A stretch of 64,000 nucleotides of DNA from an uncultured Chloroflexia bacterium. Lineage in GTDB: Bacteria > Chloroflexota > Limnocylindria > Limnocylindrales > CSP1-4. Made by a program: the position numbers and the translations under genes. The notes beneath the pieces were generated by a model that worked only from the letters and a program-made list of their open reading frames with translations, made no database searches and was not told where the DNA came from. This document shows, in pieces, positions 1-64,000 of this stretch (positions within the stretch are counted from its first letter, which is position 1; every line of letters begins with the position of its first letter). The DNA is taken from the NCBI GenBank assembly GCA_963749705.1, contig CAVVNQ010000010.1, positions 95,359-159,358 of the forward strand, written 5' to 3'.

Positions 1-215
1 CCATCAGGGTCAGCCAGTCGACTCCGCTGGCATACACGGGCTTTGCGAACAGGCCGCCCGAGCCGAACGCGATGGCGCTGACGACGACCAGCATGATGCC
101 GGTGAGGCGGGTTCGGTCCACGCGCCGAGGGTACCCAAGCGGAGACCCCGGTGCCGCCCGTCGCGGGCGCCGACCGCGGCCGCGAGGTATCGGCACTCCG
201 CGTACACTGGGGACC

Positions 216-728
216 GTGGCTGAGCTGATCAAGCGCGCCGGACTGGCGCGTGTTCCCGCCCTCGCGGCAGAGCCGCTCATGGTCGTCGGACGCCGGGAGC
301 CCGTGACCGTCGGGCCCGGCACGACGCTGGCCGTCTGCCTGCTCGCGATCCAGCGCACCGGCACCGGAGACTCCGTGTTCATCACGGATGCGGACGGTCG
401 CCTGGTCGGCGTCCTGACGGAGCGCGATGTGTTCGGGCGCCTGGTCGGCCCCGATGTCGCGGCCGGCGTCGACGTCGATGCGCCGGTCGAGGACTACATG
501 ACCACGAACCCGCATACGCTCCACGTCGATGGCACGGTTCGCGACGCGCTGGTGCTGATGCAGCAGGGCCGCTATCGGAACGTCCCGGTCGTGGACGACG
601 ACGGGAAGCTCACCGGGGTCGTGCGCCAGATCGACATCCTCAAGTACCTGGCCGAGTCGTTCCCCGAGGAGATGCTCAACCTGCCGCCGCGGCCGCACCA
701 GCAGATCGAACAGGCCGAGGGCGGATGA
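216..728 (+). CDS. CBS domain pair protein
   Basis: Two CBS repeats (GRLVGVLTERD; YRNVPVVDDDGKLTGVV). GTG at 216 is in frame and 7 nt after a TACACT -10 box. The stop overlaps the korA start. Confidence 0.85.
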   Translation: MAELIKRAGLARVPALAAEPLMVVGRREPVTVGPGTTLAVCLLAIQRTGTGDSVFITDADGRLVGVLTERDVFGRLVGPDVAAGVDVDAPVEDYMTTNPHTLHVDGTVRDALVLMQQGRYRNVPVVDDDGKLTGVVRQIDILKYLAESFPEEMLNLPPRPHQQIEQAEGG

Positions 729-2596
729 CGACACCGGCACAACCGATCGAGCACGACGTCCAGGAGCTCGACCGGGTCACCATCCGATTCGCCGGCGACT
801 CCGGCGACGGGATGCAGCTCACCGGGACCCAGTTCACCAGGACGGCCGCGGTGTTCGGCAACGACATCAGCACGTTCCCGGACTACCCCGCCGAGATCCG
901 TGCGCCCGCGGGCTCGCTGCCCGGCGTGTCGGGGTTCCAGATCAGCTTCTCGGCATCGGACATCCACACCCCGGGTGATGCGCCCGACGTCCTGGTCGCG
1001 ATGAACCCGGCCGCGCTCAAGACGAACATCGGCGACCTGCCGGCGGGCGGTGCGCTGATCGTCAACCGCGACGCCTTCACGGCCCACAACCTGAGCAAGG
1101 CCGCGTACGCCGAGAACCCGCTCACCGACGGCTCGCTCAAGCAGTACACGCTGTTCGAGGTGCCGATCAGCACCCTCAACGCGCTGGCGCTCGACGGGCT
1201 CGAGATGTCGAGCAAGCAGGTCGACCTGACCAAGAACTTCTTCGCGCTGGGACTGATGTTCTGGCTGTACGAGCGGAGCATGGATCCCACGCTCCGCTGG
1301 ATCGAGGAGAAGTTCGGCGCCCGCCCGGTCATCGCCGAGGCGAACCGCAGGGCACTCAAGGCCGGCTACGCCTACGGCGAGACGACCGAGATGTTCCACA
1401 CGACGTACCGGGTGCCGAAGGCAAAGCTTCCCCCCGGCACGTACCGCAACATCACCGGCAACGAGGCGACGGCGCTCGGCTTCCTGGCGGCGGCCCAGAC
1501 CGCGAAGCGCCCGCTGTTCTACGGCTCGTACCCGATCACGCCGGCGTCGGACATCCTCCACCAGCTCTCGGGCTACAAGGCGTTCGGGGTCAAGACGTTC
1601 CAGGCCGAGGACGAGATCGCCGCCATGGGCGCGACGATCGGCGCGGCGTACGGCGGGGCGCTGGCACTGACCGGCACATCCGGGCCCGGCCTCGCGCTCA
1701 AGACCGAGGCCATGGGCCTGGCCGTGATGACCGAGCTGCCGATGGTCATCGTCAACGTCCAGCGCGCGGGACCGTCGACCGGCCTGCCGACCAAGGTCGA
1801 GCAGGCGGACCTGATGCAGGTCATGTTCGGACGCAACGGCGAGTCGCCGATGCCGATCGTGGCGCCCGCCACCCCGGGTGAATGCTTCTCGATGGCGATC
1901 GAGGCATCGCGCCTGGCGCTCAAGTACATGACGCCGGTCGCGTATCTCTCGGACGCATCGGTCGCCAACGGGGCGGAGCCGTGGCGGATCCCGTCCCTGG
2001 CCGACCTGCCGGACATCTCGGTCGCCAACGCCGTCCGCGGCGAGGGGACGTTCCTGCCGTATTCCCGGGATCCCGAGACCCTCGCCCGGCCGTGGGCCGT
2101 GCCCGGCACCGCAGGGCTCGAGCACAGGATCGGCGGGCTCGAGAAGGCGGACGGCCTGGGCAACGTGTCCTACGACCCGGACAACCACCACCGGATGTCG
2201 CTGCTGCGGGCCGAGAAGGTGGCCCGGATCGCCGGCGACATCCCGCCGCTCGACGTGTTCGGACCCGACCACGGCGACCTGCTGATCATCGGCTGGGGCT
2301 CGACCTACGGAGCGCTCCGGAGCGCCGCCGAGCGGCTCCAGGCGGGCGGGCGCTCGGTGGCCCACGCCCACCTGCGGTACCTCAACCCGTTCCCCGCCAA
2401 CACCGGCGACGTGCTGCGCGGCTACCGGCGCGTGCTGGTGCCCGAGATCAACCTCGGCCAGCTGTGGTTCCTGCTGCGCGGCCGGTACCTGGTCGACGCC
2501 ATCAGCTACGGCAGGGTTCGCGGCAAGCCGTTCCGGATCCAGGAGATCGTGGACGAGGCGCAGCGCGTGCTCGACGAGGGGGAGGCTGCCCGATGA
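725..2596 (+). CDS. korA: 2-oxoacid:ferredoxin oxidoreductase alpha subunit
   Basis: AGDSGDGMQLTG, YPITP, QAEDEIAA, TSGPG and QRAGPSTGLPTK motifs. Confidence 0.93.
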   Translation: MTTPAQPIEHDVQELDRVTIRFAGDSGDGMQLTGTQFTRTAAVFGNDISTFPDYPAEIRAPAGSLPGVSGFQISFSASDIHTPGDAPDVLVAMNPAALKTNIGDLPAGGALIVNRDAFTAHNLSKAAYAENPLTDGSLKQYTLFEVPISTLNALALDGLEMSSKQVDLTKNFFALGLMFWLYERSMDPTLRWIEEKFGARPVIAEANRRALKAGYAYGETTEMFHTTYRVPKAKLPPGTYRNITGNEATALGFLAAAQTAKRPLFYGSYPITPASDILHQLSGYKAFGVKTFQAEDEIAAMGATIGAAYGGALALTGTSGPGLALKTEAMGLAVMTELPMVIVNVQRAGPSTGLPTKVEQADLMQVMFGRNGESPMPIVAPATPGECFSMAIEASRLALKYMTPVAYLSDASVANGAEPWRIPSLADLPDISVANAVRGEGTFLPYSRDPETLARPWAVPGTAGLEHRIGGLEKADGLGNVSYDPDNHHRMSLLRAEKVARIAGDIPPLDVFGPDHGDLLIIGWGSTYGALRSAAERLQAGGRSVAHAHLRYLNPFPANTGDVLRGYRRVLVPEINLGQLWFLLRGRYLVDAISYGRVRGKPFRIQEIVDEAQRVLDEGEAAR

Positions 2597-3654
2597 CCGA
2601 CAAGGCGACCGGCCACTCCGCGATCCCCGGCCTGCTCGACACGCAGCCGGTGCAGCTGACGCGGAAGGACTTCGTGTCCGACCAGGAGGTCCGCTGGTGC
2701 CCGGGCTGCGGGGACTACTCGATCCTCGCCCAGACGCAGAAGGTCATGCCGGACTTCGGCGTGCCGCGCGAGAACATCGTGTTCATCTCCGGCATCGGCT
2801 GCTCGGGCCGGCTGCCCTACTACATGAACACGTTCGGGTTCCATTCGATCCACGGGCGCGCCGCCACGCTCGCGACCGGGCTGCGGATCGTGCGGCCGGA
2901 CCTCATGGTCTGGGTGATCACCGGTGACGGCGACGCGCTGTCGATCGGCGGCAACCACTTCCTGCATTCGATGCGCCGCAACGTCGACTTCACGATGGTC
3001 ATGCACAACAACCGGATCTACGGCCTGACCAAGGGCCAGACGTCGCCCACGTCGGAGTTCGGCAAGCGCACCAAGTCCACGCCGCTGGGCTCGATCGACC
3101 GCCCGATCATGCCGCTCACGATCGCGCTGGCCGCCGAGGCCACGTTCGTGGCGCGCACCGTGGACAACCACACCGAGCACCTTCAGCACACGCTCGAGGG
3201 CGCCGGCCGCCACCGCGGCGCGTCGTTCGTCGAGGTGCTCCAGAACTGCAACATCTTCAACGACGGCGCGTGGCGCGAGTTCACCGACCGCGAGGTGCGC
3301 GACGATCGGATGCTCGTGCTGGAGCACGGCAAGCCCCTGATCTTCGGCAAGGACCGCGACAAGGGGATCCGGCTCAACGGCCTGCATCCCGAGGTGGTCA
3401 CCATCGGGGAGGACGGTGTCACCGAGGACGACCTCGTCGTCCACGACGCGCACGCCGAGGATCCCTATCTCGCGCTCATCCTGTCGCGGATGTTCTGGCC
3501 GGAGTTCCCCGTCCCGGTCGGCGTGCTCCGCGACGTCGATCGACCCATCCTCTCGGACCTGCTCGAGGCACAGATGCAAAAGGCCATCGAGAAGTCCGGC
3601 GAGGGAGACCTCGAACAGGTCCTGCTGGCCGGCGAGACCTGGACCGTGGAGTAG
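2593..3654 (+). CDS. korB: 2-oxoacid:ferredoxin oxidoreductase beta subunit
   Basis: WCPGCGD, SGIGCS, GDGD TPP motif and YGLTKGQ. ATGA overlap with korA. Confidence 0.93.
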   Translation: MTDKATGHSAIPGLLDTQPVQLTRKDFVSDQEVRWCPGCGDYSILAQTQKVMPDFGVPRENIVFISGIGCSGRLPYYMNTFGFHSIHGRAATLATGLRIVRPDLMVWVITGDGDALSIGGNHFLHSMRRNVDFTMVMHNNRIYGLTKGQTSPTSEFGKRTKSTPLGSIDRPIMPLTIALAAEATFVARTVDNHTEHLQHTLEGAGRHRGASFVEVLQNCNIFNDGAWREFTDREVRDDRMLVLEHGKPLIFGKDRDKGIRLNGLHPEVVTIGEDGVTEDDLVVHDAHAEDPYLALILSRMFWPEFPVPVGVLRDVDRPILSDLLEAQMQKAIEKSGEGDLEQVLLAGETWTVE

Positions 3655-3658
3655 CCAG

Positions 3659-4159
3659 ATGCTCTGCCCCGTCTGCCGACACGACAACTTCGAGGGCGAG
3701 GCCCTGTGCGCGAACTGTGGCGCCGACCTCGCCAGCAGCGACATTCGGCCGCCCCTGGCCGAGGATGACGGCAACGTCCTGAGCGAGCGCGTCGACGCCC
3801 TCCCGATCGAGCACCCGCAGATCGTCGAGCCGAGCTTCCCGGTGGCCGACGCCATCCGCGCGATGCACGGGTCGGACTCGGACTGCCTGCTCGTGTGCGA
3901 GGACGGTCGCCTGATCGGCATCTTCACCGACCGGGATGCCTCGGTGAAGGCGGTCGACAAGCGGCTCGGCCTGTTCAAGGTGCGGGACTTCATGACCGCC
4001 GATCCCGTCGTGCTGCGGCACGAGGACACGGTCGCGGTCGCGATCAACAAGATGGCCGTCGGCGGCTTCCGACACCTGCCCATCGTCGAGGGCGACCGCC
4101 CCACCGGCGTCCTGACCGCGGCCGACGTGTTCCGCCACATCGTCTCGCTCCTGGGGTGA
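3659..4159 (+). CDS. Zinc-ribbon plus CBS domain protein
   Basis: N-terminal CPVC...CANC, then a CBS pair (GRLIGIFTDRD; GFRHLPIV). Confidence 0.85.
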   Translation: MLCPVCRHDNFEGEALCANCGADLASSDIRPPLAEDDGNVLSERVDALPIEHPQIVEPSFPVADAIRAMHGSDSDCLLVCEDGRLIGIFTDRDASVKAVDKRLGLFKVRDFMTADPVVLRHEDTVAVAINKMAVGGFRHLPIVEGDRPTGVLTAADVFRHIVSLLG

Positions 4160-4551
4160 GCGGCGCCGCCGGTGACCGGCGGCCGCGGATCGCGGTCGTC
4201 GCGGACGACCTGATCTGGTCGACCCGGCTGGCGGACGGCCTGCGCCGCGCGGGTGCCGATCCCGTGGCCGTTCGATCGACCGACGCGGTCATCACGGGCA
4301 TGTCCGATGCCGACGGCGTGATCGTCGATACGTCCGCACGCGCCTACGATCCGCTCGAGGTGCTGCGCGCCGCGGCGACGGGCGGCGTGCCCGCGATCGC
4401 CCTGGCGCCGCACGAAGACGCCGAGCTCCGGCGCGCGGCCATCGCCGCCGGCGCGTCGCGCGTGCACCCCTACCGGGCGCTGTTCGAGCGCGGCGATCGG
4501 GTGCTGGCGGCGTGGCTGGCGAGCCTGACACCCGAGGACCCACGAGCATGA
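4156..4551 (+). CDS. Atypical single-domain response-regulator receiver-like protein
   Basis: IAVVADD, VIVD and AIAAGA receiver-like pattern; conserved Lys absent. Overlaps both neighbours by 4 nt. Confidence 0.6.
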   Translation: MSGAAGDRRPRIAVVADDLIWSTRLADGLRRAGADPVAVRSTDAVITGMSDADGVIVDTSARAYDPLEVLRAAATGGVPAIALAPHEDAELRRAAIAAGASRVHPYRALFERGDRVLAAWLASLTPEDPRA

Positions 4552-5723
4552 GCATTCGCGACGGGATCCCCGCCGCGCGCTACGCCGAACGCCTCGCGGG
4601 CGCCCGCCGGGCCGCCGCGGTCGCCGGCCTCGACGGCCTCCTGGTCGGTGTCGGGGCCGACCTGCGCTACCTGACGGGCTACGACGCGATGGCGCTCGAG
4701 CGGCTGACCCTGCTCGTCCTGCCGACCTCCGACGAGGCGCCGGCGACCCTGATCGCCCCTCGTCTCGAGGCGACGCCGGCGCGGACCTGCCCCGCGACGG
4801 TCGGCGGCGCGGTGGTCGTCGTGACCTGGGAGGAGACCGAGGATCCGCTGGACCTGGTCGCGGCACGCCTGGCCGAGGCGTGCCGGGTCGATCCGGCCGG
4901 CGTGCATGCCGTCGCGGTGTCGGACGGGCTGCGTGCGGCGTTCGTGCTCGGTCTCCAGCGCGTCCTTCCCGGGGCAGCGTTCTCGCTGGCCTCGGCGGTG
5001 CTCGCGGGGCTCCGGATGCGCAAGGACGCCGACGAGATCGAGCTCCTCCGGCGCGCGGCCCAGGCGGCCGATCGCGTGGTTGCGGCGATCGCGGCCGGGC
5101 GCCTCGTGGGGCGGACCGAGGCCGACGTCGCGCGCGAGGTCCGGGAGCGGCTCGTCGCCGAGGGGCACGACGGGGCCGAGTTCTGGATCGTGGCTTCGGG
5201 CCCTAACAGCGCGTCTCCGCACCACGATCCGGGCGACCGGGTGATCTCCCCGGGCGACCCGATCGTGCTCGACATCGGCGGCACCGTCGCCGGCTACGGC
5301 AGCGACATCACGCGCACGCTGTGGGTCACCGGCGGCGACGCCGGGTCGGGTCCCGACGAGCCGTTCCGGCACCTGTACGAGGTGCTCCGCTCGGCTCAGG
5401 CAGCGGCAACCGCGGCGGTCCGCCCGGGTGTGGCGGCCGAGCGGATCGACGCCGTCGCCCGCGGGATCATCACGGACGCCGGCTACGGCCCGAGCTTCTT
5501 CCACCGGACCGGGCACGGGATCGGGCTCGAGGGCCACGAGGAGCCGTACATCGTCGAGGGCAGCGCCCATGCGCTGGAGCCCGGGATGGCATTCTCGGTG
5601 GAGCCCGGGATCTACCTCGAGGGACGGTACGGAGCGCGGATCGAGGACATCGTCGTGTGCGGGGACACGGGACCGCTCGTGCTCAACGAGGCACCCCGCG
5701 GCCTCCTCGTCGTCGACGGCTGA
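4548..5723 (+). CDS. Xaa-Pro peptidase (M24 family)
   Basis: GYGSDITRT, HRTGHGIGL, EPGIY and RIEDIV metal-binding motifs. Confidence 0.92.
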   Translation: MSIRDGIPAARYAERLAGARRAAAVAGLDGLLVGVGADLRYLTGYDAMALERLTLLVLPTSDEAPATLIAPRLEATPARTCPATVGGAVVVVTWEETEDPLDLVAARLAEACRVDPAGVHAVAVSDGLRAAFVLGLQRVLPGAAFSLASAVLAGLRMRKDADEIELLRRAAQAADRVVAAIAAGRLVGRTEADVAREVRERLVAEGHDGAEFWIVASGPNSASPHHDPGDRVISPGDPIVLDIGGTVAGYGSDITRTLWVTGGDAGSGPDEPFRHLYEVLRSAQAAATAAVRPGVAAERIDAVARGIITDAGYGPSFFHRTGHGIGLEGHEEPYIVEGSAHALEPGMAFSVEPGIYLEGRYGARIEDIVVCGDTGPLVLNEAPRGLLVVDG

Positions 5724-5866
5724 CGCGCACGCCGGTCGTCCGGCCACCGGCGCATCGGGCCATGGCGCGGTATCATCCCTCGAACGGTCGCCACCTCGAC
5801 CGGACGTCAGAGCCCAGCCATGTCGATCCTTCCCGCGCGGACCCTCCGTCCGCGTGATCCGCACCA

Positions 5867-6487
5867 ATGAGCCGCCGCGCGCGGCACGGTCGATCCCCGC
5901 ATGCGCACGGGTCGCCCAGGTCCGCCAGGCCCGCGAGCGCCACGCCGGACCGCCCGTTCGCGGCCACCACGGAGCCGCTCTCCCCGGCGGATCCTGCGGC
6001 ATCGCTGATCCCGGAGCCCCAGCCGTTCGAGCTGCATCCGCCCGAGGTCATCACCGGGTCCGCGATCGCGCATGACCGCCCGGCGGCGGTTGCCGATGCG
6101 CGGGAGCGGGGGCACCTCCGCGCCGAACCGGCCGCAGGCCCCGCGTCATCCGATCGTGCCGGTCGGGACGAGGCGCCGGGGATGCCGGCCGCCGCGCCCG
6201 ATGCCCGCCCGACCTGCACCGTCGCCCAGCTGCGCCGGTTCATCAAGAGCCGGACCTGGGTGCCGATGCACGAGCTGCGTCGCAGGTTCGGGATCAATGG
6301 TGTCGAGGACGACGTCACGCCGATCCGCGTGGGCGGCGAGCGCCTGTACATCGGCCTCCCGTCGCCCGAGGGCCGGCTGATGGCCGAGCTGCTCTCCGGC
6401 GGCGACGTCGGGTACGAGCTGTCGCTGGACCCGTGCACGCCGATCGTCGTGGGCGTCTACCCGATGCGGCCCGTCCCCCGCTCCTAG
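5867..6487 (+). CDS. Hypothetical protein (disordered N-terminus, compact C-terminal domain)
   Basis: GC3-rich codon pattern in the C-terminal half. Start uncertain. Confidence 0.55.
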   Translation: MSRRARHGRSPHAHGSPRSARPASATPDRPFAATTEPLSPADPAASLIPEPQPFELHPPEVITGSAIAHDRPAAVADARERGHLRAEPAAGPASSDRAGRDEAPGMPAAAPDARPTCTVAQLRRFIKSRTWVPMHELRRRFGINGVEDDVTPIRVGGERLYIGLPSPEGRLMAELLSGGDVGYELSLDPCTPIVVGVYPMRPVPRS

Positions 6488-6513
6488 GCTGGCGCCGGCC
6501 CGCCCTCGGCGGC

Positions 6514-8334
6514 TCAGCTCTCCGAGTACGCCTTGGGCAGTGACTCGACCGTCGGCACCTTCGTCCGCAGGTCGCGCAGGGCGGCCTGGTCCATCGACGC
6601 GAGGCGCGGCAGGTCGGGCTGGTTCGTGCGCAGCAGCCGCTCGGTCAGCGTGGACAGCAGCAGCTTGTTCACCTCGGGCACGTCCATGACGCCGCGGAGG
6701 GCGTCGGCGGGGACCTCCATGAGCGTGCTCGGCCGTGAGGCCACCACGTCCGCCGTCCGCGCGCTGCCGGTGAGCGCCGCGATCTCGCCGAAGAAGTCGC
6801 CCGCGCCCATCGTCGACAGCCCGCGATAGCCACCCTCGGCATCGGGGACGCCGGCGGCGGCCTCGCCCTTGAGGATGAAGTACGCGGCGTTGGCCTGCTC
6901 GCCGTGCATGACGAGCCGGGCGCCTTCGGGGACCTCGCGAACCACCGCATCCTTGATGAACGCCGCCCGCTGCGAGGCGTTCAACAGGCTGAACGTGGCC
7001 AGCCGGCCGACCAGGCGGTCGAAGTCGGCGAGCGTCGCCGGTCGCACGACGACGTCACCCGTCACCCGCGCCGCGCGCAGCGCCGACAGCCCGCGACGCC
7101 ACTCGGCAGCCGGCCGTCCGACGCCCGGGGCGACGAGTGACGCGATGCCCACCGCGAGGGTCACCAGCGCGACGAAGCCAAGGAGCAGGCGCACGTCGAG
7201 CACGTCGGCCAGCCCGGCGCATGCCATCCCGGCCAGGAAGATCACGTCGCGCATGACGAACAGGCCGGAGAACACGCGGCCCCGCATCTCGCGCGGCGTG
7301 TTGCGCTGGAGCAGCGTCTGGCGGGCAACGGACGTCGGTGAGTTGAAGAACCCGCTGATCATCGCGAACGCGATCGCGACCCCGATCACCGGCGAGGCGG
7401 CATAGAGCAGGCTGGCGATGCCCATGCCCGCCGATCCGACGAACACCCACAGCCCGGTCTGGAGGCGGGCGCTGTAGCGGGCCATGAACAGGCTGCCCAG
7501 CACGAAGCCAACCGAGGTCAGGCCCTCCTGGATCCCGTACTCGAACTCGGTCGCGTGGAGCTCCCGGATGGCCATCGGCAGCAACAGGACGTTCCACAGC
7601 CCGAACACGAAGAAGATCGGCGCCCCGAGCAGGAACAGCGAGCGCAGCATGGGCGTGCGCGCAATGGTCATGATCCCGGACCTGAGGTTGGTGATCACCA
7701 CGCCGACCGAGGTCTCCTCCTCGACCTCGATCCTCGATCGGACGCGGAGCAGCCAGATGCAGCCGGCCGAGAACAGGAACGTGAGGGCGTCGATCCAGAA
7801 TGCCCAGTAGATGCTGAACGCCGACGCCAGCAGACCCGCACCCGCGAACCCGATCGCGGTCGAGCCGAACGAGGCGATCGAGAGGTAGGCGTTGGCCGCG
7901 GCCAGCTCCTCGTCGCTCGCGATCTCGGGGATGATGCTCTCGTAGGCGGGGTCGAAGAACTGCTTGACGCCCGCGTTGACCAGGAGCGCGACGAACAGCA
8001 GCGAGACGTCGAGCCCGATCAGGAACGGGATCGAGGCGACGATCACCGCCTGTCCGAGGTTGCTTGCGAGCATGATCGAGCGCCGGTCGAAGCGATCCAC
8101 GAACACGCCGGCGACGAGGCCCACGATCAGGCTGGGCACGGCCGTGACCATCAGCGTGACGCCGACCAGGAAGGCGGAGCCGGTCCTGTCGTAGACGTAG
8201 ATCGCGGCGGCAAGGTCGGTCAGCGACGAGCCGGCCGTGGAGACGAGCTGCGCGAGCCACATCAGCCGGAAATCGCGCTTCCTGAACACCGCGGTCGGGG
8301 AGATCGGCTGGGTGGCCGGCGTGGCCTCGCTCAT
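6514..8334 (-). CDS. MFS transporter fused to a C-terminal cyclic-nucleotide-binding domain
   Basis: GVFVDRFDRR MFS motif A and about 12 hydrophobic segments. C-terminal GDFFGEIAAL...RTADV cNMP signature. Confidence 0.9.
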   Translation of the reverse strand: MSEATPATQPISPTAVFRKRDFRLMWLAQLVSTAGSSLTDLAAAIYVYDRTGSAFLVGVTLMVTAVPSLIVGLVAGVFVDRFDRRSIMLASNLGQAVIVASIPFLIGLDVSLLFVALLVNAGVKQFFDPAYESIIPEIASDEELAAANAYLSIASFGSTAIGFAGAGLLASAFSIYWAFWIDALTFLFSAGCIWLLRVRSRIEVEEETSVGVVITNLRSGIMTIARTPMLRSLFLLGAPIFFVFGLWNVLLLPMAIRELHATEFEYGIQEGLTSVGFVLGSLFMARYSARLQTGLWVFVGSAGMGIASLLYAASPVIGVAIAFAMISGFFNSPTSVARQTLLQRNTPREMRGRVFSGLFVMRDVIFLAGMACAGLADVLDVRLLLGFVALVTLAVGIASLVAPGVGRPAAEWRRGLSALRAARVTGDVVVRPATLADFDRLVGRLATFSLLNASQRAAFIKDAVVREVPEGARLVMHGEQANAAYFILKGEAAAGVPDAEGGYRGLSTMGAGDFFGEIAALTGSARTADVVASRPSTLMEVPADALRGVMDVPEVNKLLLSTLTERLLRTNQPDLPRLASMDQAALRDLRTKVPTVESLPKAYSES

Positions 8335-8469
8335 GACCTGTCCCCGCACGGATGCCCGGTCGTGTGCCGCATTCTCGGTCGTCCCTCTGGCCAGTGCGCC
8401 TCTCTCTGCGGCAACGGGTGACGGAGCCGGGGCGCCTGGGCTGGCGGAGAGTGTACGGTCCGCGGCCCC

Positions 8470-9063
8470 TCAGCGCTGGAGGTTCACGCCCTCGAGCGCC
8501 AGCAGCTCGCGCTTGAGCGCGAGCGCCGCCTCCACGCCACCCCAGGTCGCCGCGCCGTAGCCCCCGAGCGTGCCGTCGCCGGCGATCACGCGATGGCAGG
8601 GGATCAGCAGCCCGACCGGGTTGCGGCCAACGGCGCCCCCGACAGCCCGTGCGGCGCCACGGCGGCCGATCCGGCGGGCCACCTCGCCGTAGCTTGCGAC
8701 CTGGCCGCGCGGAATGGCTCGGACGGCCCCCAGCACGAGCCGGTCCCAATCGGAGCGGTCCGAGATGTCGATGGCCACGGCGTCCAGCGGGACCGGCTCG
8801 CCGGCCATCGCGCGACCGATCAGGTCGATCGCCGTCTCGAGATGGGTCCTGGCCGTGCCCGCGGGCGGCGCGGCAAGCGGCTCCGCCAGGCGCAGCCGCC
8901 GCCGCTCGAGACCTGCCTCGAACTCGCCGCCGCTCGACAGCATCGCCACGGCGACCACGCCCCGGGGGCCGGCGGCGATCCGGACCGGGCCCCACGGTCC
9001 GTCGATCACGGCGGTCGCCAGCCCGGCGTCCTCCGGCGGTCGCTGGCGATCGCGTGGCGTCAT
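8470..9063 (-). CDS. ogt: Methylated-DNA--protein-cysteine methyltransferase
   Basis: SYGEVA, AARAVG and the IPCHRV active site. Confidence 0.9.
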   Translation of the reverse strand: MTPRDRQRPPEDAGLATAVIDGPWGPVRIAAGPRGVVAVAMLSSGGEFEAGLERRRLRLAEPLAAPPAGTARTHLETAIDLIGRAMAGEPVPLDAVAIDISDRSDWDRLVLGAVRAIPRGQVASYGEVARRIGRRGAARAVGGAVGRNPVGLLIPCHRVIAGDGTLGGYGAATWGGVEAALALKRELLALEGVNLQR

Positions 9064-9073
9064 CCGGAAATGG

Positions 9074-9102
9074 TTGCACGTGCTGGCTGGATGGGGCACA
9101 CT
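9074..9102 (+). promoter_or_regulatory. Sigma70-type promoter of the lysine leader/operon
   Basis: TTGCAC (9074-9079), 17-nt spacer, CACACT (9097-9102), with ATG at 9112. Confidence 0.6.
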
Positions 9103-9111
9103 GCGCCGGCA

Positions 9112-9192
9112 ATGTTGCGCATCACCGTCAGCTTCGACGCCAAGAAGAAGCTCTGGCGGCCCCGCCGGAAGGCTCGGGCCCTGGGGCTCTGA
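9112..9192 (+). CDS. Putative lysine-operon leader peptide MLRITVSFDAKKKLWRPRRKARALGL
   Basis: 26-aa ORF with AAG-AAG-AAG at 9142-9150, lying between the promoter and a terminator upstream of dapB. Confidence 0.7.
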   Translation: MLRITVSFDAKKKLWRPRRKARALGL

Positions 9193-9242
9193 CGGCGCGC
9201 GAGCGACGATCATCGGGGCCTCCGGGACCGGAGGCGCCGAGG

Positions 9243-9280
9243 GGCCGTGACACCGCGATGGTGCCGCGGCCTTTGTGATT
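9243..9280 (+). terminator. Attenuator terminator upstream of dapB
   Basis: Stem GGCCGTGACACC / GGTGCCGCGGCC with a 5-nt loop, followed by TTTGTGATT. Confidence 0.7.
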
Positions 9281-9326
9281 CTCGGACCTCCGGAACCCGC
9301 GCCCAAACGCGGAAGGACGTTCGAGC

Positions 9327-10073
9327 ATGCAGCTCCTCATCTTCGGCCCTGGCCGGCTGGGCGGCGCGATCGCCGGCGCGGCCACGGCCGCCGGCTGGCC
9401 GGCGCCGATCATGGTCGGCAGGTCCGGCGCCGGCCGTCTCGAGCGGCTGCCATCGGCCGATGTCGCGATCGATGCCTCCGACGGGTCGGCCGTCGCCGGC
9501 AACGTCGCCCGGGCGCTGGCGGCCGGGCACCGCTCGTTCGTGCTGGCAGCGACCGGCTGGAACGCCGATATCCCGACGGTGCGCTCGCTGCTGCTGGCAG
9601 ATGGCGCCCGGGCGGTCGTCGCCCCGAACCTGTCGCTCGGCGCGGCGCTGTTCCTGCGCCTCGTCGAGGTCGCGGCCGGCTGGTATGCGTCGGCCGGGAC
9701 GTTCGAGCCATCGATCGTGGAGTGGCATCGTCGGGGCAAGGCGGACCGGCCGTCCGGGACGGCGAGGGCGCTGGCCCGCCGGATCTCGGCCGCCGATCCG
9801 CGCTGGTCGATCGAGCCCGATGGCGATCACCGGCCACTCGAGGTCGTGGGGATCCGCGCGGGCGCGGCGCCCGGGACGCACCTCGTGACGTTCGATGGAC
9901 CGGGCGAGGTCGTCGAGCTGCGCCTCGCGGCCCGCGACCGGTCCGCATACGCGGACGGCGCGCTCGAAGCCGCCCGCTGGCTCGTCCGCGAATCGCGGGA
10001 GCCCGGCCTTCACTCGTTCGACGACGTCGTCGATGACCTGCTCGCGGCGGCTCCCGCCGCCGTCCACGCCTGA
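9327..10073 (+). CDS. dapB: 4-hydroxy-tetrahydrodipicolinate reductase
   Basis: GPGRLG, APNLSLG and EWHRRGKADRPSGTA motifs. Confidence 0.88.
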   Translation: MQLLIFGPGRLGGAIAGAATAAGWPAPIMVGRSGAGRLERLPSADVAIDASDGSAVAGNVARALAAGHRSFVLAATGWNADIPTVRSLLLADGARAVVAPNLSLGAALFLRLVEVAAGWYASAGTFEPSIVEWHRRGKADRPSGTARALARRISAADPRWSIEPDGDHRPLEVVGIRAGAAPGTHLVTFDGPGEVVELRLAARDRSAYADGALEAARWLVRESREPGLHSFDDVVDDLLAAAPAAVHA

Positions 10074-10097
10074 CAGCCGACCCGAAGGAGAACCGCC

Positions 10098-11111
10098 ATG
10101 ACCCGCACGACCCGACCCACCGCCCTTGCCTCGACCCACGTCCAGCCCCGCCTTCGCGGCGCGTTCACCGCGCTCGTCACGCCATACACCGCCGACGGCC
10201 GAGTCGACGAGGCTGCCTATCGCCGGCTCGTCGCATGGCAGGCCATGGCGGGCATCGACGGCCTCGTCCCGGTCGGCACGACCGGCGAGGCGCCCACGCT
10301 GTCCGCCGGCGAGCGGGAGCGCCTGATCGAGATCGCGATCACCACGATCGCCGAACGGTCGACGCGCCGGGTCCCCGTGATCGCCGGCACCGGCACCAAC
10401 GACACCCGCGCGACCATCGAGGCCACCCGCCGCGCGGCCGCCCTCGGCGCCGACGCCGCGCTGATCGTCACCCCGTACTACAACCGGCCGGACCAGCGGA
10501 TGCTCGACGCCCACTTCCGCGCGGTCGCCGACGAGGGCGGGCTGCCGATCGTCGTCTACAACGTGCCGTCGAGGACGGGCTCGAACGTCACCGCCGACAC
10601 GTTCCTGCGGCTCGCCGAGCACCCGCGCGTGATCGCGGTCAAGGAGGCGAGCGGCAACATCGAACAGATCGCGGTCATCTGCCGCGACCGGCCCCGGGAC
10701 GTCGCCGTCCTCGCCGGCGACGACGCCGCCATGCTGGCGGTGCTGGCGATGGGCGGCGACGGCGTGGTGTCCGTGGCGAGCAACGAGATCCCGGGCGACG
10801 TGGCCGCCCTCGTCCGGTCCGCGCTCGAGGGCGACTGGGCCGGGGCGCGCGCGATCCACGACCGCTGGCTGCCGTTGTTCCGGGCCAACTTCCAGGGCGC
10901 GCCCAACCCGGTTCCCGCAAAGGCCGCGATGGTCGCGATGGGGCTGCTCGAGCGCGACGACCTGCGGGCACCCCTGCTCCCGCTCGACGACGGGCCGCGC
11001 GAGCGCCTGGTCGCGCTGCTCCGATCGCTGGGGCTCGTGGACGGCGGTGGGCGCCAGCCGGTCGCCCGCTCGGTGGGGCGGACCACCGCCGATACGGCGG
11101 CCGTCGCGTGA
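10098..11111 (+). CDS. dapA: 4-hydroxy-tetrahydrodipicolinate synthase
   Basis: GTTGE, TPYYN, YNVPSRT and VKEASG motifs. Confidence 0.95.
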   Translation: MTRTTRPTALASTHVQPRLRGAFTALVTPYTADGRVDEAAYRRLVAWQAMAGIDGLVPVGTTGEAPTLSAGERERLIEIAITTIAERSTRRVPVIAGTGTNDTRATIEATRRAAALGADAALIVTPYYNRPDQRMLDAHFRAVADEGGLPIVVYNVPSRTGSNVTADTFLRLAEHPRVIAVKEASGNIEQIAVICRDRPRDVAVLAGDDAAMLAVLAMGGDGVVSVASNEIPGDVAALVRSALEGDWAGARAIHDRWLPLFRANFQGAPNPVPAKAAMVAMGLLERDDLRAPLLPLDDGPRERLVALLRSLGLVDGGGRQPVARSVGRTTADTAAVA

Positions 11112-11932
11112 CCGCGCCGTCCGTTCGCGCGGAGACCCGGTCCTCGATCCTCGACGACCTCGATGCCGGGCATCGCCGCGCCGCCGTGCCGGACTCGTCG
11201 GCACCCGGCGGCTGGCGCACCGATCCCGAGGTCAAGGCCGCGATCCTCACCTGCTTCCGCGACCGGCGCACGGTCACCTCGACCGCGGGTGGGGGCCTTG
11301 CCTTCCGTGATCGGGTGGGGCTCCCGTCCAAGCCGCTCATCGATGGTCCGCTCGCGACGGCGGCGCTCGATGCGGGCCGGCCGTGGCGCATCGTGCCCGG
11401 CGGGACCAGCATCCGTGCGGGCGTCCACCTTGGGCCGGGCGTCGTGGTGATGCCGCCATCGTTCATCAACATCGGGGCCTGGATCGGGGAGGACACCATG
11501 GTCGACTCCCACGTGCTCGTCGGCTCGTGCGCCCAGGTCGGCGCCCGGGTCCACCTCGCCGCCGGCGTGTCGATCGGGGGCGTGCTCGAGCCGCCCGGGG
11601 CCCGTCCCGTGATCGTCGAGGACGATGCCTTCGTCGGTGCGGGCTGCCGGCTCCTCGACGGGGTCCTGGTCGGGCATGGCGCGGTCATCGGGGCGGGAGT
11701 CGTGCTGACCGGGACCAGCCGCGTCTACGACCTCGTTCGGGAGCGCGTGCTGACCGGCACACCCGAAGCCCCGCTGGCCATCCCGCCGGGCGCGGTGGTC
11801 GTGCCCGGGTCCCGGCGGGTCGACGGCCCGTTTGCGGGCGAGCACGGGCTGTCCATCTCGGTCGCGCTGCTGGTCAAGGACCGCGACCCGGGTACCGATG
11901 CACGGGTCGCGCTCGAGGACGTGCTCCGGTGA
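11108..11932 (+). CDS. dapD: Tetrahydrodipicolinate N-succinyltransferase
   Basis: RIVPGG, NIGA, VGSCAQVG and IGGVLEP; hexapeptide repeats. Confidence 0.88.
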   Translation: MTAPSVRAETRSSILDDLDAGHRRAAVPDSSAPGGWRTDPEVKAAILTCFRDRRTVTSTAGGGLAFRDRVGLPSKPLIDGPLATAALDAGRPWRIVPGGTSIRAGVHLGPGVVVMPPSFINIGAWIGEDTMVDSHVLVGSCAQVGARVHLAAGVSIGGVLEPPGARPVIVEDDAFVGAGCRLLDGVLVGHGAVIGAGVVLTGTSRVYDLVRERVLTGTPEAPLAIPPGAVVVPGSRRVDGPFAGEHGLSISVALLVKDRDPGTDARVALEDVLR

Positions 11933-13371
11933 GTGCCGTCCGCCAGCCCGGGCCGGCGCCCGCCCGGAACGCTGCGCCCGTCCCGCGTCGCGGCCGGCCG
12001 CCCGCGCGCAACGAGATCCTGCGCGGCGGCCGGTTGGGCGGCCAGGATCCGGCGGCGCTCGCGGACCGGTACGGGACGCCGCTGTACGTCTATGACCTCG
12101 ACGTCGTCGCACGCCAGGTGTCGGCCCTTCGATCCGTGCTGCCGGCATCGTTCGACCTCGCCTACGCGGTCAAGGCCAACCCGAACCTTTCGGTCATGCG
12201 CCACCTGGCCGGGCTGGGGCTGGGCGCCGACGTCGCGTCGGGTGGCGAGCTGGGGCATGCGCTTCGGGCGGGGTTTGTCGCGGACCGGATCGTGTTCACA
12301 GGACCGGGCAAGCGCGACGAGGAGCTGGCAGCAGCGGTCGACGTCGGGGTTCGTGCCGTGACCGTCGAATCGCCCGGCGAGCTGCGCCGACTGGCCCGGA
12401 TCGCCGAGGGGCTCGGCCGTCGCCAGCCGATCCTGCTCCGCGCCGCCGCCACGGCGTCAGCCCCGCTCGAGCGCGTGCGCCTCGTCGGCGACGACGGCGC
12501 GGGCAAGTTCGGGATGGACCTTGTGGACGTCCGGGCGAGCGCCGCGGAGGCGATCGGGTCGTCGTGGCTCGATGTGCTCGGGCTTCACGTGTTCGGCGCC
12601 TCGAACGTGCTCGACGGCGGAGCGGTCGCCAGCCATGTCGAGGCAACGGTGCGCGCCGCCCGCGAGCTGTCGGTGGCGACCGGGTTCCGTCTCCGGCTCG
12701 TCGATGCGGGCGGCGGGCTCGGCGTTCCGTACGAGCCCCACGAGGCCGGGCTCGACCTGGCTGCCGTCGGGTCTCGCCTGGCGGCGCTCGAGGCGAGCAT
12801 GCTCAGGGACGATGTCACGAGGGAGGCCCGCGTCCTGCTCGAGCCGGGCCGGTACCTGGTGGCGCCCGCCGGCGCCTACGTGGCCAGGGTCGTCGACCGC
12901 AAGATGGTCGGCGGTCACCACGTGGTCATCGTCGACGGCGGGATCCACCATGTCCTGCGCCCGGTGCTGGTGGGCCAGGAGCATCGCGTCCGCGTCCTCT
13001 CGGGCGGTGCGACGACCACGGCCGCCCCGACCGTCATGGCCTCGACGGCCTCGGCCGCGGCCGGCCAGCGCCTTCCGGTCACGATCGCGGGGCCGCTGTG
13101 CTCGGGTCTCGACGTGCTCGCACAGGATGCGCTGTTGCCGCTGCCCGATCCCGGCGACCTGGTCGCGGTGCTCGACGTCGGGGCGTACGGGGCCACGGAG
13201 TCGATGCCGTTCTTCCTGTCGCACCCGCTCCCACCCGAGATCGCGCTGCGGGGCGGCGCCGCCTGGATCGCGCGACCGCGGATCGAGCCCGAGACGTGGC
13301 TCGCGTGGCAGGGCGACGAACCCGCCGACGCTGATCGGGCCGCCGTCGGCCGCGACACCCGCCGACGCTGA
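11929..13371 (+). CDS. lysA: Diaminopimelate decarboxylase (group IV PLP decarboxylase)
   Basis: YGTPLYVYD, YAVKAN, TGPGK, KFG, EPGRY, GPLC and GAYG motifs; operon context. Confidence 0.82.
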   Translation: MSAVRQPGPAPARNAAPVPRRGRPPARNEILRGGRLGGQDPAALADRYGTPLYVYDLDVVARQVSALRSVLPASFDLAYAVKANPNLSVMRHLAGLGLGADVASGGELGHALRAGFVADRIVFTGPGKRDEELAAAVDVGVRAVTVESPGELRRLARIAEGLGRRQPILLRAAATASAPLERVRLVGDDGAGKFGMDLVDVRASAAEAIGSSWLDVLGLHVFGASNVLDGGAVASHVEATVRAARELSVATGFRLRLVDAGGGLGVPYEPHEAGLDLAAVGSRLAALEASMLRDDVTREARVLLEPGRYLVAPAGAYVARVVDRKMVGGHHVVIVDGGIHHVLRPVLVGQEHRVRVLSGGATTTAAPTVMASTASAAAGQRLPVTIAGPLCSGLDVLAQDALLPLPDPGDLVAVLDVGAYGATESMPFFLSHPLPPEIALRGGAAWIARPRIEPETWLAWQGDEPADADRAAVGRDTRRR

Positions 13372-13401
13372 TCGGGCCGCCGTCGGCCGCGACACCCGCC
13401 G
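13321..13401. repeat. 37-bp tandem duplication across the lysA 3' end
   Basis: CCCGCCGACGCTGATCGGGCCGCCGTCGGCCGCGACA x2 plus a partial copy. Confidence 0.9.
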
Positions 13402-13451
13402 GGCCGCCGGCGGGCGCTGACCCGGACGACCGGGAGGGGCACAATCAACCC

Positions 13452-14390
13452 ATGCGGCGCCCCTATGTCATGCGACTCCGACGGCCGACGTTCCGTGGCC
13501 ATCGGACCCCGGTCGCCACCGCCGGGCAGAGCGTCCGCCGGCTGATGCTGCTCGGCCTCGGCTCCACCCTGATCGGCGCGGTGGTCTGGGTCGGGACCAC
13601 CCAGACCTTCACGGGTCAGCGGCTCGCGGACCTTGTCCTGTACGGACGGTTCGCCGCAGACCCGGCCGTCACGGGCGCGGCGACCGAAACGCTGGCCGCC
13701 GTCGACCTCGCCTTCGTCGCCACCGCCGCGCTCGGGCTGCTGACGCTGGCCCTCGCACGCGGCGGGGTCGGGCTTGCCATCGCGATGCTCGCGGTCCTGG
13801 GCGGATCCAACCTGACCGCGCAGCTGCTCAAGGACGTCCTCGAGCGGCCCGACCTGATCGGGACGGCGAGCTACGCGTACGGGAACAGCTTCCCGAGCGG
13901 CACGGTGACCCTCGCGGCGTCGCTCGGGTTCGCCACGATCCTGGTCGCACCCCGCCGGCTGCGGGTCCTCGTCTCCATCGGCGCCACCCTGCTCAGCGCC
14001 GCGGTCGGGTTGAGCACGATCACGACCGGCTGGCACCGCCTGGCCGACGTGGTGGGAGGCCTGCTGATCTCGCTCGCGTGGGCCGGTGTGGTCACCGCGG
14101 TCCTCGTCCGTGCCCAGGGCTGGATGCCGCGGCGCTCGTGGGGCAGCGGGTTCGGCGGCGGGGCGACGACGGTCGCCGGCATCCTCGGCTTCATCGCGGT
14201 CGTCGCCGGCGCCGCGGGGCTGGGCATCGCCCTGGTCGACCCGGCGCCGCTGGGCGACCTGATCCGTGACCGTGCGACGACACCGGAGTCGTACATCGGG
14301 GCGCTGGCCATCGCCGCGGGGGCGGCGGTCATCACGTCGGCGAGCTACGTCTGGGCAATGCGCGGGATCGCGCTGGAAGCGCCCCGATGA
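13452..14390 (+). CDS. PAP2-family membrane phosphatase
   Basis: KDVLERP, SFPSG and GWHRLADV motifs; multiple TM segments. Confidence 0.8.
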   Translation: MRRPYVMRLRRPTFRGHRTPVATAGQSVRRLMLLGLGSTLIGAVVWVGTTQTFTGQRLADLVLYGRFAADPAVTGAATETLAAVDLAFVATAALGLLTLALARGGVGLAIAMLAVLGGSNLTAQLLKDVLERPDLIGTASYAYGNSFPSGTVTLAASLGFATILVAPRRLRVLVSIGATLLSAAVGLSTITTGWHRLADVVGGLLISLAWAGVVTAVLVRAQGWMPRRSWGSGFGGGATTVAGILGFIAVVAGAAGLGIALVDPAPLGDLIRDRATTPESYIGALAIAAGAAVITSASYVWAMRGIALEAPR

Positions 14391-14549
14391 CCCCGGCCGC
14401 GGACGCCCCCGACCCGGTTCGCGGGGATGCCCGCTGACGCTGCGAGCATTGCGCAGTCGCGTGCCGGCGGACCGTTCTGACCCCGTCAGGTCCATTCGGC
14501 CGGCCACGACGGGCCGAACGGGCCGGCCCGGGGGAAGCAGCCCCTGCGA

Positions 14550-14567
14550 TATACTCCCCCTGAGTAT
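14550..14567 (+). promoter_or_regulatory. CsoR/RcnR-type operator overlapping a -10 box
   Basis: ATACTC-CCCCT-GAGTAT inverted repeat (TACT-C tract-AGTA) with TATACT at 14550-14555, directly before the copA start. Confidence 0.7.
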
Positions 14568-14570
14568 CAG

Positions 14571-17297
14571 ATGAGCACGAACACCGCGTCCCTCCCCACT
14601 GCGCCCCAGCCGATCGAGATCGTCCTCCCGATCGAGGGCATGACCTGCGCGTCATGCGTCAACCGGATCGAGCGGTTCCTCAACAAGACCCCCGGCGTCG
14701 AGCAGGCCGCGGTCAACCTCGCCACCGAGCGAGCGTCCGTGTTCGTGGACCCGGCGCTCGTCGGGCGCGACGAGCTGGTCCGGGCGGTCGAAGCAGCCGG
14801 CTACGAGGTCAAGGCCGAGCCGTCCGCGGACGTGGGGGCCATGGCCACCTCGCTCGAGGCGGAGGTCAGCGCCGACGATCTCGAGCGCGAGCATGCGCAG
14901 CGCCAGACGCTGTTCCAGGCGCTGGTCGCCATCGCGTCCGCTGTCGTGATCATGGTCCTGATGTTCGCCCCCCAGACGCTGGTGGCGATGGAGGACCTCA
15001 ACAAGCTGATCCTGTGGCCGGCGACGTTCATCCAGTTCTGGGCCGGTGGCCGGTTCTACCGGGCCGCCTGGCGGGCCGCACGACACGGCGGCGCGACGAT
15101 GGACACGCTGGTGGCCGTCGGCACCTCGGCCGCCTGGGGGTACTCCGTGTTCGTCACGATGTGGCCCGGGATCATCCACCAGGCTGGGCTGCGCGCCGAG
15201 TCCTACTTCGACAGCGCCACGATCATCATCGGCCTGATCCTGCTCGGCAGGTGGCTCGAGCAACGTGCCAAGGGCCGTACGACCGGCGCCATCCGGCGGC
15301 TGGTCGGGCTCCAGGCAACGACCGCGCGCCGGCTGCGAAACGGCGTGGAGGAGGACGTCGACCTCGCGGTGGTCGTCCCGGGCGACCTGCTGCGGGTGCG
15401 CCCGGGCGACAAGGTGCCGGTGGACGGGGTCGTCGTCGAAGGCACGTCACCGGTCGACGAATCGATGCTCACCGGGGAGCCGCTCCCGAGGACGAAGGCG
15501 ACCGGCGACGAGGTCATCGGTGCCACCCTCAACACGACCGGCTCGTTCGTCATGCGCGCCACGCGCGTCGGCCGCGACACCGCGCTCGCCCGGATCGTGG
15601 AGCTCGTCCAGCGAGCCCAGGGATCGAAGGCGCCGATCCAGCGGCTTGCCGACCGGATCAGCGAGGTGTTCGTGCCCGCGGTGATCGTCGTTGCCGCGCT
15701 CACGTTCGTGCTGTGGTTCGTGCTGGGTCCCGAGCCGCGGCTGACGCTCTCGCTCACCGCGTTCATCGGCGTCGTCGTCATCGCGTGCCCGTGCGCCATG
15801 GGCCTCGCGACCCCGACCGCGATCATGGTCGGCACCGGCAAGGGCGCCGAGGCCGGGATCCTCGTCCGCGGCGGCGAGGCGCTCGAGATCGCCGGGCGGA
15901 TCGACACCGTGGTGATGGACAAGACCGGCACGTTGACGCTGGGACGCCCGGCGGTGTCGTCGGTCATCCACGTGCCGCACCCGGCGACCGGGTCGGGGCT
16001 CACGCCGGACCGGGTGCTGGACCTCGCGGGCTCGCTCGAGACGGGCAGCGAGCACCCGCTGGGCGAGGCGATCGTGCGCAGGGCGCGCGAGACCGAGCTC
16101 GGCTTCCACAAGGTCGAGGGGTTCGAGGCGGTCGTCGGACGCGGCGTCCGCGGAACCGTCGACGGGTCCGCGGTGATCGTCGGCAGCCGGCGGCTGATGG
16201 CGGAGGCGGGCATCGACATTTCGGCGCTGCGCGCACCCGCGGAGGCGGCCGCCGCCGAGGGTGGCACGGTCGTATACGTCGGGATCGACGGCACGGCGGC
16301 CGCGCTGATCGCCGTCTCGGACCCGGTCAAGCCCGAGTCGGCTGCGGCCGTCCACGACCTCCGTGAGGCCGGCATCGACGTATGGCTGCTGACCGGTGAC
16401 GCGAGGGTCACGGCCGAGGCCGTCGCACGCCGGGTCGGGATCGCGCCGGACCACGTGATCGCCGAGGTGCTTCCCGAGGACAAGGACGCGACGATCGGGC
16501 GCCTCCAGGCCGACGGGCACCGGGTGGCCATGGTCGGTGATGGCATCAACGATGCGCCGGCGCTCGCCCGGGCCGATCTCGGCGTCGCGATCGGCACCGG
16601 TGCCGACGTTGCGATCGAGGCATCGGATGTCACGCTCGTGGGCGGGGACCCGCGCCTGGTGGCATCGGCCATCGCGCTGTCGCGAGCCAGCGTTCGGGTG
16701 ATCCGGCAGAACCTGTTCTGGGCGTTCGCCTACAACGTCGTGCTGATCCCGATCGCGATGGGCGCCCTGTACCCGGCATTCGGCATCGCGCTCAACCCGG
16801 CGATGGCCGCCGGCGCCATGGCCCTGTCATCGGTCAGCGTGGTGACCAACTCGCTCCGGCTGCGGGGGATCGACGTCCGGCCCGGGCACGTGGCCCAGCT
16901 GCGGCGCGGTCCGCTCGGGCTTGCGCGGGATGCCGTGTTCCTGGGTGGCGTCGCCGTGCTCGGGCTGGGCCTCGCCGGCGGGGTGCTGGCGGCCGACCGC
17001 GCGATCGATGCCGGCCTGCCGCACGTGGACGTCACCGCGCGCGACATGCGCTTCGTGCCCGCCGACCTGCACGTCACGGCGGGCGAGTGGGTGGTCCTCG
17101 AGTTCACGAACCGGGACACGGTCGTCCACGACTGGATGATCGAGGGGGTCGCGAACCTCGACGTCCCGGCGCGCCCCGGCCAGACGTCCCACCTCCGGTT
17201 CATGCTCGATACGCCCGGGACCTATCGGGTCATGTGCTCGATCCCCGGCCACGCCGCGGCGGGCATGGTCGGCACCCTGACCGTCGTCCCGGGTTGA
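14571..17297 (+). CDS. copA: Cu(I)-translocating P1B ATPase with a C-terminal cupredoxin domain
   Basis: GMTCASC HMA, TGE, CPC, DKTGT, SEHP, GDGIND, YN and MALSS; C-terminal H...[11 protein letters not shown] type-1 copper motif. Confidence 0.93.
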
Positions 17298-17323
17298 CGG
17301 CGCCCAGCCGGTAGACTCCGGCG

Positions 17324-17857
17324 GTGACCGATTCCCCGCTCGACCCCGGCTCGCCGGGGCCCGCCACGCGCATCCGCATCGACGTCCAGCCGGATCCTCG
17401 CGACCTGCCCGGCGACTTTCCCCACCGAATGGTCATCGACACCCGGTTCGGCGACACGGATGCGATGGGCCACGTGAACAACGCCCGGTTCCTGACCTAC
17501 TGCGAATCCGCCCGGATCGCGTACTGGGAATCGGCGACGGGCGAGCCCGTCGGCCTGCCCACGCACGGGGCCGAGGAGTCGCTGATCCTGGCCGACATCC
17601 ACGTCGCGTTCCGGACGCCGGCCTTCTTCGGCGAGACGCTGACCGTCGAGACGCGGGTGGGGACCGTCGGGCGCTCGTCGTTCTCGCTGGAGCACCGGAT
17701 CACCGCGGGCTCGTCCGCGCGCGGCCCGGCGCGCCTGGTCGCCACGGCCGAGGCGGTTCAGGTGCTGTACGACTACGCCACCGCCCGCCCACGCGCCGTC
17801 CCCGAGGCGACGATCGCGAAGCTCGAGGGGTACGAGGGGCGCTCGCTGCGCAGCTGA
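17324..17857 (+). CDS. Acyl-CoA thioesterase (4HBT/YbgC hotdog family)
   Basis: DTDAMGHVNNARF motif. Confidence 0.88.
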   Translation: MTDSPLDPGSPGPATRIRIDVQPDPRDLPGDFPHRMVIDTRFGDTDAMGHVNNARFLTYCESARIAYWESATGEPVGLPTHGAEESLILADIHVAFRTPAFFGETLTVETRVGTVGRSSFSLEHRITAGSSARGPARLVATAEAVQVLYDYATARPRAVPEATIAKLEGYEGRSLRS

Positions 17858-17888
17858 CCGGCCCCGGGCACGACGGATCCGGGCCGGG

Positions 17889-19154
17889 TCAGACCTCGAA
17901 CCGGCGGAAGATCGCGACCGCGTTCTGGCCGCCGAAGCCGAACCCGTTGACGGCGACCGTGTCCACCTTCGCCTTGCGCGCCACGAGCGGCACGTAGTCG
18001 AGGTCGCACGCCGGGTCCGGCGTGTGGAGGTTGGCGGTGGGCGAGATGACGCCGTCGCGGATCCCGCCCAGCGCGGCGAGGGCCGAGGCGATCCCGGCGG
18101 CGCCCACGAGATGACCGATCATCGACTTGGGGGAGCTGATCGCGCGCGTCGCCGCCGCCGACCCGTACGCCGCCTTGATCGCCGTCGTCTCGGTCGAGTC
18201 GTTGAGCGATGTGGACGTCCCGTGCGCCACGATCCAGTCGATCTCGTCGGGCGCGACGCCCGCGTTGCGCAGCGCGTTGGTCATCGCGCGCGCCTGTCCG
18301 CGACCGGACGGGTCGGGCGCCGAGATATGGAACGCATCCGCGGTCAACGCTCCGCCGATGACCTCGGCAATCGGGGTGGCGCCGCGGTTGAGCGCGTGCT
18401 CGGCGGATTCGATGACCACGACGCCGGCGCCCTCGCCCAGCACGAACCCGTCGCGGGTGAGGTCGAACGGGCGCGATGCGGTCTCGGGCGAGTCGTTGCG
18501 CTTCGAGAGCGCGGTCATGTTCGACAGGGCGGCCACGCCCATGGGCACGATGGGTGCCTCCGACCCACCCGCCAGGACGACGTCGCACTCGCCGGTCTGG
18601 ATGAGCCGCAGCGCGTCGTTGAACGCGATGACAGATGTGGCGCAGGCGGCCACCTGGGTCATCACCGGGCCGGTCAGGTGGTACTCCATCGACAGCATGC
18701 AGCCGGCCATCGAGCCCGACAGCGCCGGAACGGCGAACGCGGACACGAACCGGGGCCCCTTGGTGTCGTGGACGTGGGTGCCCTCGATGATCGCCTCGAT
18801 GCCGCCGCCGCCGGTGTTCACGACGACCCCCACACGGTCGCGCTGCTCGGGCGTCATCGCCGCGAAGTCGATCCCGCTGTCGACGACCGCCTGCTTGCCG
18901 GCACCCATGGCGAGGTGGATGAAGCGGCTCATCCGGCGCGCCATCTTGGGCTCCATCACCGAGGCGGGGTCGAAGTCGAGCACCTCGGCCGCGATGCGCA
19001 CCTCGAACTCGCTGGCGTCGAACGAGCGGATGAGCCGGGTGCCCGTCACCGCGTTCTGGAGGTTCGACCAGTAGGTCTCGAAGTCGTTGCCGATGGGCAT
19101 GACCGCTCCGAGACCCGTGACGACGGCTCGGCGCGCGAGGTCAGGGGAGGGCAC
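17889..19154 (-). CDS. fabF: Beta-ketoacyl-ACP synthase II (downstream copy)
   Basis: VVTGLG, AACATS, HGTST, KSMIGH and FGFGG motifs. Confidence 0.92.
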   Translation of the reverse strand: MPSPDLARRAVVTGLGAVMPIGNDFETYWSNLQNAVTGTRLIRSFDASEFEVRIAAEVLDFDPASVMEPKMARRMSRFIHLAMGAGKQAVVDSGIDFAAMTPEQRDRVGVVVNTGGGGIEAIIEGTHVHDTKGPRFVSAFAVPALSGSMAGCMLSMEYHLTGPVMTQVAACATSVIAFNDALRLIQTGECDVVLAGGSEAPIVPMGVAALSNMTALSKRNDSPETASRPFDLTRDGFVLGEGAGVVVIESAEHALNRGATPIAEVIGGALTADAFHISAPDPSGRGQARAMTNALRNAGVAPDEIDWIVAHGTSTSLNDSTETTAIKAAYGSAAATRAISSPKSMIGHLVGAAGIASALAALGGIRDGVISPTANLHTPDPACDLDYVPLVARKAKVDTVAVNGFGFGGQNAVAIFRRFEV

Positions 19155-19220
19155 GGCGCACCTTTCTGGAGACGAGGGCGACGCTGGGGTTGCGTCGCCC
19201 GGATTGTAGCGGGGCGAGGG

Positions 19221-20495
19221 TCAGCGTCCGTCCCAGCGCTTGAAGATGATCGCGCCATTGTGGCCGCCGAGCCCGATGTTGTTCGACAGCGCGTACCGGA
19301 TCGGCATCGGGGTGGCCTCGGTCGTGACCCACAGGTCCGCCTCGGGATCGAACTCGCGGTAGTTGATCGTGGGCGGCGCGAGCTGCTCGGCAACGGTCAT
19401 CACCGTGGCGAACGCCTCGAACGCGCCGGCGGCACCCATCATGTGGCCGGTCATCGACTTGGTCCCGGTCACCGCCAGCGAGTGCCGGTCGCGGGCCGAG
19501 CGATCGCCGAACACGGTCCAGATCGCCTCAGCCTCGCGCTTGTCGCCGACCGGGGTCGAGGTGCCGTGCGGGTTGATGACGTCGACCTCGTCGGCTGGCA
19601 CGCCACGGCGTTCCAGCGCGACCTTCATCGCGCGCGCCGAGCCGGTGCCCCGATCGATCGGCTGGATCATGTCCCAGCCGTCCGCGGCCGACCCGTAGCC
19701 CACGACCTCCGCGTAGATCCGGGCGCCACGAGCCGTCGCGTACTCGAGATCCTCGAGGATCAGCGCGCCCGCACCCTCGCCGAGCACGAACCCGTCGCGC
19801 GACCGGTCGAACGGGCGGCTGACGTCGGTCAGCGGCTCGCCCGGGCGCGGCGAGCCCAGGCCGCGCATGTTGCCGAACCCGGCGTGGGCGACCTCGAGCA
19901 GCGGCATCTCGGTCGAGCCGGCGATCACGGTGTGGACGTCACCGCGGCGGATCGTCTCGGCCGCCTCCCCGACGCAGTTGGTGCCGGTGGAGCAGGCGGT
20001 CACGATGCAGATGTTGTGGCCGATGGCGCCGGTCTCGATCGCGATCATCCCGGAGGTCGAGTCGACCAGGCCGTTGGCGATGAAGGTGGGCGCGACCCGG
20101 TCCGGGCCGCGCTCGGCCAGGATCCGCCAGTTGTCGATCATCAGGTTCTGGCCGCCGGCTCCGGAGCCGAACACGACCCCGATGTCCTCGCGGTTGGCGT
20201 CGGTGATCTCGAGGCCCGCGTCGGCGATCGCCTGCTTGGCGGCGCTCACGCCGAACCACATCGAGGACTCGCTGCGGCGGACGGCCTTGGGCTCCATCCA
20301 GTCGCCGGGGTTGAAGCCCGTGACCTCGCCGCCCCAGCGATGGGCATACGGCGTGAGGTCGAACTTGGTGATCTCGCCCAGGCCCGAGACGCCATTGACG
20401 AGGTTGGACCAGGCAGTGTTCTTGTCATTGCCCACGGGGCTGACGACGCCGAGGCCGGTCACGACGACGCGGCGGGTGAAATCGGGTTGGCGCAC
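19221..20495 (-). CDS. fabF: Beta-ketoacyl-ACP synthase II (upstream copy)
   Basis: VVVTGLG, TACSTG, HGTST and KSMTGH motifs. Confidence 0.92.
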   Translation of the reverse strand: MRQPDFTRRVVVTGLGVVSPVGNDKNTAWSNLVNGVSGLGEITKFDLTPYAHRWGGEVTGFNPGDWMEPKAVRRSESSMWFGVSAAKQAIADAGLEITDANREDIGVVFGSGAGGQNLMIDNWRILAERGPDRVAPTFIANGLVDSTSGMIAIETGAIGHNICIVTACSTGTNCVGEAAETIRRGDVHTVIAGSTEMPLLEVAHAGFGNMRGLGSPRPGEPLTDVSRPFDRSRDGFVLGEGAGALILEDLEYATARGARIYAEVVGYGSAADGWDMIQPIDRGTGSARAMKVALERRGVPADEVDVINPHGTSTPVGDKREAEAIWTVFGDRSARDRHSLAVTGTKSMTGHMMGAAGAFEAFATVMTVAEQLAPPTINYREFDPEADLWVTTEATPMPIRYALSNNIGLGGHNGAIIFKRWDGR

Positions 20496-20528
20496 GGGTT
20501 CCTCTCGGTTGGTTCGGTGGGACCGCCG

Positions 20529-21521
20529 TCAGGCGGTCGGCTCGGTGGCGGCGTCCATCTCCGCCGTGTCGGCGAAGGGGATCGTCAGCCGGTCGGCGGA
20601 CGCCGGGTCGTCGAGGGCGATGACCTCGGCGTCGACGGCGATCCGCTTGATGAGGCCGGTGAGGACGCGCCCGGGCCCGATCTCGATGTAGGTCCTGATC
20701 CCGTGCGCCTGCATCGCCTCGACGGCGCCGACCCAGTCGACGCCGGTGGTGAGGTGGTCGACGAGCTCGGCGCGACAGGCGTCGGCGGTCGTGATCAGGT
20801 GCGCATCGGCGTTCGCGACCAGCGGCGGCTCCGGGTCGCGGAAGGTGATCCCGGCAAGCACGCCGCGCATGGCATCGGCGGCCTGCGCCATCAGGGGTGA
20901 GTGCGCGGCGACCGAGACCGGAAGCTCCAGCGCGCGGCGCGCGCCGAGCGCCTTCGCGATCGCCAGCGACGCCTCCACCGCCGGCCGCTCCCCGGACACG
21001 ACGACCTGGCCCGGCGAGTTCCGGTTCGCAACGCCGAACACGCCGTGCGCCGACGCCTGCGCGACGAGCTCGGGCAGGCGGGCGTCGTCGAGGCCGATGA
21101 TCGCGGCCATCCGCCCCTCGCGTCCGGCGCCCGATGCCTGCATCTGGCGCCCGCGCTCCCGGACCAGCCGAACGGCATCGGCGAGATCCAGGGCACCGGC
21201 CGCGACCAGCGCCGAGTACTGGCCCATCGAGTGGCCGGCTGCGAAGGCGGGGGCCGGGGCGTCGATCTCGAGCTCCGCCCAGCGCGCACGGACGGCGGCC
21301 AGGTAGGCGATCGATGCCGCGAGCAGGGCGGGCTGGGCGTTCTCGGTCCGGTTCAGGACGTCCTCGGGCCCGTCCCACGCGAGCCGGCTGATCGGCTCGC
21401 CGAGCGCCGCATCGGCGGCCTGGAACACGGCAGCGGCCGCGGGCGAGGTTTCGGCGAGGGCACGGCCCATCCCGACGACCTGGCTGCCCTGGCCGGGAAA
21501 GACGTAGGCAATCTGGCTCAT
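20529..21521 (-). CDS. fabD: Malonyl-CoA:ACP transacylase
   Basis: FPGQGSQ, GHSMG and VSVAAHS motifs. Confidence 0.93.
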   Translation of the reverse strand: MSQIAYVFPGQGSQVVGMGRALAETSPAAAAVFQAADAALGEPISRLAWDGPEDVLNRTENAQPALLAASIAYLAAVRARWAELEIDAPAPAFAAGHSMGQYSALVAAGALDLADAVRLVRERGRQMQASGAGREGRMAAIIGLDDARLPELVAQASAHGVFGVANRNSPGQVVVSGERPAVEASLAIAKALGARRALELPVSVAAHSPLMAQAADAMRGVLAGITFRDPEPPLVANADAHLITTADACRAELVDHLTTGVDWVGAVEAMQAHGIRTYIEIGPGRVLTGLIKRIAVDAEVIALDDPASADRLTIPFADTAEMDAATEPTA

Positions 21522-21623
21522 CGGATCAGAGCGTACGCCGGGTCCGTGGCAATTCGTCGCAAGTCCATGCACGCTTGCAGGATTCTCGGGCCGAACGTAC
21601 GCTCAGGCGGTGAGATTCAGGTC

Positions 21624-22280
21624 GTGAGCGAGCCATCGGACAAGCCAGCCCCGCCGATCCGCGCTCGCCGGTACCGCGTTCGCTCGAGCGATCCCGCCGC
21701 CGGACCGGAGCTGCCCGAGGCGCTCCTCCGGTCACGCCGGCGCGGAGCCCCCGGCCGGGTCATCGCGCGCGTGTTCGAGGCAGACCTTTCGGCGCCAGTC
21801 GTCGCGGCGGGCATGCGGATCCAGAACGTCCGCCAGATCTCCGAGCGGGTGGCCATGGGCCGGGCGTTGTGGCGCGAGCTCGTCGTCGGGTTCGCCTACC
21901 AGCTGGGCGAGCTCAACCTCGGGTTCACGCAGCTGGCGGCGCTGTACGTGCTGGCCGAGGGCGCCACGACCACGGTCGCCGATCTCGCTGAAGCGATCGG
22001 GCGGTCGCCGTCGGCGACCTCGCGGCTGGTCGACGGGCTGGTCAAGCGGCGTCTCGTGGAGCGCCGTCGCGAGGAGGATGACGCTCGACTCCGTTCGGTG
22101 TGGCTCACGCCGCGCGGCCAGGCGGTCCTGCGGATGGTCGACCGGGCCCGCGCGGAGCAGTTCCTGTCGGCCGTTCGCCCGATGCCACGCAGCGAGCGCG
22201 CGCTGGTGGCCATGGGCGTCGCCGCGCTGGCGACGCATGCGATCTCGCGCCGCGGGCGCCTGGTCCGCGGCGGCGGCTGA
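21624..22280 (+). CDS. MarR-family transcriptional regulator
   Basis: TVADLAEAIGRSPSATSRLVDGLVKRRLVER...LTPRG winged helix. Start uncertain (21624 or 21813). Confidence 0.8.
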   Translation: MSEPSDKPAPPIRARRYRVRSSDPAAGPELPEALLRSRRRGAPGRVIARVFEADLSAPVVAAGMRIQNVRQISERVAMGRALWRELVVGFAYQLGELNLGFTQLAALYVLAEGATTTVADLAEAIGRSPSATSRLVDGLVKRRLVERRREEDDARLRSVWLTPRGQAVLRMVDRARAEQFLSAVRPMPRSERALVAMGVAALATHAISRRGRLVRGGG

Positions 22281-22326
22281 CGCCGCGCCGCGCCGCGCGT
22301 CAGGACGGCGGCGAACCCTCGACGGA

Positions 22327-22356
22327 TTGACACGGCCCGCGGCTCGCGCGCACGCT
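22327..22356 (+). promoter_or_regulatory. Sigma70-type promoter, probably leaderless
   Basis: TTGACA, 18-nt spacer, CACGCT, then ATG 7 nt later (22364). Confidence 0.65.
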
Positions 22357-22363
22357 CGGGAGC

Positions 22364-22954
22364 ATGAGCACCCGACGCGTGTCCTGGCGCCGCTCGGACG
22401 AGATCCGGGCGGACGAGCATTGCACGATCACGTTCCGGAACGAAGGGCTGTCCCTCGTCGGCACGGTGATGGGCGCGGATCGCGGTGTCCCGATCCGGAT
22501 CGAGTACCGGGTCCTCGTCGGCGCCACCGGGGAAACCACGGCCGTCCATGTCCGCGATCTGCGTGGGTTTGCCCAGCGGACGCTCACGCTGGACCGGGAT
22601 GCGAAGGGCAACTGGTCCGTCAACGGCGCGCCCGCCCGCGCGCTCAGGGGCTGCATCGATGTCGACCTGGGCTGCAGCCCGTCGACCAACACGCTGCCCA
22701 TCCGACGGCTGCGCCTCGGCGTCGGACGGTCGAAGACGATCCAGGCAGCGTGGGTCCGCTTTCCCGAGCTGTCAGTGGAGAAGGCCGCCCAGACCTACTC
22801 CCGATTGGACGAGCTCACGTATCGATATGCGAGCGGCACGTTCGAGGCGGAGCTGATCGTCGACGATGACGGCGTGGTGGCGCGGTACGCGGAATGGGAA
22901 CGCACGGGCGTGGCCTCGGGACCGGACGACACCGCGCCCCTCGACACCCGGTAG
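22364..22954 (+). CDS. Putative glycolipid-binding domain protein (DUF1089-like)
   Basis: DVDLGCSPSTNTLPIRRL, QTY and VDDDGVV...Y pattern. Confidence 0.8.
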   Translation: MSTRRVSWRRSDEIRADEHCTITFRNEGLSLVGTVMGADRGVPIRIEYRVLVGATGETTAVHVRDLRGFAQRTLTLDRDAKGNWSVNGAPARALRGCIDVDLGCSPSTNTLPIRRLRLGVGRSKTIQAAWVRFPELSVEKAAQTYSRLDELTYRYASGTFEAELIVDDDGVVARYAEWERTGVASGPDDTAPLDTR

Positions 22955-23043
22955 CGGCGACCGGCGGGCGAGGACGACCCGCACCGCGCCGTTCGCGGTG
23001 GCGGCACCGAGCGACCGAACCCTGTGCATCGACCGGTCCGACG

Positions 23044-23114
23044 CGACCGGCCCGACACGACCGGCTCGACCACGACCGGCCCGACACGACCGGCTCGACC
23101 ACGACCGGCCCGAC
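23044..23114. repeat. 29-bp intergenic tandem repeat (about 2.5 copies)
   Basis: CGACCGGCCCGACACGACCGGCTCGACCA x2 plus a partial copy. Confidence 0.88.
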
Positions 23115-23194
23115 GCGACCACGCCCGCAAGTTGCTCCTCCGTGGACAATGGGGCACCGAACCAGGGCACCACACCCTGTCCGAGGAGACACTG

Positions 23195-23398
23195 ATGGAA
23201 CAGCAGCACATGCTCGAGGCGGACCTGAAGCTTCAGCACCGCCACGCCGACGGCACCTGGTCCGAGCTGGTCGAGGACCACGAGCACCCGAATCCCGCCG
23301 ACCGCGACGAGGAGCGGAGCTGGGCGAAGCACCGAATCTTCCGTTGCAGATCGTGCCCGGAGAGCATCACCGTCCTCCCCGGCGACAACCGAACCTGA
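23195..23398 (+). CDS. Small hypothetical protein with HxH and CxxC (possible Zn binder)
   Basis: GAGGAG RBS; 67 aa, MEQQH...HRH...FRCRSCPE. Confidence 0.7.
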   Translation: MEQQHMLEADLKLQHRHADGTWSELVEDHEHPNPADRDEERSWAKHRIFRCRSCPESITVLPGDNRT

Positions 23399-23408
23399 GC
23401 GCGCTCGG

Positions 23409-24830
23409 TCACCCGCAGAACGTCGCGACCACGTCGTAGAGCACGGGCAGGCCCCAGCGGAGCGCGTCCAGGCCGACGCGTTCGTCGACGCCGTGGAACC
23501 GCTCGAGGAACCGCTCCTCGGGGTCGAGGCGCAGCGGTGAGAACCCGTAGGCCGGCACACCGAGCCGGACCAGGTGCTTGGCATCGGTGGCGAACGGGGC
23601 AAGGGCGGGAACCGGGATCCCGTCGGGGTCGTGCGCCCGGATCGTGGCGGCGAGCAGGTCGTACAGCTCGCCGTCTGCCCGCGCCTCGACGGGGACGGCG
23701 CCGATCGTGTGCTCGACGCTGCAATACGGGGCAAGGTCGCCGAGTCGCGCCACGACCTCCTCGCGCACATCGCCCTCGGTGGTGCCGGGCAGCGTCCGGC
23801 AGTCGATCTCGATGGTCGCCTCGCCGGGGATCACGTTGTACTTGATCCCGCTGTGGATCACGTCGGGGCTGATCGTGTCCCGAAGCAGCGCGCGCAGGGC
23901 TCGCGCGTACATCGGGTCGCACAGCGTACGCAGCGCGGCGTCGCTCCGGCGCGGATCGTCACCGCCGATCGCTGCGGCCAGCTGTGCCTCGGACGGCGGC
24001 AGCGCGGCGGCGACCTCGGCGAGCAGGCGGCGGACCGCGTCCGTGACGCGCGGCTCGCCGGGTCGCGCGAGCCGGGTCACCACCTCGGCCGCCATCACCG
24101 CGGCGTTGTCCTCGCGTGGCATGGAGCCGTGGCCCCAGGTGCCGCGGACCGTGATCCGGTAGACCTCGAAGCCCTTCTCGGCGACCTGGATCGGGTAGAA
24201 GCGACGCCCCGCCACCTCCGCCGAAACCCCGCCGGCCTCGTTGAGGGCAGCGACCGCGCGCAATGTCTCGGGGCGGTTGTCCACGAGCCAGCCCGCGCCC
24301 TGGTGACCGCCGGCCTCCTCGTCCGGGGTGCACGCGAACAGGACGTCGCGCCGCAGCCCGGGGATGGGATCGGTCGCCGGGTCGAGGCCCGCGTCCGTGG
24401 CGCGTCGTGCGAGCAGCGTCAGCACGCCGACCTCGAGCGCGACCATCGACTTCATGTCCACCGCGCCCCGACCCCACAGGTAGCCGTCCGCGATGTCCGC
24501 ATCGAACGGGGCATGGGTCCAGCCTTCGGGATTTGCCGGGACGACGTCGAGGTGCGACAGCAGGAGCAGCGGCTCGCCGCCCGTGCCATCGCCGCGGAGC
24601 CTCGCGACGACGATGCCCCGGCCAGGGAACGGCTCGATGATCTCCGTGGCGATGCCCGCGCGCCCCAGCTCGTCCGCGATGCGCCGGGCGGCATCGAGCT
24701 CGGGGCCGGGCGGGTCGGGCGGGTTGATCGACGGGATCCGGATCAGGTCCCGGAGGAAGGCGACCAGGTCGGCGTACGCCGCCGACCATCCGGCCTCACC
24801 CACGGCAACCGACGGCAGGGCCGGGGTCAC
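23409..24830 (-). CDS. M20/M25/M40 metallo-hydrolase (ArgE/DapE-like)
   Basis: SHLDVVP, GRGAVDMK, DEEAGG, GHGS and HGVDER motifs. Confidence 0.9.
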   Translation of the reverse strand: MTPALPSVAVGEAGWSAAYADLVAFLRDLIRIPSINPPDPPGPELDAARRIADELGRAGIATEIIEPFPGRGIVVARLRGDGTGGEPLLLLSHLDVVPANPEGWTHAPFDADIADGYLWGRGAVDMKSMVALEVGVLTLLARRATDAGLDPATDPIPGLRRDVLFACTPDEEAGGHQGAGWLVDNRPETLRAVAALNEAGGVSAEVAGRRFYPIQVAEKGFEVYRITVRGTWGHGSMPREDNAAVMAAEVVTRLARPGEPRVTDAVRRLLAEVAAALPPSEAQLAAAIGGDDPRRSDAALRTLCDPMYARALRALLRDTISPDVIHSGIKYNVIPGEATIEIDCRTLPGTTEGDVREEVVARLGDLAPYCSVEHTIGAVPVEARADGELYDLLAATIRAHDPDGIPVPALAPFATDAKHLVRLGVPAYGFSPLRLDPEERFLERFHGVDERVGLDALRWGLPVLYDVVATFCG

Positions 24831-24833
24831 CGG

Positions 24834-25100
24834 TCAGTACACCGGCACGCCGACCAGGGCGCCGGCGATCCCGAGCACGAACCCGAGCGCGACGATGCCC
24901 AGCGCCATCGCCACCAGGATCCGCAGGTAGCGGCGCTCCCGCTGCAGCGTCTCGCCGATCTCCGGGTCCGTCCCGCCGGCGATGTAGGGCTGCTGGAGGC
25001 CACGCTTGCGGGCGTGGACGTTGCGTTCCGCGTCGTACTGGACCGGGTCCGGTGGCAGCGGGGTCTGCGGCGCGGGGTCGTGATGAGCGGTGTCGGTCAC
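24834..25100 (-). CDS. Small membrane protein
   Basis: GTG 6 nt after a CATGAT -10-like box; C-terminal TM helix. Confidence 0.6.
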   Translation of the reverse strand: MTDTAHHDPAPQTPLPPDPVQYDAERNVHARKRGLQQPYIAGGTDPEIGETLQRERRYLRILVAMALGIVALGFVLGIAGALVGVPVY

Positions 25101-25122
25101 GGGACCATCATGCCGTTCGGGC

Positions 25123-26121
25123 TCATCGGCTGTCGAACAGCGCCTGCAGCTCGTCCGGATCTCGCGTCGAGGCCATCCCCAGGCGCAGCAGGATCCGCGC
25201 CTTCCAGGGCTGGAGGTCGTCGGCCGCCAGCCAGCCGCGCGCGACGAGGGCGGGCACCCGTGGCACGCGACCGCTGCCCACGCGCGACGCCTGGCACACG
25301 GTGACGCCCCGGCCGGCCGCCCGCTCGAGCGCCTCGACCTCGCCCGGGGTCGGCGCGCCTGCACCGGTTCCGGAGCTCACGATCCCCTGCGCACCGGCCG
25401 CGACGGCCGCATCGACCAGCGCGCCGTCCGCGCCCTGGTAGGTGACGACGATGTCCACCCGCGGCAGCGAGCGCAGGTCGGTCGTGGCGAACCTGTCGTG
25501 GAGCGCGCTACCGCGTCCCGGCCGGTGGGCGAGCACCACCCGGCCGTCGCTGTCGGTCCAGCCGAGCGGGCCGGCCGCGCCGTCGCTGAACGCATTGGTC
25601 CGCAGCGTGTTCGACTTGGTGACGTCACGCGCGCCGTGGATCGTGTCGTCCAGCACCACGAGCGCCCCCAGACCGCGGGCCTCGGCCGACGCAGCGACGC
25701 GGACGGCATTGAGCAGGTTGAGCTGGCCGTCACCGGACATCGCGGAAGCGGGTCGCATGGCGCCCGTGACCACGATCGGTGCCTCGCCCGCGACCGTGAG
25801 GTGGAGGAGCCACGCGGTCTCCTCGAGCGTGTTCGTGCCGTGCGTGATCACGATCCCGTCCGCCTCGCCACGGTCGAGGATGCCGGTCACCAGCTCATGG
25901 AGGTCGGCAAGGTCGTCGTCCGTGATCGCGTGCGCGCGAACACGCCGGAACTGGACCTCGGCCACCGTGGCGATCGACGCGAGCTCCGGGACGCCGGTGA
26001 CGAGCGCGCCGGGCTCGAGGCGGCGACCCGTCTCGAGGTAGGCGGCCAGGTCGAGGCGATCGGTGCCCAGCGAGTCGATGGTGCCCCCGGTGGTGATGAC
26101 GGCGACGCGGGGCAGGGTCAT
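25123..26121 (-). CDS. L-asparaginase
   Basis: TTGGTI, THGTNTLEETA, TGAMRP and DVTK motifs. Confidence 0.92.
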   Translation of the reverse strand: MTLPRVAVITTGGTIDSLGTDRLDLAAYLETGRRLEPGALVTGVPELASIATVAEVQFRRVRAHAITDDDLADLHELVTGILDRGEADGIVITHGTNTLEETAWLLHLTVAGEAPIVVTGAMRPASAMSGDGQLNLLNAVRVAASAEARGLGALVVLDDTIHGARDVTKSNTLRTNAFSDGAAGPLGWTDSDGRVVLAHRPGRGSALHDRFATTDLRSLPRVDIVVTYQGADGALVDAAVAAGAQGIVSSGTGAGAPTPGEVEALERAAGRGVTVCQASRVGSGRVPRVPALVARGWLAADDLQPWKARILLRLGMASTRDPDELQALFDSR

Positions 26122-27146
26122 GGCGCCCCCACCGGAGCGCCCTCGGGACGCGGCGCGCGCGCCTCCCAGTGCGGCGCCGCGGCCGGGGGCGTGTACGCCG
26201 CGACGCGCGAGATCAGGCGCCGCACCCGCAGCCCCTCCAGCGGTCCGAGCACGTACAGGGGCATCCGCTTCAGCCACACCTCGCTGCCCAGGCTGGCGGC
26301 ATCGGCGCCCGCCCAGAAGTACTCGCGGCAGTCATCGAAGTCGCGGATCCCGCCGTTGGCGATGATCGGCAGCCGGATCCCGGCGTCGCGCAGCTCGGCG
26401 ACCACCCGCAGCCCGATCGGCTTGATCGCCCGCCCGCTGACCGCCCCGAAGCGGTTCTTGAGCCACGGCTCGCCCGTGTCGGGATCGAGCCGCAGGCCCT
26501 TGACGGTGTTGATCGCCGTGATCCCGGCGCACCCGGACTGCTCGGCCAGCCGCGCCTGCCACAGGTAGTCCTCGTCGGGCGAGACCTTGAGGATCACCGG
26601 ATGGCGGCTCCTGGGCACGGCGCGGTTGAGGCTCTCCTCGAGGATCTCGCCGAACGGGAAGTTGACGTTATGACACGAGGCGTTGAGCTCGACGGCAGCG
26701 ATCTCGCCCGGCTTCACCCGCTCGTTGACGGTCTCGATCAGCTGCTCGATCTCGTCCGCGCTGAAGCCGCCCACGCTGATGATCCGGTTGAGGCCGGCGG
26801 TTCGCTCGAAGTACTCGTCGAAGTAGCGCTCGATCCCGATGTTCGACCAGCCGAATGCGTTGAGCCAGCCGGCGTCGACCCTGCGCAGCGCCCGTCCGTA
26901 GAGGCGGAGCATCTCCGGGGCCTCGGTCAGCCCCCAGTCCTCGCGCAAGGTGAAATGGCCTTCGCGCGGCCCCAGCGTCATCGTGCGCGTGGTCACCGCG
27001 CCGAACCGCTCCAGTGGAACCCACTGCGCGATCGGGGACAGGCCGTACAGGATCAGCCTGCGCCTGGACGCCCCATAGCCGAGCAGGCTGGCCGACGTGA
27101 CGAGGCGGTTGCGGAGCCGGATCCCGTTGAGGTCGATGGAGGTCAC
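26118..27146 (-). CDS. Dihydroorotate dehydrogenase-like FMN enzyme (family 1, divergent)
   Basis: ELNASCHN, LKVSP, INT, SGRAIKP and IIANGGI motifs. Confidence 0.75.
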   Translation of the reverse strand: MTSIDLNGIRLRNRLVTSASLLGYGASRRRLILYGLSPIAQWVPLERFGAVTTRTMTLGPREGHFTLREDWGLTEAPEMLRLYGRALRRVDAGWLNAFGWSNIGIERYFDEYFERTAGLNRIISVGGFSADEIEQLIETVNERVKPGEIAAVELNASCHNVNFPFGEILEESLNRAVPRSRHPVILKVSPDEDYLWQARLAEQSGCAGITAINTVKGLRLDPDTGEPWLKNRFGAVSGRAIKPIGLRVVAELRDAGIRLPIIANGGIRDFDDCREYFWAGADAASLGSEVWLKRMPLYVLGPLEGLRVRRLISRVAAYTPPAAAPHWEARAPRPEGAPVGAP

Positions 27147-27322
27147 GGGGGAAGTATGCCGGGCTCCGGAGCCACGCGAACCTTCGCGCCAGGCGGGTGC
27201 GTCCGCGGTCGCTCAGCCGCTCTCAGCCCAGCCCCTCGAACATCGCGCGCAACGTTGCGACCTCGCGCTTGTACCGCAGCCCACGCCGCGTCGGCGATCG
27301 TCCCAGTCGTCGGGCCACGTCC

Positions 27323-28297
27323 TCATGCCGTCGATCCTCCGCGGCTTGTGGGCTGGAGCGGCGCCAGGGGCCCCCGCATCACGAGCAGGTCCGGCATGGG
27401 GCGATAGCCGAGACGCGCGTTCACCGCGCGCATCGGGGCATTCGATTCGTCGTTGCCGGTCTCGAGGGTGTCCACGCCGTGGGCGATCGCCCAGGCGATC
27501 GTGGCGCGCTTGAGGGCCGTGGCGATCCCGCGGCCGCGCCATGCGGGCCGGACCGCCGTCATGTCGTGCCAGGCGAGCGTCGAGGAGCCGGGCGCCAACC
27601 GGAGCGACGCCCATCCGACGACCTCGCCTGAGGCGGCGTCGAGCGCGATCGCGAACGCGTCGCGGGGGATGCTGTCGCGTCGAACGTCGCGGGCGAGGAA
27701 CTCCTCCAGGGTGCCGCTGGTGAACGGCTCGTCGGCGGATGGGACGTCCGGGTAGGCCTCGACGGCGACGGTGTGCAGCGCGGGCTCCAGCTCCGGGTGC
27801 TCGGCGAGCGACGTGATCTCGATCCCGACCGGCGGATCGAGGGCCGGCGGAACCATCCCCCGCAGGTCGAGGTTCACCATCTTGTTGCGTTCGGTGATCT
27901 CGAAGCCGCGGTGCTTGAGGAACGCCACCCCCTCGTCCTGTGCCTCGGACAGGCTCGTCTCGAAGCCCGTCTTGCCCGCCTCGCGCGCGACCAGCGACGC
28001 GGCCACCCACAGCGCCGTCCCGATGCCTCGGCGGCGGGCGGCCGGCAGGACGCCGAGCGTGAGCCAGAACAGCTCGAACGTGGCCTCGTACATGTAGATC
28101 CGGCCGACCGAGCCGGCACCCGCCGGCGTGCCCTCGAGCGAGGCGAGGAAGCGGACGCCGCCCGGATACGTGTCGTATTCCCACCGAAGCTCGTCGACCG
28201 AGGTCGGATCCTCGGGCGTGACCGCGTTGACGATGTCGACGAACGAACGCAGGGACGCGTCGTCGTGGGCGCCCACGGTCCGGAGCTCGATGGTCAT
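27323..28297 (-). CDS. Tandem GNAT N-acetyltransferase
   Basis: Two AcCoA-binding motifs (RRRGIG; WRGRGIA) and NAPMRAVNARLGY. Confidence 0.88.
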   Translation of the reverse strand: MTIELRTVGAHDDASLRSFVDIVNAVTPEDPTSVDELRWEYDTYPGGVRFLASLEGTPAGAGSVGRIYMYEATFELFWLTLGVLPAARRRGIGTALWVAASLVAREAGKTGFETSLSEAQDEGVAFLKHRGFEITERNKMVNLDLRGMVPPALDPPVGIEITSLAEHPELEPALHTVAVEAYPDVPSADEPFTSGTLEEFLARDVRRDSIPRDAFAIALDAASGEVVGWASLRLAPGSSTLAWHDMTAVRPAWRGRGIATALKRATIAWAIAHGVDTLETGNDESNAPMRAVNARLGYRPMPDLLVMRGPLAPLQPTSRGGSTA

Positions 28298-29217
28298 CCG
28301 CGGCGAGCCAGCGGCGACGACTCGGCCAACGGTTCCGCGACCTCTCGCGCGACCGCTCGCAGGCCGTCGGGCGCGACAGCCGCCGGAACGCCGAGGATCA
28401 CGTGGTTGGCGCCGGCGCGGACGAACGCGCGCGAGGTGTCGAGCGCCGCGCGACGGGATGCAGCGGTCGATCCGCACGAAAGCTGGGCCGCGAACGTGAA
28501 CGCATCGGGGTCCCGGCCCGCCGCCTCCAGCGCCCGCCGGATCTCGTCGCGCTTCGTTGCGAAGTAGTCGACGTCTCCCGGTCGATTGCCGGGCATCGGC
28601 CAGCCCTCCGCGTAGCGAGCGGTGAGCGCGATCCCGCGTCGCTTCTGACCACCCAGCCAGATCGGGGGGCCGCCGGGGCGGATCGGGCCCGGCTCGTTGG
28701 TGGCGTTGCTGAGCGGGTGGAAGGGGTCGTCGAGGCTGACGCCCGGCGGCGTCCGCGCCTCGTCCGAGAACAGCGCGGTCAGCACCCGGAGCGAGCTTTC
28801 GTACCGGTCGAACCGCTCGGGCAATGGCGGCAGCGGGATCCCGAACGCGTCGTGCTCGCCCTCGTGCCAGCCGGCTCCCAGGCCGAGGATGAACCGCCCG
28901 CCAGTCACGTTGTCGAGCACCGTCGCCGACTTGGCCAGCACGGCGGGGTGCCGGAAGGTGTTGGACAGGACCACGATACCCACCCACTTGCCGGGCACCC
29001 GGTGTGCCAGCGCAGCGGCCATGGTCAGCGACTCGAAGGCGGGTCCGTTGCGTTCGCGGCTGGCGTCCGAGAGGTGGTCGCTCATCCAGCCGGCCGAGAA
29101 CACGGGCAGCTCGCCGGCAAGCGCCCAGGTCGCGTCGATCCTCGACCAGTCGAGCCCGGTCAATTCGGTGGCCGATACGCGGAAGCCGACGGGGCCCGGA
29201 CGGGAGGCGGGGGTCAT
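28294..29217 (-). CDS. LLM-class flavin/F420-dependent oxidoreductase
   Basis: [23 protein letters not shown] and PPIWLGG motifs. Confidence 0.88.
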
Positions 29218-30974
29218 CGCGCCTCGGGGCCCGCGGTTCTCGAGGCCAGCGTCCGGCGCAGCTGCGCGCCGCTGGTGATCGCGCCCTCCGACGCCGACGA
29301 GACGAGCGCCGCGTACTTGGCCATCGCGCCGGTCGTGTAGCGCGGCGCGGGCGGCGTCCAGCGCGCTCGGCGAGCGGCCAGCTCGGCCTCGGAAACCTCG
29401 AGGTTCAGCTGCTTCGCGTCGACGTCGACGACGATGGTGTCGCCCTCCTCGACCAACGCGATCGGGCCGCCGACCGCCGCCTCGGGCGCGACATGCCCGA
29501 GCATCAGCCCGTGCGTGCCGCCGGAGAACCGGCCGTCGGTGAGCAGCGCGACGCTCTCGCCAAGGCCCTCACCAACCAGCGCTCCGGTCACGCTCAGCAT
29601 CTCCTGCATGCCCGGGCCGCCGACAGGTCCCTCGTAGCGGATCACGACCACGTCGCCCTCGTGGATCCGCCGCTCGCGCACTGCGGCGAAGCACTCGGTC
29701 TCCGAGTCGAACACGCGCGCGGGACCCTTGTGGTAGCGGCGCTCGTGGCCGGCGAGCTTCACGATCGACCCCTCGGGCGCCAGGCTGCCCTTCAGGATCG
29801 CGTGCCCGCCGGTCTCCTTGATCGGCGTCTCGATCGGGTGGACGACCTGCTGGCCCGGCGTCTCGACGGCGTCGGCGGCGATCTTCGCGATCGTCCGCCC
29901 GTCGACCGTCTTCTCGTCGCCGTGGAGCAGGTCGCGCTTGAGCAGCTCGCGCATGACCAGGGCGACCCCGCCGGCCTCGTACATGTCGGCCGCCGCGTAG
30001 CGGCCGCCCGGCCGCATGTCCGCGATCAACGGCGTCCGATCGGCCACCTCCGAAAAGTCGTCGAGGGTCAGCGCGATCCCGAAGTCGGCCGCGATCGCCG
30101 GCAGGTGGAGCGCCGCGTTGGTGCTGCCACCGGTAGCCGATACCGACGCGATCGCGTTCTCGAGCGCGTTGCGGGTGACGATGTGCGACGGCCGGATGTC
30201 GTGGTGGACCAGCGTCATCACCAGCTCGCCCACGCGTCTGGCGGCCTCCTCCTTGGTCGGGTGCTCGGCCGGGATGCCGTTGAGCCCGGCGGGCGACAGC
30301 CCCAGGAACTCCATGACCGTCGACATCGTGTTGGCTGTGAACTGCCCGCCGCAGGCGCCCGCGCCCGGGCATGCCCCGTTCTCCGCCTCGTACAGCTCGT
30401 CGAGCGTGATCTTGCCCGCCCGGTAGGCGCCGATCGCCTCGAACACGGTGACCACGTCCGCCGGCCTGCCCTTGTAGGTGCCGGGCATGATCGTGCCGTT
30501 GTAGAGGACGAGGCCCGGGATGTCGAGGCGACCGAGCGCCATCGCCCCGGCCGGGATCGTCTTGTCGCAGCCGACCAGGCACACCAGGCCGTCGAACAGG
30601 TGGCCGCGCGCGACCAGCTCGATCGAATCCGCGATCACCTCGCGGCTGATGAGCGATGCCTTCATGCCCTCGGTGCCCATGGACACGCCGTCGCTGACCG
30701 AGATCGTGTTGAACTCCATGGGCGTGCCGCCGGCGGCCCGGATCCCCGCCTTCACGAACTCGGCCAGCCGGCGCTGGTTGAGGTTGCAGGGCATCGTCTC
30801 GATCCAGGTCGTGGCGACGCCGATGATCGGCTGGGCCAGGTCATCGTCGGTGAACCCGACCGCCTTGAGCATGGCGCGGGCCGCGGCCCGGTCCGGGCCG
30901 TCGGTCAGGGCGTGGCTGTGGCGCTTGCCGGGGTCGGTCGGGCGGCCGTAGGGGATCGGTCGGTCGGCGGTCAT
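29214..30974 (-). CDS. ilvD: Dihydroxy-acid dehydratase
   Basis: [33 protein letters not shown] and TDGRFSG motifs. Confidence 0.96.
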
Positions 30975-31058
30975 CGGGTCCTCGCGGGTGCATCGGCGTG
31001 CATCGGGGTGCCGGTCGTACACGCAAGTATGGCGCCGAGACCGGCCACGCTGTCGCCG

Positions 31059-31165
31059 CAGTCCCGCGCCGGCCGACAGTCCCGCGCCGGCCGACAGTCC
31101 CGCGCCGGCCGACAGTCCCGCGCCGGCCGACAGTCCCGCGCCGGCCGACAGTCCCGCGCCGGCCG
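31059..31165. repeat. 18-bp tandem repeat (about 6 copies)
   Basis: CAGTCCCGCGCCGGCCGA x5 plus a 17-nt copy, between the protease stop and the ilvD promoter region. Confidence 0.95.
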
Positions 31166-31172
31166 GCGGCGC

Positions 31173-32348
31173 TCAGCGGATGCAGTCGCCGACGCTGACC
31201 TCGCTGGTCCGGCTCAACGCGGGCGCGATCCGCACGGCGACACTGGTCGCCGTCAGCGCATACCCGACCTGCGAATCGGTGCGCGACTCGGCGAACACGA
31301 TCCCGCCGATCGTCCCGTCCTCGAGGATGAACGGCCCGCCCGAGTCGCCCGGCTCGACGCCCGCGCGGAGCTCCAGGATGTCGCGGGTGATCCGACCGCG
31401 CCCGTAGATGTCGCGTCCGGTGGCGGAATAGTCGCCCGCCACCGCGGCAGGCAGCATCACCAGCGGCCCACCGCCCGCGTAGCCCAGGGCAGCGCCGACG
31501 CGCCCCCGGTTCGGATCCACGTTGGCGAACCGCAGCGCGGCGCCGTCGAGATGGGCGACGTGGAGGACCGCGATGTCGAAGTCGGGATCGAACATGACGG
31601 GCGTGGCATCGACGACGGTCGACCCGATCTTCGCCCGGATCGTCGTTGCGCCCGCCACGACGTGAGCGTTGGTGACCAGGTAGCCGGGGGCGATGATCGC
31701 GCCGGTGCCGGTGATCAGCGACGAGCACGCGCGGCTCGAGATCATGGCCGTGCTGCGCGCGGCGGCACCGGCGATCGCGGCGGTCTGGGCGTCGGTGGGA
31801 ACCGCGACCGGGGACTGCGGGATCGGCTCCAGCCCGACGAACACGTCCGGCAATCCCGAGGTGTCGAGGGCGGCGGCGATCTCGCCCACGACCTCGGTCG
31901 CCGGTGGCAGGAACCCGTCGAGCGTCCGGACCGCGACCGAGTTCGATGCCACGCGGCCCAGGGTCGGGATCGGGCCCGCCGCGAGCAGGCCGCCGGCAAG
32001 CCAGATGATCAGCAGCGCCTGGGCGGCCCCGATGACGCCGCCGATCGCACGTTCCATGGTCGAGATCACGCCGCGTCCGAGCCGCGCGACGGCGGAATGG
32101 CCCACCGCCGATCCGACGCCCTCGCCGATGGCGACGGCGCCGATGATCACGCCCAGGACGACCAGCGCCCGGGGGATGGGCTCGAGGGTGTGCGTTACGT
32201 CGACCAGCCACGGCGCTGCCGCGAGGGCCACGAGCAGCCCGGCGAGCGCGCCGCAGATGCCGCCAAGCTGGGGCAGCGCGCCGCTGCTGAAGCCGGCAAT
32301 GATGGCGAACACGATCAGGATCAGCGCGGCCACGTCGAGCAGGTTCAC
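31173..32348 (-). CDS. MarP-family membrane serine protease (CvpA + trypsin domains)
   Basis: N-terminal TM helices; TNAHVV, DIAVL and GDSGGP triad motifs. Confidence 0.9.
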   Translation of the reverse strand: MNLLDVAALILIVFAIIAGFSSGALPQLGGICGALAGLLVALAAAPWLVDVTHTLEPIPRALVVLGVIIGAVAIGEGVGSAVGHSAVARLGRGVISTMERAIGGVIGAAQALLIIWLAGGLLAAGPIPTLGRVASNSVAVRTLDGFLPPATEVVGEIAAALDTSGLPDVFVGLEPIPQSPVAVPTDAQTAAIAGAAARSTAMISSRACSSLITGTGAIIAPGYLVTNAHVVAGATTIRAKIGSTVVDATPVMFDPDFDIAVLHVAHLDGAALRFANVDPNRGRVGAALGYAGGGPLVMLPAAVAGDYSATGRDIYGRGRITRDILELRAGVEPGDSGGPFILEDGTIGGIVFAESRTDSQVGYALTATSVAVRIAPALSRTSEVSVGDCIR

Positions 32349-32393
32349 GCGTTGAGTATCGACGAGGTTCGCGGCACGCGTATCGCTGGGCGA

Positions 32394-33029
32394 TCAGCCG
32401 CCGACGACCACCTCGATCGGCGCGGCGTCGCCGGAGGCGCGCACGGTGTACGTACCGGGGTCGAGGGGACCAAGCGAGACCAGCGTCGCCTTGTACACCG
32501 CGATGTCGATGCACGCCACGTCGCGGGCGGCGCTGCCCTCGCGCACCGTGAGCGTGAACGTCGTCCCGTCGCGCGCGACATCGACCGTGGACAGGACGCT
32601 GCACGGCGCGACGCCGCTCCACCATGAGAGCCGGACCGTGACGTTCGGTCCGTCGACCCCAGCGCTCAGCGCGACGACGCCGATGTCGTGGACGTCGAAC
32701 AGGCCGCTCACGGGCGAGACGAGCGTGGCCTCGGCATCCGAGGGAGGGCCGACGGGACCGGAATCGAAGCCGCTGCCGCCGCCGCTCACGCCGCTGCCCG
32801 GGTCGCCCGGAACGCCGCCGCCGGTCTGACCCGGACCACTCTGGACGGGTGCGCCGGGGTCGCCCGGTGCGACGGCCGTGGGCATCGGGGAGGCGGCGAC
32901 GCCCGACGGCTCCGGCGTGCCGGTCTCGGGGGATGACGCAGAAGGGCCGACGGATCCGGCGCCACACGCGGCGAGCAGGATGGCAAGGCCGAGGGCCGGA
33001 GCGAGGAGCAGGCGATCGGGTCGAGCCAT
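32394..33029 (-). CDS. Putative lipoprotein
   Basis: Signal peptide with LAAC lipobox, Pro/Gly linker and a C-terminal domain with two Cys. Confidence 0.75.
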   Translation of the reverse strand: MARPDRLLLAPALGLAILLAACGAGSVGPSASSPETGTPEPSGVAASPMPTAVAPGDPGAPVQSGPGQTGGGVPGDPGSGVSGGGSGFDSGPVGPPSDAEATLVSPVSGLFDVHDIGVVALSAGVDGPNVTVRLSWWSGVAPCSVLSTVDVARDGTTFTLTVREGSAARDVACIDIAVYKATLVSLGPLDPGTYTVRASGDAAPIEVVVGG

Positions 33030-33037
33030 ACCCAGCA

Positions 33038-33063
33038 GACGCGTCCGCGTCTCGATCGGTTCC
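33038..33063 (-). promoter_or_regulatory. ECF sigma-type promoter of the lipoprotein gene
   Basis: GGAACC-N16-CGTC on the minus strand, 8 nt before the ATG. Confidence 0.6.
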
Positions 33064-33084
33064 GGGTCCCCGACGGCTCGGCCG

Positions 33085-33720
33085 TCAGCCGGCGCCGGTC
33101 GACGTGCCAAGCCGCGTGTCCACCCGCGGCGGATGGGCGGCCTCCCAGGCCGCGATGGCGTCATCCCTGGCCACCACGTAGCCGATCTCATCGGTTCCCG
33201 CCAGCAGCATCATCTTGGAGAACGGATCAATGTCGAAGTCGATCGTCGATCCGTCCGGCAGCAGGATGCCCTGTTCCGCGAGGTCGACCCGCAGCTCCGC
33301 GTCTGGGTCGTCGTCGAGCAGCTCGAACAGTCGCCGGTGCGTGTCCGGATCGACCACGATCGGCAGCACGCCGTTCTTGAGCGCGTTGCTCCGGAAGATG
33401 TCCGCGAACGAGGTCGACAGGATGGCCTCGATGCCCCATGCCCGGAGCGCCCACGGTGCGTGCTCGCGGGAGCTGCCGCAGCCGAAGTTGTCGCCGGCCA
33501 GCAGGATCCGGCGGCCGGACATCCCGGGACGGTCGATCACGAACGTCGGGTCGCGATGCGAGCCGTCCTGTGCGAACCGCCAGTCGCAGAACAGCGCGTC
33601 GGCGAGGCCTTCCTTGTCGGTCACCTTGAGATAGCGGGCGGGGACGATCTGGTCGGTGTCCACGTTCTCCGCGGGCAGCGGCACGACCTTCGACGCAAAG
33701 GAGCGGAAGCCTTCGGCCAC
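33085..33720 (-). CDS. leuD: 3-isopropylmalate dehydratase small subunit
   Basis: NVDTDQIVP, NFGCGSSREHA and SFADIF motifs. Confidence 0.95.
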   Translation of the reverse strand: MAEGFRSFASKVVPLPAENVDTDQIVPARYLKVTDKEGLADALFCDWRFAQDGSHRDPTFVIDRPGMSGRRILLAGDNFGCGSSREHAPWALRAWGIEAILSTSFADIFRSNALKNGVLPIVVDPDTHRRLFELLDDDPDAELRVDLAEQGILLPDGSTIDFDIDPFSKMMLLAGTDEIGYVVARDDAIAAWEAAHPPRVDTRLGTSTGAG

Positions 33721-33721
33721 C

Positions 33722-35164
33722 TCAGTACCCTCCGCCGGTGGTGACCAGGTCGGCGACCCCCGGGAGCGTCCGCGGGTCGGTGACGACGCCGCTCACCGCC
33801 GAGGCCGCAGCGGTCAGCGGCGACGCGAGGAACGTCCGCCCGCCCTTGCCCTGCCGGCCCTCGAAGTTCCGGTTGGACGTGCTGATCGCGTACTGCCCGG
33901 GTGACAGCTGGTCGCCGTTCATCGCGATGCACATCGAGCAGCCCGACTCGCGCCATTCGGCGCCCGCCGCCCGGAAGATCTCGTGCAGTCCCTCCCGCTC
34001 GGCCTGCCGCTTCACCTGCTGGGAGCCGGGGACGATCATCAGGCGGGTGCCGCTGGACACGGTGCGGTCCTTGAGGACGCCGGCCGCAAGCCGCAGGTCG
34101 CTGATCCGGCTGTTGGTGCACGAGCCGATGAACACCACGTCCACGGGCTGGCCCGCGAGCGCCTGCCCCGGCTGGAGACCCATGTACTCCAGCGCGCGCT
34201 CGATCGCCCGGCGCGCGACCGGATCATCGGCATCGGCGGGGCTCGGCACCCGGCCGGTGACGGGGATGCCCATGCCCGGGTTGGTGCCGTAGGTGACCAT
34301 CGGCTCGAGCTCGTTCGCGTCGATCACGATCGACCTGTCGAAGGCGGCGCCGTCGTCGGTGGGCAGCTCGCGCCAGCGCGCGACGGCGGCGTCCCACGCC
34401 TCGCCCTGCGGGGCATGCCGGCGGCCGTGGAGGTAGTCGAAGGTGGTCTCGTCGGGGCCGACCAGCCCGGCCCGCGCGCCGCCCTCGATGCTCATGTTGC
34501 AGATCGTCATCCGCTGCTCCATCGACAGCGCGCGGATCCCCTCGCCGCGGTACTCGAACACGTGGCCGGTGCCGCCGCCGATCCCGATCCGGGCGATCAG
34601 CGCCAGGATGATGTCCTTGGCGGAAACGCCGGCGCCGAGCCGCCCGTCGACGCGGACCTCGTACGTCTTCGGCCGGCGCTGGAGCAGCGTCTGCGTGGCG
34701 AGGACCATCTCGACCTCGCTGGTCCCGATCCCGAACGCCAGCGCGCCGAACGCGCCGTGGGTTGCGGTGTGCGAGTCGCCGCACACGATCGTCATGCCCG
34801 GCTGGGTCAGGCCCAGCTCCGGACCGATGACGTGGACGATGCCCTGGGTGTCGCTACCGAAGGCGTGGAGCGGGATGCCGAAGTCGCGGCAGTTCGTCTC
34901 GAGCTGGCTGATCTGCGCCGCGGCCTGCATGTCCAGCATCGGCAGGCCGCGCGGCGTGGTCGGGGTCGAGTGATCGGCGGTCGCCACGGTCTTGTCCGGC
35001 CGCCGGACCCCGAGGCCACGCTGGCGCAGGCCCGTGAACGCCTGGGGGCTGGTGACCTCGTGGACGAGGTGGAGATCGATGGCCAGGACGGCTGGCGCCC
35101 CCGGATCCTGGGCGACGACGTGGTCGTCCCAGATCTTCTCGACGAGGGTGCGGGGTCTGCTCAT
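33722..35164 (-). CDS. leuC: 3-isopropylmalate dehydratase large subunit
   Basis: [23 protein letters not shown] and [11 protein letters not shown] motifs. Confidence 0.96.
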
Positions 35165-35267
35165 GGCGGGGATCTGCTCTGCTGCGGCTCCGAGTGAACG
35201 GACAGCGTAGCAGCGCTCGTGTCAGGACCCGGTCCCGGTGTCCGGTGCATGGGTACTCGCGCCAATC

Positions 35268-35422
35268 CCCCGGGGCGCAGCTGGCGCTCGCGCCGAGCTC
35301 CCCGTGGCGCAGCTGGCCCCGCGGCGCAGCTGGCGCCTGCGCCGAGCTCCCCGGGGCGCAGCTGGCGCCTGCGCCGAGCTCCCCGGGGCGCAGCTGGCGC
35401 CTGCGCCGAGCTCCCCGGGGCG
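35268..35422. repeat. About 32-bp GC-rich tandem repeat (about 4.5 copies) with internal palindromes
   Basis: Unit CCCCGGGGCGCAGCTGGCGCCTGCGCCGAGCT; the first copies are degenerate. Confidence 0.9.
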
Positions 35423-36611
35423 TCAGGACCAGCGCCTCGTCCGTACCGTGATCCCTCCGAGGCATCAAGGCGGCACCTGCCGCGACCGAAATGCGTTGCC
35501 GTGTCTCCTGGTAGCGATCATTCGAGCCGGGATCACTCGATCCGCGACGCCCCCGGGGCGTCATCCAGCCGGCTTCGTTCTCGCATTGGCGTGGCTGCGC
35601 GCAGCGTTGCCCCGACCGCGTCCCGGTCATCGTCGGCCCAGCAACCGCACGCCATGGGCATCCAGCTGGGCCCACACGAGGGCGGGGCCTGGCCACGGCC
35701 GATCCCCGGTGAGGGCCGCGAGCGCGTCGTCCGGATGCGCCGGATACGCGACCATGATCTGACGGGCGAAGTCATTCGCGACCTCGACCGTGGCACGTGT
35801 GCGGCGCACGATGAGCAGCCGGGACACGGCCGGGGCGACCTCGAACTGCTGCCACCCGTCCCACGATGGCAGCGATGACGCCTTCTCCGTCGACCACCGG
35901 ATCAGCTGCTCCAGCCTCGGCAGGCCGGATTGGATCTCGGCGGCGACGAGAACGTGCGCCCGAGCGTCATGGAGTGCGCAATCGATCCACCCCCTTCCCG
36001 GCCGACGCACGGCCACCTCGGTGAACGGGTGCCAACGCTTGTCGATGGTGCCGAGCAGGCCCTCGAGGATCCTGGCCTGGTGCCGGTCGCGGATCGTCGG
36101 CCCCGTGGTCGGGTAGAGGCGGGCGCTCAGGTCCGCTCCAAGCGGGATGGCCAGCCGCGCGTAGGTCTCGATGCTGGGAGCCGATCTTCCGGCAAGGATG
36201 CGAGCGATGTAGGCCTGGGAGACGCCTGACCCGAGGGCAAGCGCACGCTGCGAGACGCCGGCGTCCTCGCACAGTCGCAGGAGATCCTCCGCCAGTCCGT
36301 TGCGAGCACGCATGGCTCGACGTCGCCAGGCTCCGTCGCGTCGTGCGCCGCTCATCGCTTCATCAAACCGGCTGGGACTTGCCTGGCACTTACGTGGCGC
36401 AACTCGGCGTTGGGACGGCCCCGGTTGCTTGACCCGCTGGCGCGTTCCCGATCGGCCGACGCTGCCGGGGCGTCGCGTTCCGCGCCAGATGGTCGGAATG
36501 ATCCCCGAGAGGCATCGAAGCTGCGTGTTTCGGCGTCCGATCCGTCGCGTTGACGCCGTCCAGGCGTCAGAGCGACCAGGGCCGCCCGATCCTGACGCCC
36601 CGGGGTGATCG
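35407..36611. mobile_element. Candidate mobile/selfish element: HTH-nuclease gene between mirrored palindrome arrays
   Basis: Perfect 16-bp inverted repeat at 35413-35428 / 36590-36605 and four TGACGCC-N5-GGCGTCA-like boxes at each end with mirrored spacing. No target-site duplication seen. Confidence 0.5.
35627..36355 (-). CDS. XRE-type HTH fused to a PD-(D/E)XK-like (restriction endonuclease fold) domain
   Basis: GVSQRALALGSGVSQAYIARILAG HTH, then TEV...GWID...AEIQS. Start at 36355 or 36313. Confidence 0.72.
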   Translation of the reverse strand: MSGARRDGAWRRRAMRARNGLAEDLLRLCEDAGVSQRALALGSGVSQAYIARILAGRSAPSIETYARLAIPLGADLSARLYPTTGPTIRDRHQARILEGLLGTIDKRWHPFTEVAVRRPGRGWIDCALHDARAHVLVAAEIQSGLPRLEQLIRWSTEKASSLPSWDGWQQFEVAPAVSRLLIVRRTRATVEVANDFARQIMVAYPAHPDDALAALTGDRPWPGPALVWAQLDAHGVRLLGRR

Positions 36612-36689
36612 CCGATCCACGCGGCCAGGGGTGAGCGCCGGTGCCCGCGCCGCCGAGGCGCTCGCTCGGTTGCGCATCGACGGGGGCGG

Positions 36690-36718
36690 TTGCGCACCCT
36701 TCCGATGGCGGCTAGACT
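36690..36718 (+). promoter_or_regulatory. Sigma70-type promoter of the ilv-leu operon leader
   Basis: TTGCGC, 17-nt spacer, TAGACT. Confidence 0.6.
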
Positions 36719-36759
36719 TCCCGGACCCGCCACTGGCGGGCGAACAGGAGCCAGGTCGC

Positions 36760-36978
36760 TTGGACTTCTTCCAGGGTCGGGATCGCCACGCAGTCGCCGT
36801 CGTCGTGACGTCGGATGGCCGCCGCGTGACCGTGCCCCTGCGCGACCTCGACGGCCACAGCTCCCTGCTGCTCGACCTTCTCCGCTCGCTCCTTGCCGGC
36901 CTTGACAGCCTTGTTGGGCTCCTCATTACCGGCTCCCGGCGGGAGAACGGAGGGACGCGGAGGGACGAGCGCCACTAG
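36760..36978 (+). CDS. Putative Leu/Val-rich ilv-leu leader peptide
   Basis: AGGAG RBS then TTG; 13 Leu and 7 Val including CTT/GTT/ATT codons; followed by a terminator. Start could be a later GTG. Confidence 0.65.
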   Translation: MDFFQGRDRHAVAVVVTSDGRRVTVPLRDLDGHSSLLLDLLRSLLAGLDSLVGLLITGSRRENGGTRRDERH

Positions 36979-37005
36979 GCGCAAGCGCCAACCGAGAACC
37001 AACGG

Positions 37006-37032
37006 GACCCTCGCCGGGTGGCGAGGGTCTTT
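37006..37032 (+). terminator. Attenuator terminator upstream of ilvB
   Basis: GACCCTCGCC-GGGT-GGCGAGGGTC-TTT. Confidence 0.8.
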
Positions 37033-37078
37033 GCATGTTCGGGAGGTCGCGGGACCACCCGGGCGGAGGGCCTGACGA

Positions 37079-38935
37079 ATGACGATGACGCGAGGGCAAT
37101 CGGCGGCCAGCCCGCCGGAACGGCGCAGCCACGTGCCGGCGGACGGCACCGCCACGGCCGCGGCGGTCGAGCGGGCTCGCAAGGCGATGCTCCACGAGGT
37201 CCGGCCGCGCAAGCGGACGCGGATCGGCGCCGACGCCCTGATGGAGGCGCTCGTGCGCCAGGGCACCGACGTCCTGTTCAGCTACCCCGGCGGCGTCATC
37301 CTGCCGATCTACGACATCCTGGCCGACTACCCCGAGATCCGGCACGTGCTCGTGCGGCACGAGCAGGGCGGCGGCCATGCGGCGGACGGCTACGCCCGCG
37401 CCAGCGGCAGGGTTGGCGTGTGCATGGGCACCAGCGGCCCGGGCGCGACCAACCTGGTGACCGCGATCGCCACGGCCCAGCTGGACTCGGTGCCCATGGT
37501 CGCCATCACCGGCAACGTGCCGGCGGCGCTGCTGGGCAAGGACGCCTTCCAGGAGATCGACATCACCGGCATCACGCTGCCGATGACCAAGCACAACTAC
37601 CTGGTCCGCAACGCCGACGACATCCCGCGGGTCGTCGCCGAAGCCTTCCACCTGGCCCGGAGCGGCCGCCCCGGCCCGGTCCACATCGACATCACCAAGG
37701 ACGCCCTCCAGCAGGAGACACGTGTCGAGCACCCCTCCCTCGAGGACGTGGTCGCCGAGCTGCCGGGCTTCCGACCCACGATCGAGGGCCATCCGAAGCA
37801 GCTCAAGCTGGCCGCACGGGAGATCGCGGCGGCCAGGCGGCCGCTCATCCTCGCCGGCCATGGCGTCCTGATCGCCGAGGCGTGGGACGAGCTGCGAGCG
37901 TTCGCCGAGAAGTCGCAGATCCCGGTCGCCTGGACGCTGCTCGGGATCGGTGCCATCGACGAGGAGCATCCGCTCGCCTACGGCTACATGGGGATGCACG
38001 GCTGGAAGCACGTCAACCGGGCCATCCAGAGCGCAGACCTGCTGATCGCGATCGGGATGCGCTTCGATGACCGGGTCACCGGCAACGTCCGGACCTATGC
38101 CCCGTACGCCCGGATCATCCACGCGGACATCGACCCGGCCGAGATCGGCAAGAACGTCGCGGTCGAGGTTCCCATCGTGGGCGACGCGTGCAACGTCCTC
38201 GCGGGCCTCACCAGGCTCGTTCCCGAGGTCGACCCCGCAGACCGCGCCGACTATCACGCGGAGCTGGCCGAGTGGCGCCGCGAGTCGGAAGCGGCGACAT
38301 GGCACGGCTCCGGGGCCTGGCGCGACGGCCTCCTGTCCGCCGACTTCGTGGTCAGCCGGATCGGCGACCTGACCGACCACGTGGCGACCTACGTGGCCGA
38401 TGTGGGGCAGAACCAGATGTGGCTGGCGCGCTACGCGAAGTTCCGGCGGCCGCACAGCCACCTGTCGTCCGGCGGGCTGGGCACGATGGGCTATGCGGTG
38501 CCGGCCGCGATGGGCGCCGCGCTGGGCAACCCCGACGCCGAGACCTGGGCGATCGTCGGCGACGGCGGCTTCCAGATGACGAGCCAGGAGCTGATGACCC
38601 TGGCCGCGGACCGGATCCCGGTCAAGATCGCGCTCCTCGACAACAAGAAGCTGGGCATGATCCGGCAGTGGCAGGAGATCGTGTACGCCGGCAACTACCA
38701 CTCCTCGCACCTGCCGGGACCCGACTTCGTCAAGCTCGCCGACGCCTACGGCATCCCCGCGTTCAAGGCGACCCGGACCGACCAGGTCGACGAGACGATC
38801 CGGGCGGCGCAGGCGATCGACGGGCCGGCGCTGATCTGGTTCGAGATCGCCGAGGAGCAGAACGTGTTCCCGATGATGCCGGCCGGCAAGGGCCTGTCCG
38901 ACCTGATCGAGACCTGGGGGGTGCCCGAGGAATGA
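37079..38935 (+). CDS. ilvB: Acetolactate synthase large subunit
   Basis: [29 protein letters not shown] and GDGGF motifs. Confidence 0.96.
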
Positions 38936-39525
38936 GCACCGAACCCGTTCCGGGCACGACCGACGAGCAGCCCGCCCACGTCGCCCCGCCGCCCCGGGCC
39001 ATCCCCGGCAGCGGCGTCGCGCGGCGCCACATCCTGGTCGTGCTCGTGCTCGACAAGCCGGGCGTCCTCAACCGCGTCGCGAGCCTGATGCGGGCACGCA
39101 ACTTCAACATCGACTCGCTGGCCGTGTCGCGCACCGACAAGGCGCACATCAGCCGGATGACGCTGACCCTCCACGGCGACGACGTGGCGGTCGAGCAGGC
39201 CGCCAAGCAGCTCTACCGGCTGGTCGACGTGCTCAAGGTCCAGGACGTCAGCGCGGAGCAGCTGGTCGAGCACGAGCTCGCGTTCATCAAGGCGCGCGCG
39301 ACCGACGCCAACCGGGCCGAGGTGATCAAGATCGTCGAGCTGTACAAGGGGCGGGTCGTGGATATCGCACCGGAGTCGGTCATCGTCGAGGCGACGGGGA
39401 CCGAGGCCGAGATCGACGCCCTGGTCGCGCTGCTGCGCGGGTACGGGATCAAGGAGATGGTTCGGACGGGCGCGGTGGTGATGCTGCGCGGCGCCGGATC
39501 GATCGAGGAGGCACTCAAGCGATGA
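38932..39525 (+). CDS. ilvN: Acetolactate synthase small subunit
   Basis: [17 protein letters not shown] and EMVRTG motifs. Confidence 0.94.
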
Positions 39526-40580
39526 CGGCGAGGATGTACTACGACGCGGACGCGGATCCGTCGGCGCTCGAGGGCCAGACCGTCGCGGTCATCGGCTACG
39601 GGAGCCAGGGCCATGCGCACGCCCTCAACCTGCGCGACAGCGGGGTCGAGGTCGTCGTCGGGCTCGCCGCCGGGTCCAAGAGCCGGGCGCTCGCCGAGGC
39701 CGCCGGGTTCCGCGTGCTCGACACGGCCGATGCCGTCCGCGCCGCGGACGTGGTGATGATCGCCGTGCCCGACACCGCCCAGCGGGCGGTCTACGAGCGG
39801 GACATCGCCCCCAACCTCAAGCCCGGGGCACTGCTGATGTTCGCCCACGGCTTCAACATCCGGTTCGCGCTGATCAAGCCGCCGGCTGCCGTCGATGTCG
39901 GGATGGTCGCCCCCAAGGGCCCCGGCCACCTCCTGCGCAGCGTGTACGAGCAGGGCGGCGGCGTGCCGGCACTGTTCGCGGTCGAGCAGGACGGGTCGGG
40001 CACCGCCCGGGCGCGCGTGCTTGCCTACGCCCGCGGCATCGGCGCGACGCGGGCCGGCGTCCTCGAGACCACGTTCAAGGAGGAGACCGAGACCGACCTG
40101 TTCGGCGAGCAGGCGCTGCTGTGCGGTGGCGTCTCGGCGCTCGTCAAGGCCGCGTTCGAGACGCTGGTCGAGGCGGGCTACCAGCCCGAGCTCGCCTACT
40201 TCGAGACGATGCACGAGCTCAAGCTGATCGTCGACCTGATGTACCGGGGTGGCCTCAACTTCATGCGCTTCAGCGTCAGCGACACCGCGGAGTACGGCGA
40301 CTACGTCTCGGGCCCGCGCGTGACCGAAGGCGCCAAGGCGGCGATGAAGGACGTGCTCGCCGACATCCAGAGCGGCTCGTTCGCGACCCGCTGGGTCGCC
40401 GAGCAGGAGTCCGGCGGGCGCGAGTTCGCTCGACTTCGCCAGCAGGACCGCGACCACCAGATCGAGCAGGTCGGCGCGGACCTCCGCGCCCGGATGCCGT
40501 TCCTCAAGCCGGTGGTGGTCGACGCCGGTCAGGCCCAGGCCGTGGCCAGCGCCGCGGGGACCGGGGAGGGCAAGCGATGA
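39522..40580 (+). CDS. ilvC: Ketol-acid reductoisomerase
   Basis: [25 protein letters not shown] and SDTAEYG motifs. Confidence 0.97.
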
Positions 40581-42220
40581 CCTTCGAGGAGACGAAGCCA
40601 CGCTTCGGTGGCGGCGTCGCCGCCGGCACCGTCCGGGTGTTCGACACCACGCTCCGGGACGGGGAGCAGGCCCCCGGCGCCGGGCTCACCGCCGGCGAGA
40701 AGCTGGAGGTCGCCCGACAGCTCGCGCGGCTCAACGTCGACGTGATCGAGGCGGGCTTCCCGGCCGCCTCGCCCGGCGACTTCGACGCGGTCCGGCGGAT
40801 CGCGCAGGAGATCAAGGGCGGGATCGCCGTCGCCGCCCTCGCGCGCTGCCGCGACGGGGATCCGCAGCGCGCGGTGGAGGCGATCAGCGTCGCCGAGCGC
40901 CCGCACCTGCACCTGTTCATCGCCACCAGCGACATCCACCTCAAGCACAAGCTCCGGATCTCGCGCGAGCAGGCGCTCGCCGAGGCGCAGCGCTGGGTCG
41001 CCTGGGCGCGCAAGGAGCTCGGCCCCGATGCCGAGATCGAGTTCTCCGCGGAGGACGCCTCGCGGACCGAGGAGGCGTTCCTGCTCCAGGTGTACGAAGC
41101 CGTCGTCACGGCGGGTGCATCGACCGTCAACATCCCGGACACCGTGGGCTATGCGATCCCGTCCGAGTTCGGGCGCCTCGTGGGCACGGTCGTGGACCGG
41201 GTCGGCAGCGATGCGACGGTGAGCGTCCACTGCCACAACGACCTGGGGCTCGCCACGGCCAACACGCTGGCCGCCGTCCAGGCGGGCGCGCGCCAGGTCG
41301 AGGTGACCATCAACGGGCTGGGCGAGCGGGCGGGAAACGCCTCGCTGGAAGAGGTGGTGATGGCGCTGCGCACGCGGCCCACCCAGTTCCCCGAGCTCGG
41401 CGCGCAGGTCCAGACGGACCAGATCACGCCCGCGTCGCGGCTGGTCTCGTACCTCACCGGGTTCGCGATCCAGCCCAACAAGGCGATCGTCGGCGCCAAC
41501 GCCTTCGCCCACGAGTCCGGGATCCACCAGGACGGGTTCCTCAAGAACCCGCTGACGTACGAGATCATGACGCCACAGTCCGTGGGGCTGTCGGGGAGCA
41601 CCCTGTCCATCGGCAAGCTGTCCGGCCGCCGGGGGCTCCAGGGCAAGCTGCGCGAGCTGGGGCACGAGGTCGACACGGAGCAGCTCGACGAGATCTACCG
41701 GGACGCGATCGCGCTCGCGGATGCCAAGAAGGACGTCACCGACGCCGACCTGATCGCGCTCGTCGAGCAGCGCAAGTCGGACGTGCCGCGATCGATCGAG
41801 CTGCTGGGCTGGAGCATCAGCTCGTCCAGCGGCGGGCACTCGGTGGGCAGCGTCTCGCTCGTCATCGCGGGCGATGCGAAGGCCGCCGATGCGACCGGGA
41901 ACGGCCCGGTCAACGCCCTGTTCGCCGCCGTCGATTCGGCCGTGGGGCCGGTCCTCGGCTGGCACCCGGTGCTGACCGAGTACGAGATCAAGGCCGTGTC
42001 GGCGGGCGAGGACGCGCAGGGCCAGGTCCTGGTGCGCTGCCGTCGCTCGTCGGACGAGGGTCCAGGTGCGCTCGTGGTCACCGGCCACGGATTGTCCACG
42101 AACATCATCGAGGCCTCGCTCGAGGCGTATCTCGTGGCCGCGAACAAGCTCCACGGGGCGGAGATCAACGGCGTCGAGGTCGCGTTCGTCGGTCGCCGGA
42201 CGGGCGAGGAGCTGCCGTGA
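40577..42220 (+). CDS. leuA: 2-isopropylmalate synthase
   Basis: [22 protein letters not shown] and [10 protein letters not shown]; C-terminal GNGPV regulatory domain. Confidence 0.95.
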
Positions 42221-43401
42221 CGGACGGCGCACCGGGGACGGGCGGCACGGCGAAGGACGGGGACGTCCCGGTCACGACCTACCGCATCGCGCTCATCCCC
42301 GGCGACGGGGTGGGGCCTGAGGTGGTGGCCGGCGCCGTCGCGGTCCTCGAGGCCGCCGGGCGTGCCTTCGGGTTCGGGCTCGCCTGGGACGAGCTCGTCG
42401 TGGGTGGCGCCGGGATCGACGCGTACGGCGTCGCGATCCGGCCCGAGGACGTCGAGGCGTGCCGGGTCGCCGACGCGGTGCTGCTGGGTGCCGTCGGTGG
42501 TCCCAAGTGGGACGATCCCGACGCCACGGTTCGCCCGGAGCAGGCGCTGTTCGCGCTGCGCAGCGGGCTGGGCCTGTTCGCCAACCTGCGGCCGATCACG
42601 GTCAGCCCGTCGCTGATCTCGGCGTCGCCGCTGCGACCGGAGCTGCTCGAGGGCGTCGACTGCCTCATCGTGCGCGAGCTCACCTCGGGTCTGTACTTCG
42701 GCCGGCCGTCCGAGCAGCGGGCCACGCCCGAGGGCCGGGCGGCCATCGACACCCTGTGGTACACGGAGGGCGAGATCCGGCGGATCGTGACCCTCGCGTT
42801 CGAGCTGGCCCGCGACCGCCGGCGCAAGGTGACCCAGGTCGACAAGGCGAACGTGCTGGCCACGTCGCGGCTGTGGCGCAGGGTGACCGACGAGGTGCAC
42901 GCGCAGTTCCAGGACGTCACCCTCGAGCACCGCCTGGTGGACTCGGCGGCGATGGTCCTCGCCAGCCGCCCCGCGACCTTCGACGTCATCGTCACCGAGA
43001 ACCTGTTCGGCGACATCCTGTCCGACGAGGCCGCGGTGATCACCGGCTCGCTGGGGATGCTCCCGTCGGCATCGCTCGGCACCCGGTCGACCGCGCACGG
43101 CCGCCACGGGCTGTACGAGCCGATCCACGGCTCGGCGCCGGACATCGCCGGCCAGGACATCGCCAACCCGCTGGGCACGATCCTGTCGGCCGCGATGATG
43201 CTGCGCTGGTCGCTGGGCCGGGCCGATGCCGCGGACGCGATCGAGGCGGCCGTCGCCGGCGCGCTCGAGGACGGCTTCCGGACCCGGGACCTGGCCCCGA
43301 CGGATCCCACTGCGGCCGCCGACCTCAGCATCGTGGGCACCACGGAGATGGCCCGCATCATCGGGGACCGGATCGCAATTCGCCGGCCGGTGACCGCCTG
43401 A
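42217..43401 (+). CDS. leuB: 3-isopropylmalate dehydrogenase
   Basis: GDGVGPEV, ANLRP, DKANV, NLFGDILSD and EPIHGSAPDIAG motifs. Confidence 0.96.
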   Translation: MTDGAPGTGGTAKDGDVPVTTYRIALIPGDGVGPEVVAGAVAVLEAAGRAFGFGLAWDELVVGGAGIDAYGVAIRPEDVEACRVADAVLLGAVGGPKWDDPDATVRPEQALFALRSGLGLFANLRPITVSPSLISASPLRPELLEGVDCLIVRELTSGLYFGRPSEQRATPEGRAAIDTLWYTEGEIRRIVTLAFELARDRRRKVTQVDKANVLATSRLWRRVTDEVHAQFQDVTLEHRLVDSAAMVLASRPATFDVIVTENLFGDILSDEAAVITGSLGMLPSASLGTRSTAHGRHGLYEPIHGSAPDIAGQDIANPLGTILSAAMMLRWSLGRADAADAIEAAVAGALEDGFRTRDLAPTDPTAAADLSIVGTTEMARIIGDRIAIRRPVTA

Positions 43402-43465
43402 CGGCGGGGCACCGGCCGAGCCGAGTCGACGACCCACCCGCAGCGGGCCACTGGACCCAGACCGC

Positions 43466-45192
<1,727 letters not shown>

Positions 45193-45196
<4 letters not shown>

Positions 45197-45726
45197 GCGA
45201 CAGCGTGCCCCGCGTCCCCATCCGCCTCGAGCGCTGGACGGTCACGGCCGGCAGCAACGCCAACAGCCGCGCCGCCGTGGTCATCCGCGCCGGCGGCCAC
45301 GACTGGCAGGCCTCCGCCGAGGGCAACGGCGCCGTCGACGCGCTGTACAAGGCCGTGGACCGGGCACTGGCCGACGTGCTCGGTGGCCATCCGCTGCTGC
45401 TCGCGTACGACGTCCACGCGCTCGCGCAGGGGCCCGACGCCGAGGGACGGGTCACGGTCCGGATCGCGCCGCCGCCGGCGGCCACGGGCGCCCGGGCCGA
45501 TGGCCTGTTCAACGGCGAGATATCGAGCACCAACACGATCGCCGCGTCGGTCGAGGCGTACATCGCGGCGATCAGCCAGATGCTGGCGGCGGAGTCGTGG
45601 ACGGGGGCAGCCGAGGATGCCGGCACCGCGCGGGCTCACGGTCGCACCGACGTCGACGCGGCCGAGGGAGCGGAGTTCGACGACGAGGCGCGGCCGATCG
45701 ACACGACCGAGTGGTTCAACCGGTAG
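45193..45726 (+). CDS. Stand-alone LeuA/CimA allosteric (regulatory) domain protein
   Basis: AEGNGAVDALYKAVDRAL, LLAYDVHAL...DAEGRVTV and STNTIAASVEAY parallel the C-terminus of LeuA in this operon. GGAGG RBS and ATGA overlap. Confidence 0.8.
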
Positions 45727-45731
45727 CCGCG

Positions 45732-46631
45732 GTGCCCGGGCCCGATCCTGCCGCGCGCGCGGCGCGCGAGCCGGCCCTCCGCGTTGCCTATGCCGGTGAG
45801 CCCGGCGCCTTTGCCGAGGAGGCGGTCCTGCGCTTCTTCCGCGATCCGGACGCGCACTCCGCCGGCTCGTTCCGCGCGGCGTTCGAAGCGGTGCGCGACG
45901 GTGGCTGCGATGCCGGCGTGGTCCCGGTCGAGAGCTCGTTGCTGGGCACCATCCGCGAGAATCTCGACCTGCTGTACGAGTTCGACCTGCCGATCGTGGG
46001 GGAGGTCAGCGTCCCCGTCCGGCTCGCGCTGCTCGCCTTGCCCGGGGAGCGGCTCGAGACCATCGAGCGCGTGTACTCGATCACGGCGGCGCTGGCCCAG
46101 GCCGACGAGTTCCTGCGATCGCGCCCGTGGACGATCCAGACTACGTACAACACCGCCGGCGCGGCCAAGCAGGTCGCCGATCGTCGTGAGCCGGGCACGG
46201 CGGCCGTCGCGTCCGCGCGGGTTGCGGGCATCTACGGTCTCGAGATCCTCGCCGACGGGATCCAGTCGGGCGACCACAACCGGACCCGGTTCGCGGTCAT
46301 CGCCCGGGCCGGCGACCAGGCAACGGTGCGCGCCGCCGCCGACCCCGCGGCCGTGGCCGGGGCCGCCAAGACGACCCTCGTGTTCGCGGTGCGCAACGTG
46401 CCCGGGTCGCTCCATCGTTCGCTGGGGGCGTTCGCCGAGCGAGGGCTGAACCTGTCGCGGCTCGAGTCCCGACCGTGGACCGAACGTGGCTCGCGCTGGG
46501 AGTACCTGTTCTGGGTGGACCTGGACGCGGACCCGGGCGAACCTCGGTGCGCCGACGCGCTCGCCGCGCTGCGCCGCGAGACCGAGGTCGTGCGCATCCT
46601 CGGCACGTACCCGCGAGCCGCCGAGGACTGA
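45732..46631 (+). CDS. pheA: Prephenate dehydratase
   Basis: AYAGEPGAF, PVESS and NRTRF; ACT domain NVPGSL...NLSRLESRP. Confidence 0.88.
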   Translation: MPGPDPAARAAREPALRVAYAGEPGAFAEEAVLRFFRDPDAHSAGSFRAAFEAVRDGGCDAGVVPVESSLLGTIRENLDLLYEFDLPIVGEVSVPVRLALLALPGERLETIERVYSITAALAQADEFLRSRPWTIQTTYNTAGAAKQVADRREPGTAAVASARVAGIYGLEILADGIQSGDHNRTRFAVIARAGDQATVRAAADPAAVAGAAKTTLVFAVRNVPGSLHRSLGAFAERGLNLSRLESRPWTERGSRWEYLFWVDLDADPGEPRCADALAALRRETEVVRILGTYPRAAED

Positions 46632-46820
46632 CGGCGGCGACATCGCGGCCGGCGGCGCGCCGGATCCGGTCCGCGAATCTCGCCTCTCGATCGCGGCGGG
46701 ACTGCGTTCCCCGCCCCTGCGCCAAGCATGTCGCCGGCCGCTCACCGGCGGCTTGTGTCGCGGATGCAGGCCTACAATCAGGCCATCGAATGCCGCCCGA
46801 CATCGCGCCAGGAGCCAGCC

Positions 46821-48266
46821 ATGGCCACCATCACCGCCACCACCCCGCACCCGATCTACCTGGCCGGCCGCTGGGTGGATTCGCCCGACTCGCTCGTCAT
46901 CGACAACCCGGCCCGGCCGGGTGAGCCCGCGGGCGCGACCTACAGCGCAACCCCGAAGCAGTACGAGGAGGCGGTCCAGGCCGCGGTCCGGGCGTTCGAG
47001 GTGACCCGCAAGCTGCCCGCCTACGAGCGCGGCCGGATCCTGCGCGAGATCAGCGCCGGGATCCGGGCGCGTCGCGAGGAGCTCGGCGCGCTCCTCTCGG
47101 CCGAGGCCGGCAAGCCGATCCGCGACGCGCTGGTCGAGGTCGACCGCGCGGTGCTCACCTTCCGGCTGGGCGCCGAGGAGGCGGAGCGGATGACGGGCGA
47201 GATGATCCCGCTCGACCTGATGGCCAGCAGCAAGGGCCGGGTGGGCCTCACCCGCCGGTTCCCGATCGGGCCGATCGCCGGGATCAGCCCGTTCAACTTC
47301 CCGCTCAACCTCGCGGTCCACAAGATCGCGCCCGCGATCGCGGCGGGCAACACGATCGTGCTCAAGCCACCGTCCAAGGACCCCCTGGTGATGCTCACCG
47401 TGGGCGAGATCATCGATGCCGCGGGGATCCCGGAGGGCATGGTCAGCATCCTGCCCATGAGCCGGGAGCTCGGCGACCGGATGGTGTCGGACGAGCGGTT
47501 CAAGCTGCTCACGTTCACCGGCAGCCCCGCGGTCGGCTGGAAGATGAAGGAGCGCGCGGGCAAGAAGAAGGTCGTGCTCGAGCTGGGCGGCAACGCGGGC
47601 GTCATCGTGGACCGCAGCGCCGACCTCGACTGGGCGGTCAAGCGGATCATCACCGGCGCGTTCGCGTACAGCGGCCAGGTATGCATCAGCGTCCAGCGGA
47701 TGTACGTCCACCAGGACGTCTGGGACCCGTTCATGGAGCGGTTCCTCGCGGCGGCCGCGGCGCTCCGCCAGGGCGATCCGGCGGATCCGACGACCGATGT
47801 CGGGCCGATGGTCGACGAGCGCAACGCGCTGCGCACGCAGGCCTGGGTGGACGAGGCGAAGGCGATGGGCGGCAAGGTGCTGCTGGGCGGCACGGCCAAC
47901 GGCACCTTCTTCCCGCCCACGGTGCTCACGGATGTCCCGCTCGGGGCCCAGGTGTGCTCGGCGGAGGCGTTCGCCCCACTCGTGGTCGCGTTCAAGTTCA
48001 GCGACATCGACGAGGCGATCGCGGGCGTCAACGACAGCTACTTCGGCCTCCAGACCGGCGTGTTCACCAACGACCTCGCGCACGCCTGGACGAGCTTCAA
48101 CGAGCTCGAGGTGGGCGGCGTGATCGTCAACGACATCCCGACCTACCGGATCGACCACATGCCCTACGGCGGCGTCAAGGATTCGGGGCTGGGTCGCGAG
48201 GGCCTGCGCTGGTCGATCGAGGACATGACCGAGCTGCGGCTGATGGTGCTCGCCTGGCCCCAATAG
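46821..48266 (+). CDS. Aldehyde dehydrogenase family protein
   Basis: PFNFPLN, FTGS, LELGGN, GQVCIS and PYGGVKDSG motifs. Confidence 0.93.
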   Translation: MATITATTPHPIYLAGRWVDSPDSLVIDNPARPGEPAGATYSATPKQYEEAVQAAVRAFEVTRKLPAYERGRILREISAGIRARREELGALLSAEAGKPIRDALVEVDRAVLTFRLGAEEAERMTGEMIPLDLMASSKGRVGLTRRFPIGPIAGISPFNFPLNLAVHKIAPAIAAGNTIVLKPPSKDPLVMLTVGEIIDAAGIPEGMVSILPMSRELGDRMVSDERFKLLTFTGSPAVGWKMKERAGKKKVVLELGGNAGVIVDRSADLDWAVKRIITGAFAYSGQVCISVQRMYVHQDVWDPFMERFLAAAAALRQGDPADPTTDVGPMVDERNALRTQAWVDEAKAMGGKVLLGGTANGTFFPPTVLTDVPLGAQVCSAEAFAPLVVAFKFSDIDEAIAGVNDSYFGLQTGVFTNDLAHAWTSFNELEVGGVIVNDIPTYRIDHMPYGGVKDSGLGREGLRWSIEDMTELRLMVLAWPQ

Positions 48267-48358
48267 GGGAGATCGTCGACCCGGCCACCTGACCCCCGGC
48301 GTCCCGGGCGCCGCGACCCTCGCTCGCAGTCGGGGTGGCGTCGCGCACACTCCGCGCC

Positions 48359-49534
48359 ATGGACCTGACCCTCACCGCCGTACAGGCTGATCTCCGAGAC
48401 CGGGCTCGCACCTATGTCGTCGACTCGCTCCAGCCCCTCGAGGCCGAGTTCGAGCGGAACCGGGGCACGCTTCCAGCCGAGACTGTGGGGGAGCTCAGGC
48501 AGCGGGCGATCGAGCTCCGGCTCCACGGCGGCAGCCTGCCGCGGGAGACCGGCGGCCAGGGCTGGTCCGCGCTGGAGCAGGTGCTGGTCCACGAGCAGCT
48601 GGGGCAGGCCACCGGCGGCCTGTGGAGCTTCATCCCGGGCGCCTACAACGCGCTGATCCACTGCAACCCCGAGCAGCGGACGCGGTATCTCGACCCGTGC
48701 CTGCGCGGCGAGCGCAACGTGAGCTACGCGATCACGGAACCTGGACAGGGCTCCGATGCGCGGACGCTGGCCTCGACCGCGGTGCACGATCCGGCGACGG
48801 GCGAGTACGTCCTCAACGGCGAGAAGTGGTTCGTCACCGGGCCGTCGGACACGGACTTCATGATCTTCCACTGTCACCTGCTCGACGGGGATCAGCGGAA
48901 GCCGACCCTGTTCCTCGTCGACTACGACGCGCCCGGCGTGACCCTGTCCCACGACCCCGACTACACGCACACGTTCGCCGATCGCCACCCGCAGTTCACC
49001 CTGACCGACGTGCGGGTCGGGGCGGACGCGGTCCTGGGACCGATCGGCGAGGCCGACACCATGACCAACGAGTGGTTCGTCGAGGAGCGATTGCACATCG
49101 GCGCCCGGTGCAGCGGCGCGATGGAGCGGCTGCTGACGCTCGCGGTCGAGTGGGGGACGGGGCGGGTCCAGTTCGGCGAGCGCATCTACGACTTCCAGGG
49201 CGTGAGCTTCCCGCTGGCCAATTCGGCGGCCGACGCCGCCGCGGCCCGGCTGCTCACGCGCGAGGCCGCCTGGCTGATGGACAGCGGAGCCAACGCCAAG
49301 GTGGTCCACGCGAAGGCATCGATCGCCAAGCTGTTCGCGTCCGAGGCCGCGTACCGCTGCGCCGACCGCGTGGTCCAGGTGTTCGGCGGCCGCGGCTACA
49401 TGCGCGAGTTCCCCGCCGAGCGGTTCCTGCGCGAGCTGCGCGTGGACCGGATCTGGGAGGGCACGTCCGAGATCCAGCGCATGGTCATCGCTCGCGCGCT
49501 CGAGAAGCGGGGCGTCGGCGTGGTCGTCGGCTGA
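48359..49534 (+). CDS. Acyl-CoA dehydrogenase
   Basis: AITEPGQGSD, NGEKWF, RVQFG, QVFGGRGY and IWEGTSEIQR motifs. Confidence 0.93.
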   Translation: MDLTLTAVQADLRDRARTYVVDSLQPLEAEFERNRGTLPAETVGELRQRAIELRLHGGSLPRETGGQGWSALEQVLVHEQLGQATGGLWSFIPGAYNALIHCNPEQRTRYLDPCLRGERNVSYAITEPGQGSDARTLASTAVHDPATGEYVLNGEKWFVTGPSDTDFMIFHCHLLDGDQRKPTLFLVDYDAPGVTLSHDPDYTHTFADRHPQFTLTDVRVGADAVLGPIGEADTMTNEWFVEERLHIGARCSGAMERLLTLAVEWGTGRVQFGERIYDFQGVSFPLANSAADAAAARLLTREAAWLMDSGANAKVVHAKASIAKLFASEAAYRCADRVVQVFGGRGYMREFPAERFLRELRVDRIWEGTSEIQRMVIARALEKRGVGVVVG

Positions 49535-49545
49535 GCCGCCCGCCC

Positions 49546-51780
49546 GTGCGTCCCCCGCCCGTGCGTCCGCCGGCCATCGACCTCCGCCCGCTGTTCGCGC
49601 CGAGCTCGATCGCGGTCGTCGGGGCGAGCCCCCGGTCGTCGCTGGCGCGGACCATGCGCGACAACCTCGTCCTGATGGGCAGCGACACCCGCTGCCACTT
49701 CGTCAACCCCAACTACACGGAGGTGGACGGATCGCCCTGCTGGCCGTCGATCGATGCCCTGCCGGAGCGCCCGGACACCGTGATCCTCGCCGTCAACCCG
49801 CTTCGGGCCGCGCGGTTCGCGCAGGATGCCGCCGAAGCGGGCGTGCCCAGCCTGGTGATCCCCGGCGGGGGTGTCGTCGAAGGGGGTGAGGCCGCCGCCG
49901 AGATGCAGCGGCAGGTCGGCGAGATCGCGCGCGCCCACGGCATCGCGCTGCTGGGGCCGAACTGCATGGGCATGGTCGACTGGACGACCCGAAGCTCCAA
50001 CTACATCGGCGACGTCAACCCCTGGCTGGCCCGCGGGCACGTCGCCGGCCTCGCCCAGTCCGGCAGCGTCACCGACGCGTTCATCCATGCGCCGGGCACG
50101 CGGATCGGGTACAGCCGGATCGTGTCCGTCGGGGCGGAGACGGTGCTCGACATCTGCGACTACCTCGACTACTGCCTCGACGACGACGAGACCCACGCCG
50201 TCATGCTGTTCGTCGAGGGGTTCAAGCGGCCCGAGCGGTTCCTGGCGCTCGCGGACCGGGCCCTCGCCATGGGCAAGCCGATCCTGGCCGTCAAGGTCGG
50301 CCGATCCGAGCAGGCGCAGGAGGCCGCGATCGCGCACAGCGGCAGCCTGGCAGGGGAGGACCGGGTGACCGACGCCGCGTTCGAGGCGGCCGGGATCATC
50401 CGCTGCCACGACCTCGACGAGCTGCTCGAGCAGGCTGAGCTCATCGCGGGCGCCGACCGGCTGGGTCGCGGCGTGGGGCGCGGGCGGACCGGCGTGATCA
50501 CCGTGTCCACCGGCGAGGCGTCGCTGGTCGCCGACCTCGCCGAGCGCGTCGGCCTGGACCTGCCGCCGGTCCCCGAGGCTGCGCGGGCCGCGATCCTGCG
50601 CGACCTGCCGACCATGGGCTACATCGGCAACCCGCTCGATCCCTGGGGCGCCGACGATGCGCCGATCGCGTACCAGGCGTGCTTCGAGGCCTTCGCCGCC
50701 TCCGGCGCGTACGACGTGCTGGCCGTGGTCCACGACTCCCCGTACCGGGACCTGGCCGGCGAGGTGGAGGTGGCGCTCGATGTGAGCCGGGCGCTCATCC
50801 GCGCGACGGAGGACCGGCCGGGCCTGCTCCCGGTGTACGTGTCGCTGACGTCGGGGGACGTGTCGGGAGAGACCAAGGCCGTGCTCGATGCGGCGGGCGG
50901 GATCCCGATGGTCCGCGGCGCGGTCGAGGCCCTGTGCGCGATCGCGCGGCTGGCCTGGTGGGAGGCGAGGCGCGCCGACCGGCTTGCGCGTGGTCCGCGG
51001 CGTGCCGAATGGCCGGCGATTGCCACGAGCCACGTGATGTGGGGGGAGGATGATGACGCTGGTCCGCTCGCGAACGATCGGACTGGCGCTCCCGACGCCC
51101 GGGTCACGCTGCCCGAGCGCGAGAGCCTGGAGCGGCTGGGCGCGGCGGGCGTGCCGGTCACGCCGTTCATCGCGGTGCCGCTCGACCGGGACGCGGCGGT
51201 GGCGGCCTGGCGGGCGCTGGGCGGCGGGCCGGTCGCGCTCAAGCTGGACGTGGTCGGCCTCGCGCACAAGACCGAGGCGGGCGCGGTCCGGCTCGGTCTG
51301 GCCGATGAGGCGGCGGTCCGGGGCGCGGTCGGGGAGCTGGCCGAAGCGGCGTCGCGCGCTGGTGGCGCCAACGCGCCAATCACCGTCCGCGGCCTGCTCG
51401 TCGAGCCGATGGCGCCGGCTGGCGTCGAGATCATCGTCGGTGGCCGCCGGGACGCGGTCTTCGGGCCGGCAGTCCTGGTCGGGCTGGGCGGCATCTTCAC
51501 GGAAGTGCTCGATGACATCGCCGTGCTCCTGGCGCCCGTTGATCCGGCGGTGACTCGCGCAAGACTCGAGCGGCTGCGGGGGGCGGCGCTCCTGAGGGGC
51601 ATTCGTGGCCGGCCTGGGATCGACATGGGTGCGCTCTCGGCGTTCGTGACCGCCGTTGCCCGGTTCCTGGGCGACAACCCCGGGGTGCTCGAGGTGGACC
51701 TCAACCCGGTGATTGCCGGGCCGAATGCGGCGGTGGCGGTGGACGCATTGGTCGTGACCGATCGGTGCGAGTCGGCCTGA
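49546..51780 (+). CDS. Acetate--CoA ligase (ADP-forming) family, fused alpha/beta
   Basis: IAVVGAS, GPNCMG, QSG, AHSGSLAG, NPLD, HKTE and VDLNPV motifs. Confidence 0.9.
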   Translation: MRPPPVRPPAIDLRPLFAPSSIAVVGASPRSSLARTMRDNLVLMGSDTRCHFVNPNYTEVDGSPCWPSIDALPERPDTVILAVNPLRAARFAQDAAEAGVPSLVIPGGGVVEGGEAAAEMQRQVGEIARAHGIALLGPNCMGMVDWTTRSSNYIGDVNPWLARGHVAGLAQSGSVTDAFIHAPGTRIGYSRIVSVGAETVLDICDYLDYCLDDDETHAVMLFVEGFKRPERFLALADRALAMGKPILAVKVGRSEQAQEAAIAHSGSLAGEDRVTDAAFEAAGIIRCHDLDELLEQAELIAGADRLGRGVGRGRTGVITVSTGEASLVADLAERVGLDLPPVPEAARAAILRDLPTMGYIGNPLDPWGADDAPIAYQACFEAFAASGAYDVLAVVHDSPYRDLAGEVEVALDVSRALIRATEDRPGLLPVYVSLTSGDVSGETKAVLDAAGGIPMVRGAVEALCAIARLAWWEARRADRLARGPRRAEWPAIATSHVMWGEDDDAGPLANDRTGAPDARVTLPERESLERLGAAGVPVTPFIAVPLDRDAAVAAWRALGGGPVALKLDVVGLAHKTEAGAVRLGLADEAAVRGAVGELAEAASRAGGANAPITVRGLLVEPMAPAGVEIIVGGRRDAVFGPAVLVGLGGIFTEVLDDIAVLLAPVDPAVTRARLERLRGAALLRGIRGRPGIDMGALSAFVTAVARFLGDNPGVLEVDLNPVIAGPNAAVAVDALVVTDRCESA

Positions 51781-52125
51781 GCTGACGCGGAGGATCCGGC
51801 GACCGAGCCCGGCCAGACCGGGTCGGTGGCCAACCCATGCCACCGCATGACAATCGGCCGTTCCGTTACCAATCCGCCCGCGATCGGGTGGTGATCGCAG
51901 GGCGCCAGGAAGTGACCAATCGCGGCAAGCTCACCTCACTCGAGTGGGCCGTGGCGGATGGGCATGGGTGGAACGTACGGGGTGGTGATCCCTGAGGGTG
52001 GGTTTCATCGGAACGGTCGGCCGCGGTTCGCAGTACTCCTTACTCAGTGCGCTGGAGGGCGGGGGCGACTACGGTTTGCATGAGCCGGAGCGGGCATCCG
52101 GGACCGCCCGCGAACCGCAGGCTCT

Positions 52126-52200
52126 CCACGAAACGGCACACCCGTCGCGAGGCGGGGCCGCAAAGCCACGGGACTCTCAGAGTCAGCCGGGTTGCCGAAT
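52126..52200 (+). ncRNA. Cyclic di-GMP-I (GEMM-I) riboswitch
   Basis: GGCACACCCGTC-GCGA-GGCGGGGCCGCAAAGCCACGGG...CAGCCGGGTTGCCG matches the class-I two-hairpin architecture with a GNRA loop. Confidence 0.85.
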
Positions 52201-52208
52201 GAAGGTAT

Positions 52209-53567
52209 GTGACCATGTTCTGGGATGGAACCCGCTGGATCTCGGATGGCGGCGATCCCGTCAAGCTCGCCCGTGGCCCCGAGGGACGGCGCCTTCGCGA
52301 TTGGTTTTCAACGGGCGTCATGTTGGTCGTTCTGGCGAGCCTGATCGTTCCGTTCGTCGGAGTCACCGCCTCGAACAACGGCCGGAAGCCATCGGCGACG
52401 GAGTCAGCATTGTCAGGCGCCGCCTTCGGGCATTCGAACGGCAACGGTAGAGGGCACGCCGTTGCGCCGAGCGCTACTCCGGCCGCCGAGGTCATTGCGC
52501 CCACCCCGACGCCTGCCGACGCCCCGACCCTGACGCCCACCCTCGCACCTACCACCGCCCCGACCCTGACGCCCACCCTGGCGCCCACGACCGCCCCGAC
52601 GCTTGCCCCCACCACTGCCCCCACCACTGCCCCCACCCCGAGGCCCACCACTGCCCCCACGCCGAAGCCCACGACCGCCCCGACGCCGAAGCCCACGACC
52701 GCCCCGACGGCGACACCCGACAGTCCCAGCGGGTCGGTCAAGGTAGCCTCGATCAAGGCGCTGCTCACGGCGCTGGCGGACAACACGGTCACCGAGATCG
52801 TGGTGGCGAATGGGACGTACGTCGTTCCCGACGCTGCGAGCCACCAGGGCACTGGCCTCTGGATCGACCAGCGCTTCGCCGGGCGCACCAACCCTGTCCT
52901 CGTCCGCTCCGAGACCATCGGCGGGGTGACGTTCTCGGGCGGCGGAGCCACGGGGTGGTCTGCCCTCGACTTCCGCGACGGCGTCCACGACCAAACGTGG
53001 CAGGGCTTCCGGTTCGCCAATGGCGAACCGACCCAGACCGGCGTCATCGTGTTCGGCCAGAACGGATCGGTCGTCCCGGTCGCGCCGTACCACATCACCC
53101 TTCGCGACATCACGTTCGAGGAGTCGGTCACCTCCGACAACCCATATGGCATGTCAGGGGATCACGCGATCTACTTCAGCGCGGCGAAGACACCCGGCGC
53201 GCACGACATCCTCATCGACGGCCTCACCGTCAACGCCTCCTCGAGCGGGCTGGACTCGGCGCTCCACTTCTATACGCAGCAGCTCGCCGGGGCTCCGGGG
53301 GTCTACAACGTGACGGTGCGCAACATGCACGTCACCGGCACGGATCAGGCCGTCATCCTGTGGGACCCCACCCTGCGGAACATCACCATTGACGGCGCGA
53401 CGATCACCGGAGCCAAGCAGTTCGCGGTCCGGTACGAGGGCGCGGCGTCGGGCTCGGTCCTGTTGCTCAAGAACGTCGTCTCGACTGCTTCGGCGAGCCG
53501 CGGCTTCTATAGCACCCTTGGGGCGAGCCCCGCCGCGGTCACGTTCATCGGCGACTCGCTCCACTGA
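52209..53567 (+). CDS. Membrane-anchored/secreted Pro-Thr-repeat protein with a probable right-handed beta-helix domain
   Basis: N-terminal FWDGTRW, a TM segment, PT(L/T)APT repeats, then beta-helix-like repeats (HDILIDGL, YNVTVRNM, RNITIDGA). Confidence 0.75.
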   Translation: MTMFWDGTRWISDGGDPVKLARGPEGRRLRDWFSTGVMLVVLASLIVPFVGVTASNNGRKPSATESALSGAAFGHSNGNGRGHAVAPSATPAAEVIAPTPTPADAPTLTPTLAPTTAPTLTPTLAPTTAPTLAPTTAPTTAPTPRPTTAPTPKPTTAPTPKPTTAPTATPDSPSGSVKVASIKALLTALADNTVTEIVVANGTYVVPDAASHQGTGLWIDQRFAGRTNPVLVRSETIGGVTFSGGGATGWSALDFRDGVHDQTWQGFRFANGEPTQTGVIVFGQNGSVVPVAPYHITLRDITFEESVTSDNPYGMSGDHAIYFSAAKTPGAHDILIDGLTVNASSSGLDSALHFYTQQLAGAPGVYNVTVRNMHVTGTDQAVILWDPTLRNITIDGATITGAKQFAVRYEGAASGSVLLLKNVVSTASASRGFYSTLGASPAAVTFIGDSLH

Positions 53568-53625
53568 CCCTCGGCCCGTCGGCACCGCGCCTGGCGATCA
53601 CTCCGCCGTCGGGGAGCGCTTTCCG

Positions 53626-53662
53626 GACGGCCGGCCCCGGAGACGGAGCCGGCCGTTCTTTG
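53626..53662. terminator. Hairpin terminator between convergent genes
   Basis: GACGGCCGGC...GCCGGCCGTT followed by CTTTG. Confidence 0.6.
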
Positions 53663-53695
53663 CTGCGGCCCGCACGACTGTGCGTGGCGCCGCGA

Positions 53696-54799
53696 TCAAG
53701 CCGACTTGCGGCGCGCGTCACGCTCATACGCATGGATGTCGGCGAGGCAGGCGCCTTGGGAGGCACTTCGATCCGCGGCATACGAGCGGTACCACGCTGC
53801 AGTTCGGGCAATGGCGACATCGACCGGCCAGACCGGTACCGCGCCGAGATCGCGTCGTGCGGCGCCCGACGACAGCCGAAGCACCATCGACTCGGCGGGT
53901 CCGGGATCGTCGTCCGGCTGCGCCCAAGTCCCGCGACCCCAGCCCGCGATGAGCCCCTCGACCACATGCCGCACATCGACTGATCCGACGCGTCCCGGGC
54001 CGAAGTTCCACGCGCGGCAGGCGGGTGCCGGGTCCGGCCCCATCAGGCGAGCTGCCAGCCGCAGGTAGCCGGCCAGGGGTTCGAGAACATGCTGCCACGG
54101 CCGGATGGCCTCCGGGTGGCGAATGCTGATGGGCTGGTCTGCCAAGAGCGCCCGAAAGGCGTCCGCAACCAGGCCATGCGGCGTCCAGTCCCCGCCGCCG
54201 ATCACATTGCCGGCGCGGGCCGAGGCGAGGGCGACACCGTGAGAGTGGATCGATCCCGGCGGGAAGAAGGACGATCGGTATGCGTCGACGACAAGCTCGG
54301 CTGCGGCCTTGCTCGCGCTGTACGGATCGTGTCCGCCGAGCGGGTCGCCTTCGCGGAACGGCCGCCCCGCCTCGTCATTCGCGTACACCTTGTCCGTGGC
54401 CACGGCGACGATCACGACGGGCCGTCCGACGGCACGGACGGCCTCGAGCAGGCCGACGGTGCCCATGACGTTGGTGGAGAACGCTTCCACCGGATTGGCA
54501 TACCCCTCGAGCACCACGGTCCGGGCGGCGAGGTGCAGGATCGCGTCCGGCCGGAACGAAGCGACGAGCTCGGTCAGGCGCGGCAGGTCACGCAGATCGC
54601 CGATGTGGTGCTCCGCGACGACAGAGGCCACGTGCGACGCCTCGAAGTTGCTCGGGTGAGTCGGTGGCTCCAGCGCGTACCCTGCAACCGTGGCCCCCAT
54701 GCGGGCAAGCCACAGGCTGAGCCAGGATCCCTTGAAGCCGGTGTGTCCCGTGACCAGTACGCGGCGACCAGCGAAGGCGTCGGTGAAGAACGGCTGCAT
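53696..54799 (-). CDS. rfbG: CDP-glucose 4,6-dehydratase
   Basis: TGHTGFKGSWL, TDKVY, DPYSASK, RAGNVIGGGDW and RPWQHVLEPL motifs. Confidence 0.93.
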   Translation of the reverse strand: MQPFFTDAFAGRRVLVTGHTGFKGSWLSLWLARMGATVAGYALEPPTHPSNFEASHVASVVAEHHIGDLRDLPRLTELVASFRPDAILHLAARTVVLEGYANPVEAFSTNVMGTVGLLEAVRAVGRPVVIVAVATDKVYANDEAGRPFREGDPLGGHDPYSASKAAAELVVDAYRSSFFPPGSIHSHGVALASARAGNVIGGGDWTPHGLVADAFRALLADQPISIRHPEAIRPWQHVLEPLAGYLRLAARLMGPDPAPACRAWNFGPGRVGSVDVRHVVEGLIAGWGRGTWAQPDDDPGPAESMVLRLSSGAARRDLGAVPVWPVDVAIARTAAWYRSYAADRSASQGACLADIHAYERDARRKSA

Positions 54800-54855
54800 G
54801 CCGCTATTCTGCGACCTAGGCGAAGCCACCCGCTCGCCGTGGGCAGGAGTTGCAC

Positions 54856-56157
54856 GTGACGGCCTCGATCCCGGAGACACGATCGGCGAGGCCGTGCCGA
54901 GCCTGCGGGATCCCGCTCGGGTCGCCCGCCCTTGACCTCGGACCGCAGCCGCTCCTCGATGACCCGGTCGCGCCGCGCGTCGCCTCATCGATTCCGCTCG
55001 TGCCGGTCCGGATCGTCTTGTGCCGCTCCTGCGGCCTCGCCCAACTTGACGCCGTCCCGCGGCCGGCCATCTCGGATCCGGTCGTGGTGGCCACCCTCGC
55101 CGCGAGCCGACACGGTCATGGTCGTCGGCGACCAGGCGCCAGCACCGCCCACCTCGTCGCGTGGGCGGATCAGGTGATGGAGTTGACCCGTCTCCCGGCG
55201 GGGAGCCTCGTGGTCGATGTCGCGAGTGGGGACGGCGCGGCGCTCCAGCCGTATGCGGAGGCAGGCATGGCCGTCCTGGGCCACGAACAGCACGCCGACC
55301 TCGCGGGGGCAGCGAATGGCGATGGGCTCCGGACGATCGGCGACGCGTTGGGCAGCGCGGCCTCAACTGCCCGGATCGCGAGCGGCGGAGGCGCTGCGCT
55401 CGTGCTCGTAAACCATGCCTTGGCGCACGTGGACGACGTTGCGGCCATGGCGAGCCGGGTCCGCGACGCGCTCGCGCCTCGAGGCTGGGTGGCGATTGAG
55501 ACCCTCGACCTGGGCGCGATCCTGCGCCGTGGCCTGTTCGACGTGCTCGGCCACGCCCACCGGAGCTACTTCTCGTTGGCCTCGCTCGCATCGCTGCTCG
55601 CCGGACAGGGTTTGGCGATCGTGGCGGCGCAACGAGATCCAGTGCACGGCGGCACGCTTCGCGTCCTGGCCCGCGCGGGCGGGGACTTCAAGGTTGCGCA
55701 GCGATCCCTCGATCGATTGGTGGCGTCGGACGACCGGCATGGCGTGACCGATCCGGATGCCCTCGGACGACTTGGCGACCGCGCTGCGCAAGTCGGGGAG
55801 CGGATCCACGAGCACCTCGCGTCCGCGGCCCGGTCGGGCACCGTCGTCGTCGGCTATGGCGCCCCGGGTCGGGCCGTCTCGATCCTGAGCCTCGCGCGAG
55901 CCGACGCCGGCCTTCTCCCATTCACGGTGGACCGCGAAGCCGGCAAGCACGGGCTGGCGCTGCCAGGCTCGGGGGTTCCGGTGCACCCAGTTGCGGCGCT
56001 CGATGCGGCCCGGCCGCGAGAGGTGCTCGTGCTCGCGTGGACATGGGCGCGCGAGATTGCCGAGGAGCTCGCTCGCGTGGACGACTGGGGTTGCCGGCTG
56101 GTCACGCCCCTGCCGCGCCTGCGGACAATACCGCGGCCGAACCGGGCCGGGAGATGA
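54856..56157 (+). CDS. NDP-sugar C-methyltransferase family (divergent copy)
   Basis: CRACG...CRSCGLAQL Zn motif, DVASGDG, HGGTLR, GYGAPG and LAW. Confidence 0.75.
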   Translation: MTASIPETRSARPCRACGIPLGSPALDLGPQPLLDDPVAPRVASSIPLVPVRIVLCRSCGLAQLDAVPRPAISDPVVVATLAASRHGHGRRRPGASTAHLVAWADQVMELTRLPAGSLVVDVASGDGAALQPYAEAGMAVLGHEQHADLAGAANGDGLRTIGDALGSAASTARIASGGGAALVLVNHALAHVDDVAAMASRVRDALAPRGWVAIETLDLGAILRRGLFDVLGHAHRSYFSLASLASLLAGQGLAIVAAQRDPVHGGTLRVLARAGGDFKVAQRSLDRLVASDDRHGVTDPDALGRLGDRAAQVGERIHEHLASAARSGTVVVGYGAPGRAVSILSLARADAGLLPFTVDREAGKHGLALPGSGVPVHPVAALDAARPREVLVLAWTWAREIAEELARVDDWGCRLVTPLPRLRTIPRPNRAGR

Positions 56158-57110
56158 CGCGCCCGTTTCGCTTCCTCGCACCGATGCCCAGGCTTGCCGG
56201 GTCGATCGGCGCTTGGCGTGACGAGCTCCGGCAGATCGAAGACCTTGGGTTCGACGCGGTCACAGTGTCCGAGCATCTCACCGGCGGCTGGCAGCTCGAC
56301 GCCCTGGCCGCGATGGAGGCGATCGTCTCGGCGACATCGCGCCTCCGGGTGATGTCACTCGTCCTGGCCAGCGGGCTTCACAACCCGGTGCTCCTCCACC
56401 GCGCCGCGGCGACAATCGACCGCCTGAGCGACGGGCGGCTGGACCTCGGTCTCGGTGCGGGCTGGCGCCCGGAGGACTATGCCGCCGCGGGCCTGCCGTT
56501 CGAGTCCGCCAGCGTGCGGATCACCCGGCTCGAAGAGGCGGTGATGATCATCAAGGGCCTCTTCGAAGGACCATCCCTGTCCTTCACTGGCCGGCACTAT
56601 CGGATCGCAGCCGCCGAGGGACTGCCGCGGCCGGTCCAGGTGCCGCATCCGCCGATCCTGATCGGCGGCGGCGGCCCGCAGATCCTCGGGGTTGCCGCCC
56701 GCCACGCGGACATCATCGGGATCCATGCGCGCCTGCCGGCTGGCGAAGATCCAGGGGCAATCGCCCAGGACTTCGACGAGTCTGCCATCGCGGCCAAGGT
56801 TGCCATCGCCCGGTCGGCGTTGGAGGCCGCCGGTCGACCGGCCGCTTCCGTCGACTTCCAGTTCACGATCTACGCCTGTCATCTGATCGACGGCCCCGCG
56901 CCGTCGTCCGCGGAGCCGACGTCCTTCGGCCGGCGGCTGTTGGCCGATCCGGATCTCGCCTTGCGGTCGCCGGCGGTGCTCGTGGGGACCCTCGCAGCCG
57001 TTGTCGAACGACTGCACGCGATACGGGAGACGCACGGGTTCAACGTGATCAAGCTGTCCGGCGACCCGGTCGCCAATGCCGCGATTGTGCGCAACCTGGC
57101 GGGCGGCTAA
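56154..57110 (+). CDS. LLM-class (F420-type) oxidoreductase
   Basis: LGFDAVTVSEH, SDGRLDLGLGAGW and PPILIGGGG motifs. Confidence 0.85.
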   Translation: MTRPFRFLAPMPRLAGSIGAWRDELRQIEDLGFDAVTVSEHLTGGWQLDALAAMEAIVSATSRLRVMSLVLASGLHNPVLLHRAAATIDRLSDGRLDLGLGAGWRPEDYAAAGLPFESASVRITRLEEAVMIIKGLFEGPSLSFTGRHYRIAAAEGLPRPVQVPHPPILIGGGGPQILGVAARHADIIGIHARLPAGEDPGAIAQDFDESAIAAKVAIARSALEAAGRPAASVDFQFTIYACHLIDGPAPSSAEPTSFGRRLLADPDLALRSPAVLVGTLAAVVERLHAIRETHGFNVIKLSGDPVANAAIVRNLAGG

Positions 57111-58459
57111 CGAACGGCGAGCGATCCCGTCCCGAGACGCGCGAGGGCCGCCTCGGCTGCCTGCTCGCCGCTGACGAAGGACTCGTCGGTCCAGTGATGG
57201 CTCCACTCGCCGTAGCGGCCGCACGTGGCGATGCCGACCTTGCTCAGATGGCTGAGGACGGGTGCCAGCGCGGCGTCACGATCGTGGTCGTAGATGACGT
57301 TCGCGAAACGAGTCAGGTGCGCGTCCCGATGGAGGATGCGGTCGTCAGCGCGTAGCACGCCCATGCGAGTGAGGTCCGCGATCACCTGCGGGATGAAGTC
57401 TGCGGGCTGGCCGGCGAGCGGCTTGTACCGCTCAGAGACGTAGATCTCCGCCTGTACCGAGCTTGCCCCAGCGGGCACCGTGCCTGGTGCGAGCCGATAC
57501 GGGAAGTTGAGCCGCGCGAACACGATGTCCTCGTCGTAGACATAGGAGATGGGGGTGTCGGACAGGTGGTCGCGAGCCACACCCAGGTCCACGATCACGA
57601 CGCTGGAGAACGAGAGGCGCTGCGCGGCCCTCCGGACATCTTCCGGCGCGCTGGTCAGACGCTCCACGAGCACCGGCAGCGGCAGCGACGAGACGAGCGA
57701 CGAGTATGGCTGACGGCGTCCGTTCGCGAACGTCACCGTGCGGGCCACGGGGTCGACGGCCGTCACTTCGTGCCCGAGTCGCAGCTCGGTCATGCCTGCG
57801 AACGGCCGGAGGTAGCTGACGAAACCGCCTTCGAGCGGGTACCGGAACTCGGTGACGTAGTGGGTGCTCGGCCGCTCCACGCCCAACGCACCCTCGAGGA
57901 TCTCGGCGAGACTCGGCCGGTACATGCGGGGCCCGAGCCAGTTCGTGGTAAGGGTTGCCGGCGGCGTCGTGTGGTACTTGGTGCCGTAGACGATCGGGAA
58001 GGTCGTGGCGAAGGTCGGTCCGTACGAGGCGAGCAGCCACTCCTCGTAGTTCGCGATGTGGTCGGGCGCCGGCGGCAGCTCCACGAAGTCCATCAGCACC
58101 CGGACCGCCAGCTCGGGCGGCAGCTCGCGGAGGTGCATCTGGATGGGGTGTGTCAGCCACAGGCCCCTCCAGTAGCTGTTGATGTGCATCGGCTGGGTCC
58201 ACTCCGCGCCGTCGACGAACGAGGTCAGCAGCGCCCGCACCCGCTCGTTCTTGGTGAAGGAGACGTGGGGACCGTCGTCAAAGGTGAACCCGTCGGGATG
58301 CCGGACGCTCGCGGTGTGGCCGCCGTACGCCGCTGCGGCTTCGAATACGCGGAACGGGACGCCAGCGTCCCGGAGGCGCAAGGCGGCCCCCAATCCGGCC
58401 ATGCCCGCGCCGAGGACGACCACCGGGTCGCTATGGTCGGGCTGCTGGCGTTCGGGCAC
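57107..58459 (-). CDS. FAD-dependent oxidoreductase (protoporphyrinogen oxidase / UDP-galactopyranose mutase-like)
   Basis: LGAGMAG, FDDGPH, FRYP and CGRYGEW motifs; polysaccharide-locus context. Confidence 0.8.
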   Translation of the reverse strand: MPERQQPDHSDPVVVLGAGMAGLGAALRLRDAGVPFRVFEAAAAYGGHTASVRHPDGFTFDDGPHVSFTKNERVRALLTSFVDGAEWTQPMHINSYWRGLWLTHPIQMHLRELPPELAVRVLMDFVELPPAPDHIANYEEWLLASYGPTFATTFPIVYGTKYHTTPPATLTTNWLGPRMYRPSLAEILEGALGVERPSTHYVTEFRYPLEGGFVSYLRPFAGMTELRLGHEVTAVDPVARTVTFANGRRQPYSSLVSSLPLPVLVERLTSAPEDVRRAAQRLSFSSVVIVDLGVARDHLSDTPISYVYDEDIVFARLNFPYRLAPGTVPAGASSVQAEIYVSERYKPLAGQPADFIPQVIADLTRMGVLRADDRILHRDAHLTRFANVIYDHDRDAALAPVLSHLSKVGIATCGRYGEWSHHWTDESFVSGEQAAEAALARLGTGSLAVR

Positions 58460-58524
58460 GGCATGGTCCTCTATCGGGCATCAATCGATCGCCAGCGTCG
58501 CGTCGGCCTCGGCATTGTCTACTA

Positions 58525-58562
58525 TTAGGCCGCAGCGATGCCATTTAGGCCGCAGCGATGCC
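58525..58562. repeat. 18-bp direct repeat at 20-bp period in a divergent promoter region
   Basis: TTAGGCCGCAGCGATGCC at 58525-58542 and 58545-58562. Confidence 0.85.
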
Positions 58563-58613
58563 GTGCTGCGTATCAGCGGTGGGTGTGTGGCTGCCAGGAG
58601 AGGGAGACCGCCT

Positions 58614-59918
58614 TTGGCTCTGCGTCCGACGGACTCGGCTGCGCTGGCGGCGTCCCTGCCCGCAGGGCACGTCTGCCGATCCTGCGGTGAGCCGCTCCGG
58701 CTCACCATGGTCGACCTTGGCACTTCGCCATTGTGCGAGCGGTTTCTCCGGGCGGACCAGCTCGACGAAATGGAGCCGTTCTATCCACTCCGGGTCGAGG
58801 TCTGCGAGACGTGCTTTCTCGCGCAGGTCCCCACATACGTCGCGCCCGAGTCGATCTTCAGCGACTACGCCTACTTCTCCTCCTTCTCCGACTCCTGGCT
58901 CGCCCACGCTCGCCGCTACGCCGACGCGATGGTCGAGCGCCTCGGCTTGGGTCCTTCGAGTCTGGTCGCCGAAATCGGCAGCAACGACGGCTACCTGCTC
59001 GCCAACTTCACCCAGCGCGGGATCCCGGTGCTGGGAATCGAGCCGGCAGCCAATGTGGCGCGAGATGCCGAGGCGCGGGGCGTGAGGACGCTCGTTCGCT
59101 TCTTCGGCCGCCACCTCGCCGAGGAGCTCGTAGCCTCTGGGTTGCGCGCCGACCTGATCGCTGCCAACAACACGCTGGCCCAGATCCCTGACCTCAACGA
59201 CGCCGTCGCCGGACTGGCGATCCTGCTGGCCGATGACGGTCTCCTCACGATCGAGGTGCCTCACCTCCTGCGGCTCATGGAAGGGAACCAGTTCGACACG
59301 ATCTACCATGAGCACTTCTCGTACTTCTCGGTGCTCTCGTTGCGAGCCCTGTTCGAGCGCCACGGGCTGCGGATCGTCGACATCGAGCGCCTCTCAACCC
59401 ACGGCGGCTCGCTCCGTGTGCACGTCCAGCATGCGCTGGGACGGTCGGAAGGAGCTGCGGTGGCGGCAGCGATCGAAGAGGAGCTTCAGGCCGGCCTTGG
59501 CGACCCGCGTGGCTACCAGGCCTTCGGGGAAGGCGTGGAGCAGGTCCGACGGGACGTGCTGACGTTTCTCATCGAGCAGCGTGTGCAGGGCCGATCCGTC
59601 GCGGCGTACGGTGCGCCGGGCAAGGCGAACACGCTGCTGAACTACTGTGGGATCCGGCCCGATCTCCTGCCGTTCATCGTGGATCGCAACCCATACAAGC
59701 ACGGGCGATACACACCCGGCACGCGGATCCCCATCCACGCACCCGACACCCTGCTGGAGGCACGGCCAGACGTCGTCTGGATCCTGCCGTGGAATCTGCG
59801 GACGGAGATCATCGATCAGCTGGGCGACGCGGTCGCCGGCTGGGGCGGCAGCTTCATGGTGGCCATTCCGACGCTCGAGGTCATCCAACCGGGGCAGCCG
59901 AAGGGACACCGACCATGA
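58614..59918 (+). CDS. NDP-sugar C-methyltransferase
   Basis: CRSCG, CETCFLAQ, YAYFSS, EIGSNDG, DTIYHEH, HGGSLR, YGAPGK and LPWN motifs. Confidence 0.9.
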   Translation: MALRPTDSAALAASLPAGHVCRSCGEPLRLTMVDLGTSPLCERFLRADQLDEMEPFYPLRVEVCETCFLAQVPTYVAPESIFSDYAYFSSFSDSWLAHARRYADAMVERLGLGPSSLVAEIGSNDGYLLANFTQRGIPVLGIEPAANVARDAEARGVRTLVRFFGRHLAEELVASGLRADLIAANNTLAQIPDLNDAVAGLAILLADDGLLTIEVPHLLRLMEGNQFDTIYHEHFSYFSVLSLRALFERHGLRIVDIERLSTHGGSLRVHVQHALGRSEGAAVAAAIEEELQAGLGDPRGYQAFGEGVEQVRRDVLTFLIEQRVQGRSVAAYGAPGKANTLLNYCGIRPDLLPFIVDRNPYKHGRYTPGTRIPIHAPDTLLEARPDVVWILPWNLRTEIIDQLGDAVAGWGGSFMVAIPTLEVIQPGQPKGHRP

Positions 59919-60706
59919 AGGTAGTGATCTTCTGCGGCGGCCAGGGCATTCGGCTGCGGGAGTACGCCGAGAACATCCCCAAGCCGATGGTGCCGATCGG
60001 TCCCCGACCCGTGCTGTGGCACGTCATGCGCTACTACGCTCACTTCGGGCACCGCGACTTCATCCTGTGCCTCGGCTATCGGGCCGACGCCATCAAGGAG
60101 TACTTCCTCCGCTACAACGAGGCGTTGTCGAACGACTTCGTTCTCGCGGGTGGCGGTCGGGAGATCGAGCTGCTGTCGCAGGACATCGCTGACTGGCGGA
60201 TCACCTTCGCGGATACGGGGTTGCAGGCGACGATCGCCCAGCGCCTGGTCGCGGTCCGACACCATCTCGAGGGCGAGGAGATGTTCCTTGCGAACTATGG
60301 CGACGTGCTGACCGACGCTCCGATCAACGACCTCATCGCACGCTTCCGGGCCTCCGAGCACACCGCGGCCTTCCTGGCCGTCCGGCCGTCCTACACCTTC
60401 CATCTGGTCGAGATGGACGGCGACGACCGGGTGACCCGCCTGTCCAATGTCCAGCAGTCCAAGATCTGGATCAACGGCGGGCACTTCATGTTCCGCCAGG
60501 GCATCTTCGACGAGATCAAGTCCGACGAGGAGCTCGTGGAGGAACCATTTGGACGGCTGATCGCCCGCCGTCGCCTCGTCGCCTATCGCCACGAGGGGTT
60601 CTGGGCGCCGATGGACACGCTCAAGGAGGCCCAGCTCCTCCAGAGCCTGTACGAGTCTGGCACGGCGCCGTGGACTCGCTGGATCCGCGTGCCGGCGCAC
60701 GGCTGA
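59915..60706 (+). CDS. rfbF: Glucose-1-phosphate cytidylyltransferase
   Basis: CGGQGIRL, PKPMVPIG, NYGD and GFWAPMDT motifs. Confidence 0.9.
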   Translation: MKVVIFCGGQGIRLREYAENIPKPMVPIGPRPVLWHVMRYYAHFGHRDFILCLGYRADAIKEYFLRYNEALSNDFVLAGGGREIELLSQDIADWRITFADTGLQATIAQRLVAVRHHLEGEEMFLANYGDVLTDAPINDLIARFRASEHTAAFLAVRPSYTFHLVEMDGDDRVTRLSNVQQSKIWINGGHFMFRQGIFDEIKSDEELVEEPFGRLIARRRLVAYRHEGFWAPMDTLKEAQLLQSLYESGTAPWTRWIRVPAHG

Positions 60707-60716
60707 GACGATCGGC

Positions 60717-61358
60717 GTGCTTCATCTTCGGCTTCCGGAGCGCGGCCTGCGGGTGATGGTGGTCGGCGCCCATCCTGACGACATCGAGATCGGATGCGGT
60801 GGCACGCTCCTTCGGCTCGTCGCGGCCGGGGCGGTCGACGCGGTCACCTGGCTGGTCATGGCGGGAGAAGGCGCTCGGGTGGACGAGGCGCGAGCAGGCG
60901 CCACGGCGATCCTGGCGGGCGTTCCGGATGTTGCCGTCCGCATCGAGGGGTTCGAGGATGGGTTCCTGCCCGCCGCCTACCGCGAGGTCAAGGGCGTGAT
61001 TCGCGAGGTGGCCGCGCAACCGTACGACATGGTCCTCGCTCCGCGCCGCGATGACGCTCATCAGGATCACCGCCTGCTGGCCGAGCTCGTGGCAACCGAG
61101 TTCCGCGACCACCTCGTGCTCGGGTACGAGATCCCCAAGTTCGACGGCGATCTGGGGATGGCCAACCTCTACGCGCCGCTGACACGCGCCACGGTGGCGA
61201 GCAAGATCGACATCCTGATGCGGACCTTCTCGAGCCAGGCGGGCCGTCCATGGTTCACTCCGGACGTGTTCGAAGGCCTGATGCGCCTGCGCGGCGTCGA
61301 ATCACGGGCGCCCGAAGGGTTCGCCGAGGGATTCGTCGTCCACAAGGCCGTGATCTGA
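60717..61358 (+). CDS. PIG-L family deacetylase
   Basis: AHPDDIE and HQDH motifs. Confidence 0.9.
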   Translation: MLHLRLPERGLRVMVVGAHPDDIEIGCGGTLLRLVAAGAVDAVTWLVMAGEGARVDEARAGATAILAGVPDVAVRIEGFEDGFLPAAYREVKGVIREVAAQPYDMVLAPRRDDAHQDHRLLAELVATEFRDHLVLGYEIPKFDGDLGMANLYAPLTRATVASKIDILMRTFSSQAGRPWFTPDVFEGLMRLRGVESRAPEGFAEGFVVHKAVI

Positions 61359-61395
61359 CCTCGCCTCGCCCAGCCCGCAAGGTCCTGCGGATCCC

Positions 61396-62445
61396 CTAGC
61401 CTCTGCGACGCGACGGCAGCCCGAGTCGCGCCACGTAGAAGGCGGCCAGGTACCGAAGCTCCTGCACCCCGGTCAGTGCGACGAGCGAAGTCTTCTCGCC
61501 CGGTGTCAGCTTGCTCTTGAGGACGGTCCGCCGCAGGGTGTCGAAGTAGTCGTGCAGGTCGAGCGAGTGCTGCGCGGCGCGGCGCAGCTTCGCCCGCAGC
61601 GACGTGTCCGCGGGTTTGCGCAGGCCCCACCAGGCGTCGTTGACGTCACGGTGGAAGTACATCGTCTCCTTGGAGACGTAGAAGCGACCCTCGAACAGGA
61701 GCCTGAAGAGGGCCCGCTTGTCCCACGCGTATTTCCCCCGGTTGAGGTTGCTGATCGCGTCGAAATCCGCGAGGCTGAGGCGCTGCGCGACGCTCGTCCT
61801 CATGACAGCCACGATGAGGAAAGCGTGCCCCCCCTGCGGATGCTCGGAGATCATCCGACGTGCTCGTTCGAATTGCGTGTCCAGCAAGTAGACGCGGCGG
61901 TGATCGTAGAACGTCCGCAGCGTGCCCCGCTCGTCAATTGAAGCCGTGTTGCTGCCGGCGAGCACGAGCGAGCTATCGCGATCGAGCTCCGCGACCATCT
62001 TTGCGAGATAGGTGGGATCCCACATGTCGTCGTGGCATGCCCACATGAACAATGGCGCCGTCGCCAGGTCCAGGACCCTCTGCGTGTTGGCCTGCAGGCC
62101 GAGGTTCTCGTCGTTGCGGTAGTAGCGGATCCGACGGTCACGAGCACCGTACGACTTGCAGATCTCCTCGGTCGCGTCAGTCGAGGCATTGTCGGAGATG
62201 ATGAGCTCGAAGTCCGTGAACGTCTGCGCCAACAGCGAGTCGAGTGCCTTCGGCAGAAATACCTCGCCGTTCCAGACGGGAAGCCCGATGCTGACCCTTG
62301 GGCCGGCCGACTCGTGGGTTTGCTGGCGCCGGGCCCCGGACGATGAGCCTGCCTCGACGCGGGCTTCGTCTGTCTGCCCGCTTCTCGCAATCGTGCTCAC
62401 ACCTGTCTCCCGACTCGCGGCCACGCCGTATCTCACCCCTCGCAT
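61396..62445 (-). CDS. Glycosyltransferase family 2
   Basis: SIGLPVWNG, SDNASTD and HDD motifs. Start uncertain. Confidence 0.88.
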   Translation of the reverse strand: MRGVRYGVAASRETGVSTIARSGQTDEARVEAGSSSGARRQQTHESAGPRVSIGLPVWNGEVFLPKALDSLLAQTFTDFELIISDNASTDATEEICKSYGARDRRIRYYRNDENLGLQANTQRVLDLATAPLFMWACHDDMWDPTYLAKMVAELDRDSSLVLAGSNTASIDERGTLRTFYDHRRVYLLDTQFERARRMISEHPQGGHAFLIVAVMRTSVAQRLSLADFDAISNLNRGKYAWDKRALFRLLFEGRFYVSKETMYFHRDVNDAWWGLRKPADTSLRAKLRRAAQHSLDLHDYFDTLRRTVLKSKLTPGEKTSLVALTGVQELRYLAAFYVARLGLPSRRRG

Positions 62446-62646
62446 GAGGCGGCCAAGTGCCGTTGGAGTGGTGACCGCAGAAGATCCCCCGGGCCTCAAG
62501 TGCGAGAACCCACCAAAGCCTCGGCTCCTAGCATATGCATTGCTCCTTGCGTCGTGTCAACGGCGTGGCCCACCGAAACCTGGCGCCCGGGATGGCCCAG
62601 GCTGGCACGCAAGCGGCGAGGACGGCTGGCCGCCCGCTGCCGGAGC

Positions 62647-63999
62647 TCAGCCGCCAGCCGCCCGCCGCGCCTGCAGGTAGCCCCGCGCGCCATTGCGCAG
62701 GCGCCGGAGGAGGCCCGCGCTCGTGGCGAGCACGAACCGGACGTCAGCCGGTGTTGGAACCCAGAACCGCCACAGCGGCACCCCGGAGAAGCGCGCAGCC
62801 ACAGCGGTCAGCAGCAGCGACGACAGCGTGTAGGAGAAGAGCGACGTGGCGGCGGCACCGATGATCCCGAACCGCGGGATGATCACCAGATTGGCCGCAA
62901 CGTTCACCGTCAGCGCAACGATGCTGACGGTGGAGTCGATACCGGGCCGGCCGATGCCCGTCACGTACCCGCCGACCACGTTGGCGCCGCTGAGTGCGAC
63001 CACACCTGGCAGCAGGATCAGGAATGGCACGATCGACGGTTGGAAGGCCGGCAGCACGGCCCAGATCATCACCAAGGCGCACGGCACGAGCAGCAGGGCG
63101 AACACAGCGCAGACGAGGAGACTCACGCGGGACACCATCGCGACCTGGCGATCCGCATCCTCCCTGGCCGACCCGGCCACATGCGGGAAGAAGACGGTGG
63201 CGACCGCCTTGGGAAAGATGAAGATCATCTCGGCCAGGGCGACGGACATGCTGTAGTAACCGAGCGGCTCGGCTGGATTCGCGATGAGTAGCGCGATCAG
63301 GTACGTGTCGGTGCGGTAGCTGAAGAAGCTCGAGAGGCTCCCCGCGTAGAACCGAAGGCCATAGCTCACGAGCCCGCGCAGTGGGGCAACGCTGGGCTGC
63401 GGCACCCTGCGGGCGACGAACGCCGCCGCGAGACCGAAACCGATGTTGTTGACGAGGGCGACGCCGACGAACACCGCGACGGCGCCCGGCACTCCGAGGC
63501 CCATGACGCCAACCAGCAGGATGAGCAGCAGCATGGTCGTCACCGGCTGTGCGATGTAGACAGCGGCATACGGGCGGACGGCTTGACGGCCAATCACGAT
63601 CGAGGCTGCGAGCGGTGCCTGCAGCAGAAGCGGGAGCACGAGGAACGCGAAGAGGACTAGGCCTATATCGAGCCCGTGGAGGATCTTCTGCAGGAGCACA
63701 GGCAGCAGGGCGAGCACGATCGCAAATCCCAGGACGGTGAGCGCCGCCGTGAACGCGAACGACTTCCTGATCAGCCCCAACGTCTGACCCCGGGCCGCGA
63801 AGTACTGGAACGCCTGGGGAAGCCCGAGCTGGAGCACCACCATCATCGTGGTCGGCAGGAGGATGAGGAGGTAGTAGTCACCCTTCCCGGACGGGCCGAG
63901 CAGGCGTGCCAAGAAGATGCCGTTGATGACCCCTACGGCGGCGACCAGCGCCTGGGTGGCGAACATGACGACGACTCGGCCAGAAAATGTCCCTGCCTC
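62647..63999 (-). CDS. Polysaccharide flippase (Wzx-like), 5' end outside the window
   Basis: ARLLGPSGKG, many TM segments and IPRFGIIGAA; the frame stays open to the window edge. Confidence 0.88.
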   Translation of the reverse strand, partial: EAGTFSGRVVVMFATQALVAAVGVINGIFLARLLGPSGKGDYYLLILLPTTMMVVLQLGLPQAFQYFAARGQTLGLIRKSFAFTAALTVLGFAIVLALLPVLLQKILHGLDIGLVLFAFLVLPLLLQAPLAASIVIGRQAVRPYAAVYIAQPVTTMLLLILLVGVMGLGVPGAVAVFVGVALVNNIGFGLAAAFVARRVPQPSVAPLRGLVSYGLRFYAGSLSSFFSYRTDTYLIALLIANPAEPLGYYSMSVALAEMIFIFPKAVATVFFPHVAGSAREDADRQVAMVSRVSLLVCAVFALLLVPCALVMIWAVLPAFQPSIVPFLILLPGVVALSGANVVGGYVTGIGRPGIDSTVSIVALTVNVAANLVIIPRFGIIGAAATSLFSYTLSSLLLTAVAARFSGVPLWRFWVPTPADVRFVLATSAGLLRRLRNGARGYLQARRAAGG

Positions 64000-64000
64000 G

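Follow-up and report, generated by a model that had tools for sequence, protein, structure and literature searches.

What controls the dapB-dapA-dapD-lysA operon in a Chloroflexota lineage where no lysine riboswitch can be detected? Genes for lysine and diaminopimelate (DAP) synthesis are usually held to be controlled by the L-box riboswitch or by protein regulators. The classical leader-peptide attenuators are those of enterobacteria: trpL, hisL, leuL, thrL, ilvL and pheL. A first-pass annotation of a 64,000-nt stretch of genomic DNA (the window) read the leader of this operon as a ribosome-mediated attenuator that senses lysine. Our computations support that reading, since its computed parts held: the frame, the terminator, the antiterminator and the folds with ribosome masks of up to 6 nt. 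We consider it probable, at roughly 0.7, that the leader is a ribosome-mediated leader-peptide transcription attenuator through which dapB-dapA-dapD-lysA responds to the availability of charged lysyl-tRNA. The source genome has a GC content of 71% and is 88% complete; its host lineage consists of abundant, uncultured Chloroflexota of soil and freshwater.

Results

The leader of a lysine operon matches no catalogued RNA family

The leader is flanked by the divergent ogt gene on one side and by dapB-dapA-dapD-lysA on the other (Table 1), so the terminator described below cannot be that of an upstream gene. All the genes under the leader are lysine/DAP genes. The start of the lysA-like gene lies somewhere within 11933–12076.

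Table 1. Coordinates of the leader elements and downstream genes in the window.
Feature	Position	Strand	Details
Putative promoter	9074–9102	+	−35 TTGCAC, 9074–9079; 17-nt spacer; −10 CACACT, 9097–9102
Leader ORF, 26 codons + TGA	9112–9192	+	MLRITVSFDAKKKLWRPRRKARALGL; ATG 9112; TGA 9190–9192
Proposed regulatory codons	9142–9150	+	Three consecutive Lys codons, AAG AAG AAG
Hairpin A ("1:2" hairpin), predicted fold	9150–9187	+	Lower stem 9150–9156/9181–9187; upper stem 9158–9166/9171–9180; loop GGAA 9167–9170
Antiterminator 5′ arm	9156–9163	+	GCGGCCCC; pairs with GGGGCCGU, 9241–9248, over 8 bp
Hairpin A lower-stem 3′ strand, including stop codon	9183–9192	+	GGGGCUCUGA; alternative partner 9213–9222
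Hairpin B, predicted fold	9213–9240	+	GCCUCCG/CGGAGGC core
Predicted terminator stem-loop	9241–9273	+	5′ arm 9241–9248 common to antiterminator; T-rich tail 9272–9283
Hairpin at dapB Shine-Dalgarno, predicted fold	9281–9325	+	CCUCC 9288–9292 pairs with GGAAGGA 9311–9317
dapB (4-hydroxy-tetrahydrodipicolinate reductase)	9327–10073	+	Pfam DapB_C 5.7e-25; TIGR00036 91 bits, below cut-off
dapA	10098–11111	+	TIGR00674 303 bits, above cut-off
dapD (tetrahydrodipicolinate N-succinyltransferase)	11108–11932	+	NF008808 245 bits, above cut-off
lysA-like PLP decarboxylase	12076–13371	+	Pfam Orn_Arg_deC_N, Orn_DAP_Arg_deC; TIGR01048 256 bits, below cut-off

A scan of the window with Rfam 15 at gathering thresholds returned only a c-di-GMP riboswitch, located away from the leader, and a permissive scan of 8900–9500 (E ≤ 10) gave three chance-level matches to unrelated sRNA models (E ≥ 2.9). 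The T-box and the Trp, His, Leu, Thr and Phe leader families of Rfam 15 had no match at this leader. The lysine riboswitch, which the first-pass annotation had proposed to exclude by an Rfam scan, was likewise missing: RF00168 matched neither the window nor the rest of its own genome (88% complete), and four control genomes scored with the same model.

The leader frame has features of a translated, leaderless frame

The proposed promoter TTGCAC-17-CACACT is present letter for letter, and such a pair is kept in relatives, but a consensus promoter scan of the window scored no sigma-70-like site at this place, since CACACT shares only three of its six bases with TATAAT. The promoter call therefore depends on conservation among relatives, whose −35 and −10 boxes read TTGCAT or TTGACA, then CATACT, CACACT, TATCGT and similar sequences. 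In relatives the −10 box ends 6–11 nt upstream of the start codon, most often 9 nt (47/75). As it ends 9 nt upstream of the leader ATG here, the transcript should be leaderless or nearly so.

The near-leaderless frame of 26 amino acids was found as described, and it is intact and in frame in all 80 distinct leader copies from relatives. Its ATG stands 10–16 codons ahead of the anchor codon in 77 of the 80, in length classes of 14, 13, 15, 10, 16 and 11 codons. These lengths differ by whole codons, which means that indels before the lysine patch preserve the frame. ATGs of the relatives are in frame in 84 cases and off frame in 4. The variable codons of the frame (n = 578) have GC1/GC2/GC3 values of 0.56/0.37/0.89; for comparison, the 30 nt upstream of the frame are flat at 0.63–0.66 and dapB has a GC3 of 0.90. 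At the sequence level, the placement of the start codon, the frame-keeping indels and the GC3 of 0.89 argue for translation of this short frame. The encoded peptide would be very basic. In the 3′ half, pairs of codons change in concert with the hairpin A stem (alignment columns 58:69, 59:68 and 60:67), and this part of the frame is thus constrained as RNA, not as peptide. The position of the stop differs by three codons between genera, with UGA-C or UAG-G as its context.

The lysine codons are the only codons of the leader frame that are retained throughout. The annotated tandem is there as AAG AAG AAG, and two or three Lys codons occur in every one of the 77 frames: the six codons ahead of a conserved W/R codon include three in 47 frames and two in 30, written AAG 198 times and AAA 3 times. 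Residues between them change among relatives (Q, S, A, P or R), and some members of the genus carry Arg for Lys at one of the three positions (RKK, KRK). A fourth Lys codon, also announced by the first-pass annotation, does exist (AAG at 9169–9171, within the loop of hairpin A), but its position is not conserved, being K, E, T, Q or M. Lysine accounts for 30 of the 3006 residues (1.0%) of seven neighbouring proteins, and two or three codons could suffice to sense an amino acid as rare as lysine is here (about 1%).

The leader is predicted to adopt two mutually exclusive folds

The predicted fold of 9105–9330 has a minimum free energy of −121.1 kcal/mol (z = −3.47), and none of 200 shuffled sequences was as stable. 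It recovers the two structures of the first-pass annotation, the hairpin at 9213–9240 (hairpin B) and, after it, a terminator whose predicted stem runs into a T-rich tail. It adds a hairpin that had been overlooked, hairpin A, which spans the 3′ half of the frame. The inner stem of the terminator (9253–9269) was also found by a terminator scan, with 0.1 such hits expected by chance, and 4–8 T occupy the 12 alignment columns 3′ of the stem in 78 of 78 sequences.

Pairing and covariation were scored on structures that came from these very sequences. On this basis, the fold made of A, B and the terminator (OFF fold) has 88.3% of its cells paired in the alignment, and 52 cells show a double change against 23.7 in shuffled alignments, a value that none of 500 shuffles reached. 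By helix, hairpin A is paired in 91.9% of cells with six pairs changed on both sides, hairpin B in 84.7%, and the terminator has four pairs with changes on both sides. RNAalifold on a MAFFT alignment returned no more than the terminator and the upper portion of hairpin A, and per-sequence folds were needed to derive hairpin B and the alternative fold.

The alternative pairing of 9156–9163 with 9241–9248 excludes the terminator. All 8 bp of this pairing, first proposed from the window alone, were confirmed: the helix is paired in 96.3% of cells of the main alignment, and it is lost in only one of 119 distinct leaders. A second helix of the ON fold, 9183–9192 with 9213–9222, is paired in 90.4% of cells and has four pairs changed on both sides. 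Overall, the ON fold is paired in 93.3% of cells, versus 38–61% with slid partners. Its covariation on the main alignment is weak, with 16 double-change cells against 11.4 and 31 of 500 shuffles reaching 16. The antiterminator arms were then compared in the 119 distinct leaders, a set that includes 37 metagenome loci chosen for the U variant: GCGGCCC/GGGCCGC occurs in 98, GCGGUCC/GGGCCGC in 10 and GCGGUCC/GGACCGC in 7, with other single wobbles in three and one A·C mismatch. The variable pair thus runs through the series C-G, U·G and U-A, and a C opposite A was seen in none of the 119. The compensatory U-A class, made up of seven related sequences, probably reflects one or a few evolutionary events.

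In the predicted folds, hairpin A sequesters the antiterminator arm whenever no ribosome is stalled. The first-pass annotation had stalling leave this arm free; that model needs correcting, for without a stall the arm is predicted to be the 5′ strand of hairpin A, a strong hairpin. The lower stem of this hairpin extends as far as the Lys codons, and the switch would operate only if a stalled ribosome melted it.

Ribosome masks shift the balance in incomplete transcripts

When the complete leader was folded at equilibrium, the terminator won in every ribosome state, with P(T) > 0.5 in 68–77 of 77 sequences. If the terminator is favoured whatever the ribosome does, the switch would have to be kinetic. 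Since folding of the full leader failed to separate the states, transcripts cut before the 3′ arm of the terminator were folded instead. Among unmasked cut transcripts, 15 of 77 paired the 5′ arm of the terminator with the A arm (mean probability 0.18). This pairing appeared in 74 of 77 when the ribosome held the first Lys codon in its A site, and in 77, 76 and 61 with masks reaching 2, 4 and 6 nt past the last Lys codon. The effect disappeared with masks of 8–13 nt (5, 3 and 0 of 77), because such masks cover the antiterminator arm itself, and the result for the stall hinges accordingly on the assumed edge of the ribosome. With the last Lys codon in the A site, the arm starts 12 nt from the first P-site base. 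This is about the edge of the ribosomal mRNA channel.

The antiterminator was likewise favoured in cut transcripts when the ribosome sat on the stop codon (55/77). Discrimination between lysine-rich and lysine-poor conditions would therefore require fast release at the stop.

The leader is conserved in the family and precedes dapB

A search with a 166-nt core of the leader hit 192 of the 301 family genomes at E ≤ 0.01, and 41 of 49 genera are represented among these hits. In a class-wide sample, the core was found at E ≤ 1e-6 in 64 of the 137 genomes sampled from the family and in one of 153 from a second family. Within the genus, leader DNA is 81–92% identical, and DapB proteins are 67–81% identical. 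Conservation is strongest in the switching stems, and the single-stranded linkers differ between genera. A 17-mer scan of a genome collection gave 25 true leaders among at least 120 matches listed, most of the listed matches being chance occurrences in GC-rich genomes.

The 119 distinct leader copies collected all precede dapB save one degenerate copy. Second copies in two genomes also precede dapB, and a third second copy is degenerate; no lysine gene other than dapB was seen behind a leader among the copies examined. The first-pass annotation had looked to the dapB leaders of relatives for conserved Lys codons and compensatory pairing, and both are found there, in the 77 frames and the 119 leaders respectively. 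With the core in 192 of 301 family genomes, chance is excluded: GC-rich DNA folds strongly and has many open frames, but a coincidence of ORF, hairpins and T-run in a GC-rich intergenic region, to which we give practically no weight, would account neither for the fold z-score of −3.47 and the covariation in both stems, nor for family-wide conservation that is always before dapB but for the degenerate copy.

Discussion

A model for lysine-dependent attenuation

We infer from the alignments and predicted folds that the short frame is translated, that transcription terminates at the hairpin, that lysine is the signal and that its shortage switches the operon on. Transcription would start at the ATG or no more than about 3 nt away from it, so that a 70S ribosome could load on the leaderless 26-codon frame. 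When lysine is plentiful, the ribosome would reach the UGA and leave; hairpins A and B and the terminator would then form, and the terminator with its U tail would stop RNA polymerase 5′ of dapB. When lysyl-tRNA is scarce, the ribosome would stall at 9142–9150 and melt the lower stem of hairpin A. The freed strand 9183–9192 could then pair with the 5′ arm of hairpin B (9213–9222), and the A and B regions would zip into one long duplex in which GCGGCCCC captures the 5′ arm of the terminator, 9241–9248. With the terminator blocked, the operon would be transcribed.

The same stall might act at a second level, setting translation of the operon as well as its transcription from one leaderless sensor ORF, an extension that we regard as unlikely. 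GGAGG-like segments occur three times in the leader: in the loop of hairpin A, in the 3′ arm of B and as the dapB Shine-Dalgarno sequence. CCUCC occurs twice, in the 5′ arm of B and at 9288–9292, 3′ of the terminator. On refolding, the CCUCC behind the terminator would gain the 3′ arm of B as its partner, and the dapB ribosome-binding site would be freed. This complementarity changes jointly between genera, being CCGGAGG/CCUCCGG in the present genus and GGAGGUCC/GGACCUCC in another, and in the stalled state in silico the partner of the CCUCC moves towards B (0.28 to 0.55). The dapB Shine-Dalgarno sequence is mostly paired in relatives (mean unpaired probability 0.24), and its opening upon stalling was not supported in silico, the unpaired probabilities being 0.24 and 0.25.

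Alternative explanations

A new riboswitch or a protein-bound RNA could sense lysine or a DAP metabolite directly, the short frame being incidental or an aid to folding. This explanation, which we judge a little less likely still than the two-level extension, draws on the stronger conservation of the leader RNA at the nucleotide level than of the dapB coding sequence, on a GNRA-capped, covarying hairpin, on two alternative folds of the kind found in terminator-type riboswitches and on the lack of a detectable L-box in the lineage. It leaves unexplained why an invariant start codon keeps a fixed spacing from the −10 box, why indels preserve the frame and GC3 reaches 0.89 in an otherwise unconserved 5′ part, and why two or three Lys codons are retained while the codons between them change. 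Conservation that lies in stems, with linkers variable between genera, is also unlike that of an aptamer core.

Equally improbable in our view is a translated frame that controls the terminator in response to something other than lysyl-tRNA, for instance general translation capacity, the supply of 70S ribosomes for leaderless starts, or a nascent-peptide arrest of the tnaC or speFL kind on the stop codon or close to it. The antiterminator obtained in silico with a ribosome at the stop codon (55/77) would fit such a signal, as would the UGA-C or UAG-G stop contexts and a very basic peptide in which K-to-R changes keep the charge in some copies. Against it, the C-terminal half of the peptide varies in step with the RNA stem (C..A, S..T, Y..V, F..E), which means that its amino-acid sequence is not what is conserved; the stop shifts by three codons between genera; the Lys codons alone are retained throughout; and the regulated genes are all lysine/DAP genes.

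The logic could also be reversed, a ribosome at the last Lys codon covering the antiterminator arm so that lysine shortage raises termination. Masks of 8–13 nt do cover the A arm and leave the terminator arm free. Shutting off lysine synthesis in a lysine shortage would however be physiologically senseless, a starved ribosome would stop first at the first Lys codon, where the arm is clear (74/77), and even a ribosome that held the last Lys codon in its A site would have the arm start 12 nt away from its first P-site base. We hold this version to be very improbable.

Relation to known systems

The principle of the leader-peptide attenuation proposed here is a textbook one; its lysine version is uncatalogued in Rfam 15. 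In common with enterobacterial attenuators, the leader has a short ORF rich in codons for the end product, an intrinsic terminator, a 1:2 hairpin that starts from the regulatory codons and an alternative pairing that takes the 5′ arm of the terminator. It differs from them in its amino acid, lysine, and in being apparently leaderless and devoid of a Shine-Dalgarno sequence. An additional hairpin, B, separates the 1:2 hairpin from the terminator, the partner in the antiterminator is the 5′ strand of the first hairpin and not its 3′ strand, and in the ON state the whole A region would form a long duplex with B and the terminator arm. In sequence and covariance model, the present leader has no similarity to the enterobacterial leaders (no Rfam leader match). 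Like the present leader, the L-box (RF00168) precedes lysine/DAP genes and often acts through a terminator, but it is a five-helix aptamer, whereas the present leader contains a conserved, translated-looking frame.

The literature searched yielded no description of a leader-peptide attenuator for lysine/DAP genes. The first-pass annotation's statement that it knew of no characterised example for a dap operon stands to that extent, but a lysine attenuator has reportedly been found in Thermus thermophilus, where Tsubouchi and colleagues are said to have described in 2005 a tandem-Lys leader peptide that attenuates the alpha-aminoadipate (AAA) lysine cluster. A leader peptide that senses lysine would then have a precedent. 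The Thermus system, by that account, serves the AAA and not the DAP pathway, and belongs to another phylum with another leader. In mycobacteria, polycysteine leaderless short ORFs are outlined as cysteine-responsive attenuators (bioRxiv 10.1101/834739). As outlined there, they resemble the present leader in having a leaderless ORF with consecutive codons for one amino acid before the genes of that amino acid; they differ in sensing cysteine instead of lysine and in belonging to another phylum.

Significance

A lineage without a detectable L-box thus appears to use a leader peptide on a leaderless transcript instead. If the proposed mechanism is true, it would add to the leader-peptide attenuators a lysine-specific family that is absent from Rfam 15, would provide an annotation marker for a small translated ORF overlooked by gene callers, and would offer a compact genetic part that responds to lysine and whose switching helices are well defined.

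Organization of the leader region

The predicted leader lies in a window of 71% GC, between an ogt-type gene and a dapB-dapA-dapD operon whose last gene encodes a lysA-like PLP decarboxylase. Because these units are on opposite strands, 9064-9326 (263 nt) is a divergent intergenic region, and a plus-strand terminator within it cannot end an upstream gene. Every leader feature proposed in the first-pass annotation is present in the window sequence at the position it gave. Its promoter is equivocal: TTGCAC and CACACT are separated by a 17-nt spacer, but the promoter scan scored no site, CACACT being a poor fit to TATAAT. The leader ORF starts with ATG and has 26 codons (MLRITVSFDAKKKLWRPRRKARALGL), including AAG AAG AAG. 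Folding of 9105-9330 gave an MFE of -121.1 kcal/mol (z = -3.47; 0 of 200 shuffles as stable) and recovered both the proposed hairpin (B) and the terminator, whose stem leads into UUUGUGAUU; the terminator scan found one site there versus 0.1 by chance. Two genes nearby encode fusion proteins: a heavy-metal ATPase with a C-terminal cupredoxin/plastocyanin-like domain, and a major-facilitator transporter with a cyclic-nucleotide-binding domain.

Features of the leader and its surroundings (window coordinates)
Feature	Position	Strand	Evidence or remark
Cyclic-nucleotide-binding/major-facilitator fusion	6514-8349	-
ogt-type methylated-DNA-protein-cysteine methyltransferase	5' end at 9063	-	codon-position GC; TIGR00589, 84 bits
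Candidate -35 element	9074-9079	+	TTGCAC
Candidate -10 element	9097-9102	+	CACACT
Leader ORF	9112-9192	+
Lys codons	9142-9150	+
Hairpin A	about 9146-9190	+	fold of 9105-9330; absent from first-pass annotation
A arm (predicted antiterminator 5' arm)	9156-9163	+
Hairpin B	9213-9240	+	fold of 9105-9330
Terminator stem	9241-9273	+	fold; terminator scan
Terminator 5' arm	9241-9248	+
Hairpin	9281-9325	+	fold of 9105-9330; CCUCC paired with dapB Shine-Dalgarno
CCUCC	9288-9292	+
dapB	9327-10073	+	Pfam DapB_C, 5.7e-25
dapA	10098-11111	+	TIGR00674, 303 bits
dapD	11108-11932	+	NF008808, 245 bits
lysA-like PLP decarboxylase	end at 13371	+	last gene of operon
P-type heavy-metal ATPase	14571-17297	+	E1-E2_ATPase, HMA
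c-di-GMP-I-GGC riboswitch	52126-52200	+	RF03167, 63 bits (gathering score 59)

Conservation among relatives

Of the 24 other genomes of the genus, 20 have a DapB homologue. The Lys-codon short ORF is kept in relatives: 19 of the 21 genus loci examined have a short frame with at least two Lys codons in a row, and the remaining two have KRK at the Lys patch. Relative to the dapB ATG, the patch lies between -185 and -195 in 17 of these 19, and at -418 and -262 in L018 and L019, where the dapB match is fragmentary. Within the genus, leader DNA identity is 81-92% and DapB protein identity 67-81%.

BLAST with 9135-9300 (E <= 0.01) detected the leader core in 192 of 301 family genomes and 41 of 49 genera, a genome tally that takes in three unpublished genomes (G121, G238 and G231) absent from later analyses. 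In a class sample of 401 genomes (E <= 1e-6), the core occurred in 64/137 genomes of the family, 1/153 of a second family and none of the other three (0/92, 0/16 and 0/2). This dapB type is rare in the second family (4/61 genomes), and all four carry the leader. In a sister family with 1.0-1.4 Mb genomes (G025-G040), the dapB type was seen in 1/16, as a weak match. Public contigs with the leader, among the matches listed, are Chloroflexota, Chloroflexi or 'Candidatus Limnocylindrales' MAGs.

Two genomes have a second leader copy, again upstream of a dapB paralogue. A degenerate second copy (L102, G193:C33:116500-119200) retains the frame and both hairpins (A and B) and is missing the terminator 3' arm and U tail; the ORF that follows it is deaminase-like, not dapB. 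At the metagenome locus L266, CAG replaces the TAG stop of relatives and the short frame continues past hairpin B as far as the terminator loop; L266 would either depart from the attenuator design or carry a sequencing variant.

Coding signatures of the short frame

An open frame joins the start codon to the conserved part in all 80 distinct copies. Start codons lie 10-16 codons before the anchor, a conserved W/R codon following the Lys patch (ATG in 77, GTG in 3). The distances fall into six whole-codon classes (14, 13, 15, 10, 16 and 11 codons), so that indels in the unconserved 5' part preserve the frame, and ATGs in the region -51 to -12 are in frame in 84 cases versus 4 off frame. GC1/GC2/GC3 of 578 variable leader codons is 0.56/0.37/0.89, compared with a flat 0.63-0.66 in the 30 nt upstream and a dapB GC3 of 0.90. 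A -35/-10 pair could be placed in 75 copies, with 6-11 nt between the end of the -10 and the start codon (9 nt in 47); more distant genera show a good TTGACA-17/18-TATNGT promoter. No Shine-Dalgarno precedes the leader ATG. Taken together, the open frame, frame-keeping indels, GC3, promoter spacing and missing Shine-Dalgarno suggest, on comparative grounds, that the frame is the first element on the transcript and is translated as a leaderless ORF.

Three Lys codons occur within the six codons before the anchor in 47 of 77 frames and two in the other 30, almost always as AAG (198, versus 3 AAA). They are retained while adjacent codons vary (KKK, KQK, KSK, KAK, KRK, RKK, GKK, KPKSK, KK); in seven proteins encoded nearby, lysine accounts for 30 of 3006 residues (1.0%). 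Apparent peptide conservation is seen in the 3' half of the frame (WRPCREARALGL). Its codons vary in stem-preserving pairs (columns 58:69, UA 43 and AU 13; columns 60:67, CG 71 and UA 6); the constraint on this half is on RNA, not protein.

Two alternative folds

In an alignment of 78 leaders, the OFF fold (hairpins A and B plus terminator) has 88.3% of cells paired, versus 37-53% with slid partners, and 52 double-change cells versus 23.7 in shuffles (reached by 0/500). The ON fold, taken from per-sequence folds under a ribosome mask (bases assumed to be covered), places the A region on hairpin B and the terminator 5' arm (A arm with terminator 5' arm; 9183-9192 with 9213-9222). It has 93.3% of cells paired versus 38-61% with slid partners, and 16 double-change cells versus 11.4 (reached by 31/500 shuffles). 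This weak covariation results from nearly invariant arms, a near-invariance that is itself informative: leader columns are most conserved in the A arm and the proximal part of the terminator stem, and the distal part of that stem varies freely by compensation.

The antiterminator pairing put forward in the first-pass annotation does covary across 119 distinct leaders, which combine the alignment, the second family, a species-representative collection and metagenomes, the last picked because their A arm has the U variant.

Arm combinations in 119 leaders
A arm	Terminator 5' arm	Copies	Remark
GCGGCCC	GGGCCGC	98
GCGGUCC	GGGCCGC	10
GCGGUCC	GGACCGC	7
GCGGCCU	GGGCCGC	2
GUGGCCC	GGGCCGC	1
GCGACCC	GGGCCGC	1	one A.C mismatch

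A terminator-arm A opposite an A-arm C was found in none of the 119, and leaders with A in the terminator 5' arm have U at the terminator's own 3' partner. The C-G, U.G, U-A series would be the path expected if both pairings were under selection. The seven compensated leaders are related to each other and so amount to a single evolutionary event or a few.

Ribosome stalling in silico

With the complete terminator, equilibrium folding kept the terminator in every ribosome state (68-77 of 77 copies), so any switch must be kinetic, as in classical attenuators. We then cut the transcript before the terminator 3' arm and recorded the partner of the terminator 5' arm.

Pairing of the terminator 5' arm with the A arm at the decision point
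Ribosome state	Copies (of 77)
No ribosome	15 (mean probability 0.18)
First Lys codon in A site	74
Mask to 2 nt past last Lys codon	77
Mask to 4 nt past	76
Mask to 6 nt past	61
Mask to 8 nt past	5
Mask to 10 nt past	3
Mask to 13 nt past	0
Parked at stop codon	55

Longer masks cover the A arm itself, which, for a ribosome with the last Lys codon in its A site, begins 12 nt from the first P-site base. The modelled stall geometry is thus compatible with the proposed mechanism yet lies at the limit of what the ribosome covers. The original model, in which stalling leaves the antiterminator free, needs one amendment: the arm is not simply free, since hairpin A would retain it until the ribosome stalls. 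As a ribosome at the stop codon also gives the ON pairing, lysine-rich termination needs fast release there.

Folding of 66 relatives leaves the dapB Shine-Dalgarno mostly paired (mean unpaired probability 0.24), and the stall mask failed to open it (0.25). The partner of the post-terminator CCUCC moves towards hairpin B under the mask (0.28 to 0.55). A coupled translational switch on dapB is speculative. Separately, CCUCC and its equivalents in loci L070, L046 and L063 are complementary to both the dapB Shine-Dalgarno and the hairpin B 3' arm, and this complementarity co-changes between genera (CCGGAGG with CCUCCGG versus GGAGGUCC with GGACCUCC).

Comparison with known systems

At gathering thresholds, the sole Rfam match in the whole window was the c-di-GMP-I-GGC riboswitch, with none at the leader; a permissive scan of 8900-9500 gave three chance-level matches (E >= 2.9). 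The L-box model, which scores in four control genomes, had no match in the leader or elsewhere in the 3.6-Mb assembly (88% complete), so the check for a lysine riboswitch came out negative. The leader belongs to none of the catalogued leader families, by sequence or model.

In agreement with the first-pass annotation, which knew of no characterised dap-operon example, our literature search found no description of a lysine or DAP leader-peptide attenuator. In Thermus thermophilus, Tsubouchi et al. (2005) are reported to have shown attenuation of the alpha-aminoadipate lysine cluster by a lysine-codon leader peptide; if this is correct, lysine sensing of such a kind is not unprecedented. A possible Thr/Lys leader has been suggested in Sinorhizobium. 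The nearest match to the leaderless design is the group of mycobacterial leaderless poly-Cys short ORFs reported to act as cysteine attenuators (bioRxiv 10.1101/834739).

The initial observation is thus confirmed, and those parts of its interpretation as a lysine attenuator that computation can test are supported. The predicted leader would work in the same way as the textbook attenuators with trp, his, leu and thr leader peptides; the principle is not new, and the leader deserves an Rfam entry.
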